A DNA stretch of 63,881 nt, filler included, from Lenisia limosa (GCA_001655205.1; 12 parts of 12 records of this genome joined end to end with filler, not necessarily neighbours in it); one strand, 5' to 3'; numbered from the whole stretch's first letter, positions 1 through 63,881 are shown. Program-made: numbers and translations. The notes: a model not told the origin generated them from the sequence alone.

Positions 1-628
1 GCATTCAAAGTGTTGTAGCTCGTGAATCAAGCCAGCTGAATATCCCAGCCGGTATGCTCTGGGTGTTTTGAGGGCTTCCCTGCTGTCCGAAAAAGACAGT
101 TACAATATCGATATTTATCGAGAGATTCGGTCATTTTTGTGACCGTAGGGAAGCCTTAGGTGTTTTATAGTGGAGGATATCATATATATTGGTCCTTGTT
201 TTATGTTTGTTCTACATCCCCTGGTTGATTATGGAGGGAAGGGGGGTGTTTTCTCAATTTTCACCCCCCCCCCCCANNNNNNNNNNNNNNNNNNNNNNNN
301 NNNNNNNNNNNNNNNNNNNNNNNNNNNNNNNNNNNNNNNNNNNNNNNNNNNNNNNNNNNNNNNNNNNNNNNNNNNNNNTGGGCTTTTTTTATTTCAGAAA
401 TGTCTAATTTTACTTCTTCATCGAAATTTCCTTTACCCCACAGGAGCCATCAGAGACCTCCTCCTTACCCCCATTGGTACCGCAGTGAAGGCCATAACGG
501 ACAGTGGTACAAGCCACGCGGTGCGGGGTGGTAGAAAATTGTTTTGGATTTTCGTTCAATTTTCTCTAAGATTGACGCATATTGAAAGTGATTTACACCA
601 AAGCTCGGAGTCTTTCAACCTGAAGTAA
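1..628 (+). CDS. 3' end of an unidentified spliced gene
   Basis: GC-richer segments at 1-51 (IQSVVARESSQLNIPA), about 444-530 (GAIRDLLLTPIGTAVKAITDSGTSHA) and 571-628 (LTHIESDLHQSSESFNLK*) bounded by GT/AG; no family recognised. Confidence 0.4.
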
Positions 629-1196
629 CGAGTAGTTAGTTATTAACAATAAAAGTAATTTGTTTCAAAGAAGGCGTCTTAGAACAATTTTCTAAGCATC
701 CGTGACATTGTTCTGAATTACCACCCTGCTTTAAATCATGACTGTGACGCCTTCGTACAGATACTTCTTCAACCTTGTTTATTCTCATTTCTCATCTCTA
801 ATATCATATTGTATGATATAATATGCTTCTTGTACCCCAAGTATTGATTAATTCCTTCCAGGTGAGCACCTGTCTGGCCTGCTCCCCCCAAAACTTCAAG
901 AACATCGAGTAGATCTGAGTGATCTCTAGTCCTTTAATGCATCGAAAATTTTTGCATTTAAAATTGTATCAGAAATGAAACGGGACAACTTCCAATTATA
1001 TTTTTCATATTATTTTTTTTTGAAGAAATTTTCTGAATAATGGGCCTTCTTGGTCCCACTTCAAATCACAAAATTCTCATTTTACTATATCACGGCTTTT
1101 GGGATAGTATGAAGGGTGTACCTCCATTCATTGATAGTGCATCATCTTTGTTTTTAGAGAATGAAAAATGGCGCCTGACAACTCCTTGTCGAAATT

Positions 1197-1318
1197 ATCT
1201 AAAATGGGCATATTCTAGCGGCTTTCTTTAGAGCTGAGATTCGCACTCGGTTCCAAAAACACTTGGAAGAGAATGTCTTCTGGAACCGAACGGAAAGCTC
1301 AATAGGCCCATTTTAGAT
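1197..1318. repeat. ~120-bp imperfect palindrome (hairpin)
   Basis: 1197-1214 ATCTAAAATGGGCATATT vs 1301-1318 (reverse complement ATCTAAAATGGGCCTATT), 17/18 match; inner GAGCT/AGCTC and CGGTTCCA/TGGAACCG arms. Confidence 0.75.
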
Positions 1319-1715
1319 TGATTCCTTCAGAGGTTTCATTTCTGTCCAGGAAAGAATCCGAAGCCTTTTGGGACCGAAGCGATGCAATTGCAACGCCCAA
1401 TCGTCGAGCACCAAGTCGTTTAGGGGGAATTCCTAAGACCGTACAGCCTGAATAGTTAGATAGGCCAGGGGAATGACGAAGGAAAGAAGAAAAGCGTTTT
1501 TTCATCAATAGACTGATCTTCATGGGGTATTCTGAAGGGGAATCTATATTCTAATCACCAAAGGAGAAAGAGAACAAGTGCTTGTCTGCTTACGTAAGCA
1601 CGTCGCTATTTTTGGTTCCTCAAGGCCATTGGACATGTTGACTCGTGTCAGCCCTAAGAAGAATCTAAATAGTTAGCGGAGCAGGGAGGCGTGGGTGAAA
1701 GGGGAATAAAGGGAT

Positions 1716-3077
1716 CTCGGACGAACGAGGTAATCATCACTTTGGATAAGAACAGGTCTGTAAGTTTTGTCTTCATTGAAAAGAGCCGGAAGGGGGAGGG
1801 GGGTTGGACTCACCATTCTGACTGTTTGACTTAAGCACGTGCCTTTTACTGGAGGGCTTCTTCTTTCTATAAGAGTGAAAAGAAGTTCCAAAGAATGAAA
1901 AGATACGGGGAAGAGAGGTCATCCGATTTTGTTTTAAACTTTTCGTTAACGTCACATTCATTCAGAAGTCCAGACATAATAAAAAAGTGTTGATCGTCAT
2001 TTGAAGATGGAGGGAGTGCACGGTGAAGTTCTCACCTTTTTGCAATGGTGCTCCTCCAATGTTGTGCATGGTGGCTCCTAAAGCATGAGAAGTGTCAACA
2101 GAGTTGTGTTGAAGAAAAAACAATGGAGCTCGGACGAACGAGGTAATCATCACTTTAAATAAGAACAGGTCTGTAAGTTTTGTCTTCATTGCTCGAAAAT
2201 GGGAAAGGGCTTGGCAGCTTACGAGATGATCACGTGCAAAAATTGGAAGCCCTTGATTTGTGGCCATTTCCTCTTGAAGATGTCCTTATTGACGTCGGCA
2301 GAAGGTAACTGGAGAGTTAAAGGGGAATCAGTTTCAGAGATCCAAGAAACAGAAAAAAAAAAATCTCGGACGAACGAGGTAATCATCACTTTGAATAAGA
2401 ACAGGTCTGTAAGTTTTGTCTTCATTGCTTGGAAAGAATAGCAGGAGAAGTACATACCTTCAAAATGGAGGAAATGGCTTCGTCCCTCAATTGAAATTGA
2501 TGGTGGCGGCTCGGTCTTAACAGGTTTCTGAAGGAGTAAAAAGAAGTTCCAAAGAATGAAAAGAGGCGAGGAAGAGAAGTCATCCGATTTTATTTTAAAC
2601 TTTTCGTTAACGTCACATTCATTCAGAAGTCCAGACATAATAAAAAAGTGTTGATCGTCATTTGAAGATGGATGGGGTGCACGGATGAAGTTCTCACCTT
2701 GGTCTACTTGGCCATGGACGGGTAATTGAAGCTTCAGTAGCAGACGTCATCTCATCTCTAAACAGTAAGTTTTGTTGAAGTTAAGGACAATAAGAGGAAA
2801 AAACAATGGAGCTCGGACGAACGAGGTAATCATCACTTTGAATAAGAACAGGTCTGTAAGTTTTGTCTTCATTGCTTGGAAAGAATAGCAGGAGAAGTAC
2901 ATACCTTCAAAATGGAGGAAAGGGCTTCGTCCCTCAATTGAAATTGATGTTGGCGGCTCGGTCTTTAACAGGTCTCTGAAGGAGTGAAAAGAAGTTCCAA
3001 AGAATGAAAAGAGACGAGGAAGAGAGGTCATCCGATTTTGTTTTAAACTTTTCGTTAACGTCACATTCATTCAGAAG
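1716..3077. repeat. Imperfect mosaic tandem array, ~400-450-bp period, 3-4 units
   Basis: Block CTCGGACGAACGAGGTAATCATCACTTT...GTCTTCATTG at about 1716, 2128, 2365 and 2812; block AAAAGAAGTTCCAAAGAATG...GTTCTCACCT at about 1877, 2538 and 2987; a third block at about 2428 and 2875. Minus-strand ORFs repeat the same peptides but shift frame between copies. Confidence 0.9.
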
Positions 3078-3783
3078 NNNNNNNNNNAATGAGAGAAGAG
3101 GCAGATCAAATGTCAGCAAACCATGATATGAAGATCTTTGGTGAAGATGCGCCAAACTTCCCATCGCAGGTTCTGAGATAATTAGAGTGATAAAAAGCAA
3201 AGGAGAGAGAGTGCAGTTAAAAATAAAATCGTCAGACCCGAAAGATGATAACCTCCAATGTCGTGTAGACGTCAGGATATGGTTATGATATCATCATTGA
3301 TGAAACAAGAAGAGTTAAGGAAGCCAAACCAACCCTGAAATTGAAGTATGTCTAACTGACATAAAGACAAAGTGTTTTCAACTCCTCAAAAGATCTTCAA
3401 ACAACCATAAATCTGGTCAGGACGGTCTGCCCTTGCTGTGCATGCACAGGGAAAATATAATACGAAGGATACAATTCGTGACTCCCCTTGTGCATCAATA
3501 ATCCTAAGATAAATGAATACCAAAAGGATTTTGCTGGTTTGCACCAGAAAACAACAAGCGCATCCTCAAGTGACAAGAAAAAATTTCATGACTCATTTGA
3601 GAAGCCTGCCAAAACCGTCATCACCATCACTCAAATGGTTGGTCTTGAAAGAGGTTTGAAAAATTTCAAAATTTGAACAAAAAGGCAAAATTTTTCGAAA
3701 TTACCTCGAAAAATATCGACAGTTCAGTTCATTCTTTTATTTCAAATTGTTTTTTCAATAAAAAACCCTCTTTCTTGTTAAAT

Positions 3784-6463
3784 ATGGAAAATCAACCTGC
3801 TAAGGGTATCAAGCTGTTCATCGGCAACCTTTCCCCCTCTTTTACCGAGGCTGAGCTTAGAGAGGTTCTCCAACCTTACGGTGCCATCCATGATGTGTAC
3901 ATTTTCACTGATAAGGCCACTGGAAGCCAAAAGGGTGAGTTATAATTTTTTTTTTGTTTTGATTTTCATCTTTCAGGCTGCTGTTTTGTCAACTTTGTGC
4001 ACCGTGAGGCCGCTGACAAGGCTATTGAAGGCCTTAACGGCATCTTCACCCTTGGAAATGTTGGTTGATCTTCTTGGCTTAGCTTTGCGCTTTCTTCAGC
4101 GTGGTGTAATCTAACTTTTTGTAGTCTACCTCTCCTATGATGGTAAAGTTCGCTGAAGGCAACGGCCCCGAGTACGCTAAGCTCTTTGTTGGCAACCTGA
4201 TTGCTTCCAGCACTGACGAGAAGGTATGCCAGATTAATCATTCTACAACATTACTATGGCTATTCTAAGGCCAAATACCTATTTTTATCACAATTCGATA
4301 TCCTTACATACTTATATCAATAATAGATCCGTGAAGCATTTGGAGCATGTGGTACCGTACGCGACATTATTACCATTCGTCGCCCTAATGGACCTCAAAA
4401 TGGTTCGAACATGATAAGTCATCATCTCATCCTAAGTTTCATTGCCATGGTAACAATGAGGGTTTCGTGTGAGTAAGCAATGGTTTCTGTCTCCGTGTCT
4501 GCTTTAATGGCGCCCCAGGTTGCAGCTTTGTCTACATGAACCACCAAGGCGAGGCCGAGCGCGCTGTCACCCAGCTTGACGGACAAGTCATTGATGGTAT
4601 CTCCGTAAGCCAAACTTCTTCGCTCCCATTAAAAACGCTTCTGTAATCAATTCACAGTTTCCCCCTTAAGACCCCCTCCTTATCCCCCGCAGGAAGGCGC
4701 CACCGAGGGTCGTCGCAACAGCGGTCTCACTGTCCGCCTTGCCGAGTCCGAGGAAGAGAAGAACAGCAGACGCAACAAGGGTGGGCAGCGTCACCATCCT
4801 TCACCCCTTTTTGCTATCGTTAAACATCTTCAAACGCTCTTCATACACAATCTCACCCCCTCCCAGGCATGCAGAACCCCATGATGGGCGGTTACATGCA
4901 ACCAGGCTACGGCGCTCCTGCTCCCTACGGTGCCCCCATGGGCGGTCCCCCTCGTGCCGCTCCCCAGTATGGCGCACCCGAGGCCAACGTCTTCGTCTTC
5001 AACCTCCCCTCCGTAGGACTTCTTCTCCCCTTTTGCTCCAACGCAGCTTCTTGCTTTGTCATATTAGCTTTGGAATGGAACTGATCATTTTGCTCTGAGA
5101 AACCCAATCATGGCGTCACTAACCCCCTAGGAGTTCACCGAGGACCAACTCCGTGCCGAGTTCTCTCCCTACGGAAACATTTCCTCCATCCGCCTCGTGA
5201 CCGACCGTGACACCGGCGTCTCCAAGGGCTACGGTTCGCACCCAGTGCCTTTACACTTCATCGGAATTTCCTTCATTTTGAACCTTTACTCCAATATTCT
5301 TCATCGAAATTTCTTTCATTTTGTACCTTACTCCCATATTCGGGGCTATCTCGTAACCCAGTCTCACTACTGCAGCTTTTGTTGCCTATGACAACTCCGC
5401 TTCCGCACAGTCTGCCATCCAGGCCAAGCACGGCTCTATGGTGGGGGTGGAGGATTTAACTAGACAAAGTACTTACTCAGACACCTGTTCCCATGTTCTT
5501 CATTTCTCTTCCAAAGACGATCTGACGATCTAGCTTGGCGATCGCGAGATCAAGGTTGAGCTCAAGAAGCCCCGCGGACAAGGCCCACCAGGACGTGGAG
5601 GCCCCATGCGCGGCGCCGGTCGCGGCGGTCCCCCTCGTCAATACCAGGTTCGTCTTGAGGCTTCCCTTCTTCTTCTTCTCTCCCTCGCTCTTGTCAATAG
5701 CATATCAACAGAAAGCCCTCCTCCAGTTTTCTCCTTTCCTTTTGACCCCTCCAGTCACCATATGCCATGCCCCAGGCCCCCCAGCCTTACTACCAGCAGC
5801 CCCAGAGCTACGCTCCCCAGGTTTGTGTTGCTCAATTATTTAACCAATGCTTCACTTTCGGTTCCAAAATAAGACAGATATAATATCGATATTTATCAAG
5901 GATTTATCGAGAATTCAGTCTTTTTGGAGGGAAAGTGAACTCTAATGTTGAGAGAGGAGACATTATCGTTTGACATACGAATCGATCCTTACCGTTTCAG
6001 GCTTACATGGGTATGCCTCAGGCCCCCCAACAACAGATGTACTACCAACAACCCGCCCAGCCCCAACAACAATACCAACAGCCTTATGAGCAACAGGTAT
6101 GGATGGCATGGGCCTTTTTTTGTAACAGAAAACATTAATAATCTTGGAAACAAAAATTCATAGGGACACCATCAAAACAAATTTAAGCTCCACTGATATT
6201 CCTCCGCGTATTCATCTTTTCTTGGATCTCACCCGTAGCCCCAGACCCAGCAGCAACCTATGCAACAACAAACCCAGCCGATGCAGCAGATGGGTCAGCA
6301 GCAGCAGCCCCAGGCCGCCATGCAGCTCCCCCAGGTTCGAATAAAAGAATATAATCAAGGGACAACATACTATCATTAACATATTATTGAGATTTTTTTT
6401 AACACAACGCAGGAGTATGCCCAGCCCCAGCAGCAATATGGCCAACAACAACAACAGTGGTGA
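3784..6463 (+). CDS. CELF/Bruno-like RNA-binding protein, 3 RRMs plus Q/P/Y-rich C-terminal tail, ~14 exons
   Basis: Spliced translation MENQPAKGIKLFIGNL...GSQKGCCFVNF (RRM1), KLFVGNL...GCSFVYM (RRM2), ANVFVFNLPSEF...TGVSKGYAFVAY (RRM3); RRM1-RRM2-linker-RRM3 layout and KGCCFV motif are typical of CELF; all junctions GT-AG; TGA at 6461. Confidence 0.88.
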
Positions 6464-7972
6464 TCTATCATGGAGAGGTTAATGTAGTATTATGTTTTTT
6501 GATTAATTGAATAAAGTTTCTTGAAGATTCCGTGAGGGGGTTGATAGAGGGGAGTTACTTTCCAAGGTTTCGGAGGTAAAGATGATGATCGAAACTGACA
6601 GCAGTTTTCGGTCAGTTTGTAAATTCGTATATATTGTAATCCTAATTTTTTTTGGATTTTTTTTTGAGAAATTGTGACTAGCAGCAGCTGTGTGTGTGTT
6701 CAACTTTTAATATAGAGGTATACTTGACCAGTTAGAGCCAGTTGAAGCGAATACAGTTGGACATCTTTGTCTTCATATTGCGCAATGGATCCTGACGAAG
6801 CCCTTAAGTTCCTTCAAGAACAATTCCATATTGGAGGACAAGGCGTTTGGGAAGTAGGACACCTTCACTTTGTTCCCCTTTAACTTCTAGGCCGAAGCCA
6901 TTGTCTTTGGTGATGGTAGAAGCATTGCTAGGAGTACACTGCTTCCTATTCAACAGGCGAATAGTCATAATTTCTACACAGCAGAGGCGGTTTGGTTTCT
7001 GAACATTAGTCGTTCCGTTTCCCATGCACAGTATCTCAAAGAGTGCAAAAGCTTAAGCCGAGTTTGTGGGGCGTTTGCAACTAGGAATAGGAAGCCTCCC
7101 TCCTGACTTCCCAGAGTCAAGTCACTTTCTCTGACCGTAAACCCGTGCTTGATCACTTCCAAGAAACCTCAAGAGTCCCGCTTACGAAGCCTAAGCCCCA
7201 GGAACCCGTTGTGTTTGCGGGAGAGCTGTTTTTTGCACATATTTGAAACACCCTTATTGATTTCATTAATTTCTATTGATTGCCATTGTCACCTTATATA
7301 GAGCTCAAGCCGAGGCTACTCCTGTAAGCAGGGTGTTCTTGACCGCAGATCCCAGGGTTATGATGGACAAAGTGCTGTGGATCTCTGAGTTATGATGAGA
7401 ATACATAGAGATACTATTTACACATACACTACGATACACGCTCTAAACATCAAAATTCTTCATTTTTGGGACTTGAAGGAAAGGCTTCAGTATTCAGCGT
7501 AATAATGTGACTCTCTCTGTAAAGTACCAGTGAACGCTATAAATGGCATGATAAGTAGACTGATCCCGATAGGTCCTGATATTGAGCTTTATCTTTTGAC
7601 AATTGTGTAAGGACTTATCGCGGTCACTTTCTACATACACAGTTTTTAACATGCTCACAAAAAAAGGGTTTATTAATCAATGGGGTTTTGACCCCTTAGA
7701 CCTTAACAGAAGTGGTTCATCATTGTTGTTGTTGGAATGAAAGCCTCTTTTTGTTTTAAAGAACGTATATTATAATCATTAACTTATCGATTATATTGAA
7801 ATGAGAAATATAAGGGTTTGTATATTCAGTAAGGAAGCTGTGTACTCAGAGTTGTAAACTTGTCAGACAGAANNNNNNNNNNNNNNNNNNNNNNNNNNNN
7901 NNNNNNNNNNNNNNNNTTAATTAATTAANNNNNNNNNNNNNNNNNNNNNNNNNNNNNNNNNNNNNNNNNNNN

Positions 7973-8232
7973 TCGAGCAGAACCAGGAGATTCAGGAGGT
8001 TATGTCCCGCTCTTATGGCGGCATGGATGACGTGTGTGATGCCGACCTCGAAGCAGGTTTGTATTCTCGAACTGAGGCGAATTGACGATCAAGAACTTGC
8101 TGATCTGGAGAATGACCCGATGTTTGAAGATGGAGGCTCATACCTTGATGACGCCCTTTCGGTTTGTTAGAAAATCGGGTTCTTTTTAACTACCCAGGCT
8201 CCTACTGTTCCGTCTCAGAACCTTCCAGCAGA
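7973..8232 (+). CDS. VPS60: ESCRT-III CHMP5/Vps60 (Snf7 family), 3' exons only
   Basis: EQNQEIQEVMSRSYGGMDDVCDADLEA|ELADLENDPMFEDGGSYLDDALS|APTVPSQNLPAE matches the CHMP5 C-terminal half; 37-nt first intron; 5' part lost at the linker; final exon uncertain. Confidence 0.82.
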
Positions 8233-9139
8233 GGTTGGTGGTTATGCCTGGTTGTATTGTTTTGCTTGCTTTTTGTTTGGCTTAATAAAGTCCACCATCT
8301 ACCTAAATGGGGTATTGAACTCCCCCCCCCCTCCCATTTGTCTGAGCTGTTCAACCGATACCTTCTTTGGTGTTGAATCCTTGGTGCATTATTTCCATTT
8401 CTCAATCATCCATTGATGCTTGCTTTTATTATTTCCATCGCTTCACATCGCTTTTCTCCTTGTTTCAAATCACGAATTTTTCCATATTTTATCCCCCCCC
8501 CCCTAGTCACAAGAAGTCGACGAATTTGGTCTNNNNNNNNNNNNNNNNNNNNNNNNNNNNNNNNNNNNNNNNNNNNATCATTTTATTTGTTTGCAAAAGA
8601 TTTTTTTTCTATGGGCATAAAAAATCAGGGAAAATTGGACCACAGAAAAAGAAAGAACGTATTGATTAAATGTCTCTTGTTACAGCTAACAATAATAAGT
8701 GTACATCGTCTTGTTTTTAGGAAATAATGATTGGAGATACGTCCAAAGCTGCCAAAAGCCTTTGAGGGCAAATGACAAGAGAATTGAACAATGATCAAAG
8801 ATCACAGAACAGAAAAAGAAATGAATGGTAACAAATACCATAGAATATACAAACATGAGATCAATTATCAAAAGTTATTATAGACTTGGAAAAACAATAT
8901 ATTGAAAATATACATGTATATATGAGTAGAAATACAGATAGCCAGTCAGACATCCAAACACGAGGAGGCACAAACACATTGTTATTTCAATGATGAGGTT
9001 TTGGTCTCAATTTAATGTACCTACTTTAAAACTCAACAAAAGCAAAGTATGAGAGAGATTTTTGCTATTTATTAATTTTAGCGCTCTCATGTATTTTAAG
9101 TATGAGCCGAATGGGCTGTATTTCAAAGTCCAGACCGAA

Positions 9140-10180
9140 AGAAATGCGGGGTGATTGAGGAGTAGATTTCATCTAGTCCTGAGAGTGTCTTTGAGGTGAC
9201 CACGAATCTTCTCATAATTCGCAACGCCTGAATCATATGAAACTATCAGTATTAGTTGGGGAAGTACATGGGCGCGTGGAATAATATCCAGGTTAAATAC
9301 ACCCGCATATACGAACATTCACAAAAACGGGTGGTTCTTCAGCACCGACCGCAACGTCATTGTCGACACAGAAGTTGTGTCAACGCCGCATTGCACGTAC
9401 CGGGCAACATCGAGACTCGTCACCAGTACGGGGCGTGATTTTGTACGGCTTTCCTGGACAAAATAAGATGAAAACAGGTAGAAGATCCTGTAATATTAAA
9501 AATTTTACGTTTTCAAAACACTTTCAGTATTAGGTAAAGGCATACTGAGGTGTTCAGCCAAAATGCAGAGGTCTTCAAAGAGGACGGCACCAGTGGAGGT
9601 TGGCTTTCGGCCCACACGACGCTGAAATAGTGATGTCAAAGATCTCCTCTTTTTTTCTCCTCTTTTTGCGCAACTAACTAATGTTGTTGATAATCTTGAG
9701 CTCAAAACTGTCGATTTTCACACTAAAAAGGGTCTTATTGAATTTTATGCCAACCTATATGCATATGTTTATTTAGAAAAAATTTCAATCTGTTACACCT
9801 TTTTCTCCTGTTGCGTACTTTACTTTGAAACATATATCATATAGTATATCATATATTATATCATATTCCTCCTAGCCTCATGATAATCCTTCATCCTTCT
9901 GGTCTCCATCTACATCCTCCCCAACGTGTCAACAAATCAACAAAACTGCAAACTGTGAATAAAAATCAAGTTCCACTCCTCATTAGTGTTCAACACGTTC
10001 CCAACAAACCTGTCCAAAGCCGCCTTTGTTGTTAGCCAAGAGGGGAAGCCATCTCCCTGACTGACCACAAGGCGACCACCGGAGTCACTGAAATGAATGA
10101 AGCACACTAGAAGCACAGAAGGCAGAAGAAGTGAGGAGAGGGCAAGATGAAGAGGATGGGAAGCACTGAAAGAAACCAAA
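9140..10180 (-). CDS. Hypothetical spliced gene
   Basis: Candidate exons SGGRLVVSQGDGFPSWLTTKAALDRFVGNVLNTNEEW, RRVGRKPTSTGAVLFEDLCILAEHL and PVLVTSLDVARYVQCGVDTTSVS; no homology recognised. Confidence 0.35.
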
Positions 10181-10315
10181 ATCCACCCATCTTACTTAAG
10201 TTCTGTTTCTCTTAGAGCCCTGATTTCCTGTCTGTTGTTTCTTTCACTGTTTTTCAAAGTTTTCCAAACAAACAAGGAAGGGGCTACCCAACCACTTCCC
10301 AACACTTTCTGCCTC

Positions 10316-10373
10316 TTCCCCGAGCCGGGCCCTTCATAAGACTTGGACTGGACACACGGTTGGACCGGAGAAC
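10316..10373. mobile_element. 58-bp miniature element, copy 1, flanked by direct repeat TCTGCCTC
   Basis: Near-identical to 20421-20477; TCTGCCTC at 10308-10315 and 10374-10381. Confidence 0.8.
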
Positions 10374-10594
10374 TCTGCCTCTGCCCCCGATCTGGTGGGA
10401 TCGCGCCGGCGGGGCCCCCTTGATGCTACATTTCCATTTGCCTGTTCTTGTTTTGATAAGAGCCCANNNNNNNNNNNNNNNNNNNNNNNNNNNNNNNNNN
10501 NNNNNNNNNNTTAATTAATTAANNNNNNNNNNNNNNNNNNNNNNNNNNNNNNNNNNNNNNNNNNNNCCCCCCCCCCCCCTCTTTATTTCTATAG

Positions 10595-13500
10595 AACCGT
10601 CTCCCTGAGGATTTGAGCCAATTTCGCCAAATGGATGCCTGTGTCAAGGTGTTTGAAGACTACAAATACAGCCAACTCACCCCCGAACAGCTTCAGGTTC
10701 GCCTAGGGTTGCAGAAGAATGCATAGAGATATCATCAGCACTTCCATCTATTACACTCGCACCCTCAAATAACGGGCTCCATGTATTTTATTTTATTTTG
10801 AACAAGAGAAATAGTATAATACATTACAAATCTAGGGAAACAAATAAGTACACTGGATATCATAAACAAATTACCATACTTCCACGCCCCGCGTTTGTTG
10901 GCATTGTTGGTCTTGTATTATTGATGATTGTTTATATGATATATGATACTCTAATAATGATTATTATTAAATACTATATGATATATAATATTATAGAGCA
11001 GCAGCATCATCAAAAGATGGTTTGAGGAAGGGGAAAATGCTATCTTCTGTTAATAAAGGGCTAAACACTGCCCTTCTCAAGCTTCTTATTATAAAAGAAA
11101 AAGAAATCCGCAAGACATTCCCCTGGTAAGCATAGAAGAGGACTTCACAAAGATGTTGTGTGGGATAGAGGTTACTATGGCTCTTCTTGGCGATAAACGC
11201 CTATAAATCAAATACTATGATGTGACTATGCTGATTAAGGAATCCATCTATGGGCAAATTCATTATACCCAGCACGCACCTTGACGCCCTCCCCCCCACA
11301 TATGACACTCTCTCAGGATATTGCCAACTTGGAGGAGACGCTCAAGCTCATTGAAAAGGATGATGTTGAAGCCGTCAAGACTATGGTGCAAGACAAGAAT
11401 GTCAGTATCTTCAAGAAGATTGATGTATGCACGGAGAAACCAAGAAACTGGCGTTTCTCTTTTGGCTTTTGACGAACCCAGGGTCTCAATGGTCTTCACG
11501 CATCTGTCAAGCACAACGCTCCCAAGTGTCTTGACTACTTCTTGAGCCTCAAGCCCAACATTAAGTCAACCAACTCAAAAACGGTTAGTTTGCTATTTTT
11601 TAAAAGATGGTACCAAAATAGACTTGGAAAGTACTGGAGCTTTTCTCTTTTTGGATAGAGGGTTCCTCATTATTATGTTACGTGGACGAGTGGATTTGAT
11701 TTACTTTTCTCATTAGTCATTTGCGACTAGTATTTTATATAATATACAACTGCTAGTATAATATTATATGATATAGCTATATCATATGTAATATATCGAT
11801 ACTATATATACTTACTTATCCTCAAAAACGGTCAGAAGTTTTACTGTCCAGTCTGAGACCCTTCTGCAAGCCGCCGTCCGTGAGGCCAACTGCAACATGG
11901 TTGACATCCTCCTTCCTATCCTCTTGGAACAGGCACCTATTGAGCCTATGAAGGTTTGCTATTATCACCATTATTATTGAACCTCTGAAGGTTTGCTATT
12001 ATCATCATTGTTAATGAACATCCTCATCCTCATCATCATTGACCTCATCGGAACGTACCCACTTTTCTAGGTTGCTGAGTCTGAAGAAGAAGCTGCTGAG
12101 ATGGAAGAAAAGGCCAAGTAAGAAGGCTTAACCTCAGCCCACAAGTGATTTGTAATATTTGGTTTTATGTCCTTTACAAAGTGAAGCTTTCACACATCGA
12201 TCCCTCAATCCCTCCCATGATGAGTGCCTTTGTACCAATGTGCATTATCGAAATGGTCATAACTCCCCCCCCCCCAGGAAAGAAGCCGCCAAATCCGAGG
12301 CAACAACAATCCCGACCCTTCTTGAGCTCTGCAACGGGCTGCTGACCGCCGGCAGTCTCGGATGCACGCATTGTATCGCGGCCCTCATTAAACATGGCGC
12401 TGACGTCAAGCACGCAAGGTCATCAACCGTGAGCACGGCTTTGTGTATAATATAGTATATGATATGTTTTGAAAGCATTGTTTTGAAGCAAGCTTGACCG
12501 TGTAGTGGGAAACAGCGCTGCATGAGGCCATTCTGGGCGACCACGTGGATGCATGCAATCTGCTCATCAAGGAGGGCGCCGAGCTGAACATCATGGATTC
12601 TGAGGTTGGGAGGCATCTTGAATAGTGTGGGTGTGGGTAACATCATTGTGCTGAATTACCATCATTTCTGAGTTATCAATATTCTTTAGTATCAGTTGTG
12701 CAAGTGGTAATTTCGGTATTTTGGACTGGGACTCTCATCACGCTGCCAGAGCCGCACCCCCCTTGCCATGGCTTGTGAACGTAACCGCTTCGAATGTGCG
12801 AAGTCTCTCCTGGAGGCTGGCGCTCGAGTCGACATTGCGAGTGGCGTGGGCGGGATATTATATGATTTGGGGTGGATGCTGGATCGGAATTTGATCGTTT
12901 TATTTTTACCCATTCGAATGACTCATCTATTTCTGCCATTGGCACTGAATTAGTTGATTTTTAAAATAATATTGACGGTTTCTGTTAGGATTTAATCATT
13001 TGATAGGATACTTACTTCCCAGTCTGGCTACCCCTTCCACTTTGCCATTCGCAATAACAGCAAGGAAATGGCATGTCTTCTCATTCAGTACGGTGCCTCC
13101 AAGCACACGCCAGATTCTCAGGTTCGCTTCTTTTGGAGAAGAAAATCACAGTTTGAGTTATCACATGAAATCGGTTGACTTACCACAGCCAGTGTATATC
13201 ATATGATATGGTATGTGAATAATTATACAAGGGGTTCAGTTCCAGTCGTTTTTATGCTCATGGGGTCATGACACTTGGGTTTACCTTGATCAAGCAATGC
13301 CAGGAACATGTGTGTTTATAGCATTCCTTTGCTGCCGACTGCATTGACTGTCTAGGGAGTAACTCCGATGACCCTCGTGAGCAAGCTCAAAAACAAGAGG
13401 GAAATGATGATGGACATCAACAAAACCCGCAAGCTTGGTTTGAGGGATAACTTCTCTTCCCCATGGTCCTCAAAAAAACACATTTTCTCGATTCGATATA

Positions 13501-16230
13501 TTTGAGCGTTCTTTCTGCCCTTGTGGTCACGTGTGTAGCCTCAGTACCGCTGTCCTTCACACCACCACCACGTACCGCCGGCCTGGTTGCCGACCTCCTC
13601 ACCTCTGTCGAGCTGCTCAAGTCCGACCAGGAGGACATTCCTGTCTGCAAACACTGGGTCTTGTTCGGATCATGCGTGTATGTGGGGGGGGGGGGGGNNN
13701 NNNNNNNNNNNNNNNNNNNNNNNNNNNNNNNNNNNNNNNNNNNNNNNNNNNNNNNNNNNNNNNNNNNNNNNNNNNNNNNNNNNTGTCGGTAAAGTCTATA
13801 AATATCGATGTTGTTTTCTGAGTAAAGTGAAGTCTATTTAATGCAACATTTCATGTTTACAGATTTGGAAAGAAGTGTCGCTTCTCGCACCCACATGTTC
13901 CCATTATTGCACCCCCTGATGAGTCTTATTCCGTTTGTGGGATTGAAGCTAGGGCTTCACTTCGGTTCGAAAAAAGACGGAATTTCTCGATAAATCCTCG
14001 AAAACTATTCGATATTTTACTGGTATTTTTCAAACCGAAGTGAAGGCCAAGTTGAATTGTCTTGATTCACCCCTCCCGCTAACCCCTGCGAGTATATCAT
14101 ACATTCTTGCTCACCTTCCCCCTCCAGAAGCACAGTGCTGAAGATCTCTTTGAGGACTTCGCGGCGCATTTCCCTGAGCATGAATTTGCCATGTTCGGGT
14201 CCCGCATTTGCAAGTGGGGGGGGGTGGTCGTTTCCTTATATTCTGTAAGTGCTGTACCCCTCCGTGACACATCAGACTGCACACCCCCGGTAGCGACCTT
14301 GACGCCTGTCTTGTCACTGACCCATCTCTGCCCGAGGTCCTGGCATCCGAGAAGGCTAGGCTACTCATCAAGTACGCCCGGGCTGGGTCAATCCCCGGAC
14401 CGATTAAATATTCAGTCAATCCTTGTTTTTTTATATTCGGATGTTTTTTTTTTTTTTGCAAAATAACCGGAATTGTCGGCATACACGGATAATACATGAT
14501 ACAAATACAGCAGTAAGGAAGGAAACGTAGAATGCCCCCTATTTTGAGTCATTTGCGCTGTCCAGTCACAATACAGTTTGTGCGAGAAGGTGAAGAACAC
14601 CAAGTTCCCAAAGGACTTCACCATTTCTATTGTGCGCTACCCCAAGGAGTTCATCATGGTGCCTGTTATGACTCTGCTCTTCTCAGCTGACAAGGTTTGT
14701 TTTGGGCTCTCCGCAGAATCGTAGATCATATTATATTATCATAGAAACACATAATATATCATATGTACATGTATATGTAGCTAAAAAAATACATGTAGAA
14801 AAAACACCCAGTTTCATGATTCGGGTGAATATACAGGGGCAGTTTCATGATTCGGGTGAATGTACAGGGGTTTTATTTGCAAATTTGAGCGAATGGAGTT
14901 GAGTTTTGGATTTCCATCGCATAACCCTCAAGTGGACACCATGAACCAATTACCCCCACGTTTCGTAATGGTGTGATTCTTTGAGTTCCATGTTTCGTAA
15001 AAGTTTAATTATTTGAGTTCCATGTTCCGTAACAGTTTGATTCTTTGATTTCCATGTTTCGTAACAGTTTGATTCTTTGAGTTTTCTTCTCATATTTCCC
15101 TTTCACCTTCGCAGATGTCCTTCCAAGTCGATATTTCTGTCAACAACCACGAAGGCATTCACACCACTCGCTTCCTCAAAGACATTGTCAACCTCCACCC
15201 TGCCATCCACTCCTACCTGTTCTCCATCAAGCTCTTCGCCTCCAGCGTGGGTTCCTTTGGTCAAGAAATTTCAATAATTGTACACTTTTACCGATCACAT
15301 TATGTTGTTCGATATCAGTTCTCTTTAGTATTCTAAAATACTAGCATTTGTTCATTATAATGCAATTACATATGGTGGAATTTATCTGACGATGTAGCGA
15401 GGTATGACGGACGCTGCTGGACACTGGCAGTCCGCAACGGCATGGTACTACATGGCCATCCATGTCTTGATTCATGTGGGGAAAAGGGGGGTATAAACTG
15501 AACATTTGATGCACTGATAGCTTTTTTCTCATCACCAGTCCAACTACATCACTGTTGTTGATGAGGAGAACGAGGGTGACAACGGACCACATTTCAAGCT
15601 CGGCTCCAAGCCCATCGACTCACAACCGCCCTCTCTCGGGACCTTCAGAGGCTACTACAAGGTGAATGGTGATTCGCTGAAGATAGCGCCTTTTTCTTAT
15701 TCTTCTCTTTGAATGTTTATAACTTCTTTTTTTTTTGAAAGTTATTAACTGGTTGTAGAACTTCCACTTCCCTGCCTTTGCTATTGCGATCCACACAAAT
15801 GAACTGCTTAACAAGGTGGGCCTCTTTCATTGGCGATTGGAGGGCAACAGAATTATAAGGGGTACATAGGACCTTCAGTCCTTCAATTATTAAATGAATT
15901 TATTTAGTCCTTCAATTATTAAATGAATTTATTTAGTCTTTCAATTACTCCCTAATTAACCCTATTAGCCCTTCGACGACACAGGCGCCAGTGTGCTTAT
16001 CCTGCGGGCCTTCAAGCCTTGTGGGCGTGGGGGATGCTGATGTTTTAGTTCAATAGGGATGGCCATGCATTTCTCTCTTGAGTTTTTGCAGTCTTATCTT
16101 ATTTCGTGTAATATTCGTTTCTATCAAAATTCATGAGTTTCGCTTGAGACGTTCTCTATCTAACGTCATGTAGACCCCCGTCTGAACAGATCCCTTCAAC
16201 AGTCCAAGGCCACTAAGCTTGTCGGGTCAA
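10595..16230 (+). CDS. Ankyrin-repeat + CCCH zinc finger + TUTase/ncPAP-type nucleotidyltransferase (5'-truncated, 3' end uncertain)
   Basis: About 6 ankyrin repeats (GLNGLHASVKHNAPKCL, ETALHEAILGDHVDACNLLIKEGAELN, RTPLAMACERNRFECAKSLLEAGARVD); CCCH motif CKHWVLFGSCVFGKKCRFSH; phase-0 intron 13933-14127 joins to KHSAEDLF...FGSRICK|LHTPGSDLD (GS-x9-SDLD) and later QVDISVNNHEG. Confidence 0.8.
13950..14050. mobile_element. ~100-bp MITE family A copy (intronic)
   Basis: TIR TAGGGCTTCACTTCGGTTCGAAAAAAGAC and its complement; flanks ATTGAAGC/GTTGAATT (5/8). Confidence 0.85.
14800..15085. repeat. Intronic minisatellites: 30-bp x2 and ~33-bp x4
   Basis: CAGTTTCATGATTCGGGTGAATRTACAGGGG twice; CATGTTTCGTAACAGTTTGATTCTTTGAGTTC about 4 times. 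Confidence 0.85.
15875..15950. repeat. Intronic ~30-bp tandem repeat x2.5
   Basis: AGTCCTTCAATTATTAAATGAATTTATTT repeated. Confidence 0.85.
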
Positions 16231-16629
16231 TTGTAAACGCCATGTAGGATGTATCATAGAGTTAGAGGATGTATTGTTTTGAGAGTTAATATGCATGTAA
16301 GAGATTGTTGGGTAAATTGATTGAGGAATTAGTAATCAACAAAAAAAAAGNNNNNNNNNNNNNNNNNNNNNNNNNNNNNNNNNNNNNNNNNNNNNNNNNN
16401 NNNNNNNNNNNNNNNNNNNNNNNNNNNNNNNNNNNNNNNNNNNNNNNNNNNNNNNNNNNNNNNNNNNNNNNNNNNNNNNNNNNNNNNAGAGGTTTTCATC
16501 AGGTAATTGTCATTTGTGGTGCTCTAGTACTCCTTGACTCAACTCACAATACATATTTCAAAATAATACTATTCTACTTTCTTCTGATTAAGTTGATCTC
16601 CTTGGCCTTGGTTTTGGGCTGTTCATAGT

Positions 16630-19600
16630 TGATCAAGCTCTAAAGTTGGTCAGCGCTGATGAAAAGGAGGTCAGTCAGCTACAATCGAAAACTCATTCCA
16701 ATTGTATTTTCTCTTGAAAATAAGTCAGCGAGAAAAGAAGGTGGTTTTATAGATTAGAGATATAATATCATCAGGAATAGTTTACAATCTGACTAGCGTA
16801 CGCCCTTGATACACTTTGGTTGGGAGTTGGAGGAGTAAAGATGATAACACCGCAAACCTTTTCCGTTACACAACGAGCGTTTTGACCTGAAGGGTCGGGT
16901 ACAACTCCAATAACTTTTGTGTGTCTGTCCTGTGAAAAGCGAATCCTGAGATGACACATTCATGTAAAACCTGACATGCTCTTACGTTCCAAATTTGAGT
17001 ACATGTGTCAGGTCAGGCAGATCTGCAGACACCCATCCAATTCCCTGAGGTGTCAATATGGCTGCAATACTTGGGCCTTTCATCTTCAATCAGTTGGGGG
17101 GGGGGGGGGNNNNNNNNNNNNNNNNNNNNNNNNNNNNNNNNNNNNNNNNNNNNNNNNNNNNNNNNNNNNNNNNNNNNNCCGTATTTAGTGCCAAAGTGAT
17201 CTAAAAAAAAGCGCTTACAGTTCCAATAACAAGCAGGTTGGTGGATTGGGGGATGTGGAGGGAAGTGACCCCGCTTCCAAGCTGGAATTGCTTGATTGGG
17301 TTAATGATTGATTTTGCAATATCTTGGTTCAAGAAATCGTCCTTCCAACCTTAGTCACTTTGTGGTTTGTTAAATCAACAACACACAAGTGTCCCATTTT
17401 GTCACCAGTGATTAACGTGTTGCTGAGGATGTTAGTGGAGGTTGGATATTTGGCAAAAAAAGGCAACGGGTACCATTTGTCAGTTCAACTTCTCTATGGC
17501 ATTTTAGGCATGATGCATTTCGAGTCGTGGATATGCTTTAATTTATTTAAGCCCAAAGGTCGGCACTGATTATTGCATACCGGTTGAGGGTGAGCGCCAT
17601 CGCTACGATTTCAGATACATGAGGAAGGGACATATTTCCGAGACAGGTCTGATGGGATGAAATGGAAATGAAACACCGATGATGGCAAATGCTGCGAGAA
17701 TACTGAGATCCGAGACATTCCAAAAAATCTTCGATCATACTGTATGAAATAAACTGCACGGAGTACATCGTATGTGCCTTTATTATTCAGAAACCCCAAT
17801 ACATGAGTTGCAATGTCCCAAATGAAGATAGTTGACTCCTCATTCTGGAAGGTCGCAATAACCTGAGCGTAAAAAGGGCACCAATAAACAACCCATGTCG
17901 TTTTTTACAATAATAGAACTCTTGTCAATTGCCTTGGTGAAATCTCAGCCTACCAGTGTTCCAAGGCAAATGCTTGCAACTGAGCAGGTGATAGAAGCAG
18001 CAAAATCCGACGTGTCAACCTGTACTGTAAAATCCATGTTGCGATCTTTCACATTGACCTGAAAAATATTGTACATGTCTTTTTCGGACGGAGTGACACC
18101 ATGTACAACGGTATGAGTATTTATTTTAAATTGCTGGTATTCTTGTTTCAAACAAACACGTATGTACCTCGAATAGAACCTTGCCCTTCTCGACGTCAAC
18201 GAAAGACCATGAGCCGTCGGATACAGCCACAACCGCGGTTTTGCCGTTACGTGCGAATGAGAAGCCTTTAATTCGTCCACTTGGTATTTTCACACTGTTC
18301 TTGACAGCGAACATGTTCTATCAAGAGTGAGAGTGATGAGGGCAACATATTCAAGTATGACAATTATTCTCACCAAGAATGATTATAACATACTAGAAAA
18401 TTGTGTTTGAAGGAGAGTTACAAGGTCAAATAAAACAATCCTACATTCCTGTAATGATAGAAGGTGATTTTTGATTCAGCATCAATCACAGCGAAAAGGT
18501 CGCAATTAGCAGCAACTATCATGTCCACCTTGGCGGGGTGTGCAGGAAGTCGTTGGGGGATCTAATAATCAGAGTGAATAACAAGGTCATACGCAACATG
18601 ATATCATCTTTATTCTGTTGTTTGGAGCTATGTGTATATTCCAGATGTAATTTAATGTATATGATCGTAGCTTTACCACATAACGTACTACATGGTTTAC
18701 TCGCTATAACGAGTGATATCTATTGAGACTTATTCCATGATTGTTTATTGTTTGGAACCAAATTGACGTTCTCATCATATTGGGATAGTATCAACAATGT
18801 GAGACTCCGCCTACCACTAACGTGGACGTTTGGATCAATACAAGGTTGCCGAATGTTGTGGCAACGACAGCATGGTCGGAGTCTAAGAACGCTACGGCTG
18901 CAACTGGCCCTCCAATTTTCTGGATTATAAGCAAGGGTATGACCAAATCTGGATTGTGTCGCAAGAGGAAGTTTGAGAGTGGTTTATGATGTACCAACTC
19001 CACTTATCATGATATGGGCTTTCCTGCGGTCAAAAAAAGAGTGATTTCTGGATAAATCCTCGATAAATATCAATTTCGGAAATTAGGGAAGCCCTAATAA
19101 TGATAATCATTCACCTTTCGCTCCAAAACTAATATACCGTGATGATAACGCAGCTTACTGGAAGAGCGAACGAGTTTTTTGCGAATATTTTGGTGATATC
19201 GCATCGTACAAGTTCATCATCGCCATCATCATCATCAGAGTCCCTGGAAGGTGAATGTTTCTCTCTAAGAATTAAAGTGATATGTAGCATTGTGAGAAAA
19301 ATAGAAACGACAATTGTTTGATGAACAGCAAAGTGTTCCTAATTCATTGACTAAAAATAAATGAAAATAGAAAAAGCTGTTTCAATTCAAAAGTTCTAAC
19401 TTGAAGAGAATGTTGAGAGATTCTTTTTCCAAAAAACGACAAAATTGATTGGATTCCTTGATTTTACAATTTATTTGGTAATAATGACCCCTTTACTCCA
19501 TGCTTTCCAGTGGGATCAGAGGACCTTCTTTTGGAGGTACAATGTTTTCATAGGCAGACAAATTCCTGTTGAATAACGCTTCATTCAACAACTAATACTT

Positions 19601-20140
19601 GATTTACTTCAGTTAAGGCTGCAACTTATTAAAAGATCCACATATCAAGTCTATCCATATGACGATTATTGTCGTACAATTAATTTTAGAAGTAGGGTGT
19701 TCCAACTTATTTGTTGTGTGAACCTACTCTATTGCCTGGTCCCTTTCACGAATCAATTTGGCTACCACCCTTCCGGAACTCTCTTGTTGTGTCTTAAGAT
19801 TTTCTAAATCCTAAATTATGTGAATACTATTTTCAATTCAAAGACATTGATTTCATGATAACTCTTGACCTTACCTTAAGGGCATTTTGCAGCTTTGCTT
19901 CTAAGTCAATATTCTTCTGGACAACAGTCTGAAGATGTCATCATTGTCTAATATCCTCTATCAAGTTGAGATTTACATGCTGATAGTCTATCTCCCCAAT
20001 TGTACTTCAGTTGTAGTGACCTTGAACAATCGTTAGGTTATTTGCAATGCCCATCCAGTTGTCACCCATTATCACATACCTCATATCTCTTTTGTGCTTC
20101 AAGGAATATATCCTCCATTTCTACGATATTGGGATGGATG
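16630..20140 (-). CDS. WD40/beta-propeller-like protein, possibly with an N-terminal coiled coil
   Basis: Exons with beta-strand/WD-like pattern: VAAVAFLDSDHAVVATTFGNLVLIQT, AKVDMIVAANCDLFAVIDAESKITFYHY, IKGFSFARNGKTAVVAVSDGSWSFVDVEKG, EESTIFIWDIATH; upstream helical exons KNIDLEAKLQNALK and MEDIFLEAQKRYE; joining of 19490-20140 to the rest is unproven. Confidence 0.5.
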
Positions 20141-20420
20141 GCTTGCAAGAAGAGGGACGATACTAACGGAAAGGAAAAGCAAAACGGGGCAAATGGGGGT
20201 TTTCACAACAGGCAACTTGGTAATTACAATATGTTATTGTTGTAGTAGTGTTGCATGGAGATGGTGTCATAAAACACTGTTGGATGCAAGCTGAATGAGA
20301 AGCCCTAAGCCAAAAATTCCTAATAAGGCAAGTTTCGGGGGAATGACTGTTTTAAATTCCACTTCTAGTAGTTGAGATTACGGCGCTATTATCTGTCCGA
20401 CCACTATTTATTTCTGGCAC

Positions 20421-20477
20421 TTCCCCGAGCCGGGCCTTTCAAAGACTTGGACTGGACCCACGGTTGGACCGGGGAAG
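20421..20477. mobile_element. 57-bp miniature element, copy 2, flanked by direct repeat TCTGGCAC
   Basis: TCTGGCAC at 20413-20420 and 20478-20485; termini (C)TTCCCCG...CGGGGAAG are inverted repeats. Confidence 0.8.
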
Positions 20478-20769
20478 TCTGGCACCAACCGTTCAGTGTT
20501 GATACTGTAGATTTCGTCTCTATTTTCTTCTCTCGGCAAACTCCATTTCAAAATTATAACTTGCAAATATTCTCGAAAGATCATACAGTATTTTGAGATA
20601 GTTTGTTGGTTGAATTTCATTCAGTATCGTATATAAAGGTAAATACTTAGTATATTACTTATCAATAATATGTGTATATTGTGGTAACAATTTCAATGCG
20701 TAACCCGAGTTTGAAATTGACAATTGACCATTAAAAGAAACACAGCTAATACAAATAGAAAAACGACAC

Positions 20770-22500
20770 CATGAACAATATGATGGCTACTCAAGCCCGG
20801 ATATAAACGTCACAGAAGACACCAGAATAGCCACAGCTTCCAGAACCACGGATGTTGACAGCAGTGGGCTCAGCGAAAGGGGCTGAAAGGTCAAAAACAG
20901 CTACTCAAAATACTGTCTGAGAAGTGGTACTCTTCAACGGCTACAATGCAACAAAAGATGAAAAGCTCCAATACTACACGTCGGGTCCATGGAGAGCATT
21001 CATACCGATGACTGCAAGCAGGAATATGCCACAGAGAAGACCAGGACTATGGAGAGCGCGTGCCGAGAGGCGGGGTGCTGTGGGGTCACAGGGATAAATA
21101 TCAACTTCCATCAGACTGAAGCACCATCACCGTTTAGAGGACGCGATTCGGTCTTCATACGAATTACACCATAATACCTCCATGAACTGCAGAATGTTGG
21201 AATAGAACTTTGGAGAGTCACCAAAAACGTTTTTGTCACCATCTGCTTCAGACTCAATGAGCATAAACACTCCGCTATAGACCTGAGGGATGGGTGAAAA
21301 TAAACTTCAAAGAAAAATTCATTCAAATATGGAAAAGCAGTCTTCATTTACCCAGTACCCCATTTGATAGTGTTTTTTACACCGTTTTTGATACTGCAGG
21401 AATGCTCTCAGAACAGTTAAATAAGGTACATATTTGCGTATAACTCAAAATAAATATATCAGATAGTAAGTTTATCATAGTATATCTAATTAATAATCTC
21501 TTTTTTAGAATGCAGTGAAGCCGCAGCCGTCCCAGCTCACCACCAGGGAGATGAAGATCATGGCGGACCGAGTCCATGATATGGCTTGTGACAGATACGA
21601 AGCAGTGTTCAGTACTTCGAAGATCATTCCAACATATGGTAAACTAAATGCTGAGAAGTGCAGTTCAATGATATTGACTTTCATCGTAACGAAAAAAGCA
21701 ATATGAATGAAAAGTATGAAATTCTGACACATAAATCAATGAATATGAAAATCTGATAATAAAAATTCTGGGAATATAAAAAGTGTTTTTTAAAAAAACA
21801 AGACTCGCACCCAGAATGTCGATGCATATCTTGCTTTTACAGTCATAATAACGACCTCTAAGCAATACAGCAAGAATAAAACAATCTTTGTTCTCATTTT
21901 GAACATATTTCCAGCCCCACTTTGATACGATAGACCTCTCAATGATGGATTTATCCGGGACATGCGCCACCGCCACCCTAAATGGTAAATCGCTTGAGGA
22001 CTTTTGGTTCCGTTAAAAGACTTGGTTCCTCCATAGATCGCAGAAAATCACCAATACACCATGTCTTACCAGAGGAAGAAAGCTGCTAAAGCATGTGGAA
22101 CTATTGCATCAGTGATGACACCTTGGAGGTCAACAGTTTTATTCTCAGAGCATTATTGGGTTATTCTCAGAGCATTATTGGCATTTGTAGGTCAATTAAA
22201 ACATGTGTTATAGTACAAAAAACAAGAGTGAAACTGAATGGACGTGACATGGCCATAATCCACAACGCACCATCATTGGACCTGATCACCCCCCAAATGG
22301 ACCAAAGAGTGACACAACAGAGCACTGTGGCTGCAACCGTGATGGCTGTGTTCAGAGAATCACTCGTGAAAATCTGGACTCTAGTGGGTCAGACAAAACC
22401 CATTCCAAGATTTTAAAGGTAATATTCTGATGTCAAAACATCCACCTAAGCAAATAAGTTCAGAAAACCCCGCTCCTACTGGAAAACAATGAACATAATA
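20770..22500 (+). CDS. Hypothetical spliced gene
   Basis: One clear AG/GT-bounded exon 21517-21639 (KPQPSQLTTREMKIMADRVHDMACDRYEAVFSTSKIIPTY); other exons ambiguous. Confidence 0.35.
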
Positions 22501-22562
22501 AGGGCCACAAATGACGTCACCAAAATACTAACCTAAGTTGTCAGAAAGGGAATTGTTGTGTC

Positions 22563-23340
22563 TCAGTAAATCCTTGAAATATTACTCGGACAACGACCAA
22601 TATAATTCATAGTATGGAGGAATATGATACTATGACCCACTTTAGCTTCGGTCTCATGAGTGACAACACGTTCCGCAAGTTGTGATGAGAAGAAACACAC
22701 CACTTCCACCAAGAAGACCCCCTCAACAATGCACAGCAGTGTGCCTGGACAATAGTGAGAAGCAACGGTCCGTTTTTTAATTTTGAAAATTATCTCCCAA
22801 TGAAAGCTGATCACACGGTGTTGGTAATAAATCATTAAGAGCAAAACAACAGTGGGATGTAAACGCTACATGGCCAACCGATCCAGCCGATAGAGAACGC
22901 CGACACAGTAGCCACCATTCCTGGCAGCATAGAAACCAGGGAAAGGGCCATTGATATCGAAACTACGGCTGATCCCGCTGTGAACACCATACTGTCCTGT
23001 GGAACGTAAAAGGAACAAATAAGAAACAACAAATTCTAGATGTGTGATATATTTTCTGTTCAACAAAAACATGGGAAAACATTTCTTTTATTGTGTAAGA
23101 TGACCAAAATAAGCCACAAGAAAGGATGGCCAAGATTACCACCCGAAGCCAGCCAACCAATACGGGTACAATAACAAGGGTGACTGCCATCAGAATGTGG
23201 TAAACCACCAGCATGATCACTGCATATCCAATTGCCTCGGGCGAAGTCGCCGCCGCCACTAACAGAAGGATAACTTCAAAACCCAATAGAAGAATATTGA
23301 GCATAGAGTTGAGAGGGGAGAGCCCCAGAAGGAACAACAT
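22563..23340 (-). CDS. Uncharacterised multi-pass membrane protein
   Basis: Three exons with long hydrophobic stretches (LNILLLGFEVILLLVAAA, IGYAVIMLVVYHILMAVTLVIVPVLVGW, AVVSISMALSLVSMLPGMVATVSAFSIGWIGW, TLLCIVEGVFLVEVVCFF). Confidence 0.65.
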
Positions 23341-23658
23341 GATCGACCTCTACTGAACTACTCAATGCGTGAAAAACTATCTACCCTTTTTCAATAGATT
23401 TAACTAGGAATATACAATTAGTTGCAATGGAAGAGGGCTTGAAGAGGGCAATGCAAGAGAGGAAGAAGGGGCCTAAATTTATATATAGTTTTTTTTTCTG
23501 GGGATTCAAATGTAACATGTCGCCTTTTAACAGTGACTGGCTCTCTTTAGATGCCTTTTAGCGAGAATAGGTAATAAATAGGTTTAGTGAGATAAATTAG
23601 GGAACTGTGAACTTCTTTGGACGAGTAATCCTAGATCTCATAATCCCTAGGAAATATA

Positions 23659-26600
23659 ATGGTTGAAGTTGGCAGTCGAGTGGGAGTAGATGGTGCTTGT
23701 GCAACAGTTTGTTATGTTGGCGAAGTAGAGGGAACAAAGCCCGGAGTCTGGATCGGCCTGCAGTGGGACGATCCCGCGTGGGTTGGGCATGGTTGACTAT
23801 CATAACCCCTCTTTTTTTTGGTATTTTTTTTTTTCCATCCCTTTGGAAATATATAGATTTTATTGATCAGTTTTATTCATATTATAAATTAAGTCAATAA
23901 TTGGTTTGAAGCACAACTCATCCATGTGAATAGCCGAGGCAAGAACGATGGAAGTGTCAAAGGAAAACGCTACTTTTCTGTGGACTCCCCAACAGTGAGA
24001 TTTGATTTGATTTGCATGAGCTAATTTTTGTTGTGGTTGCTTCTTGTTATGAACTCAGTTTTTTTTTTATTGAGCGCAACACTACATCTGTGCAAAATCA
24101 TTGAGTGAATGAAAATATCTTTGATAACTGTGGATGCCTTCAATCAGACCCAACCTTTTATCATGTCTTAACACACCAGGGTGCATCGTTTGTACGTCCG
24201 GCCAAGCTGACTCCCACAATGTCTCTTGAAGACGCCATCAGGAGCCGCTACCTGCAAACCTTCGACTTTGGTAGGGCGGCGATGAGGAAATTATTTGGTC
24301 TGAGCGGACAGTATGATATAAACTCGAGTTAAACATGTACATGGAGATACTCTAAGTAAACAAATCAAGTCACGTACTTTATTGTCGAAACGGTTATAGC
24401 AATAAAATTGATGCCTGCGATTTGAATTTTTACGTTACCCTGTAGATAGTGACAAAGACTCGACGTACACATCATTTCTGGGAGGTGACAAGACAGTTCA
24501 TGTAGAGATTGTCGGGGCTGGACGGTGAGGGGGTGGTGGTAACACTTTTGGACCCCTTTTTAACAACAATATATTTTTCTCAAAGATTCTTGGCAATTTA
24601 GTATGCGAATTGGCACATTCTCACTGCCGCAGAGCTGCGTCCTCTGATAATCTGCTGACGTTGCAACAAGTTTCGGTCTCAGCTGCCGAAGTCGGCCATG
24701 TGGCTAGCAAGGAGCAACTTGGCGAATTGGTTCCAAGTTGGGGGGGGGGGGACGAATTATTGTTTTGTGTGAAGATGGAGTGTGCAACGCTGGAGTGGGT
24801 CAGTGAGTTGTTTGTCATAACGCTGGGAGTGGCTGTTTTATGTTTATCGATAATTGCTCAGAATGTGAGCAACTAAATTTGAGGTCTTCTCTCTTCACTT
24901 CCTGGAGTGTTGTCTGCGATATTGTTGAGGCTCTCCCGAAACTGAAGCACATTATTTTGGTTAGTTATAATGCTTGGGTTTGAAAATGCCATCTTCACAT
25001 TACATGTGAATTAGGATAAACACTGGCATGGTTGAAGTACAACAGTATTCTTTAGAGTTAAGGAATAATAATATGAAGAATTAAGCTATAAGCCCTCTCA
25101 GCCTCTCACTGTTAAGCTATAAGCCCTCTCAGCCTGTCACTGTTTTAGGATGGATGCCTCCTTGAGAACCCTCCTCTTCCCGAGGACCCGCTCTTTGAAA
25201 GATGCAGGGGTAAGATGTCTTCTGACTATAATACTGTTATAGCTATCTCTTATAAGGTCGAGATACTTCTTTTTCTTGTTATATCTCCATACACTGTACA
25301 GAATTATGCATAATATGTACCAGACAGTTTTGTACACAGCGGTGTTCATAGTACCGTTGTGCACTGAGTGTAGTGTTACTCTGACCTGCTTTAGTTTGTC
25401 TGGGAAAACTGTCGATCCTCTCATTGAACCGGACGGGACTGACATGGGACATACTACACCCCATGTTAAAGTAACTTGGGATGGAATTTCACATTGATGT
25501 TGAGGCTGTACATTCTTCCACTTTTTTCTGATACTACCATGATATGACACAATAAAATGAAATTGCATCCTCAATATAAACGTGATAGTCTAGTCATCAT
25601 CAATATGATATAACGCCAACATTGTATTGTTAATAGTTCCGGCTGAACCCTTGTACTTGTTTTTTTAAGATTATAATTTTCATGTTTGTAGTTCTTTGGA
25701 CCTCAATGAGCTGTATTTATGCTTCAACGGAATCGAAAACATGGGTATGTGGTTATGGAATTTTCCTGGTATTGCCAATGTTCTTCATTTAACAGCATGC
25801 CTTTTTTGCAGTTTTACTGTTAGCTTTTTATTGGTTTTTATTGTGTTTATGCTTTGCATTGTTCAAGAAGTTTATTGACGTATTTGAAGTTTATTGCTGT
25901 AGTTGAACTTCTAGCTTATGGTTTCTATTCTTGTTTTAACTGCCAAGATCGCGAGGGAGGGTTTGCCCATCTCGAGAGACTCAACATTTCGGGTAACACA
26001 CTTCAGTGGCCGCCCAGTGCCCTTTTATCTCTAAAGTGGGGAGGGGGCTTTTCTCTTGCTTGTAGGGTGGGGAAATATTAAAGGGCGAGTAATAATCACA
26101 GCGAACAATGCACTTGAGCATTCTGATACTTTACATTCAGTCTTACCCATACTGTTCAGTTTGAAGAACCTTCATGTCAATGACTGTGGGTTAAAGACCC
26201 TTGCGTTTGCTACGGGCGGCGCTTTTGCCAATCTCTCGTCAATATCGTGTCTTGATAATGCCTTCGATACGGCTAAAGGTGGGAGGATAATAATACCCCT
26301 CTGTGGGGAAAAGAACAACTCATATCCATGAATCATCGCCATCCAAGACCCCCGCCCCCCTACTCTTACACTCGAAGATGGAGGGACCGCCTCATTGGCG
26401 TTGTATCCATCGTTGAGACGACTGCGGTACAACAGCAAGCTCTTTGACATCGAGGACGAGTTCACCACCCGGAGGATTGTCATAGCCCGTCTCCCAAAGT
26501 TGGAACTTCTCAACGGTTCTTTGGTTGGGGGGAGGAGGGTATTGTTGTGAGTTCAAATGAACTAAACTGCGCTTCAATTCAGCGGGGGAAATAGTATACA

Positions 26601-28028
26601 TCAGATACATTTGTCATTTTATATTATTAATATTCCCTCACTTGGGTTTAACAAAGCCTACATCTTATGAAATGATACCAAATGAAGCTTTCCCAATGGT
26701 AAATGATAATCATCAAAGATTCAATGCAATATGGGAAGCCTCATTTGTTAGATTACATAATCCCTTCAGTCAGACTTAGCATTTCTGTTTCTATTTGGAA
26801 TCTAACTCCAGAAAACATTGCGAACTCACTGCCTCAGATTTCGCCGCAACAATTGCTTGATGCTGAGAGGAAGTACTATGATTTCTTTGGGGTACAAGGT
26901 AACAGGGAATATCTTTATGCAATATCTAAACAGTGGCACTCATTTTTCAATTCATAATATGAGTAAGTAAGGTGACATCTGAAATTTTGTAGGACTATTA
27001 TTACCGCACAAAAAAGGACCAGACTTATTGTTGGGCAAAATACATCATGTAGAAAGATAATATCTAGCCAACATTACACACCAGGTGTCTTTTTATTCTG
27101 TAACAAACATCTTGATGATTCACCCTCACATCCTAGCCTTTTCCATGCCCTCAGAGGAGTTTTCGGCACTACATCCGCGATACTGTGAAATTGCTGAGAG
27201 CCTCGGACGTCCTGCCATGACCACTGTTGACAGCAAAACAAAGGGGCTTGTTTGTATGGGGGGTTCACAAAAGGGCTTGTTTGTATGGGGGGTTCACAAA
27301 AGGGCTTGTTTGAATGGGGGGTTCACAAAAGGGGCTTGTTTGAATGGGGGGTTCACAAAAGGGGCTTGNNNNNNNNNNNNNNNNNNNNNNNNNNNNNNNN
27401 NNNNNNNNNNNNNNNNNNNNNNNNNNNNNNNNNNNNNNNNNNNNNNNNNNNNNNNNNGGGTGAGGTGTAATACTGCTTCAGTAAAGCCTGTTTGTTTATT
27501 TGATTATCGAAACCATAGTTTTTAAGAGTATTATCCCGTTCCTATTCACTGTTTACCCAGGCTTGACCTTTGATGATGGTAAAAACAAGGCTGAAAAGTC
27601 TGTTCCTCCCTTTTGCTCGTTAAGAGCGCTTATGGTATGAAGGCTTCTTCGAATATAATCCTGACATTATGGATAATATATTATTCTTGCAACTATGTTC
27701 TGGAATAACTGGTAAAGGCGTCAGCGCGCCACTTATTTGGCTTGAGACGCGACCCTACGCTGTGGCAAAAAGGCCTATTTGAGGGCGAATTGTTCCGACC
27801 AATTACGTCACAACGACCTATTGAAGACCAGGTGGGTGGTTTGTCAGACTTCTGTATGCTTTTCACAAATTGCAAGGACTGTACTGAAGAATTTGCAATG
27901 TGATAAGTTGTTTAGAGCTCCTTTTGTTTTTAATACAAGAAGAACCCATTGACACTCAGGTCCTGACAACAAATGTGATTATGGTACGGCGTTGGGACTA
28001 TGACCCCAAAGATGAGGCCTTTATGTAG
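23659..28028 (+). CDS. TBCE: Tubulin-specific chaperone E (CAP-Gly + LRR + ubiquitin-like)
   Basis: MVEVGSRVGVDGACATVCYVGEVEGTKPGVWIGLQWDDPA|RGKNDGSVKGKRYF (CAP-Gly), GASFVRP, LRR exons (LERLNISGN, LKNLHVNDCGL, IVIARLPKLELLNGS) and RKYYDFFG. Confidence 0.88.
27238..27368. repeat. ~30-bp tandem repeat x4+ in a TBCE intron
   Basis: AAAGGGGCTTGTTTGWATGGGGGGTTCACA repeated up to an N gap. Confidence 0.9.
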
Positions 28029-29259
28029 CGGTTTTCTTGTCCTGCCAATCGTATTTTTTGTTTTTTCATTTCCCAGCCAATTATAAAATTCATTTACAGC
28101 TCACATCCCTTCTCATGTTTCAGTATTCTATAACGATCTTTAAAATTACATATATTCAGCGCGCAGCTTTGGAATGAAGTCAGAGAATCGCATTTCAAAA
28201 ACAAATGCATCAGCCAGAGAAACTGAGTCGTTCTAAAAAACAATAAATAGCAAAATACAAGATATTGGACTTAGATGGACCGATGGTGGTTTCATATAAT
28301 GGATAGGTGAAGAAATAAGGAAACAAGAGGTGAATGGGCGATATAATGTCCATTCGTGAGTAGCGCAAGGGCACTGGGATGATAAATATAAAAAAGATCA
28401 ATGAAAAATATAACTATGTAACTTTCAGTTAACATTGATCAGTTAGAATGATGAGACAAAGTGACAAAAAAAAAAAAAAAAAAAAANNNNNNNNNNNNNN
28501 NNNNNNNNNNNNNNNNNNNNNNNNNNNNNNNNNNNNNNNNNNNNNNNNNNNNNNNNNNNNNNNNNNNNNNNNNNNNNNNNNAATATCCCTAATTATGAAG
28601 TTCCACACCTTGAGGAAAAGCCCAATCGCCACCCAGACTACTATAAATAATATGTATTTATTTCCCCAGGGAACTCCGCCTCAGGATTCAGAAAGCCAAT
28701 GACAGAATAAGTCCACATGTTTGATTGTTGGGGTAATACTCTTTTTAGTCTTCCTTTGATTTTTCACCACGAATGATAGGATGAAAGTTCCCAAAAAAAC
28801 CATAAATAAAACCTGATACCATGCTACTTCTTGNNNNNNNNNNNNNNNNNNNNNNNNNNNNNNNNNNNNNNNNNNNNNNNNNNNNNNNNNNNNNNNNNNN
28901 NNNNNNNNNNNNNNNNNNNNNNNNNNNNNNNNNNNNNNNNNNNNNNNNNNNNNNNNNNNNNNNNNNNNNNNNNNNNNNNNNNNNNNNNNNNNNNNNNNNN
29001 NNNNNNNNNNNNNNNNNNNNNNNNNNTTCTGACTTTAGTGTTTCACAGTAGTTACATCTATTACATTAAATTGTATTGACATAATAATATGTGAAAGGGA
29101 TAATGTGTATATTTACAATTTCCAGGGAAAATAAAATAAAAATAAAACGTCTGTTGCAAATCAGAATAGCATACTATACGATATACTATATCAGTTGAGC
29201 ATACATGTACATCGCCACAATGTTTTGTGTTACCAAAAAACTGTTCACTCCCCCCGAAA

Positions 29260-29430
29260 CAGGCTCCCACTTCTTTTCTTCCATCTTCGCTGGTTTTGTA
29301 TTTTTCACCTGCATTTCACTGGGGACAATTTGCCTCCTGCGCTCCGGAGCTAAAGTGACCAACGCTGGCATGGTGGCTTCGATGTCTTTGACAGGCTTGT
29401 AAACCGGAGCAGTTGACCTTAGTAACCTGG
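29260..29430 (-). CDS. Isolated exon of an unidentified gene
   Basis: C-rich acceptor then LLRSTAPVYKPVKDIEATMPALVTLAPERRRQIVPSEMQVKNTKPAKMEEK; reading frame not certain. Confidence 0.35.
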
Positions 29431-29517
29431 GGGAGTGAGGGTGTAATATGGGGAGGGGGGGAGACGTAACATTGGCCAAGGTCCCGATAAAAGGAGGGGA
29501 TGATATTAAAATCAACA

Positions 29518-29574
29518 ATATCAACCCACAATATCAACCCACAATATCAACCCACAATATCAACCCACAATATC
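29518..29574. repeat. 13-bp tandem repeat x4+
   Basis: TCAACCCACAATA repeated up to the gap. Confidence 0.9.
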
Positions 29575-29679
29575 NNNNNNNNNNNNNNNNNNNNNNNNNN
29601 NNNNNNNNNNNNNNNNNNTTAATTAATTAANNNNNNNNNNNNNNNNNNNNNNNNNNNNNNNNNNNNNNNNNNNNGTTAG

Positions 29680-31036
29680 CGTTTGCTAGTTTGTGTATTG
29701 AAATCTTTATTTTGACATCTTCTGAATCATTGTATAAACAGTATAAAATAGTTCGAAAGCATACAGCTTCATAACACCCACCTATAAAATATTTCAAAAG
29801 CACATTAAAAGCACAAATTCAAACTAGCACTTATATCAGAGTAGGACTTTTAGAGGACTTTTATTCAGAGCTTCCAGACCACATATCGTAATATTTACAT
29901 AGCATTCCAAAAAGCACATAATTACCCCAAAACACCCACATCTGAAGTTGGCCGTTTGGTGGGGAAGGTCAGCAGGTGGTAGAGGGCAAAGAACACGGCG
30001 CACCAGAATTCTATGTCCTGGGAAGTAATAAAACTGGCTAGATACTCATAAAACTTTATTATTACAGGTGTGAACTCAGTCGGCAAGTTACTTTTAACTC
30101 TTAAATGTGCTGTCCCGTTTTCTAAGGACGCTCATACGCATCAATTTGATTTTAACGGCAACCATACGCATGGATTTGATTTTGATTCTTAGTAAAAGCA
30201 TATTTCTCTACTCTCAACTCAAAATCATAAAAAGGAGCCCGTATCAAAACAACTCTACCTCCCTCCCCTACTTGGATCGTGATATCTTTCTGTAGTACCA
30301 TTGGCGGAATAGACGACTTCCATAGGTGGAAGAAAGCAGTACGGTCGCCTGAATCGAAGGCTGCTTCAAGTTTTAGCTGAATTTGATAAGATGAATCGAA
30401 GGCTGCTTCAAGTTTTAGCTGAATTTAATAAGATGAATCGAAGGCTGCTTCAAGTTTTAGCTGAATTTAATAAGCAGGGTTGCTTGGAGGTTGAGGCCTG
30501 AGCTAAATGGATAAGGCTGAGCAGGGTTGTAAGAAGTTTTTGTTTCGATAAAGAGCTTCAAGTTTGCTAAATTTGGCCGCGCGCATTAGAATAATTAACA
30601 TGATTTTCTTATTCATGCTATCCTATTATCCTATTCGTCCTAACACAGCCTGTTCCCAACCTAAAAGCAACGGTCCTTTCGAACGCCCAGGAATGCAAAC
30701 CCAACTAGTTCAGGAGGAAACGGTAACAAATCCAAAATCCACCATGTACATCACAAATATAATCGTTGGTAAACATATATACACGTTTTTCTAAACTTAA
30801 CAACTCCCCGGTTCACCATCACCCACCAGAACAATATCCTTCTCTGCGTTTGAAGAGGTGTGATCGACTTGTTCAATCTCGCGCCCCTGCGTTGCGACGT
30901 CATTATCTATACCAACAACAGCAGAGAAGAGGCCGTGGAAGGAAAGGAACTCCCTGATTACACCTATCAACATCGAGTCATTTTCGGGCCCTGTCCTCGC
31001 CAAATTTGGATCTATCTGTGATGGAGGCCTTGACAT
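29680..31036 (-). CDS. ARMC9: LisH-domain ARMC9-like ciliary protein, 5' exons only
   Basis: MSRPPS...SMLIGVIREFLSFHGLFSAV (LisH), GDRTAFFHLWKSSIPP and DIEFWCAVFFALYHLL match the recalled ARMC9 N-terminus (LVKEYL...GDQKVFFDLW...KLEFYLHIHFAIY); cut at linker. Confidence 0.72.
30352..30475. repeat. 41-bp tandem repeat x3 in an ARMC9 intron
   Basis: GAATCGAAGGCTGCTTCAAGTTTTAGCTGAATTTRATAAGAT. Confidence 0.9.
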
Positions 31037-31239
31037 ACTCTCCAATTTCTTATATTTGTTCAAACTCAATCTGAAACCGGTTTTATAAACGATTACTTAT
31101 GATTACACTTCACATCGGTTGTTTGTCATTTTTCCCCAACAGCCCAGCCCACAGCTTTTCAAGTCATAAAGGTAATATTGTAGTAGAAGAAAAGTGATTA
31201 ATAGCTGAAACCTCCCAAAGTTCCTGATTTGAATTGGGC

Positions 31240-33706
31240 ATGATCTCGAGATTGAGGCCTCCTTGGTGGTTGGCCCTCGTCTTAATCGGCTTTGTTGCCG
31301 TTATATGGGGCTTTAGCGGCGTGCCACCCACTGAATGCCGCTGTAAGCTTCCCGAGCAGATCTGTGACCCGTCTCCCTTCCCGGCTTACTGTGGTATGTT
31401 GGCAGTGACGATTATCAATGATGTCGTTATGCTGTATTAACTGTGTTTCATATTTGTTAGTTTGTTTTTATGCCCAGGTAGACAAGCCCAACTATTCTAA
31501 ATTGACATTTGGGGAATTCGCTGCTGTTTTTTTTTTTACTTTTAAAGTGACATTCAACAAAGTTATGGTATCTGCAAATATCTATAGTGAAAGCTCCGGA
31601 TATCATTCAAAATTATCCGGACACATCAACCATAAACACCACAATTACCATTTTGAAGTAGTCTACATACATCCGAGATGGGATGAAACGCTGCTCTTGC
31701 ATTAGCATTTCGAAACATATCATTGTGAATATGGGTCAACATACCATCATATTGTGTGTAGATATGGGACAATATAACTAATATCACTTGTGGATATGGG
31801 ATAACATGTGCTCATAGTACTAGATATTGGGTCAGTGGATTTGAACCTCTTAGATCTTGCGATCTTCCTTTAACTTGCATTATTGTCTTCTCACTAATCA
31901 ATAACTTCCATAAAGGGGCATTCCAAACTCTCTTCGCAACCTGCAATGAGGTGAAGAAACCGTTCTTCTTTGTTGCGTCATTCTTCATCCAGGCGATAAG
32001 GTGGGGCAAGTGACTTGGGGATTTACTACAATATCATACTTTAGGTCATTTTCACACGTGTTAACGATCATTATCATTATACTCGGAGTGATTGCTAATT
32101 CGCCAAGCTTATTTTTTTGAACAAGAGAAATAATATATACATTAGAAATCTACAAACTTATCTCTGCAGTGCTGCACTTGAACCCGGTCATCTTGATGAG
32201 TACTACACCACCTATCTTGGTATGGTACTGGGGAGGCACGAAGAGCAATGTGCGCAGATGTGAAAGGGAAATGATTGGTGAATCAAAATTGTACTATAAT
32301 CCAATATCTCTTAGATACGATATTATATGCAGTGATTGCGATAAGTCCTGATAAGATTCAAGATAAAGAAGCGCAATATCCGTGTCAGGATTTTTTTTTT
32401 CTGGTCATTGTAAATAGCACATGTAATACTAGTATACGATATGTTTTTTATATATTTCTCCTTTTGCCTTTTATGAGCCGAAGTGCTCATAAAGGGGGGG
32501 GTGATAAATATTTTTTAAAACAATTGCGAAAATCTTCGATAGATCTTGATATCTTCTTATTGTATGAACCAAATCCAACCACCACCCAAGTTCCAATTTC
32601 TCATACGCTGGAATATTGGTATTCGGTGCTGCAAAAGCGACTGGCCTAGGTTTTGTTTGTTTATTTATTCTCAACTCTCGTGTGTTACTAACCAACCGAG
32701 TTGATTTTGGGCTTCTTCTTTGTTTTTGTTCATATTTTTTCAATTACTCACCCCGTAGACGAGCCTGTTAAAATTGTTCGTGACAACCTTGGGGTACCAC
32801 ACATTTATTCTGAGGTGGGTTTGTATTGATTACTATTATCGTTGTCATAGGGATATGTTGTTTCCCTACATTTCTAATGTAATTTATTTGTCCTGTTCAA
32901 AAATAATCATTTCAGGGAGACAATGCTGCAATGTATGCTCAGGGCTTTAGCCAATGTCAGGACCGCCTTTTCCAAATGGAGGTATTTTGAGCTGTTTCAA
33001 GGAATTATATAGGGATATTGACATCAACAATACTATCATATGTCTGCTGGGGAGGCACGCTGAAAGCTGTGTACACAGAGCTGTAAGGCAAATGATTCAG
33101 TGAATTACTATTATACTATAATCCAATCTCTCGTATCAGCGTGATGGTACGGCTTCGGCCTTATTTTTTATTTCTCATTGCTTACTGATACTATCCAAAT
33201 TGAAAGAAGTAAATTCTAGGGTTTCAAAATACTTAAAAACTCCCACGACCATTGTTGATCATTCAGATAAATTATCACAATACTCCATTCACAGGTCATT
33301 TATAGACTTCATAATAGACCCTAGAAACCCACATTTGAAGATTCAGATCCTATATACATTCAGAGGAACTATCACTAGAGCTTCCCCCCTTTGATCCCAA
33401 AATAGACTGAATATCTCGATAAGCCCTCGATAAATATCGATATTATGCCGGTCGTTTTCGTTCTGAAAAATTTGATCGTTCGGATGAATCATAACATTCC
33501 ATATTTTTGATCATTCGAAAATGATCCCATATTTGAACAACCAGTGAGGATGAATGGACGTATGGATACCACGGTCTCAAAATAGACTGAATTTCTCGAT
33601 AAATATCGATGTTTTGCCTCACATTTTGGGACCGACCCTAATTTTGATCGTTCAGATGAATCGTCGAATGGCGCGCGGAGAACTCTCCGAAATTCTGGGT
33701 CCTATG
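31240..33706 (+). CDS. Penicillin acylase/amidase family (Ntn hydrolase, peptidase S45), 5' exons only
   Basis: N-terminal hydrophobic segment, then EPVKIVRDNLGVPHIYSE|GDNAAMYAQGFSQCQDRLFQME|MNRRMARGELSEILGPM, the diagnostic RDxxGVPHIY / YAQG..DRLFQME motif; the catalytic SNNW region is not in this contig. Confidence 0.85.
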
Positions 33707-33856
33707 GTAAGGGGGTATTAGATATATGGTGCACCCTCCTGCNNNNNNNNNNNNNNNNNNNNNNNNNNNNNNNNNNNNNNNNNNNNTTAATTAATTAANN
33801 NNNNNNNNNNNNNNNNNNNNNNNNNNNNNNNNNNNNNNNNNNCCCCCCCCCCCCAG

Positions 33857-36800
33857 GTATTGCGACACTTGGGTTCGAGCACGTCAAGCTGGCTGGAAGT
33901 TTCCAAAATGATCATGGCATCTTTCACGTCTAGTCTGGAGAGGTATGGGGGTGTCTTTTTTTATGTCTATTCTGTGGTGGGTGTTGTCGCGATGTATCTT
34001 TTCGATATTGTACCTGTCTCATCCTGGCCACACCTTATATGACCAGGTTTTCTGCAAATCTTTCTCATGAAGATGATGAACTTGTCACCACTCTGAGCCT
34101 CATGTCCACACTCTGCTTCTCTACGCATTTCTCCCAGGTGAGCGGGATGACGGTCGACATTGTTGGGCATATTTAGGTATGTTTTATGGGGACCTTCGTG
34201 TTTGTACTGTGTGACTAAAGCTTTTAGTGTTACACCCTAATAGAGTTTCTGGGAGGGGCTTCAACTAAACTGCTCTATCATTGTGCACACTTCTTTCTGT
34301 ATAGGAATTGCTTTTTTTTTTCTTGATTTCAGAGTTGATTGTATTTTGAGTCTTTCTGGTTCATCAAGGTCCATTTTCACGATAGGATGTGGTGTTGCAG
34401 AAACGACTGGCAAGGGCTTTGTTTGTTTTGTTGTTATCAATCCTTGTGTGTTGTCAGCCAACAGAGTTGATTTTGGGCTTTGTTGTTTCATAAATTATCC
34501 AATTTTACTCCCTTCCAGACATTCCTCCTTGGGGGTGGCGGAAGTGAAGTTCTCCGAGCCTTTGAAATTGCTTGTGGCGGGCCTAATGCGATCTTTAACC
34601 CCCTTTTTGCCTCGAGGGAAAAAGGAGGCAGGCGCGAGAGCCGCACAAACCCAATCACACAGAGCGAAAGGTGGGATAACTTGGGGCCGAATTACTGAAT
34701 TACTCAGAATTGCGGTTTCTGAGGCTCATAACTGATTATAAATGATGATAATATGGTTTTGTATGACTTGTTTAAATTGTTCTTGGACTGATTACAGTAC
34801 AATAGACAGCAGTTGTTGCATAACTTTTTTCCCTGTATTTCATTGCACTTTAGTACGACCAGTCTGGACGCTCTTAACACCCCAACTGGACAAGGCGGTG
34901 AGGGGTATTGGATTTTGGGATGGGTGAATGGCTTGGAAGAGGGACCCTTCAGAGTTCTAGGAGTCTGAGTTAGTTTGTCATTCATGACTAAGTTGTTATA
35001 GTACATGTCATACGGCGGACTACACTGCTGAAATTTTCCAGGTTGTATTTAAACTAGTGGGAAAATGGTGGTGACGGCTGAGAAAGGTCAATGACGATTG
35101 GGTAAAATCTTGGCCACAGGCTTAACTTGCCATTTCGACGTTCTAATTTCTTGCAGGAAATGAAGACACTTTGAACATTAGCCTCACAAACGATGACAAT
35201 TGGCTCGATTCCGACCGCTCAATGGCGTCTATGAGTGGGGGAGGGGGGCATAATTTTTTACTGGAGTTTTGTGTTATTAATTTTTGTTTTAGTTCAAATT
35301 ATTCGCTTCCTCGAATATCCTTCTTTTTACTCCCACAGCCCCCTTGCTGAAGACTATGCCATCGTACAGAAATACCCCAACATCACATTTGGTTAGCGGC
35401 GGTGGTTGTGAATAGTCAGCACATGCCCCTCTTCCTTTTTGGTTGCGGAATTCATTTCAATGTGATTTTTCCAAGTCTTCCAGTTGTAGATTTAATATTT
35501 TCTTTCATGGGCACATTTCGAATTGAGTTGACCTTGGGGCACATTTTATTGACATAAAACAGCCGAAACGCGAGGCTTCCACACCCGTTGCTTCCGCCGT
35601 ACCTCCCCTCAACCTGCCCTCCACCGGCCAGGATGTACCGCAGAGTCTGACTCGGTCATCTCGAAGACTCTCAAGCAGAGTGCAGACTTATTTCGATATG
35701 TACAGGTGGGGGTGGTACAGACTTATTTCGATATGTACATATGATATACCTCAAAAAAAGGCGGGACGATTCCTTACAGTTTAAGAACACCTCAATTTCC
35801 TTCAAGTTTACAGTCCCCGTCACTGAACGATTGTATGCCGGGATTGTTAGTACGGTTTAATAGTTGGATAACATGCATTTTGATAGGGCATGTTGTGATC
35901 TTGCATACCAAGCGTATGGAAATGATATACTATTCGCCATATATGCAGTGACAAAAGAGGCAGTTGACCGGCAGTGGACAAACTTTGATTGAGGCATATA
36001 CATATGATAATCATATACGGGGCACATACAACTGCTGATGCTCCAACTGTTGATCGGATATAGCTCTTCACACCCCCCCCCCTCCAGACGATCCTCNNNN
36101 NNNNNNNNNNNNNNNNNNNNNNNNNNNNNNNNNNNNNNNNNNNNNNNNNNNNNNNNNNNNNNNNNNNNNNNNNNNNNNNNNNNNNNNNNNNNNNNNNNNN
36201 NNNNNNNNNNNNNNNNNNNNNTTACTCGAAGACCACCCAAAATCGCACCGTCCAAGAAATCCGTAGGAAATTGGTCAGGTAAAATACAAGCTGATTGTAA
36301 TCTTGGAATGAAAATAGATCAGCCCCAACCCCTCTTTTTTTTAGGTGGGTCGATTTTCTTTGCTCTTGGTTGTCGTAGTATTGAAACTCCCCTAAAGGGT
36401 GACCTGTGTTCCATCAGCAGCACTGTTACAAGCGACTGGCCTGGGCTTTGTNNNNNNNNNNNNNNNNNNNNNNNNNNNNNNNNNNNNNNNNNNNNNNNNN
36501 NNNNNNNNNNNNNNNNNNNNNNNATAAATTTTCCAATTTTACTCCCTTTACCAGGACGCACCTCAGACACCAGGGTCGGCAGTGTTGCTCTCTTTGAGTG
36601 TCCGATCATCAAGTCGAAGTGCCATCAAGGTAATTATGCACACCAAGAAGTTATTTGTCGAAACGCAAAGAGTTGCTATCTTGTTTTTTACAATAGTACC
36701 TTTACGCCGATATTCTTCATCGAAATTTCCTTCGTTTTACCTCCCCCCCCCCCCTAGAGTCCGAACCAACTCTCCTGGAGGGACCAGAACTCGCCTAGAC

Positions 36801-38379
36801 AATCGGTCGAAAATTCGGGGGTTGTGACCGTGAGGAGGGGGGGGGTGGTCTACCACCAAGGAACTTTTATCAAATAGAATGGATTATTATATTATACTAA
36901 ATCACTCATTTTGTTGATCTCATGGATAATTTGCTATTGACATTTTGGTGATCTCACATCAGATTATGGTGCTATCACTGACGGTGCTGGCCAAAGCCAT
37001 GACCAACTCACATGGCCTCATATCGAGGCTCAAGCAGCCACTTAACTTCTTCTATCTCCTGCTACTCCGGTTTGTCATTGGAATTATCTGATTTTCTTGG
37101 GTATTGATACAAGTACTTCCTTTCTCTGAATAGGCCAATTGAAATATGATACAACTCTTTGTACAGTGATAATGTGGAGAGACTAAAATACAATCTCTCT
37201 AACATGACATTGTGTACTATAATACAATCTCTCTAACATGATGTTATCATTTCGACGCATTACGTTGATTAGATGTGTGTCGCGACGCTCTATTAAACAC
37301 TCGCAAGAAATCCTGCCGGTGGTTCTTTTGGGACTCAAGCCATTCGCCGCTGAAGTAAGCCTTGTTATTAAGGGGGATTCTTATGTGCCCCCCCCCCCAA
37401 TATCCATTTCTACCCAGGTTGACTTTTTCTGGACCGATGTGTTTCAAGAACNNNNNNNNNNNNNNNNNNNNNNNNNNNNNNNNNNNNNNNNNNNNNNNNN
37501 NNNNNNNNNNNNNNNNNNNNNNNNNNNNNNNNNNNNNNNNNNNNNNNNNNNNNNNNNNNNNNNNNCAATCCGTAATTAGTACCAAGCCCCCCCATTATAT
37601 TCTTAATTAGTACCAAGAATACCCCCACATGCCTTGCACAATAATATACCCCCACATGCCTTGCACAATAATATCCCCGCAGGTTGAGTACATCCATCGA
37701 CAGTCATGGCCGCGTTTAGTGTTCAATATGCCGGCTGACCGCATGTTGGCGTATAGACGCAAACTCGACCGGGTGCTTTGGAGGATTAGTACCGGTCTCT
37801 TCGAATACTCCGATGGTATTGTGTATGGGGGGAAAGGATCAGGCTTCACTTCGGTTCGAAAAAAAGACATAATTTATCGATAAATCCTCGAAAACTATCA
37901 ATATTTTCCCGAACCTAAGTGAAGCCTTAGATAGGATTGACAGGAAGAATCCCCCCCCCCCTCTACACACTAACATCCCCCTAGCTCCAACCCAGAGAAC
38001 CTCTTTGCTCTGCTTGCTGCTCTTGCTGCCTACATCACAGCCAACAAAACAAGGGTCACTGCTGCTGCATGCGCGGATACTTGTCTGGACCCCTTAGCAA
38101 GGTGGTGGGGTGTCAAGTCCTGTCTATTTTTTTAATCCATGTGATAACCAAGGTGTTATTATCTCCTCCCCCTTTATTAGAATTTCTATGGAAAGGTATT
38201 ATAGGGGATGAAGGTGAATCATTAATGACTCATCTTTTTTATTTACAAACACAAAATACATATTACCTCTTCTCTCCTTTCAGTCCAATTTACCTCCTGC
38301 CAGGTTCCGAGGAGCTGTGATAGCACGAGGGCGGAGCGGACTGGAAAACACACTCGGTCTGAAGTTGACTCACTATACG
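33857..38379 (+). CDS. Internal fragment of a large unidentified multi-exon gene (helical, possibly ARM/HEAT-like)
   Basis: At least 12 GT-AG-bounded exons, e.g. FSANLSHEDDELVTTLSLMSTLCFSTHFSQ, IMVLSLTVLAKAMTNSHGLISRLKQPLNFFYLLLLR, VEYIHRQSWPRLVFNMPADRMLAYRRKLDRVLWRIST, SNPENLFALLAALAAYITANK. Confidence 0.55.
37840..37929. mobile_element. MITE family A copy
   Basis: TIRs as at 13950; flanks GAAAGGAT/GATAGGAT (7/8). Confidence 0.85.
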
Positions 38380-38400
38380 GTTGGTAGCGTCGGTTGTTCC

Positions 38401-38499
38401 TGCGCTTCACTTCGGTTCAAAAAGGATTGTGAAAATATCGATAGTTTTTGATGAGCTGTCGATAAATTCAGTCTTTTTTCGAACCGATGTGAGGCCCTT
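38401..38499. mobile_element. MITE family A copy
   Basis: TIRs present; flanks GTTGTTCC/GTTGCTCC (7/8). Confidence 0.85.
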
Positions 38500-39224
38500 G
38501 TTGCTCCCATTCTNNNNNNNNNNNNNNNNNNNNNNNNNNNNNNNNNNNNNNNNNNNNTTAATTAATTAANNNNNNNNNNNNNNNNNNNNNNNNNNNNNNN
38601 NNNNNNNNNNNNNTCCCCCCACCTATATACATGTAATATGTTCATCTATAAATGATATATGCCGCCTTATTATTTTTCTTGTCAAGAAAAGAGGAATACT
38701 TTGTTGTACCTACAAAAGATTTGTTCACCTTCTAATTCTGTAAATATCATATATTATCTTTTATTGTCAAACAAACCAACCTTGTGGGCAATATAGATCA
38801 TGAACAGCCCGTAGGGAATCAGAGTCAATGTTACACTTCAGCGTAAGGGAAATGCTTGTAAGTGCAAAGTACAGGAAAATGTTGCAATAAAATTCCATAT
38901 GATGCATATAGAATCTTCACACATTATACAAAGATATGAACAAAATAGTTTCATATAGAGAAAATCCGTCTTTTTACATATCCTCCAAAGACAGTCCCCC
39001 TACCCCAAAAGAACAACAAAGGAATAATGGCGGTTGCGAATCCGGTANNNNNNNNNNNNNNNNNNNNNNNNNNNNNNNNNNNNNNNNNNNNNNNNNNNNN
39101 NNNNNNNNNNNNNNNNNNNNNNNNNNNNNNNNNNNNNNNNNNNNNNNNNNNNNNNNNNNNNNNNNNNNNNNCCGTTGCCATGATAAATATCCCTCTTTTT
39201 TGACGTACTTTGAATATACTGAGT

Positions 39225-40950
39225 AATTTGGTTGGTAGGCTCGTAACGTGAGCTGGAGCCCCGAGAAATATCTTGTAACTCGGCACCCTCCCCAGGACCG
39301 TCGTCAGCTCGGGTGCGCTGGGGGGGGGGGGTAAAATATAAGGAACAGAAAGGGGCCTAAATACGTTTTATCAATGATGGATTTTCACCAAATTGAGCCT
39401 AAACTGAATTGAGATGATGATATAAGGGTGTGGGGGGTTGGAAAATTTAGCTCATCTTTTTCTGCACATATTGTATTTTTTCTTTTCTTCAGTTAATTAA
39501 TACATTATAATTCTTATCCTAAAAAAATTATGTTTGAATTGATTTTTTGCGTATCGTATACTGTTATATATTATACATAATTTATAATTTCCTCGTCTTG
39601 CTACCAACAAAATTCAAAATCCCCATATCTGCATTATTCCCCCCTCTCGACACTCTGATATGAGTGTGTGGGGGGTTGGAAAATTTATGAAACAACAAAT
39701 TAACCCTGTTGGCTGATAAAACGAAGGAAATTTAGATGAATACTGGCATAAAGGTACTAATCACGAACAGAATAATCTATAACTCCAAACAAACAAACAA
39801 AAAAAAAATCGACAAAAATTGAAGGGAAAGGTTGAAAACTCCCAATTCTAACCCACCAGCTGCGGCGGGGTACCTAAGGGGACATTTAGGTCGGAAACAG
39901 CATGGACGGTGTGAAGCCTTGACAAGCCCTAAGAGTTAGTAATTATTCTGTGCTATCACCAGAGCGTCATTTCAGACGCTTATATTCCGAACAATAAATT
40001 AGTATCACAGAGTCTGAAAAACAACAGAGCTTCGTTCCAAAAAAGACCCAATCTTCGATAAATATCGATAAATCTTCGATAAATATTGATATTTCACATG
40101 TCTGTTGGAACCTAAAGTGAAAGAGGTTGAGAACTAGACTGCTGGGATGGGGGAAGTAGACAAAAATTACATGCGCTTTGCTACACCTCCTATGGAAAAG
40201 CCTCCAATTCTCACAAAGTTCTTCTTTTGGGGGGAGTTCTGATTTTTCAGGGGGCTTGGCTGGGAGGAGGAGTGGCGATGGATTTTCTGGCGGAGGGAGG
40301 GGGCAGGACTGAATCCCCTTCGGGAGTAAAAATGAAACACACAAAAAAACAAAACACCCTCACAGAAATTAACAATTTGAGAATCATACCAGGGTTAAAC
40401 ACAACAAAGCAAACCCCAGTCCAGCCACTTTTGACTTGCATTTCGGATAACAATATGAAAAATACACTGGGCTATTTTAGAGACGTTCCCATTGTAAGGC
40501 TGTGATATTATAGACGCTATGGAACCTATTCTGACCTCTTTGTAAAAATGATTAAAAAATGAGCAAGGGTACAACATCTCAGAAAAACGATAGATATTCG
40601 GACCACATCAAAACTCCTCTTTTAATAAAAGGAACGAGAAAACCTCAGAAAAACGATAGATATTCGGACAGCATCAAAACTCCCGGAAAGCATCACCAAT
40701 TTTTGAAACACAAACTCAAGCTATTAATACGCAACATCATAAGGAATTCACCTCGGTTCGAAAAAAGACTGATTTCTCCGTAAATCATCAAAAACTATGG
40801 ATATTTTACCGATCGCTTTCGAACCGAAGTGAAGCGCAAGGAGTGACAAAGACTCAGAAATACCTTGGGGAGTGATGGGATGGGGCGGGGGCAGAATGCG
40901 GAGTTTGTAGGCTGGGGTCTCTGAGGTCCTCAAGTGCGCCTGATACCTAC
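39225..40950 (-). CDS. Fragment of an unidentified Pro-rich spliced gene
   Basis: GC-rich AG/GT-bounded segments near 39225-39320, 39880-39930, 40190-40316 and 40865-40945. Confidence 0.35.
40740..40840. mobile_element. MITE family A copy (diverged); a further diverged copy at about 40030-40122
   Basis: TTCACCTCGGTTCGAAAAAAGAC...TTTCGAACCGAAGTGAAGC. Confidence 0.75.
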
Positions 40951-41750
40951 AGGATAAAAATATGTATGGTTGATGAATTCATTTTTACAGTCAGCCCTCA
41001 TAATGTTGATGTTTCTTTCAAGGGGGTATGTTTTACTTGTTCATTTAATCAAAGTTTAAGGGAATATGATTGATATTATGTTAGCCAGGCTCTGTGAGCG
41101 GAGTTGCAGTCAATGTTTTCGTTTTTCAGTTATTTGCAATCCATTTCATCATTCGAATTGGTCCAAAAGCCAGCCCCGAAGCCAGCCCCGATGAAACAAG
41201 TTTGTTGGCTGAAAGGGCAATTGATTGACACCTTTCATTCACGGTTATCTTTTGGTTTTACTTGGACTACATCGTGAAGGTACTGAAACGGCAAATCGCA
41301 CCTTCACATTGTTTCATTAAAATATTGGGGTTTTACATTTAGCACTGAACTAAAACCTCGAAAAACAAGGTTTTTATTTATTAATTATATTTTTTATTAT
41401 CTATTGATTATTTATGTTTCCTTACCTTTCCTCTGATAAGTTATAATCGACACTTCGTTATGCTTTACATGGGAAAAGAGAAGCTGGAAATCAATTCAGC
41501 AATTCAATAGAAATTATGAAATACAACAAGAGAAATCAAGGGAAAATGTAATGAAACAATTAAAAAAAGGCTAAAAAAATTCAACTTCTGAGGAGGGGAG
41601 GATTCTTTTTAGAATTGGAAAATGTCAACAATTCTCAAAACACATTCTAATAAATCTTTGCAATCCGTCACAATAATATTGGTCTCAAAGTGCCCATTTG
41701 GGCCATTATTCCCCAGTAAATTTTGCTGCCCACTCTGTATTATTCGTCAC

Positions 41751-41850
41751 TAGGACTTCACTTCGGTTCGAAAAAGAACACTAAAATATCGATAGTTATC
41801 TAGGATTTATCGAGAAATTCAGTCTTTTTCCGAACCGAAGTGAAGCCCTC
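41751..41850. mobile_element. MITE family A copy
   Basis: TAGGACTTCACTTCGGTTCGAAAAAG...TTCCGAACCGAAGTGAAGCCCT; no matching TSD. Confidence 0.85.
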
Positions 41851-42189
41851 AAAAAACCCTGTCACCTTCGGCGGTGGGGGGAGGCTTGTCTCGATTTTCT
41901 CTGTTAACGTATTTTCCTTCAGTCTACAAGCATTATTAAATTGAGCAAACATACAGTGACCGGGTTAAGTATTGACCGATTTGCTATGTGATTCCCCAAG
42001 GAAAATAGGTCAAACTTATCACGGCACTGTACACGGACCATGAATTCAGCAAATAAACAAGGATGGAAGATCTNNNNNNNNNNNNNNNNNNNNNNNNNNN
42101 NNNNNNNNNNNNNNNNNTTAATTAATTAANNNNNNNNNNNNNNNNNNNNNNNNNNNNNNNNNNNNNNNNNNNNACGGAAGAAACTAAAT

Positions 42190-44495
42190 ATCCCCTCAAA
42201 ATCCCCCGTTCGCACCATTGCCGAATCGAGGGGTCGGAGCGAAGTTGACAAGGGCCTTCGAGCGGAGGTTTGAGCCTATTGAACTGTCCAGGAATCTGAT
42301 AAGCTCGCCCATTGACTCGCCTATTTCGTCATGAAGATTCCACTCATCGTCAAATATGTAGTTTATCTTTCAACATTTCCACGGTGCTAATTACAGTTTA
42401 CTCAATTGGTTCATTAAGACTTGGCGGGTAATTTGTTTATTTGTTTCTCAATATTTTTAAGGTATATTATTTCTCTTGTTAAAAAAAATCTGGTGGTTAC
42501 TGTTCAACGGGATGCCCAAATAAGGTGCTAATAGCGTTCATGTAACTCCCCCCCCTCCCACCAATAGCGTTCATGTAAGGCGCCACTCCAATCGAAGACG
42601 TGTCATCCTGAAAGGTCAAACTCCCCAATATTTTTTTACAAAATAATAACTTTGCACGGCCCCCCATACAGTAACACAGAACTGCCGTACCCCCCACAAT
42701 CATAGATTTCTGCAGCATAAAAGAGGACTGGGAAGCTGACCACTCCGGCCCAAAGGCGGCGCCGTAGAGCGCATGGTGGCCTATGTAGGACTCAACCAGG
42801 CCCGGGGATGTCAGGTTGTTGCCTGCGGAGTGAAACGAAGGATATTTATGAAACAATAAAGCCCAGAATCACCATCATCAACATCATCGTCATCTTTTTC
42901 ATCAACAGCAACCACCAACATCATTAAACAACATCATCATCAACATCAATATCAACATCATCATCATCAACAACAACATCATCATCACCATCACCATTAT
43001 CATCATCTTCATCAGCATTATCATCATCATCAACACCATATTCATCATCATCACCAACAACATCATAATCAGCAGCAACATTATCATCAACATGACTGAC
43101 CATTAACTTGACGTGCAGCAGTAGCGGGAGCAGCAGAGGTGAATGCAGCTGAGCCTGCAGAACTCTAAAGAAGTGTTACTTCAATGAGTCATCAAATACC
43201 TCTCATATACCATCATAAAACATATATTTCACCATACCCCAAAAATAGGAACTGAACTGACATATATTCCGCCCACTCCCACTTAAACATTTACTTATGA
43301 TTGTAGCTATAGCTATATGGTTATATCTCAGAGAATAAGAATATAAATATACCATATTATATACCAGATAATACCCCCCCCCCCCNNNNNNNNNNNNNNN
43401 NNNNNNNNNNNNNNNNNNNNNNNNNNNNNNNNNNNNNNNNNNNTGAACTGCCCAGCCGCAGCCAAGACGTTTCCAATTGCGTCGCGTGCCTCCGCCTTCT
43501 TACGGCCGGTTGGGTTGTACCTGGAGTATTATTGGTATATATAACTACTGTAACTCTCTGCACTGCCTCTTAATCTTACCCTCCCTCTAAACATCCCCTT
43601 AAAATGACCCAAATACGCCTCACCCCCCAACTAGGGCTTCACTTCGGTTTGAAAAAGACCGGTAAAAAATCGATAGTTTTCGAGGATTAATCGTGAAATT
43701 CAGTCTTTTTTCGAACCGAAGTGAAGTCCTAGTCCCAACAAAAGGGATGCTCGTATAACGCATTACAGGCATCTCAGATCCCGAATTAAAATGACAAAAT
43801 ACGCCCTTCTGACAAACGCCAGCAATCCCCTGTCTTTCCTAATAGGCCCAAGTACCCTCCCCTACGGCAAGGTGGCAAAAGGCGCGGTATGTGAGGGGTT
43901 CCGTGTATGCCCGGGAGTGTAGCTGAAGAGTGAAAAGACGCGAATACGAAACAAAATGGGGAGGGAGTAAAAATGGAAAGTAATAAAACAAAAAACAAAA
44001 TATCAACTGGGTTGAGGAAAAGGAAACACATATTTACTTTTTTACCACCTTCATTCCTCTGCAATTTCAATTCCTCACCTATCCCGCTGTATTTGAGGAA
44101 CGTGCGGGGGCGACATGGGTGGTGCTGTATACACCGTAGAACCTAGAAGGTAAAATGCACCGTTCACTATATTTGCAGTTAAAATTCTACTGCATTAAGC
44201 TCTAATATGGCAAGAAGAAAGGATGACGACACCCCTCCCCCGCGCACATATATATAGCAATGATAAATTAAAAATAAGATAGTATCTGGCCGAAGCCCTC
44301 CACACCATCACGCTTATAAACAACTGAATTTCTTGATAAACCATCAACGGAATTTCTCGATAATCATCAATATATACATATTGTATATGAACTAATTCCA
44401 CGGAGCCCCCCTCGCCCCTCACCAAGCAGTTTGGGGAAGGGAGGGCGAGTGGCTGCTGACTCCAGTCGGTCGGATATTCTGATGAATGCTGCCAA
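42190..44495 (-). CDS. Fragment of an unidentified multi-exon gene
   Basis: Exons RLRLGLAAFIRISDRLESAATRPPFPKLL, YNPTGRKKAEARDAIGNVLAAAGQF, GNNLTSPGLVESYIGHHALYGAAFGPEWS, DEWNLHDEIGESMGELIRFLDSSIGSNLRSKALVNFAPTLDSAM. Confidence 0.45.
42870..43095. repeat. Degenerate (CAT/CAA)n trinucleotide microsatellite
   Basis: About 225 bp of CATCATCAACATCAT, intronic to the minus-strand gene. Confidence 0.9.
43632..43731. mobile_element. MITE family A copy (near full consensus)
   Basis: TAGGGCTTCACTTCGGTTTGAAAAAGAC...GTCTTTTTTCGAACCGAAGTGAAGTCCTA; flanks CCCCCAAC/GTCCCAAC (6/8). Confidence 0.9.
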
Positions 44496-44744
44496 ACCCA
44501 GGCGAAGGCGACTAGAGGGGGTAAAACGAAAGAAACTTCGATGAAGAATANNNNNNNNNNNNNNNNNNNNNNNNNNNNNNNNNNNNNNNNNNNNTTAATT
44601 AATTAANNNNNNNNNNNNNNNNNNNNNNNNNNNNNNNNNNNNNNNNNNNNCGAGGGTTGATAACAACAAAACGAACAAAGCCCAGGCCAGTCGCTTCTGG
44701 TGGGGGTTAAGCAGAAGAAATACGCCCCCTTGTTTGTTTGCTGA

Positions 44745-46170
44745 CCATCGCCCTTGGCACTCAGGTTCTTCCGAGCCGCGAGTCCAAAAGCGAGTCGTCG
44801 GTAGTCCTTGTGGTAGGCTGGAAGTGCCACGTCAGTGGGCTGGATGGATAAGAAGACAATGTCTGTTTATAAAGACAAGAAAATATCTCTATGGTATAAT
44901 CGATTTGTGATAAGATTGATAAATGTTTATAATGGAGGAGAGGAAGAAGATGACACAAAAAATATCAGTTGGAGAGGAACATATCAATTTATCATGGACC
45001 GGTNNNNNNNNNNNNNNNNNNNNNNNNNNNNNNNNNNNNNNNNNNNNNNNNNNNNNNNNNNNNNNNNNNNNNNNNNNNNNNNNNNNNNNNNNNNNNNNNN
45101 NNNNNNNNNNNNNNNNNNNNNNNNNAGTCGGATCTGTCCGGAGATATGAGACCGTTCACTTCTTTTCTCAAGGTCGTACCATCTCTACAAACGGTAAATT
45201 CATGGCTCTGATAAATCACCAGAATATGACCCGAATAAATGACCTGAAACTATCAGTACAATCCCACACCCTCTGACAGTGGAGATATGTATGATAATAT
45301 GGTATACTCTGCCTTCAGTGAATACTCGCACCCCTCAACCTCTGATTCGACATTAGTGGGAATGTCGCCGCATCGGAACTCCTTTCGGCCCAGGAAGTCA
45401 TCTCGACCCTTGCCCTTGAACATCTGGGGAGGGGGGGTGACAATTAGAAAATTTATGAAACAAAAAAAGGCCAGCTATAGCCAATATTATAAGATACAAG
45501 GTATGTATATTATTTGATTGGTCATCGTCTTCTTCATCATAATTATCATCATCTATTATTACCATGATCACTCCCGCCCAAACGCACCTTGCCTAATCTG
45601 GATGACTCAGGGTCCTTATCCCATAAGTTGATTTTGAGGACGTCGTTAGGAGAGGTCACCTCAAAACTCATTTCTTCCTGGGGGAGAAGGGTTAAACATT
45701 GAATATTTTGGGGGTACATTGTGAGAGGAGAGGTAACAATTGGCAGCATTGGGAGGGGACACAAACTCATTATGGAACAAGACGGTACCATATACTATCA
45801 TATGTACATTACCCCCCCAACATCCCAAATGGGGTTCAGATCTTGGTCCACGATTTGGGTCATGAAGGACTGGTTGTCTGCAAAGTCAACATCAGGAAGT
45901 TTATCATCAAAATATATAATCATCAACGGTTTGAAAAGTAAACAACCGATTTTCCTTATGAAATCATATTATAGCAAATCGGCCAAGACTTATCCCAATC
46001 ACTGCACAACAGGATATGGCCGTAATTATCAACTGAGAGAAAACATGACAGAACCATGAAAAACAGGTTATCTAAAAGGACCCTCGGTATACTGAGATCG
46101 ACAATGGCGTAGGGGTCGCTGAGACCGCTCTTGTCTTTTCCTGTTAAATCCCTAGCGCGGAGAAGTCTTG
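44745..46170 (-). CDS. C2-domain protein, Munc13/BAIAP3-type C2 (fragment)
   Basis: LLRARDLTGKDKSGLSDPYAIVDL|..FMTQIVDQDLNPIWD|EEMSFEVTSPNDVLKINLWDKDPES..|FKGKGRDDFLGRKEF..|RWYDLEKRSERSHISGQIRL; the last motif resembles Munc13 WYNLDKRTDKSAVSGAIRL. Confidence 0.8.
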
Positions 46171-46744
46171 AGTGTAAGTTAACGTAAAAAAAGAGGGAAA
46201 CAGGGGAAGAGTAGAGTCTTACTGTACCTCCTATCCAAAAATCATGAAAGGCCCGTAACCCCCCCATATCATAGCAACTTTATGTGATGTCAAACAAAAC
46301 TATCACAAGTGAAGTGGGTTTTAACAGTAATTCAGGCATCCTGGATAAGAACGCCACTATTGGCTGAGGATTAAGATGAGTGAATCAAGATTAGCAGATA
46401 TTATGATAAGTAAAGCAATACTATAATAAGCTGACTGTTGTTTATTTATTGATTTTAGAATATAACAAGAGCAAAATGAGAATGCATGAATTCAAGAATT
46501 TGGATAAAATAATACAACCAACATTACAATGTAAAATTAAATCTCTGATCTGTGCAATAGTGGTGTTGGTATCATAAATAAGCAAACACCAGGATCGAAA
46601 TAATACTTCTGTTTTAAATCTTATTAACATAATCACCGCCCCNNNNNNNNNNNNNNNNNNNNNNNNNNNNNNNNNNNNNNNNNNNNTTAATTAATTAANN
46701 NNNNNNNNNNNNNNNNNNNNNNNNNNNNNNNNNNNNNNNNNNTT

Positions 46745-47970
46745 ATCTCAATTTCCCTTGTTTCACCCTTCAGTCGCGTGTAGACGAGGTCAAACCTGCC
46801 GATGTTGTTGTAAATGTGGACTAAATGGATCTGTTTCAAAATCACTATGGCCCATGAAGATGTAAAGATCGGGTTAGCTTGAGGTTGTTGAATGAATGTT
46901 GACCACTGGAGCTGAGCAGCCAAAGTCCAGAGGACTGATTTCTTCTGATACAAATAGAAGTGAGGTCTCACAAAATGCAGAAATAAGGACGTAATAAACA
47001 AACCAGATATAAAGAGGACATTATGTCAGAAATAATAATAAACATCGCAAGAATAAAACACAGATTTATCAAAGATGAACATACCCCATCCCCTCCACAT
47101 ACTAGCTAGTACGTTTATCAAAATAGACATAGAAACAGAAAACCCTAGACCCAATCATGCGGGGGTTGGCGGCCAATTAATTGCAGACATGATGCTTTGA
47201 GAAGCCCCATAGGCCCCGCCTTTGTAATACTACCTTCCCACCAGTCACTCCCATCTGAAGCGTGAAAAATGGTTGATTACTTCTATTGCTTCCGCTGAAT
47301 TCCTGTGGTGTATATACAGTGACCAGGATAGTGTTGACATATTTTCCTTGGGAAATCACATGGCAAATCGGCCGACTTATTCAATCACTGTACATGAAAA
47401 TAGCACAATGTACATGTATAATTACTTGTATTATATCATCACAGCATGACTTTATAATATGTGCCTAGTTCAATACATGAACTATGCATGTGCCTCTCAC
47501 TATAAGAAACCCTACCTATTCGAACAGTCACCATAACATGCTCTCCGGTTGTTAAGCTGTGCTCTTCATTATCTCGTGCTGGAAAACAATTAGATACTGT
47601 TCAAACGCTGATAATAGGTTGAACTTTCACAAAACAAATAATCTAAAACCTAAAAACAAATAAAAATGAAACCCAGGCCCACCTCATAATATAGTAACAT
47701 ATTCTGAGATGATTTTAGCCCACATACCGACATAATCCGAGACAATTTTAGCAAATTCCGGTGGCAGCACCTTGATGGCAGGTTGGTGGCGCGAGAGCGG
47801 ATCTGTGGTAGTGGAGGGGGATGTGGGTGAGAGGGGAGGTTTTGAGGACTCAGAGGGTTGCTTCGAGGGTTCAGAGGGATGGTTTGTCTTCGGCTCTGGA
47901 ATGTGGCATTTCGTGTCTACCAGCTGGACTGGGGAAGGCGAAATGAACTTTCCGCTCAACGCCGCTGCCG
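46745..47970 (-). CDS. Fragment of an unidentified spliced gene
   Basis: S/P-rich exon 47690-47975 (…PSEPSKQPSESSKPPLSPTSPS…VLPPEFAKIVSDYVGMWAKIISEY) and further candidate exons. Confidence 0.4.
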
Positions 47971-48393
47971 CAACCTGCAATCGTCAAAATGGACACAGAT
48001 TTAACGTGACAGTTTTATGCAATATCAGCACAGGAGACTATGTAATCGACAAATTCTACCTGAATACTGACGGACAAAGTTAAAACGAGACCAGAGAAAG
48101 TGAAAATAGGAATGAATATGGATACAGATTCACCATTAGTATTGACAGAGTTTCAAAGCTGACACATGATCCTCTCTACCCTAGTACGCTTCGAGCTGTA
48201 AATCTTAAGTTATTACCATCATTAAGGCTTCCCTACCCCTATTAAAAGACTGAGAGCCCCCCTCCTCTACCCACAANNNNNNNNNNNNNNNNNNNNNNNN
48301 NNNNNNNNNNNNNNNNNNNNTTAATTAATTAANNNNNNNNNNNNNNNNNNNNNNNNNNNNNNNNNNNNNNNNNNNNCCTCCCCCCCCCCCCAG

Positions 48394-49816
48394 GCCAGAT
48401 CCGTGGTGGAGGAAGCTGGCGGCAAAATGGTGACGTCATGCACCTCTCTTCTGGGCATGATCCGGTTCACTGCGGGATGGTACCTCATCATTGGCGTTGA
48501 GCGCGAGAAAGTGGCGCAAATCGGCCCTCATGAGTGGGAGGGGGTAAGAAGGTAGAATCCTTTCCTTGCGGAAATAGTGCTGAATGAGTGGCACCCCCCA
48601 ATTTTTTTCCATTTTTACGTTCGCTGGAGGGGGGATAAAGAAGGGAGGTACATTTTCTCTACATAAGTTTTTTATTGCTTGTTTCTTTAATTGCTTTTTT
48701 TTATTATTTTTTTTGGTTCATTGCTTCTTTTTTTCTGTTTTGTTTGGAGTTTCAGATTATTCGGTTCGTGATCACTGCCTTTAGGCCAATATTTCGTCAT
48801 GTCATCGACAATTTTGTCGTTTTACTCCACCAGGATATACACGCTGTCTGCTACTTTACGCCTGCCTCTTATATACTCAACCAAAAAGGTTCGAAGGGGG
48901 AATATGGGGAGTTTTTCTTTCGGTGAACAGGGGTTCTCTGGGTGGGTGCAGTGCTGCAGAAATGTCTGGCTTGGGCTTTGTTTTGTTCTTAACCCTCATG
49001 AACAGAGTTGAATTTGGGCTTTTTTCATAAATTGTCCAATTTTACCCTCCAAATCCCCCACCTAGGGCTTCACTTCGTTTCGAAAAAAGACTGAATTTAA
49101 AGCCCGATCACTTTATACCCCTGCTCCCCACTATTTGATAAATGTTCTAATTGTACCCCCGCAGCTGAAGCACACCTCGGAAGAAACCAAGTACTTTTCT
49201 GTCTTTGACGACGTGGATATCAGCCGCGAGTTTTACTACTCGTTTGGGGGAGGGTGTTATTCTTGGTTTTGAAAAGACAAAAAGAAATGGATCAAAGAAA
49301 ACCTAACGTTTGGTGTGTTTTTGAGTGGTGAATATGTGGTAAATGTGTGGTATTCTGGATATGATATGATATGATATGGTACTAACACACTTATTTATTA
49401 GTATATACATGTAGTATTATGGATATTTCTGGTATGAGTCTGTATTATTATCGGAATATTTGGGAAGGAGATTATTTTGTGTTCCTGTTTCATCAGTTTT
49501 CCAATTTCTAATTTCTAATTTTACCTCCCAGACCCACATATGACCTGACGCACTCGGCACAAACGCTGCTGTCGTCCCCCACTTCGCCACCCTGCTCCGA
49601 CTCCTTCTTCTACAATGCTCATTTGTTATCTCCGTTTATTGAGGTTTGGTTATTGTAATTAAGTCTTCACTTCGGCTCGAAGTAAGACTGAATTTCTCGA
49701 TAAATCCTCGAAAACTATCGATAAGTCTTTTATGAAATTGGTTCAATTTTTACTCCGGTCAGAGCCATGTTCCGAGCTACTGGCTCCAGCCCATGATACA
49801 CGGCTTTGTTAGCCAG
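48394..49816 (+). CDS. FIG4: SAC-domain phosphoinositide phosphatase, FIG4-like (internal fragment)
   Basis: SLLGMIRFTAGWYLIIGVEREKVAQIGPH|EIYTL...|EETKYFSVFDDVDISREFYYS|..TYDLTHSAQ..|YWLQPMIHGFVSQ. Confidence 0.8.
49062..49100. mobile_element. MITE family A half-copy; other partial or diverged copies at about 88-158, 5850-5943, 19020-19098, 33390-33450, 33575-33612, 49665-49725 and 63525-63570
   Basis: Share AAAAAAGACTGAATTTCTCGATAAATCCTCGA(T/A)AAATATCGAT and/or the TAGGGCTTCACTTCG arm. Confidence 0.75.
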
Positions 49817-49997
49817 GTAGGATGGGCTTTGTTAGCCAGGTAGGATGGGGGATTAGTATGTGTGTTTGCATGATTGTTTATTTGTGTGTGTNNNNNNNNN
49901 NNNNNNNNNNNNNNNNNNNNNNNNNNNNNNNNNNNTTAATTAATTAANNNNNNNNNNNNNNNNNNNNNNNNNNNNNNNNNNNNNNNNNNNNACTAAC

Positions 49998-50095
49998 CTA
50001 TAACTGCTTCCGTTTACAAACTTGGTGTCCACTAACGGTTTACAGTCATAAAACCAATCAGAAACTGCCTTATCTTCAATATCATCCATTTGCAT
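49998..50095 (-). CDS. PRP8: Single exon of pre-mRNA splicing factor PRP8
   Basis: ttttcag|[33 protein letters not shown]|gttagt matches the PRP8 DWFYDH.PL...VNG.TY motif. Confidence 0.85.
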
Positions 50096-51489
50096 CTGAA
50101 AAAATAAAACGGTACACATTTGAAAAATAAAGTGATATGAACTAGACATAAAGTTCATTGTTCCAATTCTTAAAAAATTGGAGAAGGACAAACAACTAAT
50201 GAGTCCAACTAATGGGTATATACTGGGTATATACTTGCCTCCCGGGTCAGCTCCAAAGCGACTGAAATCCAGCCAAAACCAAAAAGGTCTACACAAGTTC
50301 CTCACGATGGGCAATCGTGTCCTTCGGGAATTTACTGTCTAATGGACTGAACTCTAGAAAACGAATTCATGATAAAGCTATTTAAAAAAAATAAGTGGCA
50401 ATTCATGCATTATTTACCATTGAAACGACTAGTCTGTCGATTTCTGGGAATGAAAAGCGTATATATAATGAGATACCCAACATGGAACCACCACCTTTAA
50501 TAAAAAACACTTAGTGATAAAATCTTTTTCTCAAGAAGAGTGCAATCCAATTAACAAAAAGACCGGATCGGACCGGACCGCTCGAAATGTTGAACGGTCC
50601 AGACTGGTCCGGACCGAACTGGACCGTTAAAAACAAAAAAGTTTTAAATAGTTGTAGTGTATCAAGTATTTTTACACTCTTTCGTTTTGTAATATTTGAG
50701 TTGGTCCTGAGAAACATTTTGGAAGAGTTTACCAAAATATTCTTCTCATCCATCCAAAACTAAACAAAAAAAACACTCCCCTCTCACACCATAGGCCAGT
50801 AAATGCAGACCTTCATTTTTCCTTTTCCTCCTTGAGCATTTTCAAGGTGACTGAAAAGTTTTTAGAGAGGACAAAATTATTTTCTTCCATTATTTTTTTA
50901 CATGTATATCTTCATTTTTAATTGGAAAACCAGGCCTGGGAATCTAAAAATACAGTGTCTGGGGGTTAATTGTGTTCAATTATATATTTCATTTGGCTGA
51001 ATGGGATAAACAACAGTTAAACTATATTGTTAACTCTTGGTACTCTTTTTTTCTTGATTTTTTTCTTTTTTCTTTATCCGCTTTTATTTTTTGAGCGGTC
51101 CGGACTCATTTAAATATCTCAAAAAGACCGGACCAGACCAGACCGTAGGGAACCACAAGGCACCCTTTTTAAAGATCTGTAAAATATGAGTAAAAATCTC
51201 TCTAGAATATGNNNNNNNNNNNNNNNNNNNNNNNNNNNNNNNNNNNNNNNNNNNNNNNNNNNNNNNNNNNNNNNNNNNNNNNNNCGAAACCTAAACCCCA
51301 TATTGAAGTTTTGTATATGGCGATTTTTGGCCATTTCCCTTAAAATATGACATTTCCCATTTTCTGTCGGGTATATGACTGCTGATATTCCCTCGGCCAG
51401 GTTACTCGGGAATATGGCATAACATATTTCGATATACGTAGTATGTATATGCTCGCGGTCCTAAATTAGTCATTAATGGATTAATTAGT

Positions 51490-52229
51490 ATTTTGAGTTT
51501 GAATGACCGCTGTAAGAGCAAGACGGGCAAAGGAAAACACCACAACCCTCACAGAACAGATTGGTGCGGATTTTCTTGGTGGCCAACTTTCCGGAACTGC
51601 AGTGGCCACAGCGGTGACGGACGTTTCCGGTGAGGAGAGGCTTGAGAAAGTGCTTAGCGACATCACCAGCAAGAGCACGAATTGAAGGGGGTTTGGAGCT
51701 GATGGTTGGATGGTGGGCCCGCAACAATGATGACCACCTTTGGTGATGACATCCGCCCCACATCTGTCAAGCGTCGCGAGCCAGGCTGCCATGACCGAGT
51801 TGTATGAGGGATGTAATTGAACATTTCTATGATTATGGCTTGGTTCATATTTCATTGTTTTAGACAGTTTCCTGTCCCGCTGTTGTGCATTGGTACAACC
51901 TCATCATGGTGTACGTTGATCTCACCGATGCTCTCCGCTCTTTGTAAGGGGGGTTGTGTGTTTAAATACAAATGAAAATTTTACTTTTTACTCTTTAATC
52001 GGCAATAATGACTATCTAGCACCACCTCACACCGCCAAACACGGTCTGGCAGATGTGCATTGTGCACTATCTAATTGACCAGTCCATGATCAATGCTCAC
52101 TCTGACTTTCTCTCCTCCGCCGGACGCCCATCTATTGACCGCAAGAGCTTCTACATGCGCGTTACCGAGGCCCTTGTCGACATGTCCCCCTTCTCAACCA
52201 CCAACAGCCGTATCCCCTCACCCATGAAG
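51490..52229 (+). mobile_element. Degenerate piggyBac-like transposase, C-terminal half, with two GT-AG introns
   Basis: WLDGGPATMMTTF (W.D...V..LST), SVKRREPGCHDRV|TVSCPAVVHWYNLIMVYVDLTD (P..YN..MGGVD..D), NTVWQMCIVHYLIDQSMINA...RKSFYMRVTEAL; introns 51802-51863 and 51944-52019; two apparent frameshifts. Confidence 0.75.
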
Positions 52230-52282
52230 GTAAGAATTGGTTCTTGATGCTAAAATTGTGTGATTAACTTCACATCATTTTG

Positions 52283-52537
52283 ATCGTGGCAATCATCTGC
52301 TCATCAATGGCAAGATGGCGTGGGGGGTCGTACGCACCGCGCCAGGCGGCAGTGACGGCGGTGAGGAAGGGACGGATCTTGGTTATGGGATCGTCGACAG
52401 ACATCTCGGACCTGGCAGCGAAATAGAGAACACGGTCGATCTCAAAGAATCGAGTCCGTGAGAAGATGGACGACAGGAATAGGTGGCCCAGTTGTCCTGG
52501 GACCAGATATCCTTGATGTTGGACCTAGGGCAAACAC
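52283..52537 (-). mobile_element. Degenerate piggyBac-like transposase, N-terminal half, opposite strand
   Basis: PRSNIKDIWSQDN / SIFSRTRFFEIDRVLYF...DPITKIRPFLTAVTAAWRGAYDPPRHLAIDEQMI (first catalytic Asp, IDE motif); one frameshift; ends in a stop shortly after IDEQMI. Confidence 0.8.
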
Positions 52538-52699
52538 NNNNNNNNNNNNNNNNNNNNNNNNNNNNNNNNNNNNNNNNNNNNTTAATTAATTAANNNNNNN
52601 NNNNNNNNNNNNNNNNNNNNNNNNNNNNNNNNNNNNNGCCACTTTCGAGGAATTCAGTGGAGGCAAGAGGAATGAGGGAGAACAGGAGAGAAATCGACT

Positions 52700-55600
52700 G
52701 AAAGGTTAGGAGTGCTTCATGGGAAATTTAAACCGAAACCATTTAATAATATCAAGAAGAAAAAAGTCAGCCTCGGTAGCCTGGCCTACCAATTTTCTGA
52801 GGTCAAGTAAATGGTGCTCTGACCAACGCATTGCTTCCGAGTTGTCTGTCGTGGCATAGAGAAGAAGTACACTGGTAACAGTTAATATAATACTAGAAAT
52901 GAGAGCACGCAATCCATGTAAATGTCATAAAAGCCTCGAAAAATCACAAAAAAGGAGACACTATTCTATCACTTTTAAAAAATGAAACACTCAAGTAGAA
53001 CAAATCTCAATTTGTATACAAGTCACAGTAAATGTTTGCAAGAGCGAAACTTCCACGTTCCCACTTGAAGATATGGAGGTCCATGAGAACGTCAAGAGCT
53101 TCCTCATCCGCATCATCAACCCACGCATCTTCTGGCTCCGAGGCCCGGGCAGTGGGTAGTCGCGACCTGAATGTCAGTCCTCATTACCTAAAAGATGGCT
53201 GTGAAAGTACTGAGCATCATCATCATGAAAATAAAATAACAATAAATAAAAAATAAATAAAATAATAAATAAAATAATAATATTAATAATAATAATAATA
53301 GAATGAATGAATGAAAAAGGTATTGCCATTATTTACGAAGAACTCGTTGTATCAGACTGAGACAAAACACTCACGTTGTCCGTTGTGTGAGTGCATCAGC
53401 AACGTTGAGAGTGGAAGTCTGGTAGGGGGCAATGGGGTGCGACAAAGCACGGCTAGAGCGTAATTCAAGATACTATGTTGAACTACAACGGAAATTGTGG
53501 GAATAACCAAGAAAAAGGAGAGATTACCCCCCCCCCTCAGTACTCAAGGGTATCGTATCATTTCAGTGACTACAATTACAACTAATGAGGATAATGATAT
53601 GCTTCCTCTTTCCATTATACCTGGTAAGGGGGGCGGTCTGAGTCTCCTCCTGAGTTAAACAGCCGCAAGTGGCCAGTGTGATTACGAGGGAGGTGATGAG
53701 AATCTTCAGCTCGAAATCGTCAGCATCGGAGCCCTGAGGAATGAGAAGTTAGAGATAAAAGGGGAATGGGGGAAGTTAGAGGTCCTAAATGAATACGGAG
53801 AAGCTAAAGAGGGCCTCAGGAAAGACCCGAAAGTATCTACATCCATCCCACTATCGCACCCCCCCCCCCNNNNNNNNNNNNNNNNNNNNNNNNNNNNNNN
53901 NNNNNNNNNNNNNNNNNNNNNNNNNNNNNNNNNNNNNNNNNNNNNNNNNNNNNNNNNNNNGAGGAAGGCATCGGAACGAGTCCGAACGAAACTTCGTCAA
54001 CCACAGCCAGCTCAGCAAGAAGCAAGAAGACGCCGGTCTGGTGCATCAATCGTTTGAATGCAAGAGAATACAATAATTAGCATCATTAGGGGGATGCTGT
54101 ACGTTACTACTATATGATACTTCCCCTTTATCAGAGGAAAATCCCTTTTTTTTTATCCACCATTAAATCAACCTTTGAAAAGAACACGTCAAGATAATGA
54201 TACCCCATAAAAACAGTACCTTGACAAAAACTTGGGCCGAGCCGGGGGCCCGGGCAATTAGGGAAAACACGACCGCAAGCTCGTTCCGCAATTGCCGCTC
54301 TGCCGGCCGCCGCGACTCCTAATATCGTAAATGAGACAATATTATGTATGTTTAGAAAATGAAATTGAAAAATTAAGGACCCCAATAAAATTTCGCCAGT
54401 GGGGGACTCCTGATATCGGAAATGGAAAAAAATTGACTCTGTATTTTGATTAACGAAAGAAGGGTGGCTCCTAATATCGGAAATGGAAAAATAAGGAGCT
54501 ATGGGAGCACAAACTCAACCCCCCACAAACTCAATTTCCCCCCCCCTCCTCCCCATACCTGGAGGGCTGACGCGAAAAGCGCCTTCAGCGTCAGCAGCAA
54601 TCGGGTTTCCGGATCTCTGATCGCATTTCCGCATTCACTGGGACTATTCTCAATGACCATCCAAACAATCTGTTGGGTGGGGGGGGGGGTGAAGATAAGA
54701 CTAAATGAGTAACACAATGTAGTCAGATAGGTGGTTAATCAAAACTGACAGACGTGTTGTATCACCAAAAACTGACAGACATGTTATATCACACGCTTAC
54801 TTCGAGAGCCGCGAAAACAAGCTTGTCAGAAAAACCAAGGTCCAAGAAGGGCATGATCGCATCCATTCCCGAGCCTGAAAAGGGGGTAAAATGGAAAGCC
54901 AAATCGCATGATAATAGCAAAATCACGATAGCGGACATAAACAAAAGCTGTATATTACACAAAAATCCAAAAAAAAAACCCCCTTCAACTAACATGATAT
55001 GAACTCTGTCAGGTTTGCTGGTGACCGTAAAATGACGCGCAACGTACGTAGCACCGAATGCCTCACCTGAAAAAAGTGACTTGATGAACCTCGAAACGAT
55101 GAAACGAAGTGTTTGCCCTTATTTCTGTGATTAAGTACAGTTTGATCCTTACTTACTAATATCATACAAGACTCAAGTCCCTATCCAAGTATCGCCTGTC
55201 ATATCTGGCAGTATTATATCACTAGGGCTTCACTTCGGTTCGAAAAAACTCGGGAAAATATCGATGTTTTCGAGGATGTAGCGAGATATTCAGTCTTTTT
55301 TCGAACCGAAGTGAAGCCCTACATACCACCCCTAATCCATACCTGCTGGACCTCACTTCTCAGCAGCAGTTCCGTGAGGGCCTCTACAAAGCCTGCTTGG
55401 TGCACTGTCTGGAATCGACTCTGCTCTTCTACAGTGTGTCAGCATTTTGAGATATCTAATGTAGAAATGAGAAATTACAAAGGGGTAAAAGTCTCTTAGT
55501 TGATCGTATACTACGATAACTTATCCAATCACTTGCCTATTAACTCACTGCACACAACTTCCTGATGACTTCCCAGCATATTATATATCCATTATATCAA

Positions 55601-57100
55601 TATCACCGAATTGGTAATATTTTATCGACGGCTTCTGAATAACTTGCCCCCACAGAGAAACACCCACTCCCCAGAAGGCAAGACGTCATAATGGAGTTCC
55701 TACGATAGACTTCACTCCAGGCCTCCCATCACACTGTAACAGNNNNNNNNNNNNNNNNNNNNNNNNNNNNNNNNNNNNNNNNNNNNNNNNNNNNNNNNNN
55801 GCTCAGATCACAAATACAAAACGGCCAGAAATCCCAACTGAACAAACCATCTTCGTTGGCGGAGGCCTCACAGTAACTCAGAACAGTCTAAAAAGGTTAA
55901 AAATATCAAATGTGGATTGAAGACTCCTCTTCAATTGAATTTAGCGAAAAAGCTACTGCAAACACACACTTGCATTTTATTCCTTTTGCGTTCCTATATG
56001 CATAGTCTAGGTCTATTTGCGCTTTGACATCAATCCTGTTGCCATTTTGCCCCTCACCTCAGCCACTTCGATGTGAATAGGTGCGTGCTGGCACTCTAAC
56101 AGCCCTGCAGTCGCCTTCAATAGCTACACGGGTGAGAATGCGTCATAACCGCCGCCTGGAGTATGTTTCACTTTGTTGAAATACGAGCTAGTCTGATACA
56201 TAATAACCCAAGCAGCCATTGTTTGTAAAAAAGAAAAATATAATCAAATTGAATCATCCCATTTGGTAACCCTACCTCTAATGTACCTCGATAGCCTTCA
56301 GTTTCATCACTGCTCTTGACCTGAATAGTGAAACAAGCATATCTGAGTTCTATAAGGCAACCATCACTACCCTCTTAATAATGTGCCACCTCCATCAACG
56401 CATCTTTGGAAAATATCAAGATCTTCGAGATATTTGTAAACAAAAAAAAGTTGACCAGTATTAGAAGAATCAAACTAGTAGAATGGAAAGAAATAGCTAT
56501 TATTGAACAGTCAGATGCTCTTTACCATAAAAAAATTGTTAAAATAAGTTTTTAAAGATTAACCACAGTCAAATGACTTCACAAGGATATTTGAACGTGA
56601 TTTGAGAGAAACAAATTCATAACTCACAGAAGGATCACCCAATGCAAGACTATTACAGCAACACAAACACCCGTGTTTCTGACCTTCCTGAAGGGCAGTC
56701 TGACAATCTTGACAAGCTCTAGAATCGGTTCTATGAAGATTCCGGGTGATTCCGGCGGGGTAGGGCCGTTCAATAGGTCGAGGGCGTAGTTGAGAACCTC
56801 ACGAAGATGATGGCATTCATGAACATACTACGAGGTTAGTCTCGCGAGGGAAACTAATTATTGTTTAATTGGGACACTTTGGCACGACGAAGGGTGACAG
56901 AGGTAGGGAATAGGGGAAACTAAATAGTATTCACAAGCCAGTCCGCCTACAAATCCTTCGGAATTGGCATCAACAATTTGAAAAAAAGCTGTAACTTGTC
57001 TTTCATAGAGCCCAACGTTATAGGGGTCAGATAACACTCTCAAAATTCGGTCATAGTCGATGTTTGACCCGTTTATCTTGGGCGTACCCAATGGTGACAT
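52700..57100 (-). CDS. CFAP69: Cilia- and flagella-associated protein 69 (3'-truncated)
   Basis: NIDYDRILRVL, IFIEPILELVKIVRLPFRK, QIVWMVIE, AERQLRNELAVVFSLIA and SDADDFELKILITSLVITL match recalled CFAP69 segments (FIESAYDIIKLCGLPF, DRQLRNDILVI, EDFELKKLL). Confidence 0.8.
55223..55321. mobile_element. MITE family A copy in a CFAP69 intron
   Basis: Long TIRs TAGGGCTTCACTTCGGTTCGAAAAAA / TTTTTTCGAACCGAAGTGAAGCCCTA; flanks TATATCAC/CATACCAC (6/8). Confidence 0.9.
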
Positions 57101-57390
57101 GTTACTGAGATATATCACTACCTCAATGAAGTTTTAATCTCTTACAATGTGTGTGATGGCGAAAGAAAATTTTATTTATAGTTACTTTATCTGTGGGTAC
57201 GAAGTGACATATTTTGCCTTTAATTCCGATTCAAGACTCCAAGGGCTCTCTCACCCTCGCTATGCGCTAAAACATTATTAAATACTCAAATAAACAAAGA
57301 AATGAAGAAAGAGTAAAGAAATCCTCTCAAAGAGGAAACAAACGGCGTACTGATCGACCCCACCCTCTCCATCATTGCATTCATTTCGAC

Positions 57391-60300
57391 ATGCCAGGCA
57401 CAATGGATAATAAAAACAGACGCTTTGTAAGAGGGCTGGGTACATTAAAGTATTTTGATTTGATTTATCGTTTTACCTCTTTCCTCTATTTCAACTCGGA
57501 TTTATTCCACATTGGGATGGTTCACTTACATACACACCTCATTGTGACTTTTTCTGTTGAGCATTAAGAAAGATACTTATTTTTTTGAACATATAAAGCT
57601 ATTACACTCACGAAATCATGGCTTATTTTATTTAACTTAACACATATCAATGGTGTTTGGAGCAGCACACATAATGTCGATAATTATCTACAATGAGAGA
57701 AGTACTGTATTTTGATGACTTGCAAAAAATGTTGCAAATGAAAGGTTTTTTTTATGAAAGTGTTAGAAGAGAACGCAGCATTTTCTCATTATTCAAACGT
57801 CCTTGACACTCCAGGTCTCGCCACACCTTGCACATCTTCTAGCGGGTGCCGGCGGCGGCATTTTGGCCACTTTCGTAACTCATCCTCTGGAAATGATCAA
57901 AGTCCGACTCCAGGGTTTGGAGGGTCACCTGGCTCTGCTCATTTCACTTACTGCTTTGTGGTTTCTGATGACATGTTAATAATACACCTAACAGAAATTA
58001 TGCTGGAGCATTCCTTTCACAATAACAATTGTCATGAAACTGCATTCTAAGTTTACCGCTACATTTTGTTTAAAAATAAACTTACGCAATTCCGTAACGG
58101 TGTGGCAAATGACTGGCCTTAAATAGTACATTGATCACAGGCTACCCTTGCTTAAATTCAATATAACAACTTATTTTTTTACAATAAAACACAAAGAAAC
58201 ATTTTGATTTGAAACTCATCTTTTAATTTAATGTATCTGGTCACCATCTTTAAACTACAATACCGTCGTTTAAAAAGTTTTATTTGTTTGCCCTAACAAA
58301 CCAATTTAGTCCAAACAACGCGAGTTTCGCTGTACAGAGGCTCGGTAGACGCGTGTCAACAAATTATGTCCAAGGAGGGCCCGCTGGGGTTCTACCATGG
58401 CGCAACGTGGGATGATATTTTGGTATTTGTTGCCTTTGAGTTTTCATATCATATATCCGGGACATGCAGAGAGCCAGAGGTCATTATCTTATTCATAAAG
58501 AGGACTGTATACATTAACAAAATATAGGCTAGAGAAGTGGTGTCCTTTTATGAAGTGTAAATCATTGTTTGAATTCTGAGCAACAATTTTGTCTGATATA
58601 AACAGATGTATAACATTTCTTACTATATCATTGTGTAATGTTCAGTCCTTGACCTCTTAGTCCTGCTTTAATTGGAGCAGCAGCTGCATGGGGATCCTAT
58701 TTTTACATGTGAGAATGGGGTCGGGCAGATTGTAACGATGATATATCATGGGTATTGAATTGTGCTTATTCCGAAAAGAAAGTCATTGATTAGATATGAG
58801 AAGGTCAAAACGCGTATTGCTGCCTCGCGTGGAGTGGACAAATCGAAACTAGGCCACCATTGGCACATTCCGGCGGCAGCAATGTCTGGTGTGGTCACGT
58901 GCTTCATGACCAACCCAATCTGGCTGATTAAAACGGTTGGTGTTTAATAATCTACGTAGAGTATAAGAAGAGTTATGTGTACTTCCTACTAACAAAGGAA
59001 TAGAACTATGCATTCTTTTTAGAAATACCATCTCATGCATTTCAGAGAATGTGTCTACAGACCGAAGGCAGCATTGTATATCGCAACATTGGACGTAAGT
59101 GGTTTAATGGGGAGTGGTTTATTGTGTTCATTTCGTGAACTTATCAAATTTTTTTACAGTCTCTTGTTGATAGGTATTTTGGCAATATCATATATTATAC
59201 TGATATGACATAGTAGTATAGTTTCTACAAGTGTAAAGATGATTTCCCGTAGTTTTCAGTACATTCTTTCAAAATTTACATATTCAGACGCAGCCAAGGA
59301 CATAATGCAAACGGAAGGGATCCTTGGATTCTACAGAGGCATCATTCCGGCACTTTGGGGCGTGTCACATGGTACAGTTCAGGTTTGTCAACTTGAACCT
59401 ACTTGCATTTGATGAACCATCGGCGTCATTTATTGCGGCTAAAACTGTATCTCTCTAACATGCATCAATCTCATTCAGATTATGCAGCCTAGTTTTTGTG
59501 GGCATTTTTTTGGCTCCGTACTTTTGTTTTTTGCTCGTATTTTGGGGGTTTGCTTTACAGCCGTTCCTATTTAGCAAGATATGTAAGCGCCTTTTTTGAC
59601 TTCAATTATACACCTATCGTGTTTTGTCAGAGAGTTATCGATTCACTTCCACAGTTCGTGACTTACGAGTTCCTGAAACGAGGGCTTTTCACTTTGAGAA
59701 ACAAGGAGCACCACGAGAAACTGGTTGGTATTTGAATGGATTTGCAGTTGATTAACATTTGCTCATTTTCCTCATCCGATCAGTCATCATGGGAGTATCT
59801 AGTCATGGGCTCGGTTTCAAAGATTGTTGCTGTCTTCACAACGTACCCGTACCAGGTTGTCAAAACCAAGCTTCAAGTATGGGCATGGCTTGGGGATTAT
59901 CAGATTTCCTAAGCACTCTACGCATTTGTAATGAGTTAATCAATGTTCATCAAGCCATACGAGATGATTGGATGCCCCAATTGAGCTTATTTATAATGTT
60001 GTATTATTCTGTTCAAAGAGAAATGAATGGGAATATTACACAAAAGGGACTTGATCACGTACTAATAATTCAGCAACACCGAAGTCAAGCAGACCTCTAC
60101 AAAGGGCCTGTTGATGTCGTAAGACAGGTATTGCTGGGTGTTTTCCAATACTCTTCGGCTTACTAATGATTATACTGCTTTGATTTTTTACATTTACACT
60201 TGCCATTTTTATATGTTTTTTGCTTCAGGTTGTACGGAGTGAGGGTTTACGCGGGCTCTACCGAGGTCTCAATGTGTCTGTAATCAAGGTTGCCCCTTCA

Positions 60301-60430
60301 GGTATGTTGAAACCTGTCAATAGTTTATGAATATTGTTTTTGAAATTATGAGGTAAGCACTGGCTTTAACTCCATAGCGGCAGTTACGTTCTGGTCATAC
60401 GAAATGCTGAAGCACTTATTGACCAACTGA
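57391..60430 (+). CDS. Mitochondrial carrier (SLC25), folate/FAD transporter SLC25A32/FLX1-like
   Basis: LLAGAGGGILATFVTHPLEMIKVRLQ, PALIGAAAAWGSYFY, CFMTNPIWLIKT, ALWGVSHGTVQ, TYPYQVVKT and EGLRGLYRG: three carrier repeats with the PX[DE]XX[KR] signature; TGA at 60428. Confidence 0.88.
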
Positions 60431-60639
60431 TTACAGCACCCCTATGTTTATTTAAGTCTTTCCCGGTTAATTATTTTATGGTTATTTATTTTTCACACTT
60501 CATTACGAAATTGTATCAATTGACACCAGTCCATTAGAAAGTAATAGAGAAAACCAATCTGTTGTGAAATCAAGAGGTACATCAAATCATGAGAAAACAA
60601 AGAGGAAATGCAATTTAATACACCCACGCCCAATCCAGT

Positions 60640-62465
60640 CTACTGCTGCTGCTTCTTGATTTCCTTGAGCTTGGCCAAAAGAGCCCGTTGTTCAGATGCG
60701 CAGCCTCGAGTCGCAACTCCGGTCGCTTTCACAAAATCCTAGAGGAAGTTAGGGTCATGGGAACATCATAAAGAAAGAAAAATCAATGTGTAAAGCTGAA
60801 CTGAAGAACTCCACTTTTTTAGTCCAAGAGAACACAAACACAAAACAATATCATATGCTTTTCCTTGCTCCTTATATTCATGATACCTTCACTGGAAGAA
60901 ATGGAGCACAATATTTGCACCTTGCCCAAGTACCTGATAGGCGTCCTCATCGTTGGGAGAGTTGACCAATTTGGCTTTGGAAATCACGCTGTTTATGAAG
61001 TCGTGAACTTTCGCTACAATTGGTGAAAAACATCTCGCAATGTGAACGATTATACCCAAATACTTACATATCTGATATAATGTATCTCAATAAATCCTTA
61101 CTATTGTCAATATTTGAGCTCGGTTTTGTTGAAGAATGTGGTGATACACTATTATTGGAGCTAAACAAAGCCAGACAAGTAGATGGGTAATTTAATGACG
61201 TGACGGGAGAGTCACAGTCAAGCGGAGCCCCGTATCCTACCTCCTTCCTGATAGTCAACAAAATGGGCTCTAATTGTCTCAAAGGCGACAATTTGCTCGT
61301 CGCGCTTCGCCACTGCCTTTTCCTGCAACATTACAAAAGTCAAACAATATCTTCGACTCTGTGTAATTACTTGATGAAATTAATTGACAAATTTCGAAAT
61401 TAACGTGTCTGAAATGGAGTTCTCGTTTAAATGCGTCACTTCAAATTTTAAAATAATTTTCCAATTAATCGCACGGTGCCTTTCAAATCCTAATCCCTAA
61501 TACTAAAAGCATGGCATAATTTGATAAAACAAGTAAATTCCTCCCCACCCCTCCACTTGAATACCTTATTAATCAAATAACACACCAGCATACTGAATTA
61601 CTTCTTCCACAGGCATCAACAGCAAAATTCATTTGAGTCTAAGAAGTCAGACAACTTGAATACCGACTCACAATAGCCTTCTTGGCATCATTGATCTTTG
61701 CCCTGATGGCGAAAACTCTGTCATATTCATCACCAAAGTTCTCGGTAGTCCTCTCAACCTAATCCTGTTAGCCCAAGAAGACAACTGCTTGGAAGCACAA
61801 AGAAGCAGATTGGCGGGAGGGAGCTTACTTCAGGGCGGCTTTGCCAGTTTTTGTCGTCTTCCATGCCTTCAGGAACTCTATCACCACCAATAGGGAAGGG
61901 AACGGGGCTTCCTTTGTGATGAGACTCGTCCTGGGGATTGAACTGCCTTCTAAATTGTTCGTCGTTGATACTACACATTGCTTAAATAAATGCTTTTATT
62001 ATATAATGCAGAAAAATAGAAAAATCATGTTTCAATCAAAGTCAGGGACTCGGATTGACGTCCCCAGATATCTACCTTTTAAAATGGACGCTTCTTCCCG
62101 GGGCGCCCCGGGTCTAATGAAATAAGGAAGGGACTAATTTTCCGAGAATATACCCGCCGGCGTCCAGGGAAGACGCTTTATTTCTGGCTCTTCTTGCAAG
62201 CTTCTTGAGCTTGAGCTCTTCAGCTTCCTGGTAACATTGTTAGTGCATTATATTTTATTATTTTTTAAAAAATGTATTATTTTAAATGGAGAGAGGCGTG
62301 GGCGTTGTTAATCACGCTCTTTAGAAGTGAGCTCTGTCGGTGTTGTTTGGCTGTTTTCATGGCTGTGTGTGTTATTACAATTAAAATATCCGAAAATAAT
62401 TGAGTTAGAGCAGGTTTTTCTTTCTTTTGTTCATCCTTGAAATTCTGTTCATATCGTTCAACCAA
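60640..62465 (-). CDS. Hypothetical protein with coiled-coil segments
   Basis: Multiple GT-AG exons: EAEELKLKKLARRARNK, INDEQFRRQFNPQDESH, ERTTENFGDEYDRVFAIRAKINDAKKAI, QRALLAKLKEIKKQQQ*. Confidence 0.6.
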
Positions 62466-63881
62466 GTTGTGACTTGATTGGTATGTTTGTGCAGTTCACT
62501 GTAAAAATAAGAAAATGAAGAGGGTATTCTTTTGTGTGGAAACTCAATTGGTTACTTTACCTGAAGGAGATTAGTCCCACAATTCACAATTTCAAAAAGG
62601 CAAAAAGGAGAAACTCGACTGAAGCCATAATAAAACAGAGGGGAGTTACATCAAGGCGGGTGAGCAATAACGGGCCCATATTCCAAAAAGTGCCTGGACC
62701 AGCCTTACCTTGCAATCAATTGCCATTATTGGGGAAAATATTTTTTTTTCGAAGAAATTAATTGCCAATTGATTGAAAGTAATTTTGCAATCTTTAGTAG
62801 AAAATCATATTATGACAACATTATTTTGAAATACAGCTAATTATTGAGTGGCTGTTGGAAACTTTCAAAATACAAAGGTTAAACAGTTTTCATTTCAGAT
62901 TGTTTACATGAGGATATGAGGCTTAAATAAAATTTATTGCTTCATTCATGTTCATAATGTAAACTCCACTGTATGAGAAAGACTGATTTTCCAAAATAAA
63001 AACTAATTGCCCTCTGAAGAAGAAATTTAAAGTGGATTCGACAAACATAGCCACACTCCTTCTAAGGTGGGATCAATTTGAAATACTCCCCCCTCTCTCT
63101 CCCCGTGCGCCCCCAGGGTGGAATAAATAGATAGTGTATTGATTGAGGGAAACAGAGATCGCTACCGGCCTCCTATAACGTCAAAAATGGAAAATAAACA
63201 TGTGTATAAGCCCTGACACGAATAGTCATCATGTCAGGACTTAGCTATATGTGACCGTTGCTCACCTACTAAAACTACTGAAAAACAAGGGATTATTACT
63301 GGGGGCTTTTGCGTTTGCTCTCAGCCTAAAAGTGTGTGAGAGAAATAATATATCGATAAAAAAAAAAAAAACGAAATTTGGCAAAAGCAGGGTGTCCAAA
63401 ATATACGGTATTGTACATATGTACTATACCGTAACTATGGTAAGTCTTGACAATCATATTTCCTTTGAGGAGAATCGGTCAAGACACACCACAACCAGTG
63501 TTAGTACACATTGGGATTCCCAACAGTCCCAAAAAAGACTCAATTTCTCGATAAATCCTCGATAAATATCGCACCCATTAGTAAACACAAACCTGGGACA
63601 AACGCCCTTCGAAGCCGTACATATCGGGTGCACTCTGAGTAGTCAAGAAAGATGTATTGTGTGATATGGGATCTGGGGGGAGGGGGAGAGAAAAATGACA
63701 AAATTTATGAAACAAAAAAAAAAGCCCAAATCGGGGGGGTGATGAGGTAGTATTGATGCCATATCAAACTAAATCGATTCCCAACCCCTAAACAGCCCCT
63801 GCAGCCAAGCCAAACCCACATCCTCGATGAGTGTCAAGGGCTGTGAGCCGCTGGGAGAGGCGAAGAGGGACTTGGCAAGGG

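Follow-up and report, generated by a model that had tools for sequence, protein, structure and literature searches.

A putative ankyrin-CCCH-nucleotidyltransferase fusion gene in Lenisia limosa, a candidate for a self-targeted RNA-tailing enzyme

Most often, non-canonical poly(A)/poly(U) polymerases find their RNAs with the help of separate partners or through CCHC, C2H2 or RRM modules. In plants and algae, ankyrin repeats followed by one or more CCCH fingers are known from proteins that take part in the binding of RNA and its turnover (the ANK-bearing tandem zinc finger group, for example AtSZF1/2). The AtSZF1/2-type proteins have a tandem finger pair and no enzyme domain; whereas at the locus described here a single finger is followed by a transferase. 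The locus lies in a 63,881-nucleotide stretch of Lenisia limosa DNA (the window, taken at its full length), where an earlier note had proposed a fusion of these three parts. Sequence analysis gives a moderate preference to one gene for a protein of some 650 residues, whose N-terminus may extend further, with 6-7 ankyrin repeats, a CCCH finger and a Cid1/GLD-2/TRF4-type ribonucleotidyltransferase. Such a protein would be ordered as an ankyrin stack, a short linker, one C-x8-C-x5-C-x3-H finger, about 35 residues, and a template-independent transferase with three catalytic aspartates. A literature word search for ankyrin and CCCH with nucleotidyltransferase, TUTase or Cid1 found no description of this architecture. 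A paper on the diplonemid mitochondrial proteome was considered as a precedent and rejected; ankyrin appears there only as a negative repeat set.

The gene model lies on the plus strand (10631-16247), as do all the exons given below, and comprises 20 exons and 656 codons, with every intron GT-AG and no internal stop. The GC content is 38.3% in the introns and 52.5% in the exons. Profile-family, PDB and protein-collection searches were run exon by exon; the joined 656-residue translation served to check the frames and as the tblastn query against the paralogue loci of the same genome. As read from the splice sites and frames, both ends of the gene are uncertain. Exon 1 (10631..10696, MDACVKVFEDYKYSQLTPEQLQ) has a strong donor (CAG/GTTCGC, score 9.13), and an acceptor-like site (TTTCTATAG/A at 10594/10595, score 4.13) is located upstream of it. 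If this exon starts at 10595 it may be an internal one, with further exons lost past the contig edge at 10567. Exon 2 (11317..11424, GT-AG, phase 0/0) encodes a helical lead-in to the ankyrin stack.

At the other end, the gene had been taken to finish at 16230, which needs correction: the stop of the main model is TAG 16245-16247, and the structure past 15815 is ambiguous. Splice-site scores and translations allow three models of the region 15816..16247. In the main model (A), exon 19 extends to 15861 and is followed by 16174-16247. Model B has a donor at 15816 and a terminal exon at 15969-16040 that begins PFDDTGAS and ends with TGA, and model E has a donor at 15816 followed by 16203-16247. 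The Pfam search of the 3' end gave no match favouring any of the three. A tblastn pairing of RLEGNRIIRDP with RLTGNRPVRSP was examined as support for the exon 19/20 join; it is spurious because the paralogue segment is C-terminal to the real EDP motif.

The ankyrin stack consists of six full repeats and one partial repeat, close to the earlier estimate of about six, with one phase-0 exon per repeat. Seven exons are in register with the ankyrin consensus, namely exons 3 (11482-11583) and 4 (11852-11953) for repeats 1 and 2 (Ank_3 E 0.15 in exon 4), exon 6 (12278-12428) for a divergent repeat 3 with an insertion, exons 7 (12506-12604), 8 (12750-12845) and 9 (13023-13121) for repeats 4-6, and exon 10 (13356-13437, phase 1 donor) for the partial seventh, capping repeat. 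Exon 5 (12071-12117) encodes an acidic linker, and a phase 2 junction in the exon 5/6 region completes a codon. Ankyrin membership (Pfam Ank / Ank_3, clan CL0465) was found in three exons, where the 33-residue repeat scored above the curated cut-off: Pfam Ank in exon 7 (29.1 bits) and exon 8 (24.7 bits; cut-off 21.1), and Ank_3 in exon 9 (24.2 bits; cut-off 22.3).

The CCCH finger is divided between two exons. Exon 11 (13539..13677), which was read directly, encodes a linker and the first half (CKHWVLFGSC), and exon 12 (13863..13932) encodes the second half (VFGKKCRFSH) followed by PHVPIIAPPDESYS. The profile zf-CCCH_4 matched the second half alone with 18.5 bits against a cut-off of 24.6 (E 0.0017). 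The finger that had been noted after the ankyrin repeats is recovered by the splice 13677/13863, which rebuilds the exact C-x8-C-x5-C-x3-H spacing in frame (CKHWVLFGSC-VFGKK-C-RFS-H). Intron 11 (13678..13862; GTATGT donor, TTTACAG acceptor) holds an assembly gap (13698-13783). Since this run of N is intronic in the model, its estimated length has no effect on the frame. The gap does separate the ankyrin part from everything downstream, and its length is an estimate, so the join might be an artefact that ties an ankyrin gene to an unrelated CCCH-nucleotidyltransferase gene. This is highly improbable, because the flanks are complementary halves of one finger whose splice phases fit each other (2 nt + 1 nt), and the 49-Mb assembly has a single copy of exon 11 and a single copy of exon 12. 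The scaffold is therefore soundly joined at this gap; a wrong join would need a chance match of two unrelated half-fingers. Moreover, the gaps of this assembly come after homopolymer stretches (a G run in this case), and this suggests read failure rather than misjoining.

The link between the finger and the enzyme depends on the junction 13932/14128, which is on ungapped sequence. Exon 12 ends with ...PPDESYS at 13932 before a GTTTGT donor, and exon 13 begins at 14128, in phase 0 on both sides; the exon end, the donor at 13933, the phase-0 intron and the start of the nucleotidyltransferase exon thus lie where they had been placed before. From these sites we infer that exon 12 is spliced to exon 13. 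The acceptor (11.79) outscores all others of the gene and ranks within the highest 0.2% of the AG sites of the piece. The donor is mediocre (3.23, equalled by 20% of random GT sites), and the phases would be compatible by chance alone in one case in three. The junction intron (13933..14127, 195 nt) contains a MITE of about 100 nt (13949..14051, no strand assigned), which has 26-nt terminal inverted repeats (88% complementary); a first look at the genome gave 1053 candidate copies, and 40 scored copies are 88-97% identical. Unspliced read-through from exon 12 is open for 36 codons and stops at TGA 14041, within the MITE as had been proposed, and an ANK-CCCH-only isoform is possible.

The same features could be explained by two neighbouring genes, of which the ankyrin-CCCH gene would end in the spacer (36 extra codons, TGA 14041) or in a terminal exon that has escaped notice, and the nucleotidyltransferase would be separate. 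For example, a spliced leader might be trans-spliced onto the acceptor at 14128, for which such a strong site is equally suited, with translation from M14191. The weak donor at 13933 and the open read-through frame are consistent with this. We nevertheless consider two genes unlikely. The spacer has merely 195 nt, about 100 of them MITE, and therefore offers little space for a terminator and a promoter; AATAAA, ATTAAA and TGTAA are all absent from it. The start codons also argue against a separate enzyme. Among the ATGs within 13863-14213, three (13895, 13919 and 14180) are out of frame, and the one in frame, at 14191, is the M of MFGS, which bears out the claim of a sole in-frame ATG one codon before FGS. 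The nucleotidyltransferase exon has no in-frame ATG upstream of MFGS, and the 195-nt spacer has none in any frame. With no alternative ATG, a separate enzyme would be missing the helix and strand in front of the G-S motif in this fold, which exon 13 encodes upstream of that Met.

A further point in favour of two genes is that the fused architecture was found in no orthologue, either in the protein collection or in the metagenome scans. The collection searched with exon 16 comprises 1.84 billion representative proteins and does not include the protein of this genome; it gave no orthologue and three matches only, which are spurious because they are tandem-repeat proteins without a nucleotidyltransferase domain. 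Both metagenome scans, one with the open frame of exon 16 and the other with exon 6, were blank. In the ESM Atlas, the best score for exon 16 was 0.83, to unnamed clusters, and was uninformative. A genome-wide paralogue search with exons 11, 12 and 16 returned the gene itself only, and the Rfam search of the piece gave no match.

Exons 13 (14128-14213) and 14 (14276-14371) encode the first helix and strand of the nucleotidyltransferase, FGS, x9 and SDLD. The motif FGS-RICKLHTPG-SDLD is split by a 62-nt intron (14214-14275), and the third catalytic Asp is in QVDISVNN of exon 16 (15115..15246), which also encodes the next helix; both were present as the earlier note had read them. The arrangement AMFGS-x9-SDLD, with QVDIS 69 residues on, follows the pattern hG[GS]-x9-13-DxD with a third Asp in an h-D-h strand. 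Between them, exon 15 (14577..14694; frame, GT-AG) encodes the palm strands from the DxD motif to the third Asp and has no Pfam family match on its own. According to their frames, exons 17 (15398-15475), 18 (15539-15661) and the unambiguous part of exon 19 (15759-15815) contain the nucleotide-recognition helix, an insert and the beginning of a putative PAP-associated region.

Nucleotidyltransferase-clan families were matched by two independent exons in collinear order, both below cut-off, and no enzyme exon reached a Pfam cut-off in the exon-level scan, in which the catalytic domain is split over four exons. These matches are NTP_transf_2 positions 27-53 in exon 14 (14.9 bits, cut-off 21, E 0.036) and MTPAP-like_central positions 115-135 in exon 16 (14.1 bits, cut-off 27, E 0.051). 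Comparison within the genome also showed some similarity to the canonical enzymes. The segment MFGSRICKLHTPGSDLDACL (exons 13/14) aligned with VFGSVLTRLVLPKSDIDVVV of a canonical paralogue, and exon 16 shares 34% identity over 44 aa with the paralogue on C5426 (tblastn, E 0.022, the best value of this comparison). Moreover, the match of IKLFASSRGMT to IKLWAKNVGYS of a canonical Cid1-like paralogue crosses the exon 16/17 splice. The enzyme part is most likely a very divergent one of the Cid1/GLD-2 type, with apparently intact catalytic motifs as judged by its sequence. In exon 13, FGS is preceded by about 22 residues, fewer than in the Cid1-family enzymes. PAP_assoc (PF03828) was not detected by exon-level Pfam, for which the 3' exons are ambiguous, and the genome-wide PF03828 scan gave four other loci and not this one. 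The likeness in the PAP-associated region is at the motif level only (LGTFRGYYKNFHF..., IIRDP or KPFDD).

Such divergence might mean that the fusion is real and its C-terminal half is not a working tailing enzyme, being a nucleotidyltransferase fold used for binding or regulation, or acting on another substrate. The sub-threshold Pfam scores, the undetected PAP_assoc, and the PDB sequence search with exons 14 and 16 (no match at E up to 10) would agree with this, as would the ambiguous 3' end, where one splice model lacks the usual DP-x-x-N strand. However, the G-S, DxD and third Asp residues are kept here among family-typical neighbours (VDISVNN, IKLF-x3-RG-x2-DA), whereas inactive relatives usually lose them, as in the inactive N-terminal modules of TUT4/7. 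A non-tailing C-terminal half is therefore quite improbable. Both the activity of the enzyme and its target RNA are putative. The earlier proposal of a single fused tailing gene stands in part: the ungapped, phase-matched junction, the top acceptor, the missing start of its own and the intact triad speak for it; whereas the mediocre donor, the enzyme scores below the Pfam cut-offs, and the orthologue and paralogue searches that brought no second example of the splice weigh against it.

If the fused protein works as known tailing enzymes do, its CCCH finger would keep single-stranded RNA beside the active site, its ankyrin stack would serve for docking on a partner protein or complex, and the transferase would append untemplated nucleotides, A or U, at the RNA 3' end. 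More tentatively, and with the balance somewhat against it, the protein could represent a class of RNA-tailing enzymes that is specific to this lineage, has not been described before and combines a CCCH RNA reader and ankyrin docking in one polypeptide. If this is true, target choice would be built into the enzyme and not supplied by partner proteins. The gain would be modest, because ankyrin fusions are common in protists, the function is only predicted, and the architecture may already sit unnoticed in domain databases.

The known systems share different parts of this arrangement. Cid1, TUT4 and TUT7 (the TENT3 group) have the same Pol-beta-type nucleotidyltransferase with hG[GS], DxD, a third Asp and a helix into the PAP-associated region (putative in the present protein), and there too zinc fingers beside the catalytic module help to hold the RNA. 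The similarity to these enzymes is too low for placement in this subgroup. TUT4/7 have CCHC knuckles, a C2H2 finger, and inactive and active modules; whereas the present protein would combine a single module with one CCCH finger and an ankyrin stack, and its 656-residue translation contains no C-x2-C-x4-H-x4-C and a single transferase module. In TUT1 / Star-PAP, an N-terminal zinc finger and an RNA-binding element are likewise joined to a Cid1-type transferase. That finger is of the C2H2 type, with an RRM within the palm, and neither a CCCH finger nor ankyrin repeats are present; a C2H2 finger or RRM was neither matched by Pfam in any exon here nor seen in the translation. GLD-2 / TENT2 also has a minimal catalytic core and relies on something else for finding its RNA. 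Having no RNA-binding domain of its own, it relies on that of a partner such as GLD-3, RNP-8 or CPEB; whereas here the finger and a docking domain would belong to the enzyme itself. With a natural ANK-CCCH fusion, 3' tailing would have another mode of targeting, and the fused enzyme would be a compact system for how one CCCH finger places an RNA 3' end. In comparison with these systems, the fusion would be an enzyme of a known kind in a new domain arrangement.

The 19-kb contig LPNZ01006284.1 (positions 10567-29574) is one of 11,727 contigs in the 49.0-Mb assembly; its sequence is eukaryotic and very intron-rich, with no sign of a viral or human source, and no RNA gene was found in it by Rfam. 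Open stretches in the three forward frames were linked at GT...AG sites, and the resulting gene model on the + strand contains 20 exons, from the ATG at 10631 to the TAG at 16245-16247. The coding length is 1971 nt (656 codons) with no internal stops, and all of the introns are GT-AG. The exons average about 100 nt, and the introns range from 57 to 620 nt. The GC content is 52.5% in exons versus 38.3% in introns; at third codon positions it amounts to 62% (N-terminal half) and 70% (C-terminal half). The family, structure and similarity searches were queried with single exons, and the joined translation was handled by scripts only. Judged from its sequence, the model probably represents a single gene encoding one ankyrin-CCCH-nucleotidyltransferase protein; the features that the earlier note had described for such a fusion were confirmed.

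The ankyrin repeats are encoded on the + strand at 11482-13437 by exons 3, 4, 6, 7, 8, 9 and 10, one repeat per exon. The earlier count of about six agrees well with these seven in-register exons, the last of which, exon 10, carries a partial, capping repeat; an acidic linker is encoded by exon 5. The exons could be aligned in register with the consensus xxTxLxxAxxxNxxxxxxxLxxxGA, and their boundaries are in phase 0 at the same place within each repeat. Exons 7 and 8 matched Pfam Ank with 29.1 and 24.7 bits (cut-off 21.1), exon 9 matched Ank_3 with 24.2 bits (cut-off 22.3), and exon 4 gave a weak match (E 0.15). This layout, with one repeat to an exon of 96-102 nt, is the pattern expected of exon duplication.

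The CCCH finger spans an assembly gap, a run of N at 13698-13783 directly after a G homopolymer. To the left of the gap, exon 11 ends with ...DIPVCKHWVLFGSC and two bases (GT), followed by a GTATGT donor (13678). To the right, a TTTACAG acceptor is followed by A TTT GGA AAG AAG TGT CGC TTC TCG CAC. The 13677/13863 splice completes a Val codon (GT+A) and gives CKHWVLFGSC-VFGKK-C-RFS-H, an exact C-x8-C-x5-C-x3-H finger; the gap is therefore intronic in the model, and its estimated length has no effect on the frame. A small additional exon may be concealed in the gap, but the finger has no space for one. A misjoin at the gap, which would have brought two unrelated halves together, is very improbable: exons 11 and 12 are both single-copy in the assembly, which means that the half-fingers cannot derive from different members of a repeated family, and the scaffold join is sound. 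The second half of the finger alone matched zf-CCCH_4 (E 0.0017), below the cut-off because the query was only half a domain. Homopolymers directly precede gaps or the contig start at 10567-10579 (C), 13687-13697 (G), 16341-16350 (A) and about 17100 (G), and gaps of this kind look like read failures, not doubtful scaffold links.

The junction between the finger and the enzyme was found as the earlier note had described it. Exon 12 ends with ...PPDESYS at 13932 before the donor GTTTGT, and exon 13 starts at 14128, preceded by CCTTCCCCCTCCAG; both sides are in phase 0, with no gap in the sequence between them. The splice sites were scored with a position weight matrix made from the other introns of the gene. 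With 11.79, the acceptor at 14128 outscored all other acceptors of the gene and ranked within the top 0.2% of 1009 AG sites of the contig. The donor at 13933 scored 3.23, within the range of the gene (-0.5 to 9.1), and 20% of random GT sites reach this score. An alternative phase-0 donor at 13897 has an equal score, and its use would do no more than make the linker shorter.

The main alternative is that two adjacent genes lie side by side here. Unspliced read-through would add 36 codons to exon 12 before a TGA at 14041, which indeed lies inside an intronic MITE as had been noted. The in-frame stop 5' of exon 13 is a TAA at 14080. No ATG is present in any frame of the 195-nt spacer (13933-14127), and the only in-frame ATG of exon 13, at 14191, is immediately before FGS, again as previously observed. 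The part of exon 13 upstream of this codon encodes a helix and a strand (AEDLFEDFAAHFPEHEFA) which precede the G-S motif in the fold, so an enzyme started at M14191 would be without both. The case for exon 13 being internal rests mainly on these upstream elements and on the strong acceptor, and exon 12 is the sole coding exon on offer upstream of it. The two-gene arrangement is considered unlikely, and a single fused gene is preferred.

The MITE itself (13949-14051, about 100 nt) was recognized by its 26-nt terminal inverted repeats (13949-13974 and 14026-14051, 88% complementary) and by its dispersed copies, which bears out its earlier naming. A first look at the 49-Mb genome gave 1053 candidates, and the 40 copies that were scored are 88-97% identical; therefore the element looks recently active. 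Without it, the junction intron would be about 95 nt, which is typical of the gene. Other repeats were also observed in the introns. With up to 2 mismatches allowed, 8 copies of the palindrome ATATCATATGATAT lie at 10971-14736, all in introns (1, 3, 6, 8, 9 and 15), and the other 13 kb of the contig has none (0.18 expected). Genome-wide matches to the palindrome with at most 1 mismatch numbered at least 3000, versus 695 for a backwards control; it is an AT-rich palindromic element dispersed through the genome. Tandem duplications were seen within or beside introns at four places (periods 29-37, 2-4 copies): 11938-12019, 14809-14870, 14956-15083 and 15877-15947. The first copies the exon-4 donor site; the second donor copy is unusable because read-through runs into a stop.

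The nucleotidyltransferase motifs FGS-x9-SDLD and QVDISVNN are present as claimed. The former (AMFGS-RICKLHTPG-SDLD) is interrupted by a 62-nt intron (14214-14275), and the latter lies 69 residues past DLD. In the exon-by-exon scan, exon 14 matched NTP_transf_2 (positions 27-53, E 0.036) and exon 16 matched MTPAP-like_central (positions 115-135, E 0.051), both below the Pfam cut-off; the two matches are collinear and belong to the same clan. Canonical Cid1-like genes on five other contigs (C9407, C5426, C5101, C1592 and C8025) were recognized by Pfam exon by exon, and the present gene is an outlier, far more divergent than these. A tblastn comparison of the joined model with the canonical loci aligned three blocks: VDISVNNHEGIHTTRFLKDIVNLHPAIHSYLFSIKLFASSRGMT with VDISLNNVLPYYNTTLLRAYAESDPTVRSLCMMIKLWAKNVGYS (34% identity, E 0.022), which crosses the exon 16/17 splice and thus supports it; MFGSRICKLHTPGSDLDACL with VFGSVLTRLVLPKSDIDVVV; and, collinear with the latter, QVDISVNN... 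with NVDVSFDI.... The pattern VDhShNN...T..L......P.....L...IKhaA...G...A matches the signature of the Cid1/GLD-2 family. No PDB match to exons 14 and 16 was found at E up to 10, and PAP_assoc was not detected at this locus in the exon-level or genome-wide Pfam scans. The domain is very divergent. That it is non-catalytic or put to another use is rather improbable, with the intact catalytic motifs on one side and this divergence on the other.

Among 1.84 billion representative proteins, exon 16 gave three matches, all to tandem-repeat proteins without a transferase domain. A match of exon 16 to itself would reach about 88 bits, and none was returned; the library therefore contains neither the protein itself nor any orthologue with an identity of at least about 55-60%. 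Nothing was returned by two metagenome scans.

Both ends of the gene allow alternatives. The donor of exon 1 is strong (9.13), and an acceptor-like site at 10594/10595 is located 28 bases from the contig edge; further exons may lie upstream. At the 3' end, the homology-guided model reads to 15861 and joins 16174 via weak sites, ending ...HWRLEGNRIIRDPRLNRSL...NAM. The donor at 15816 (AAG|GTGGGC) is the strongest in the whole gene (9.95); via phase-0 acceptors it would connect either to a terminal exon at 15969-16040 (PFDDTGASVLILRAFKPCGRGGC, stop TGA) or to 16203-16247. Both IIRDP and KPFDD are like the (E/D)DP strand of a paralogue (AVEDPLLPKND), and Pfam favours neither. These choices leave the catalytic core and the fusion unaffected. 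Two neighbouring loci downstream, a WD40-like exon on the - strand (18129-18317; ANAPC4_WD40 23.9 bits, Prp19 WD40 E 7e-4) and, on the + strand, LRR-like open frames (25824-26547; LRR_1 E 0.076), have no evident link to this gene; the ...ARLPKLELLNGSLV of the latter resembles tubulin-folding cofactor E.

By analogy, the protein would be an RNA 3'-tailing enzyme, in which the finger would serve as a built-in RNA module and the ankyrin stack as a protein docking surface. Word searches of the literature did not find the ankyrin, CCCH and nucleotidyltransferase architecture. The defining features of TUT4/7 are not those of the modelled protein, and neither are those of TUT1. For the present, it is best placed within the Cid1/GLD-2-type family, as a variant with a new architecture.
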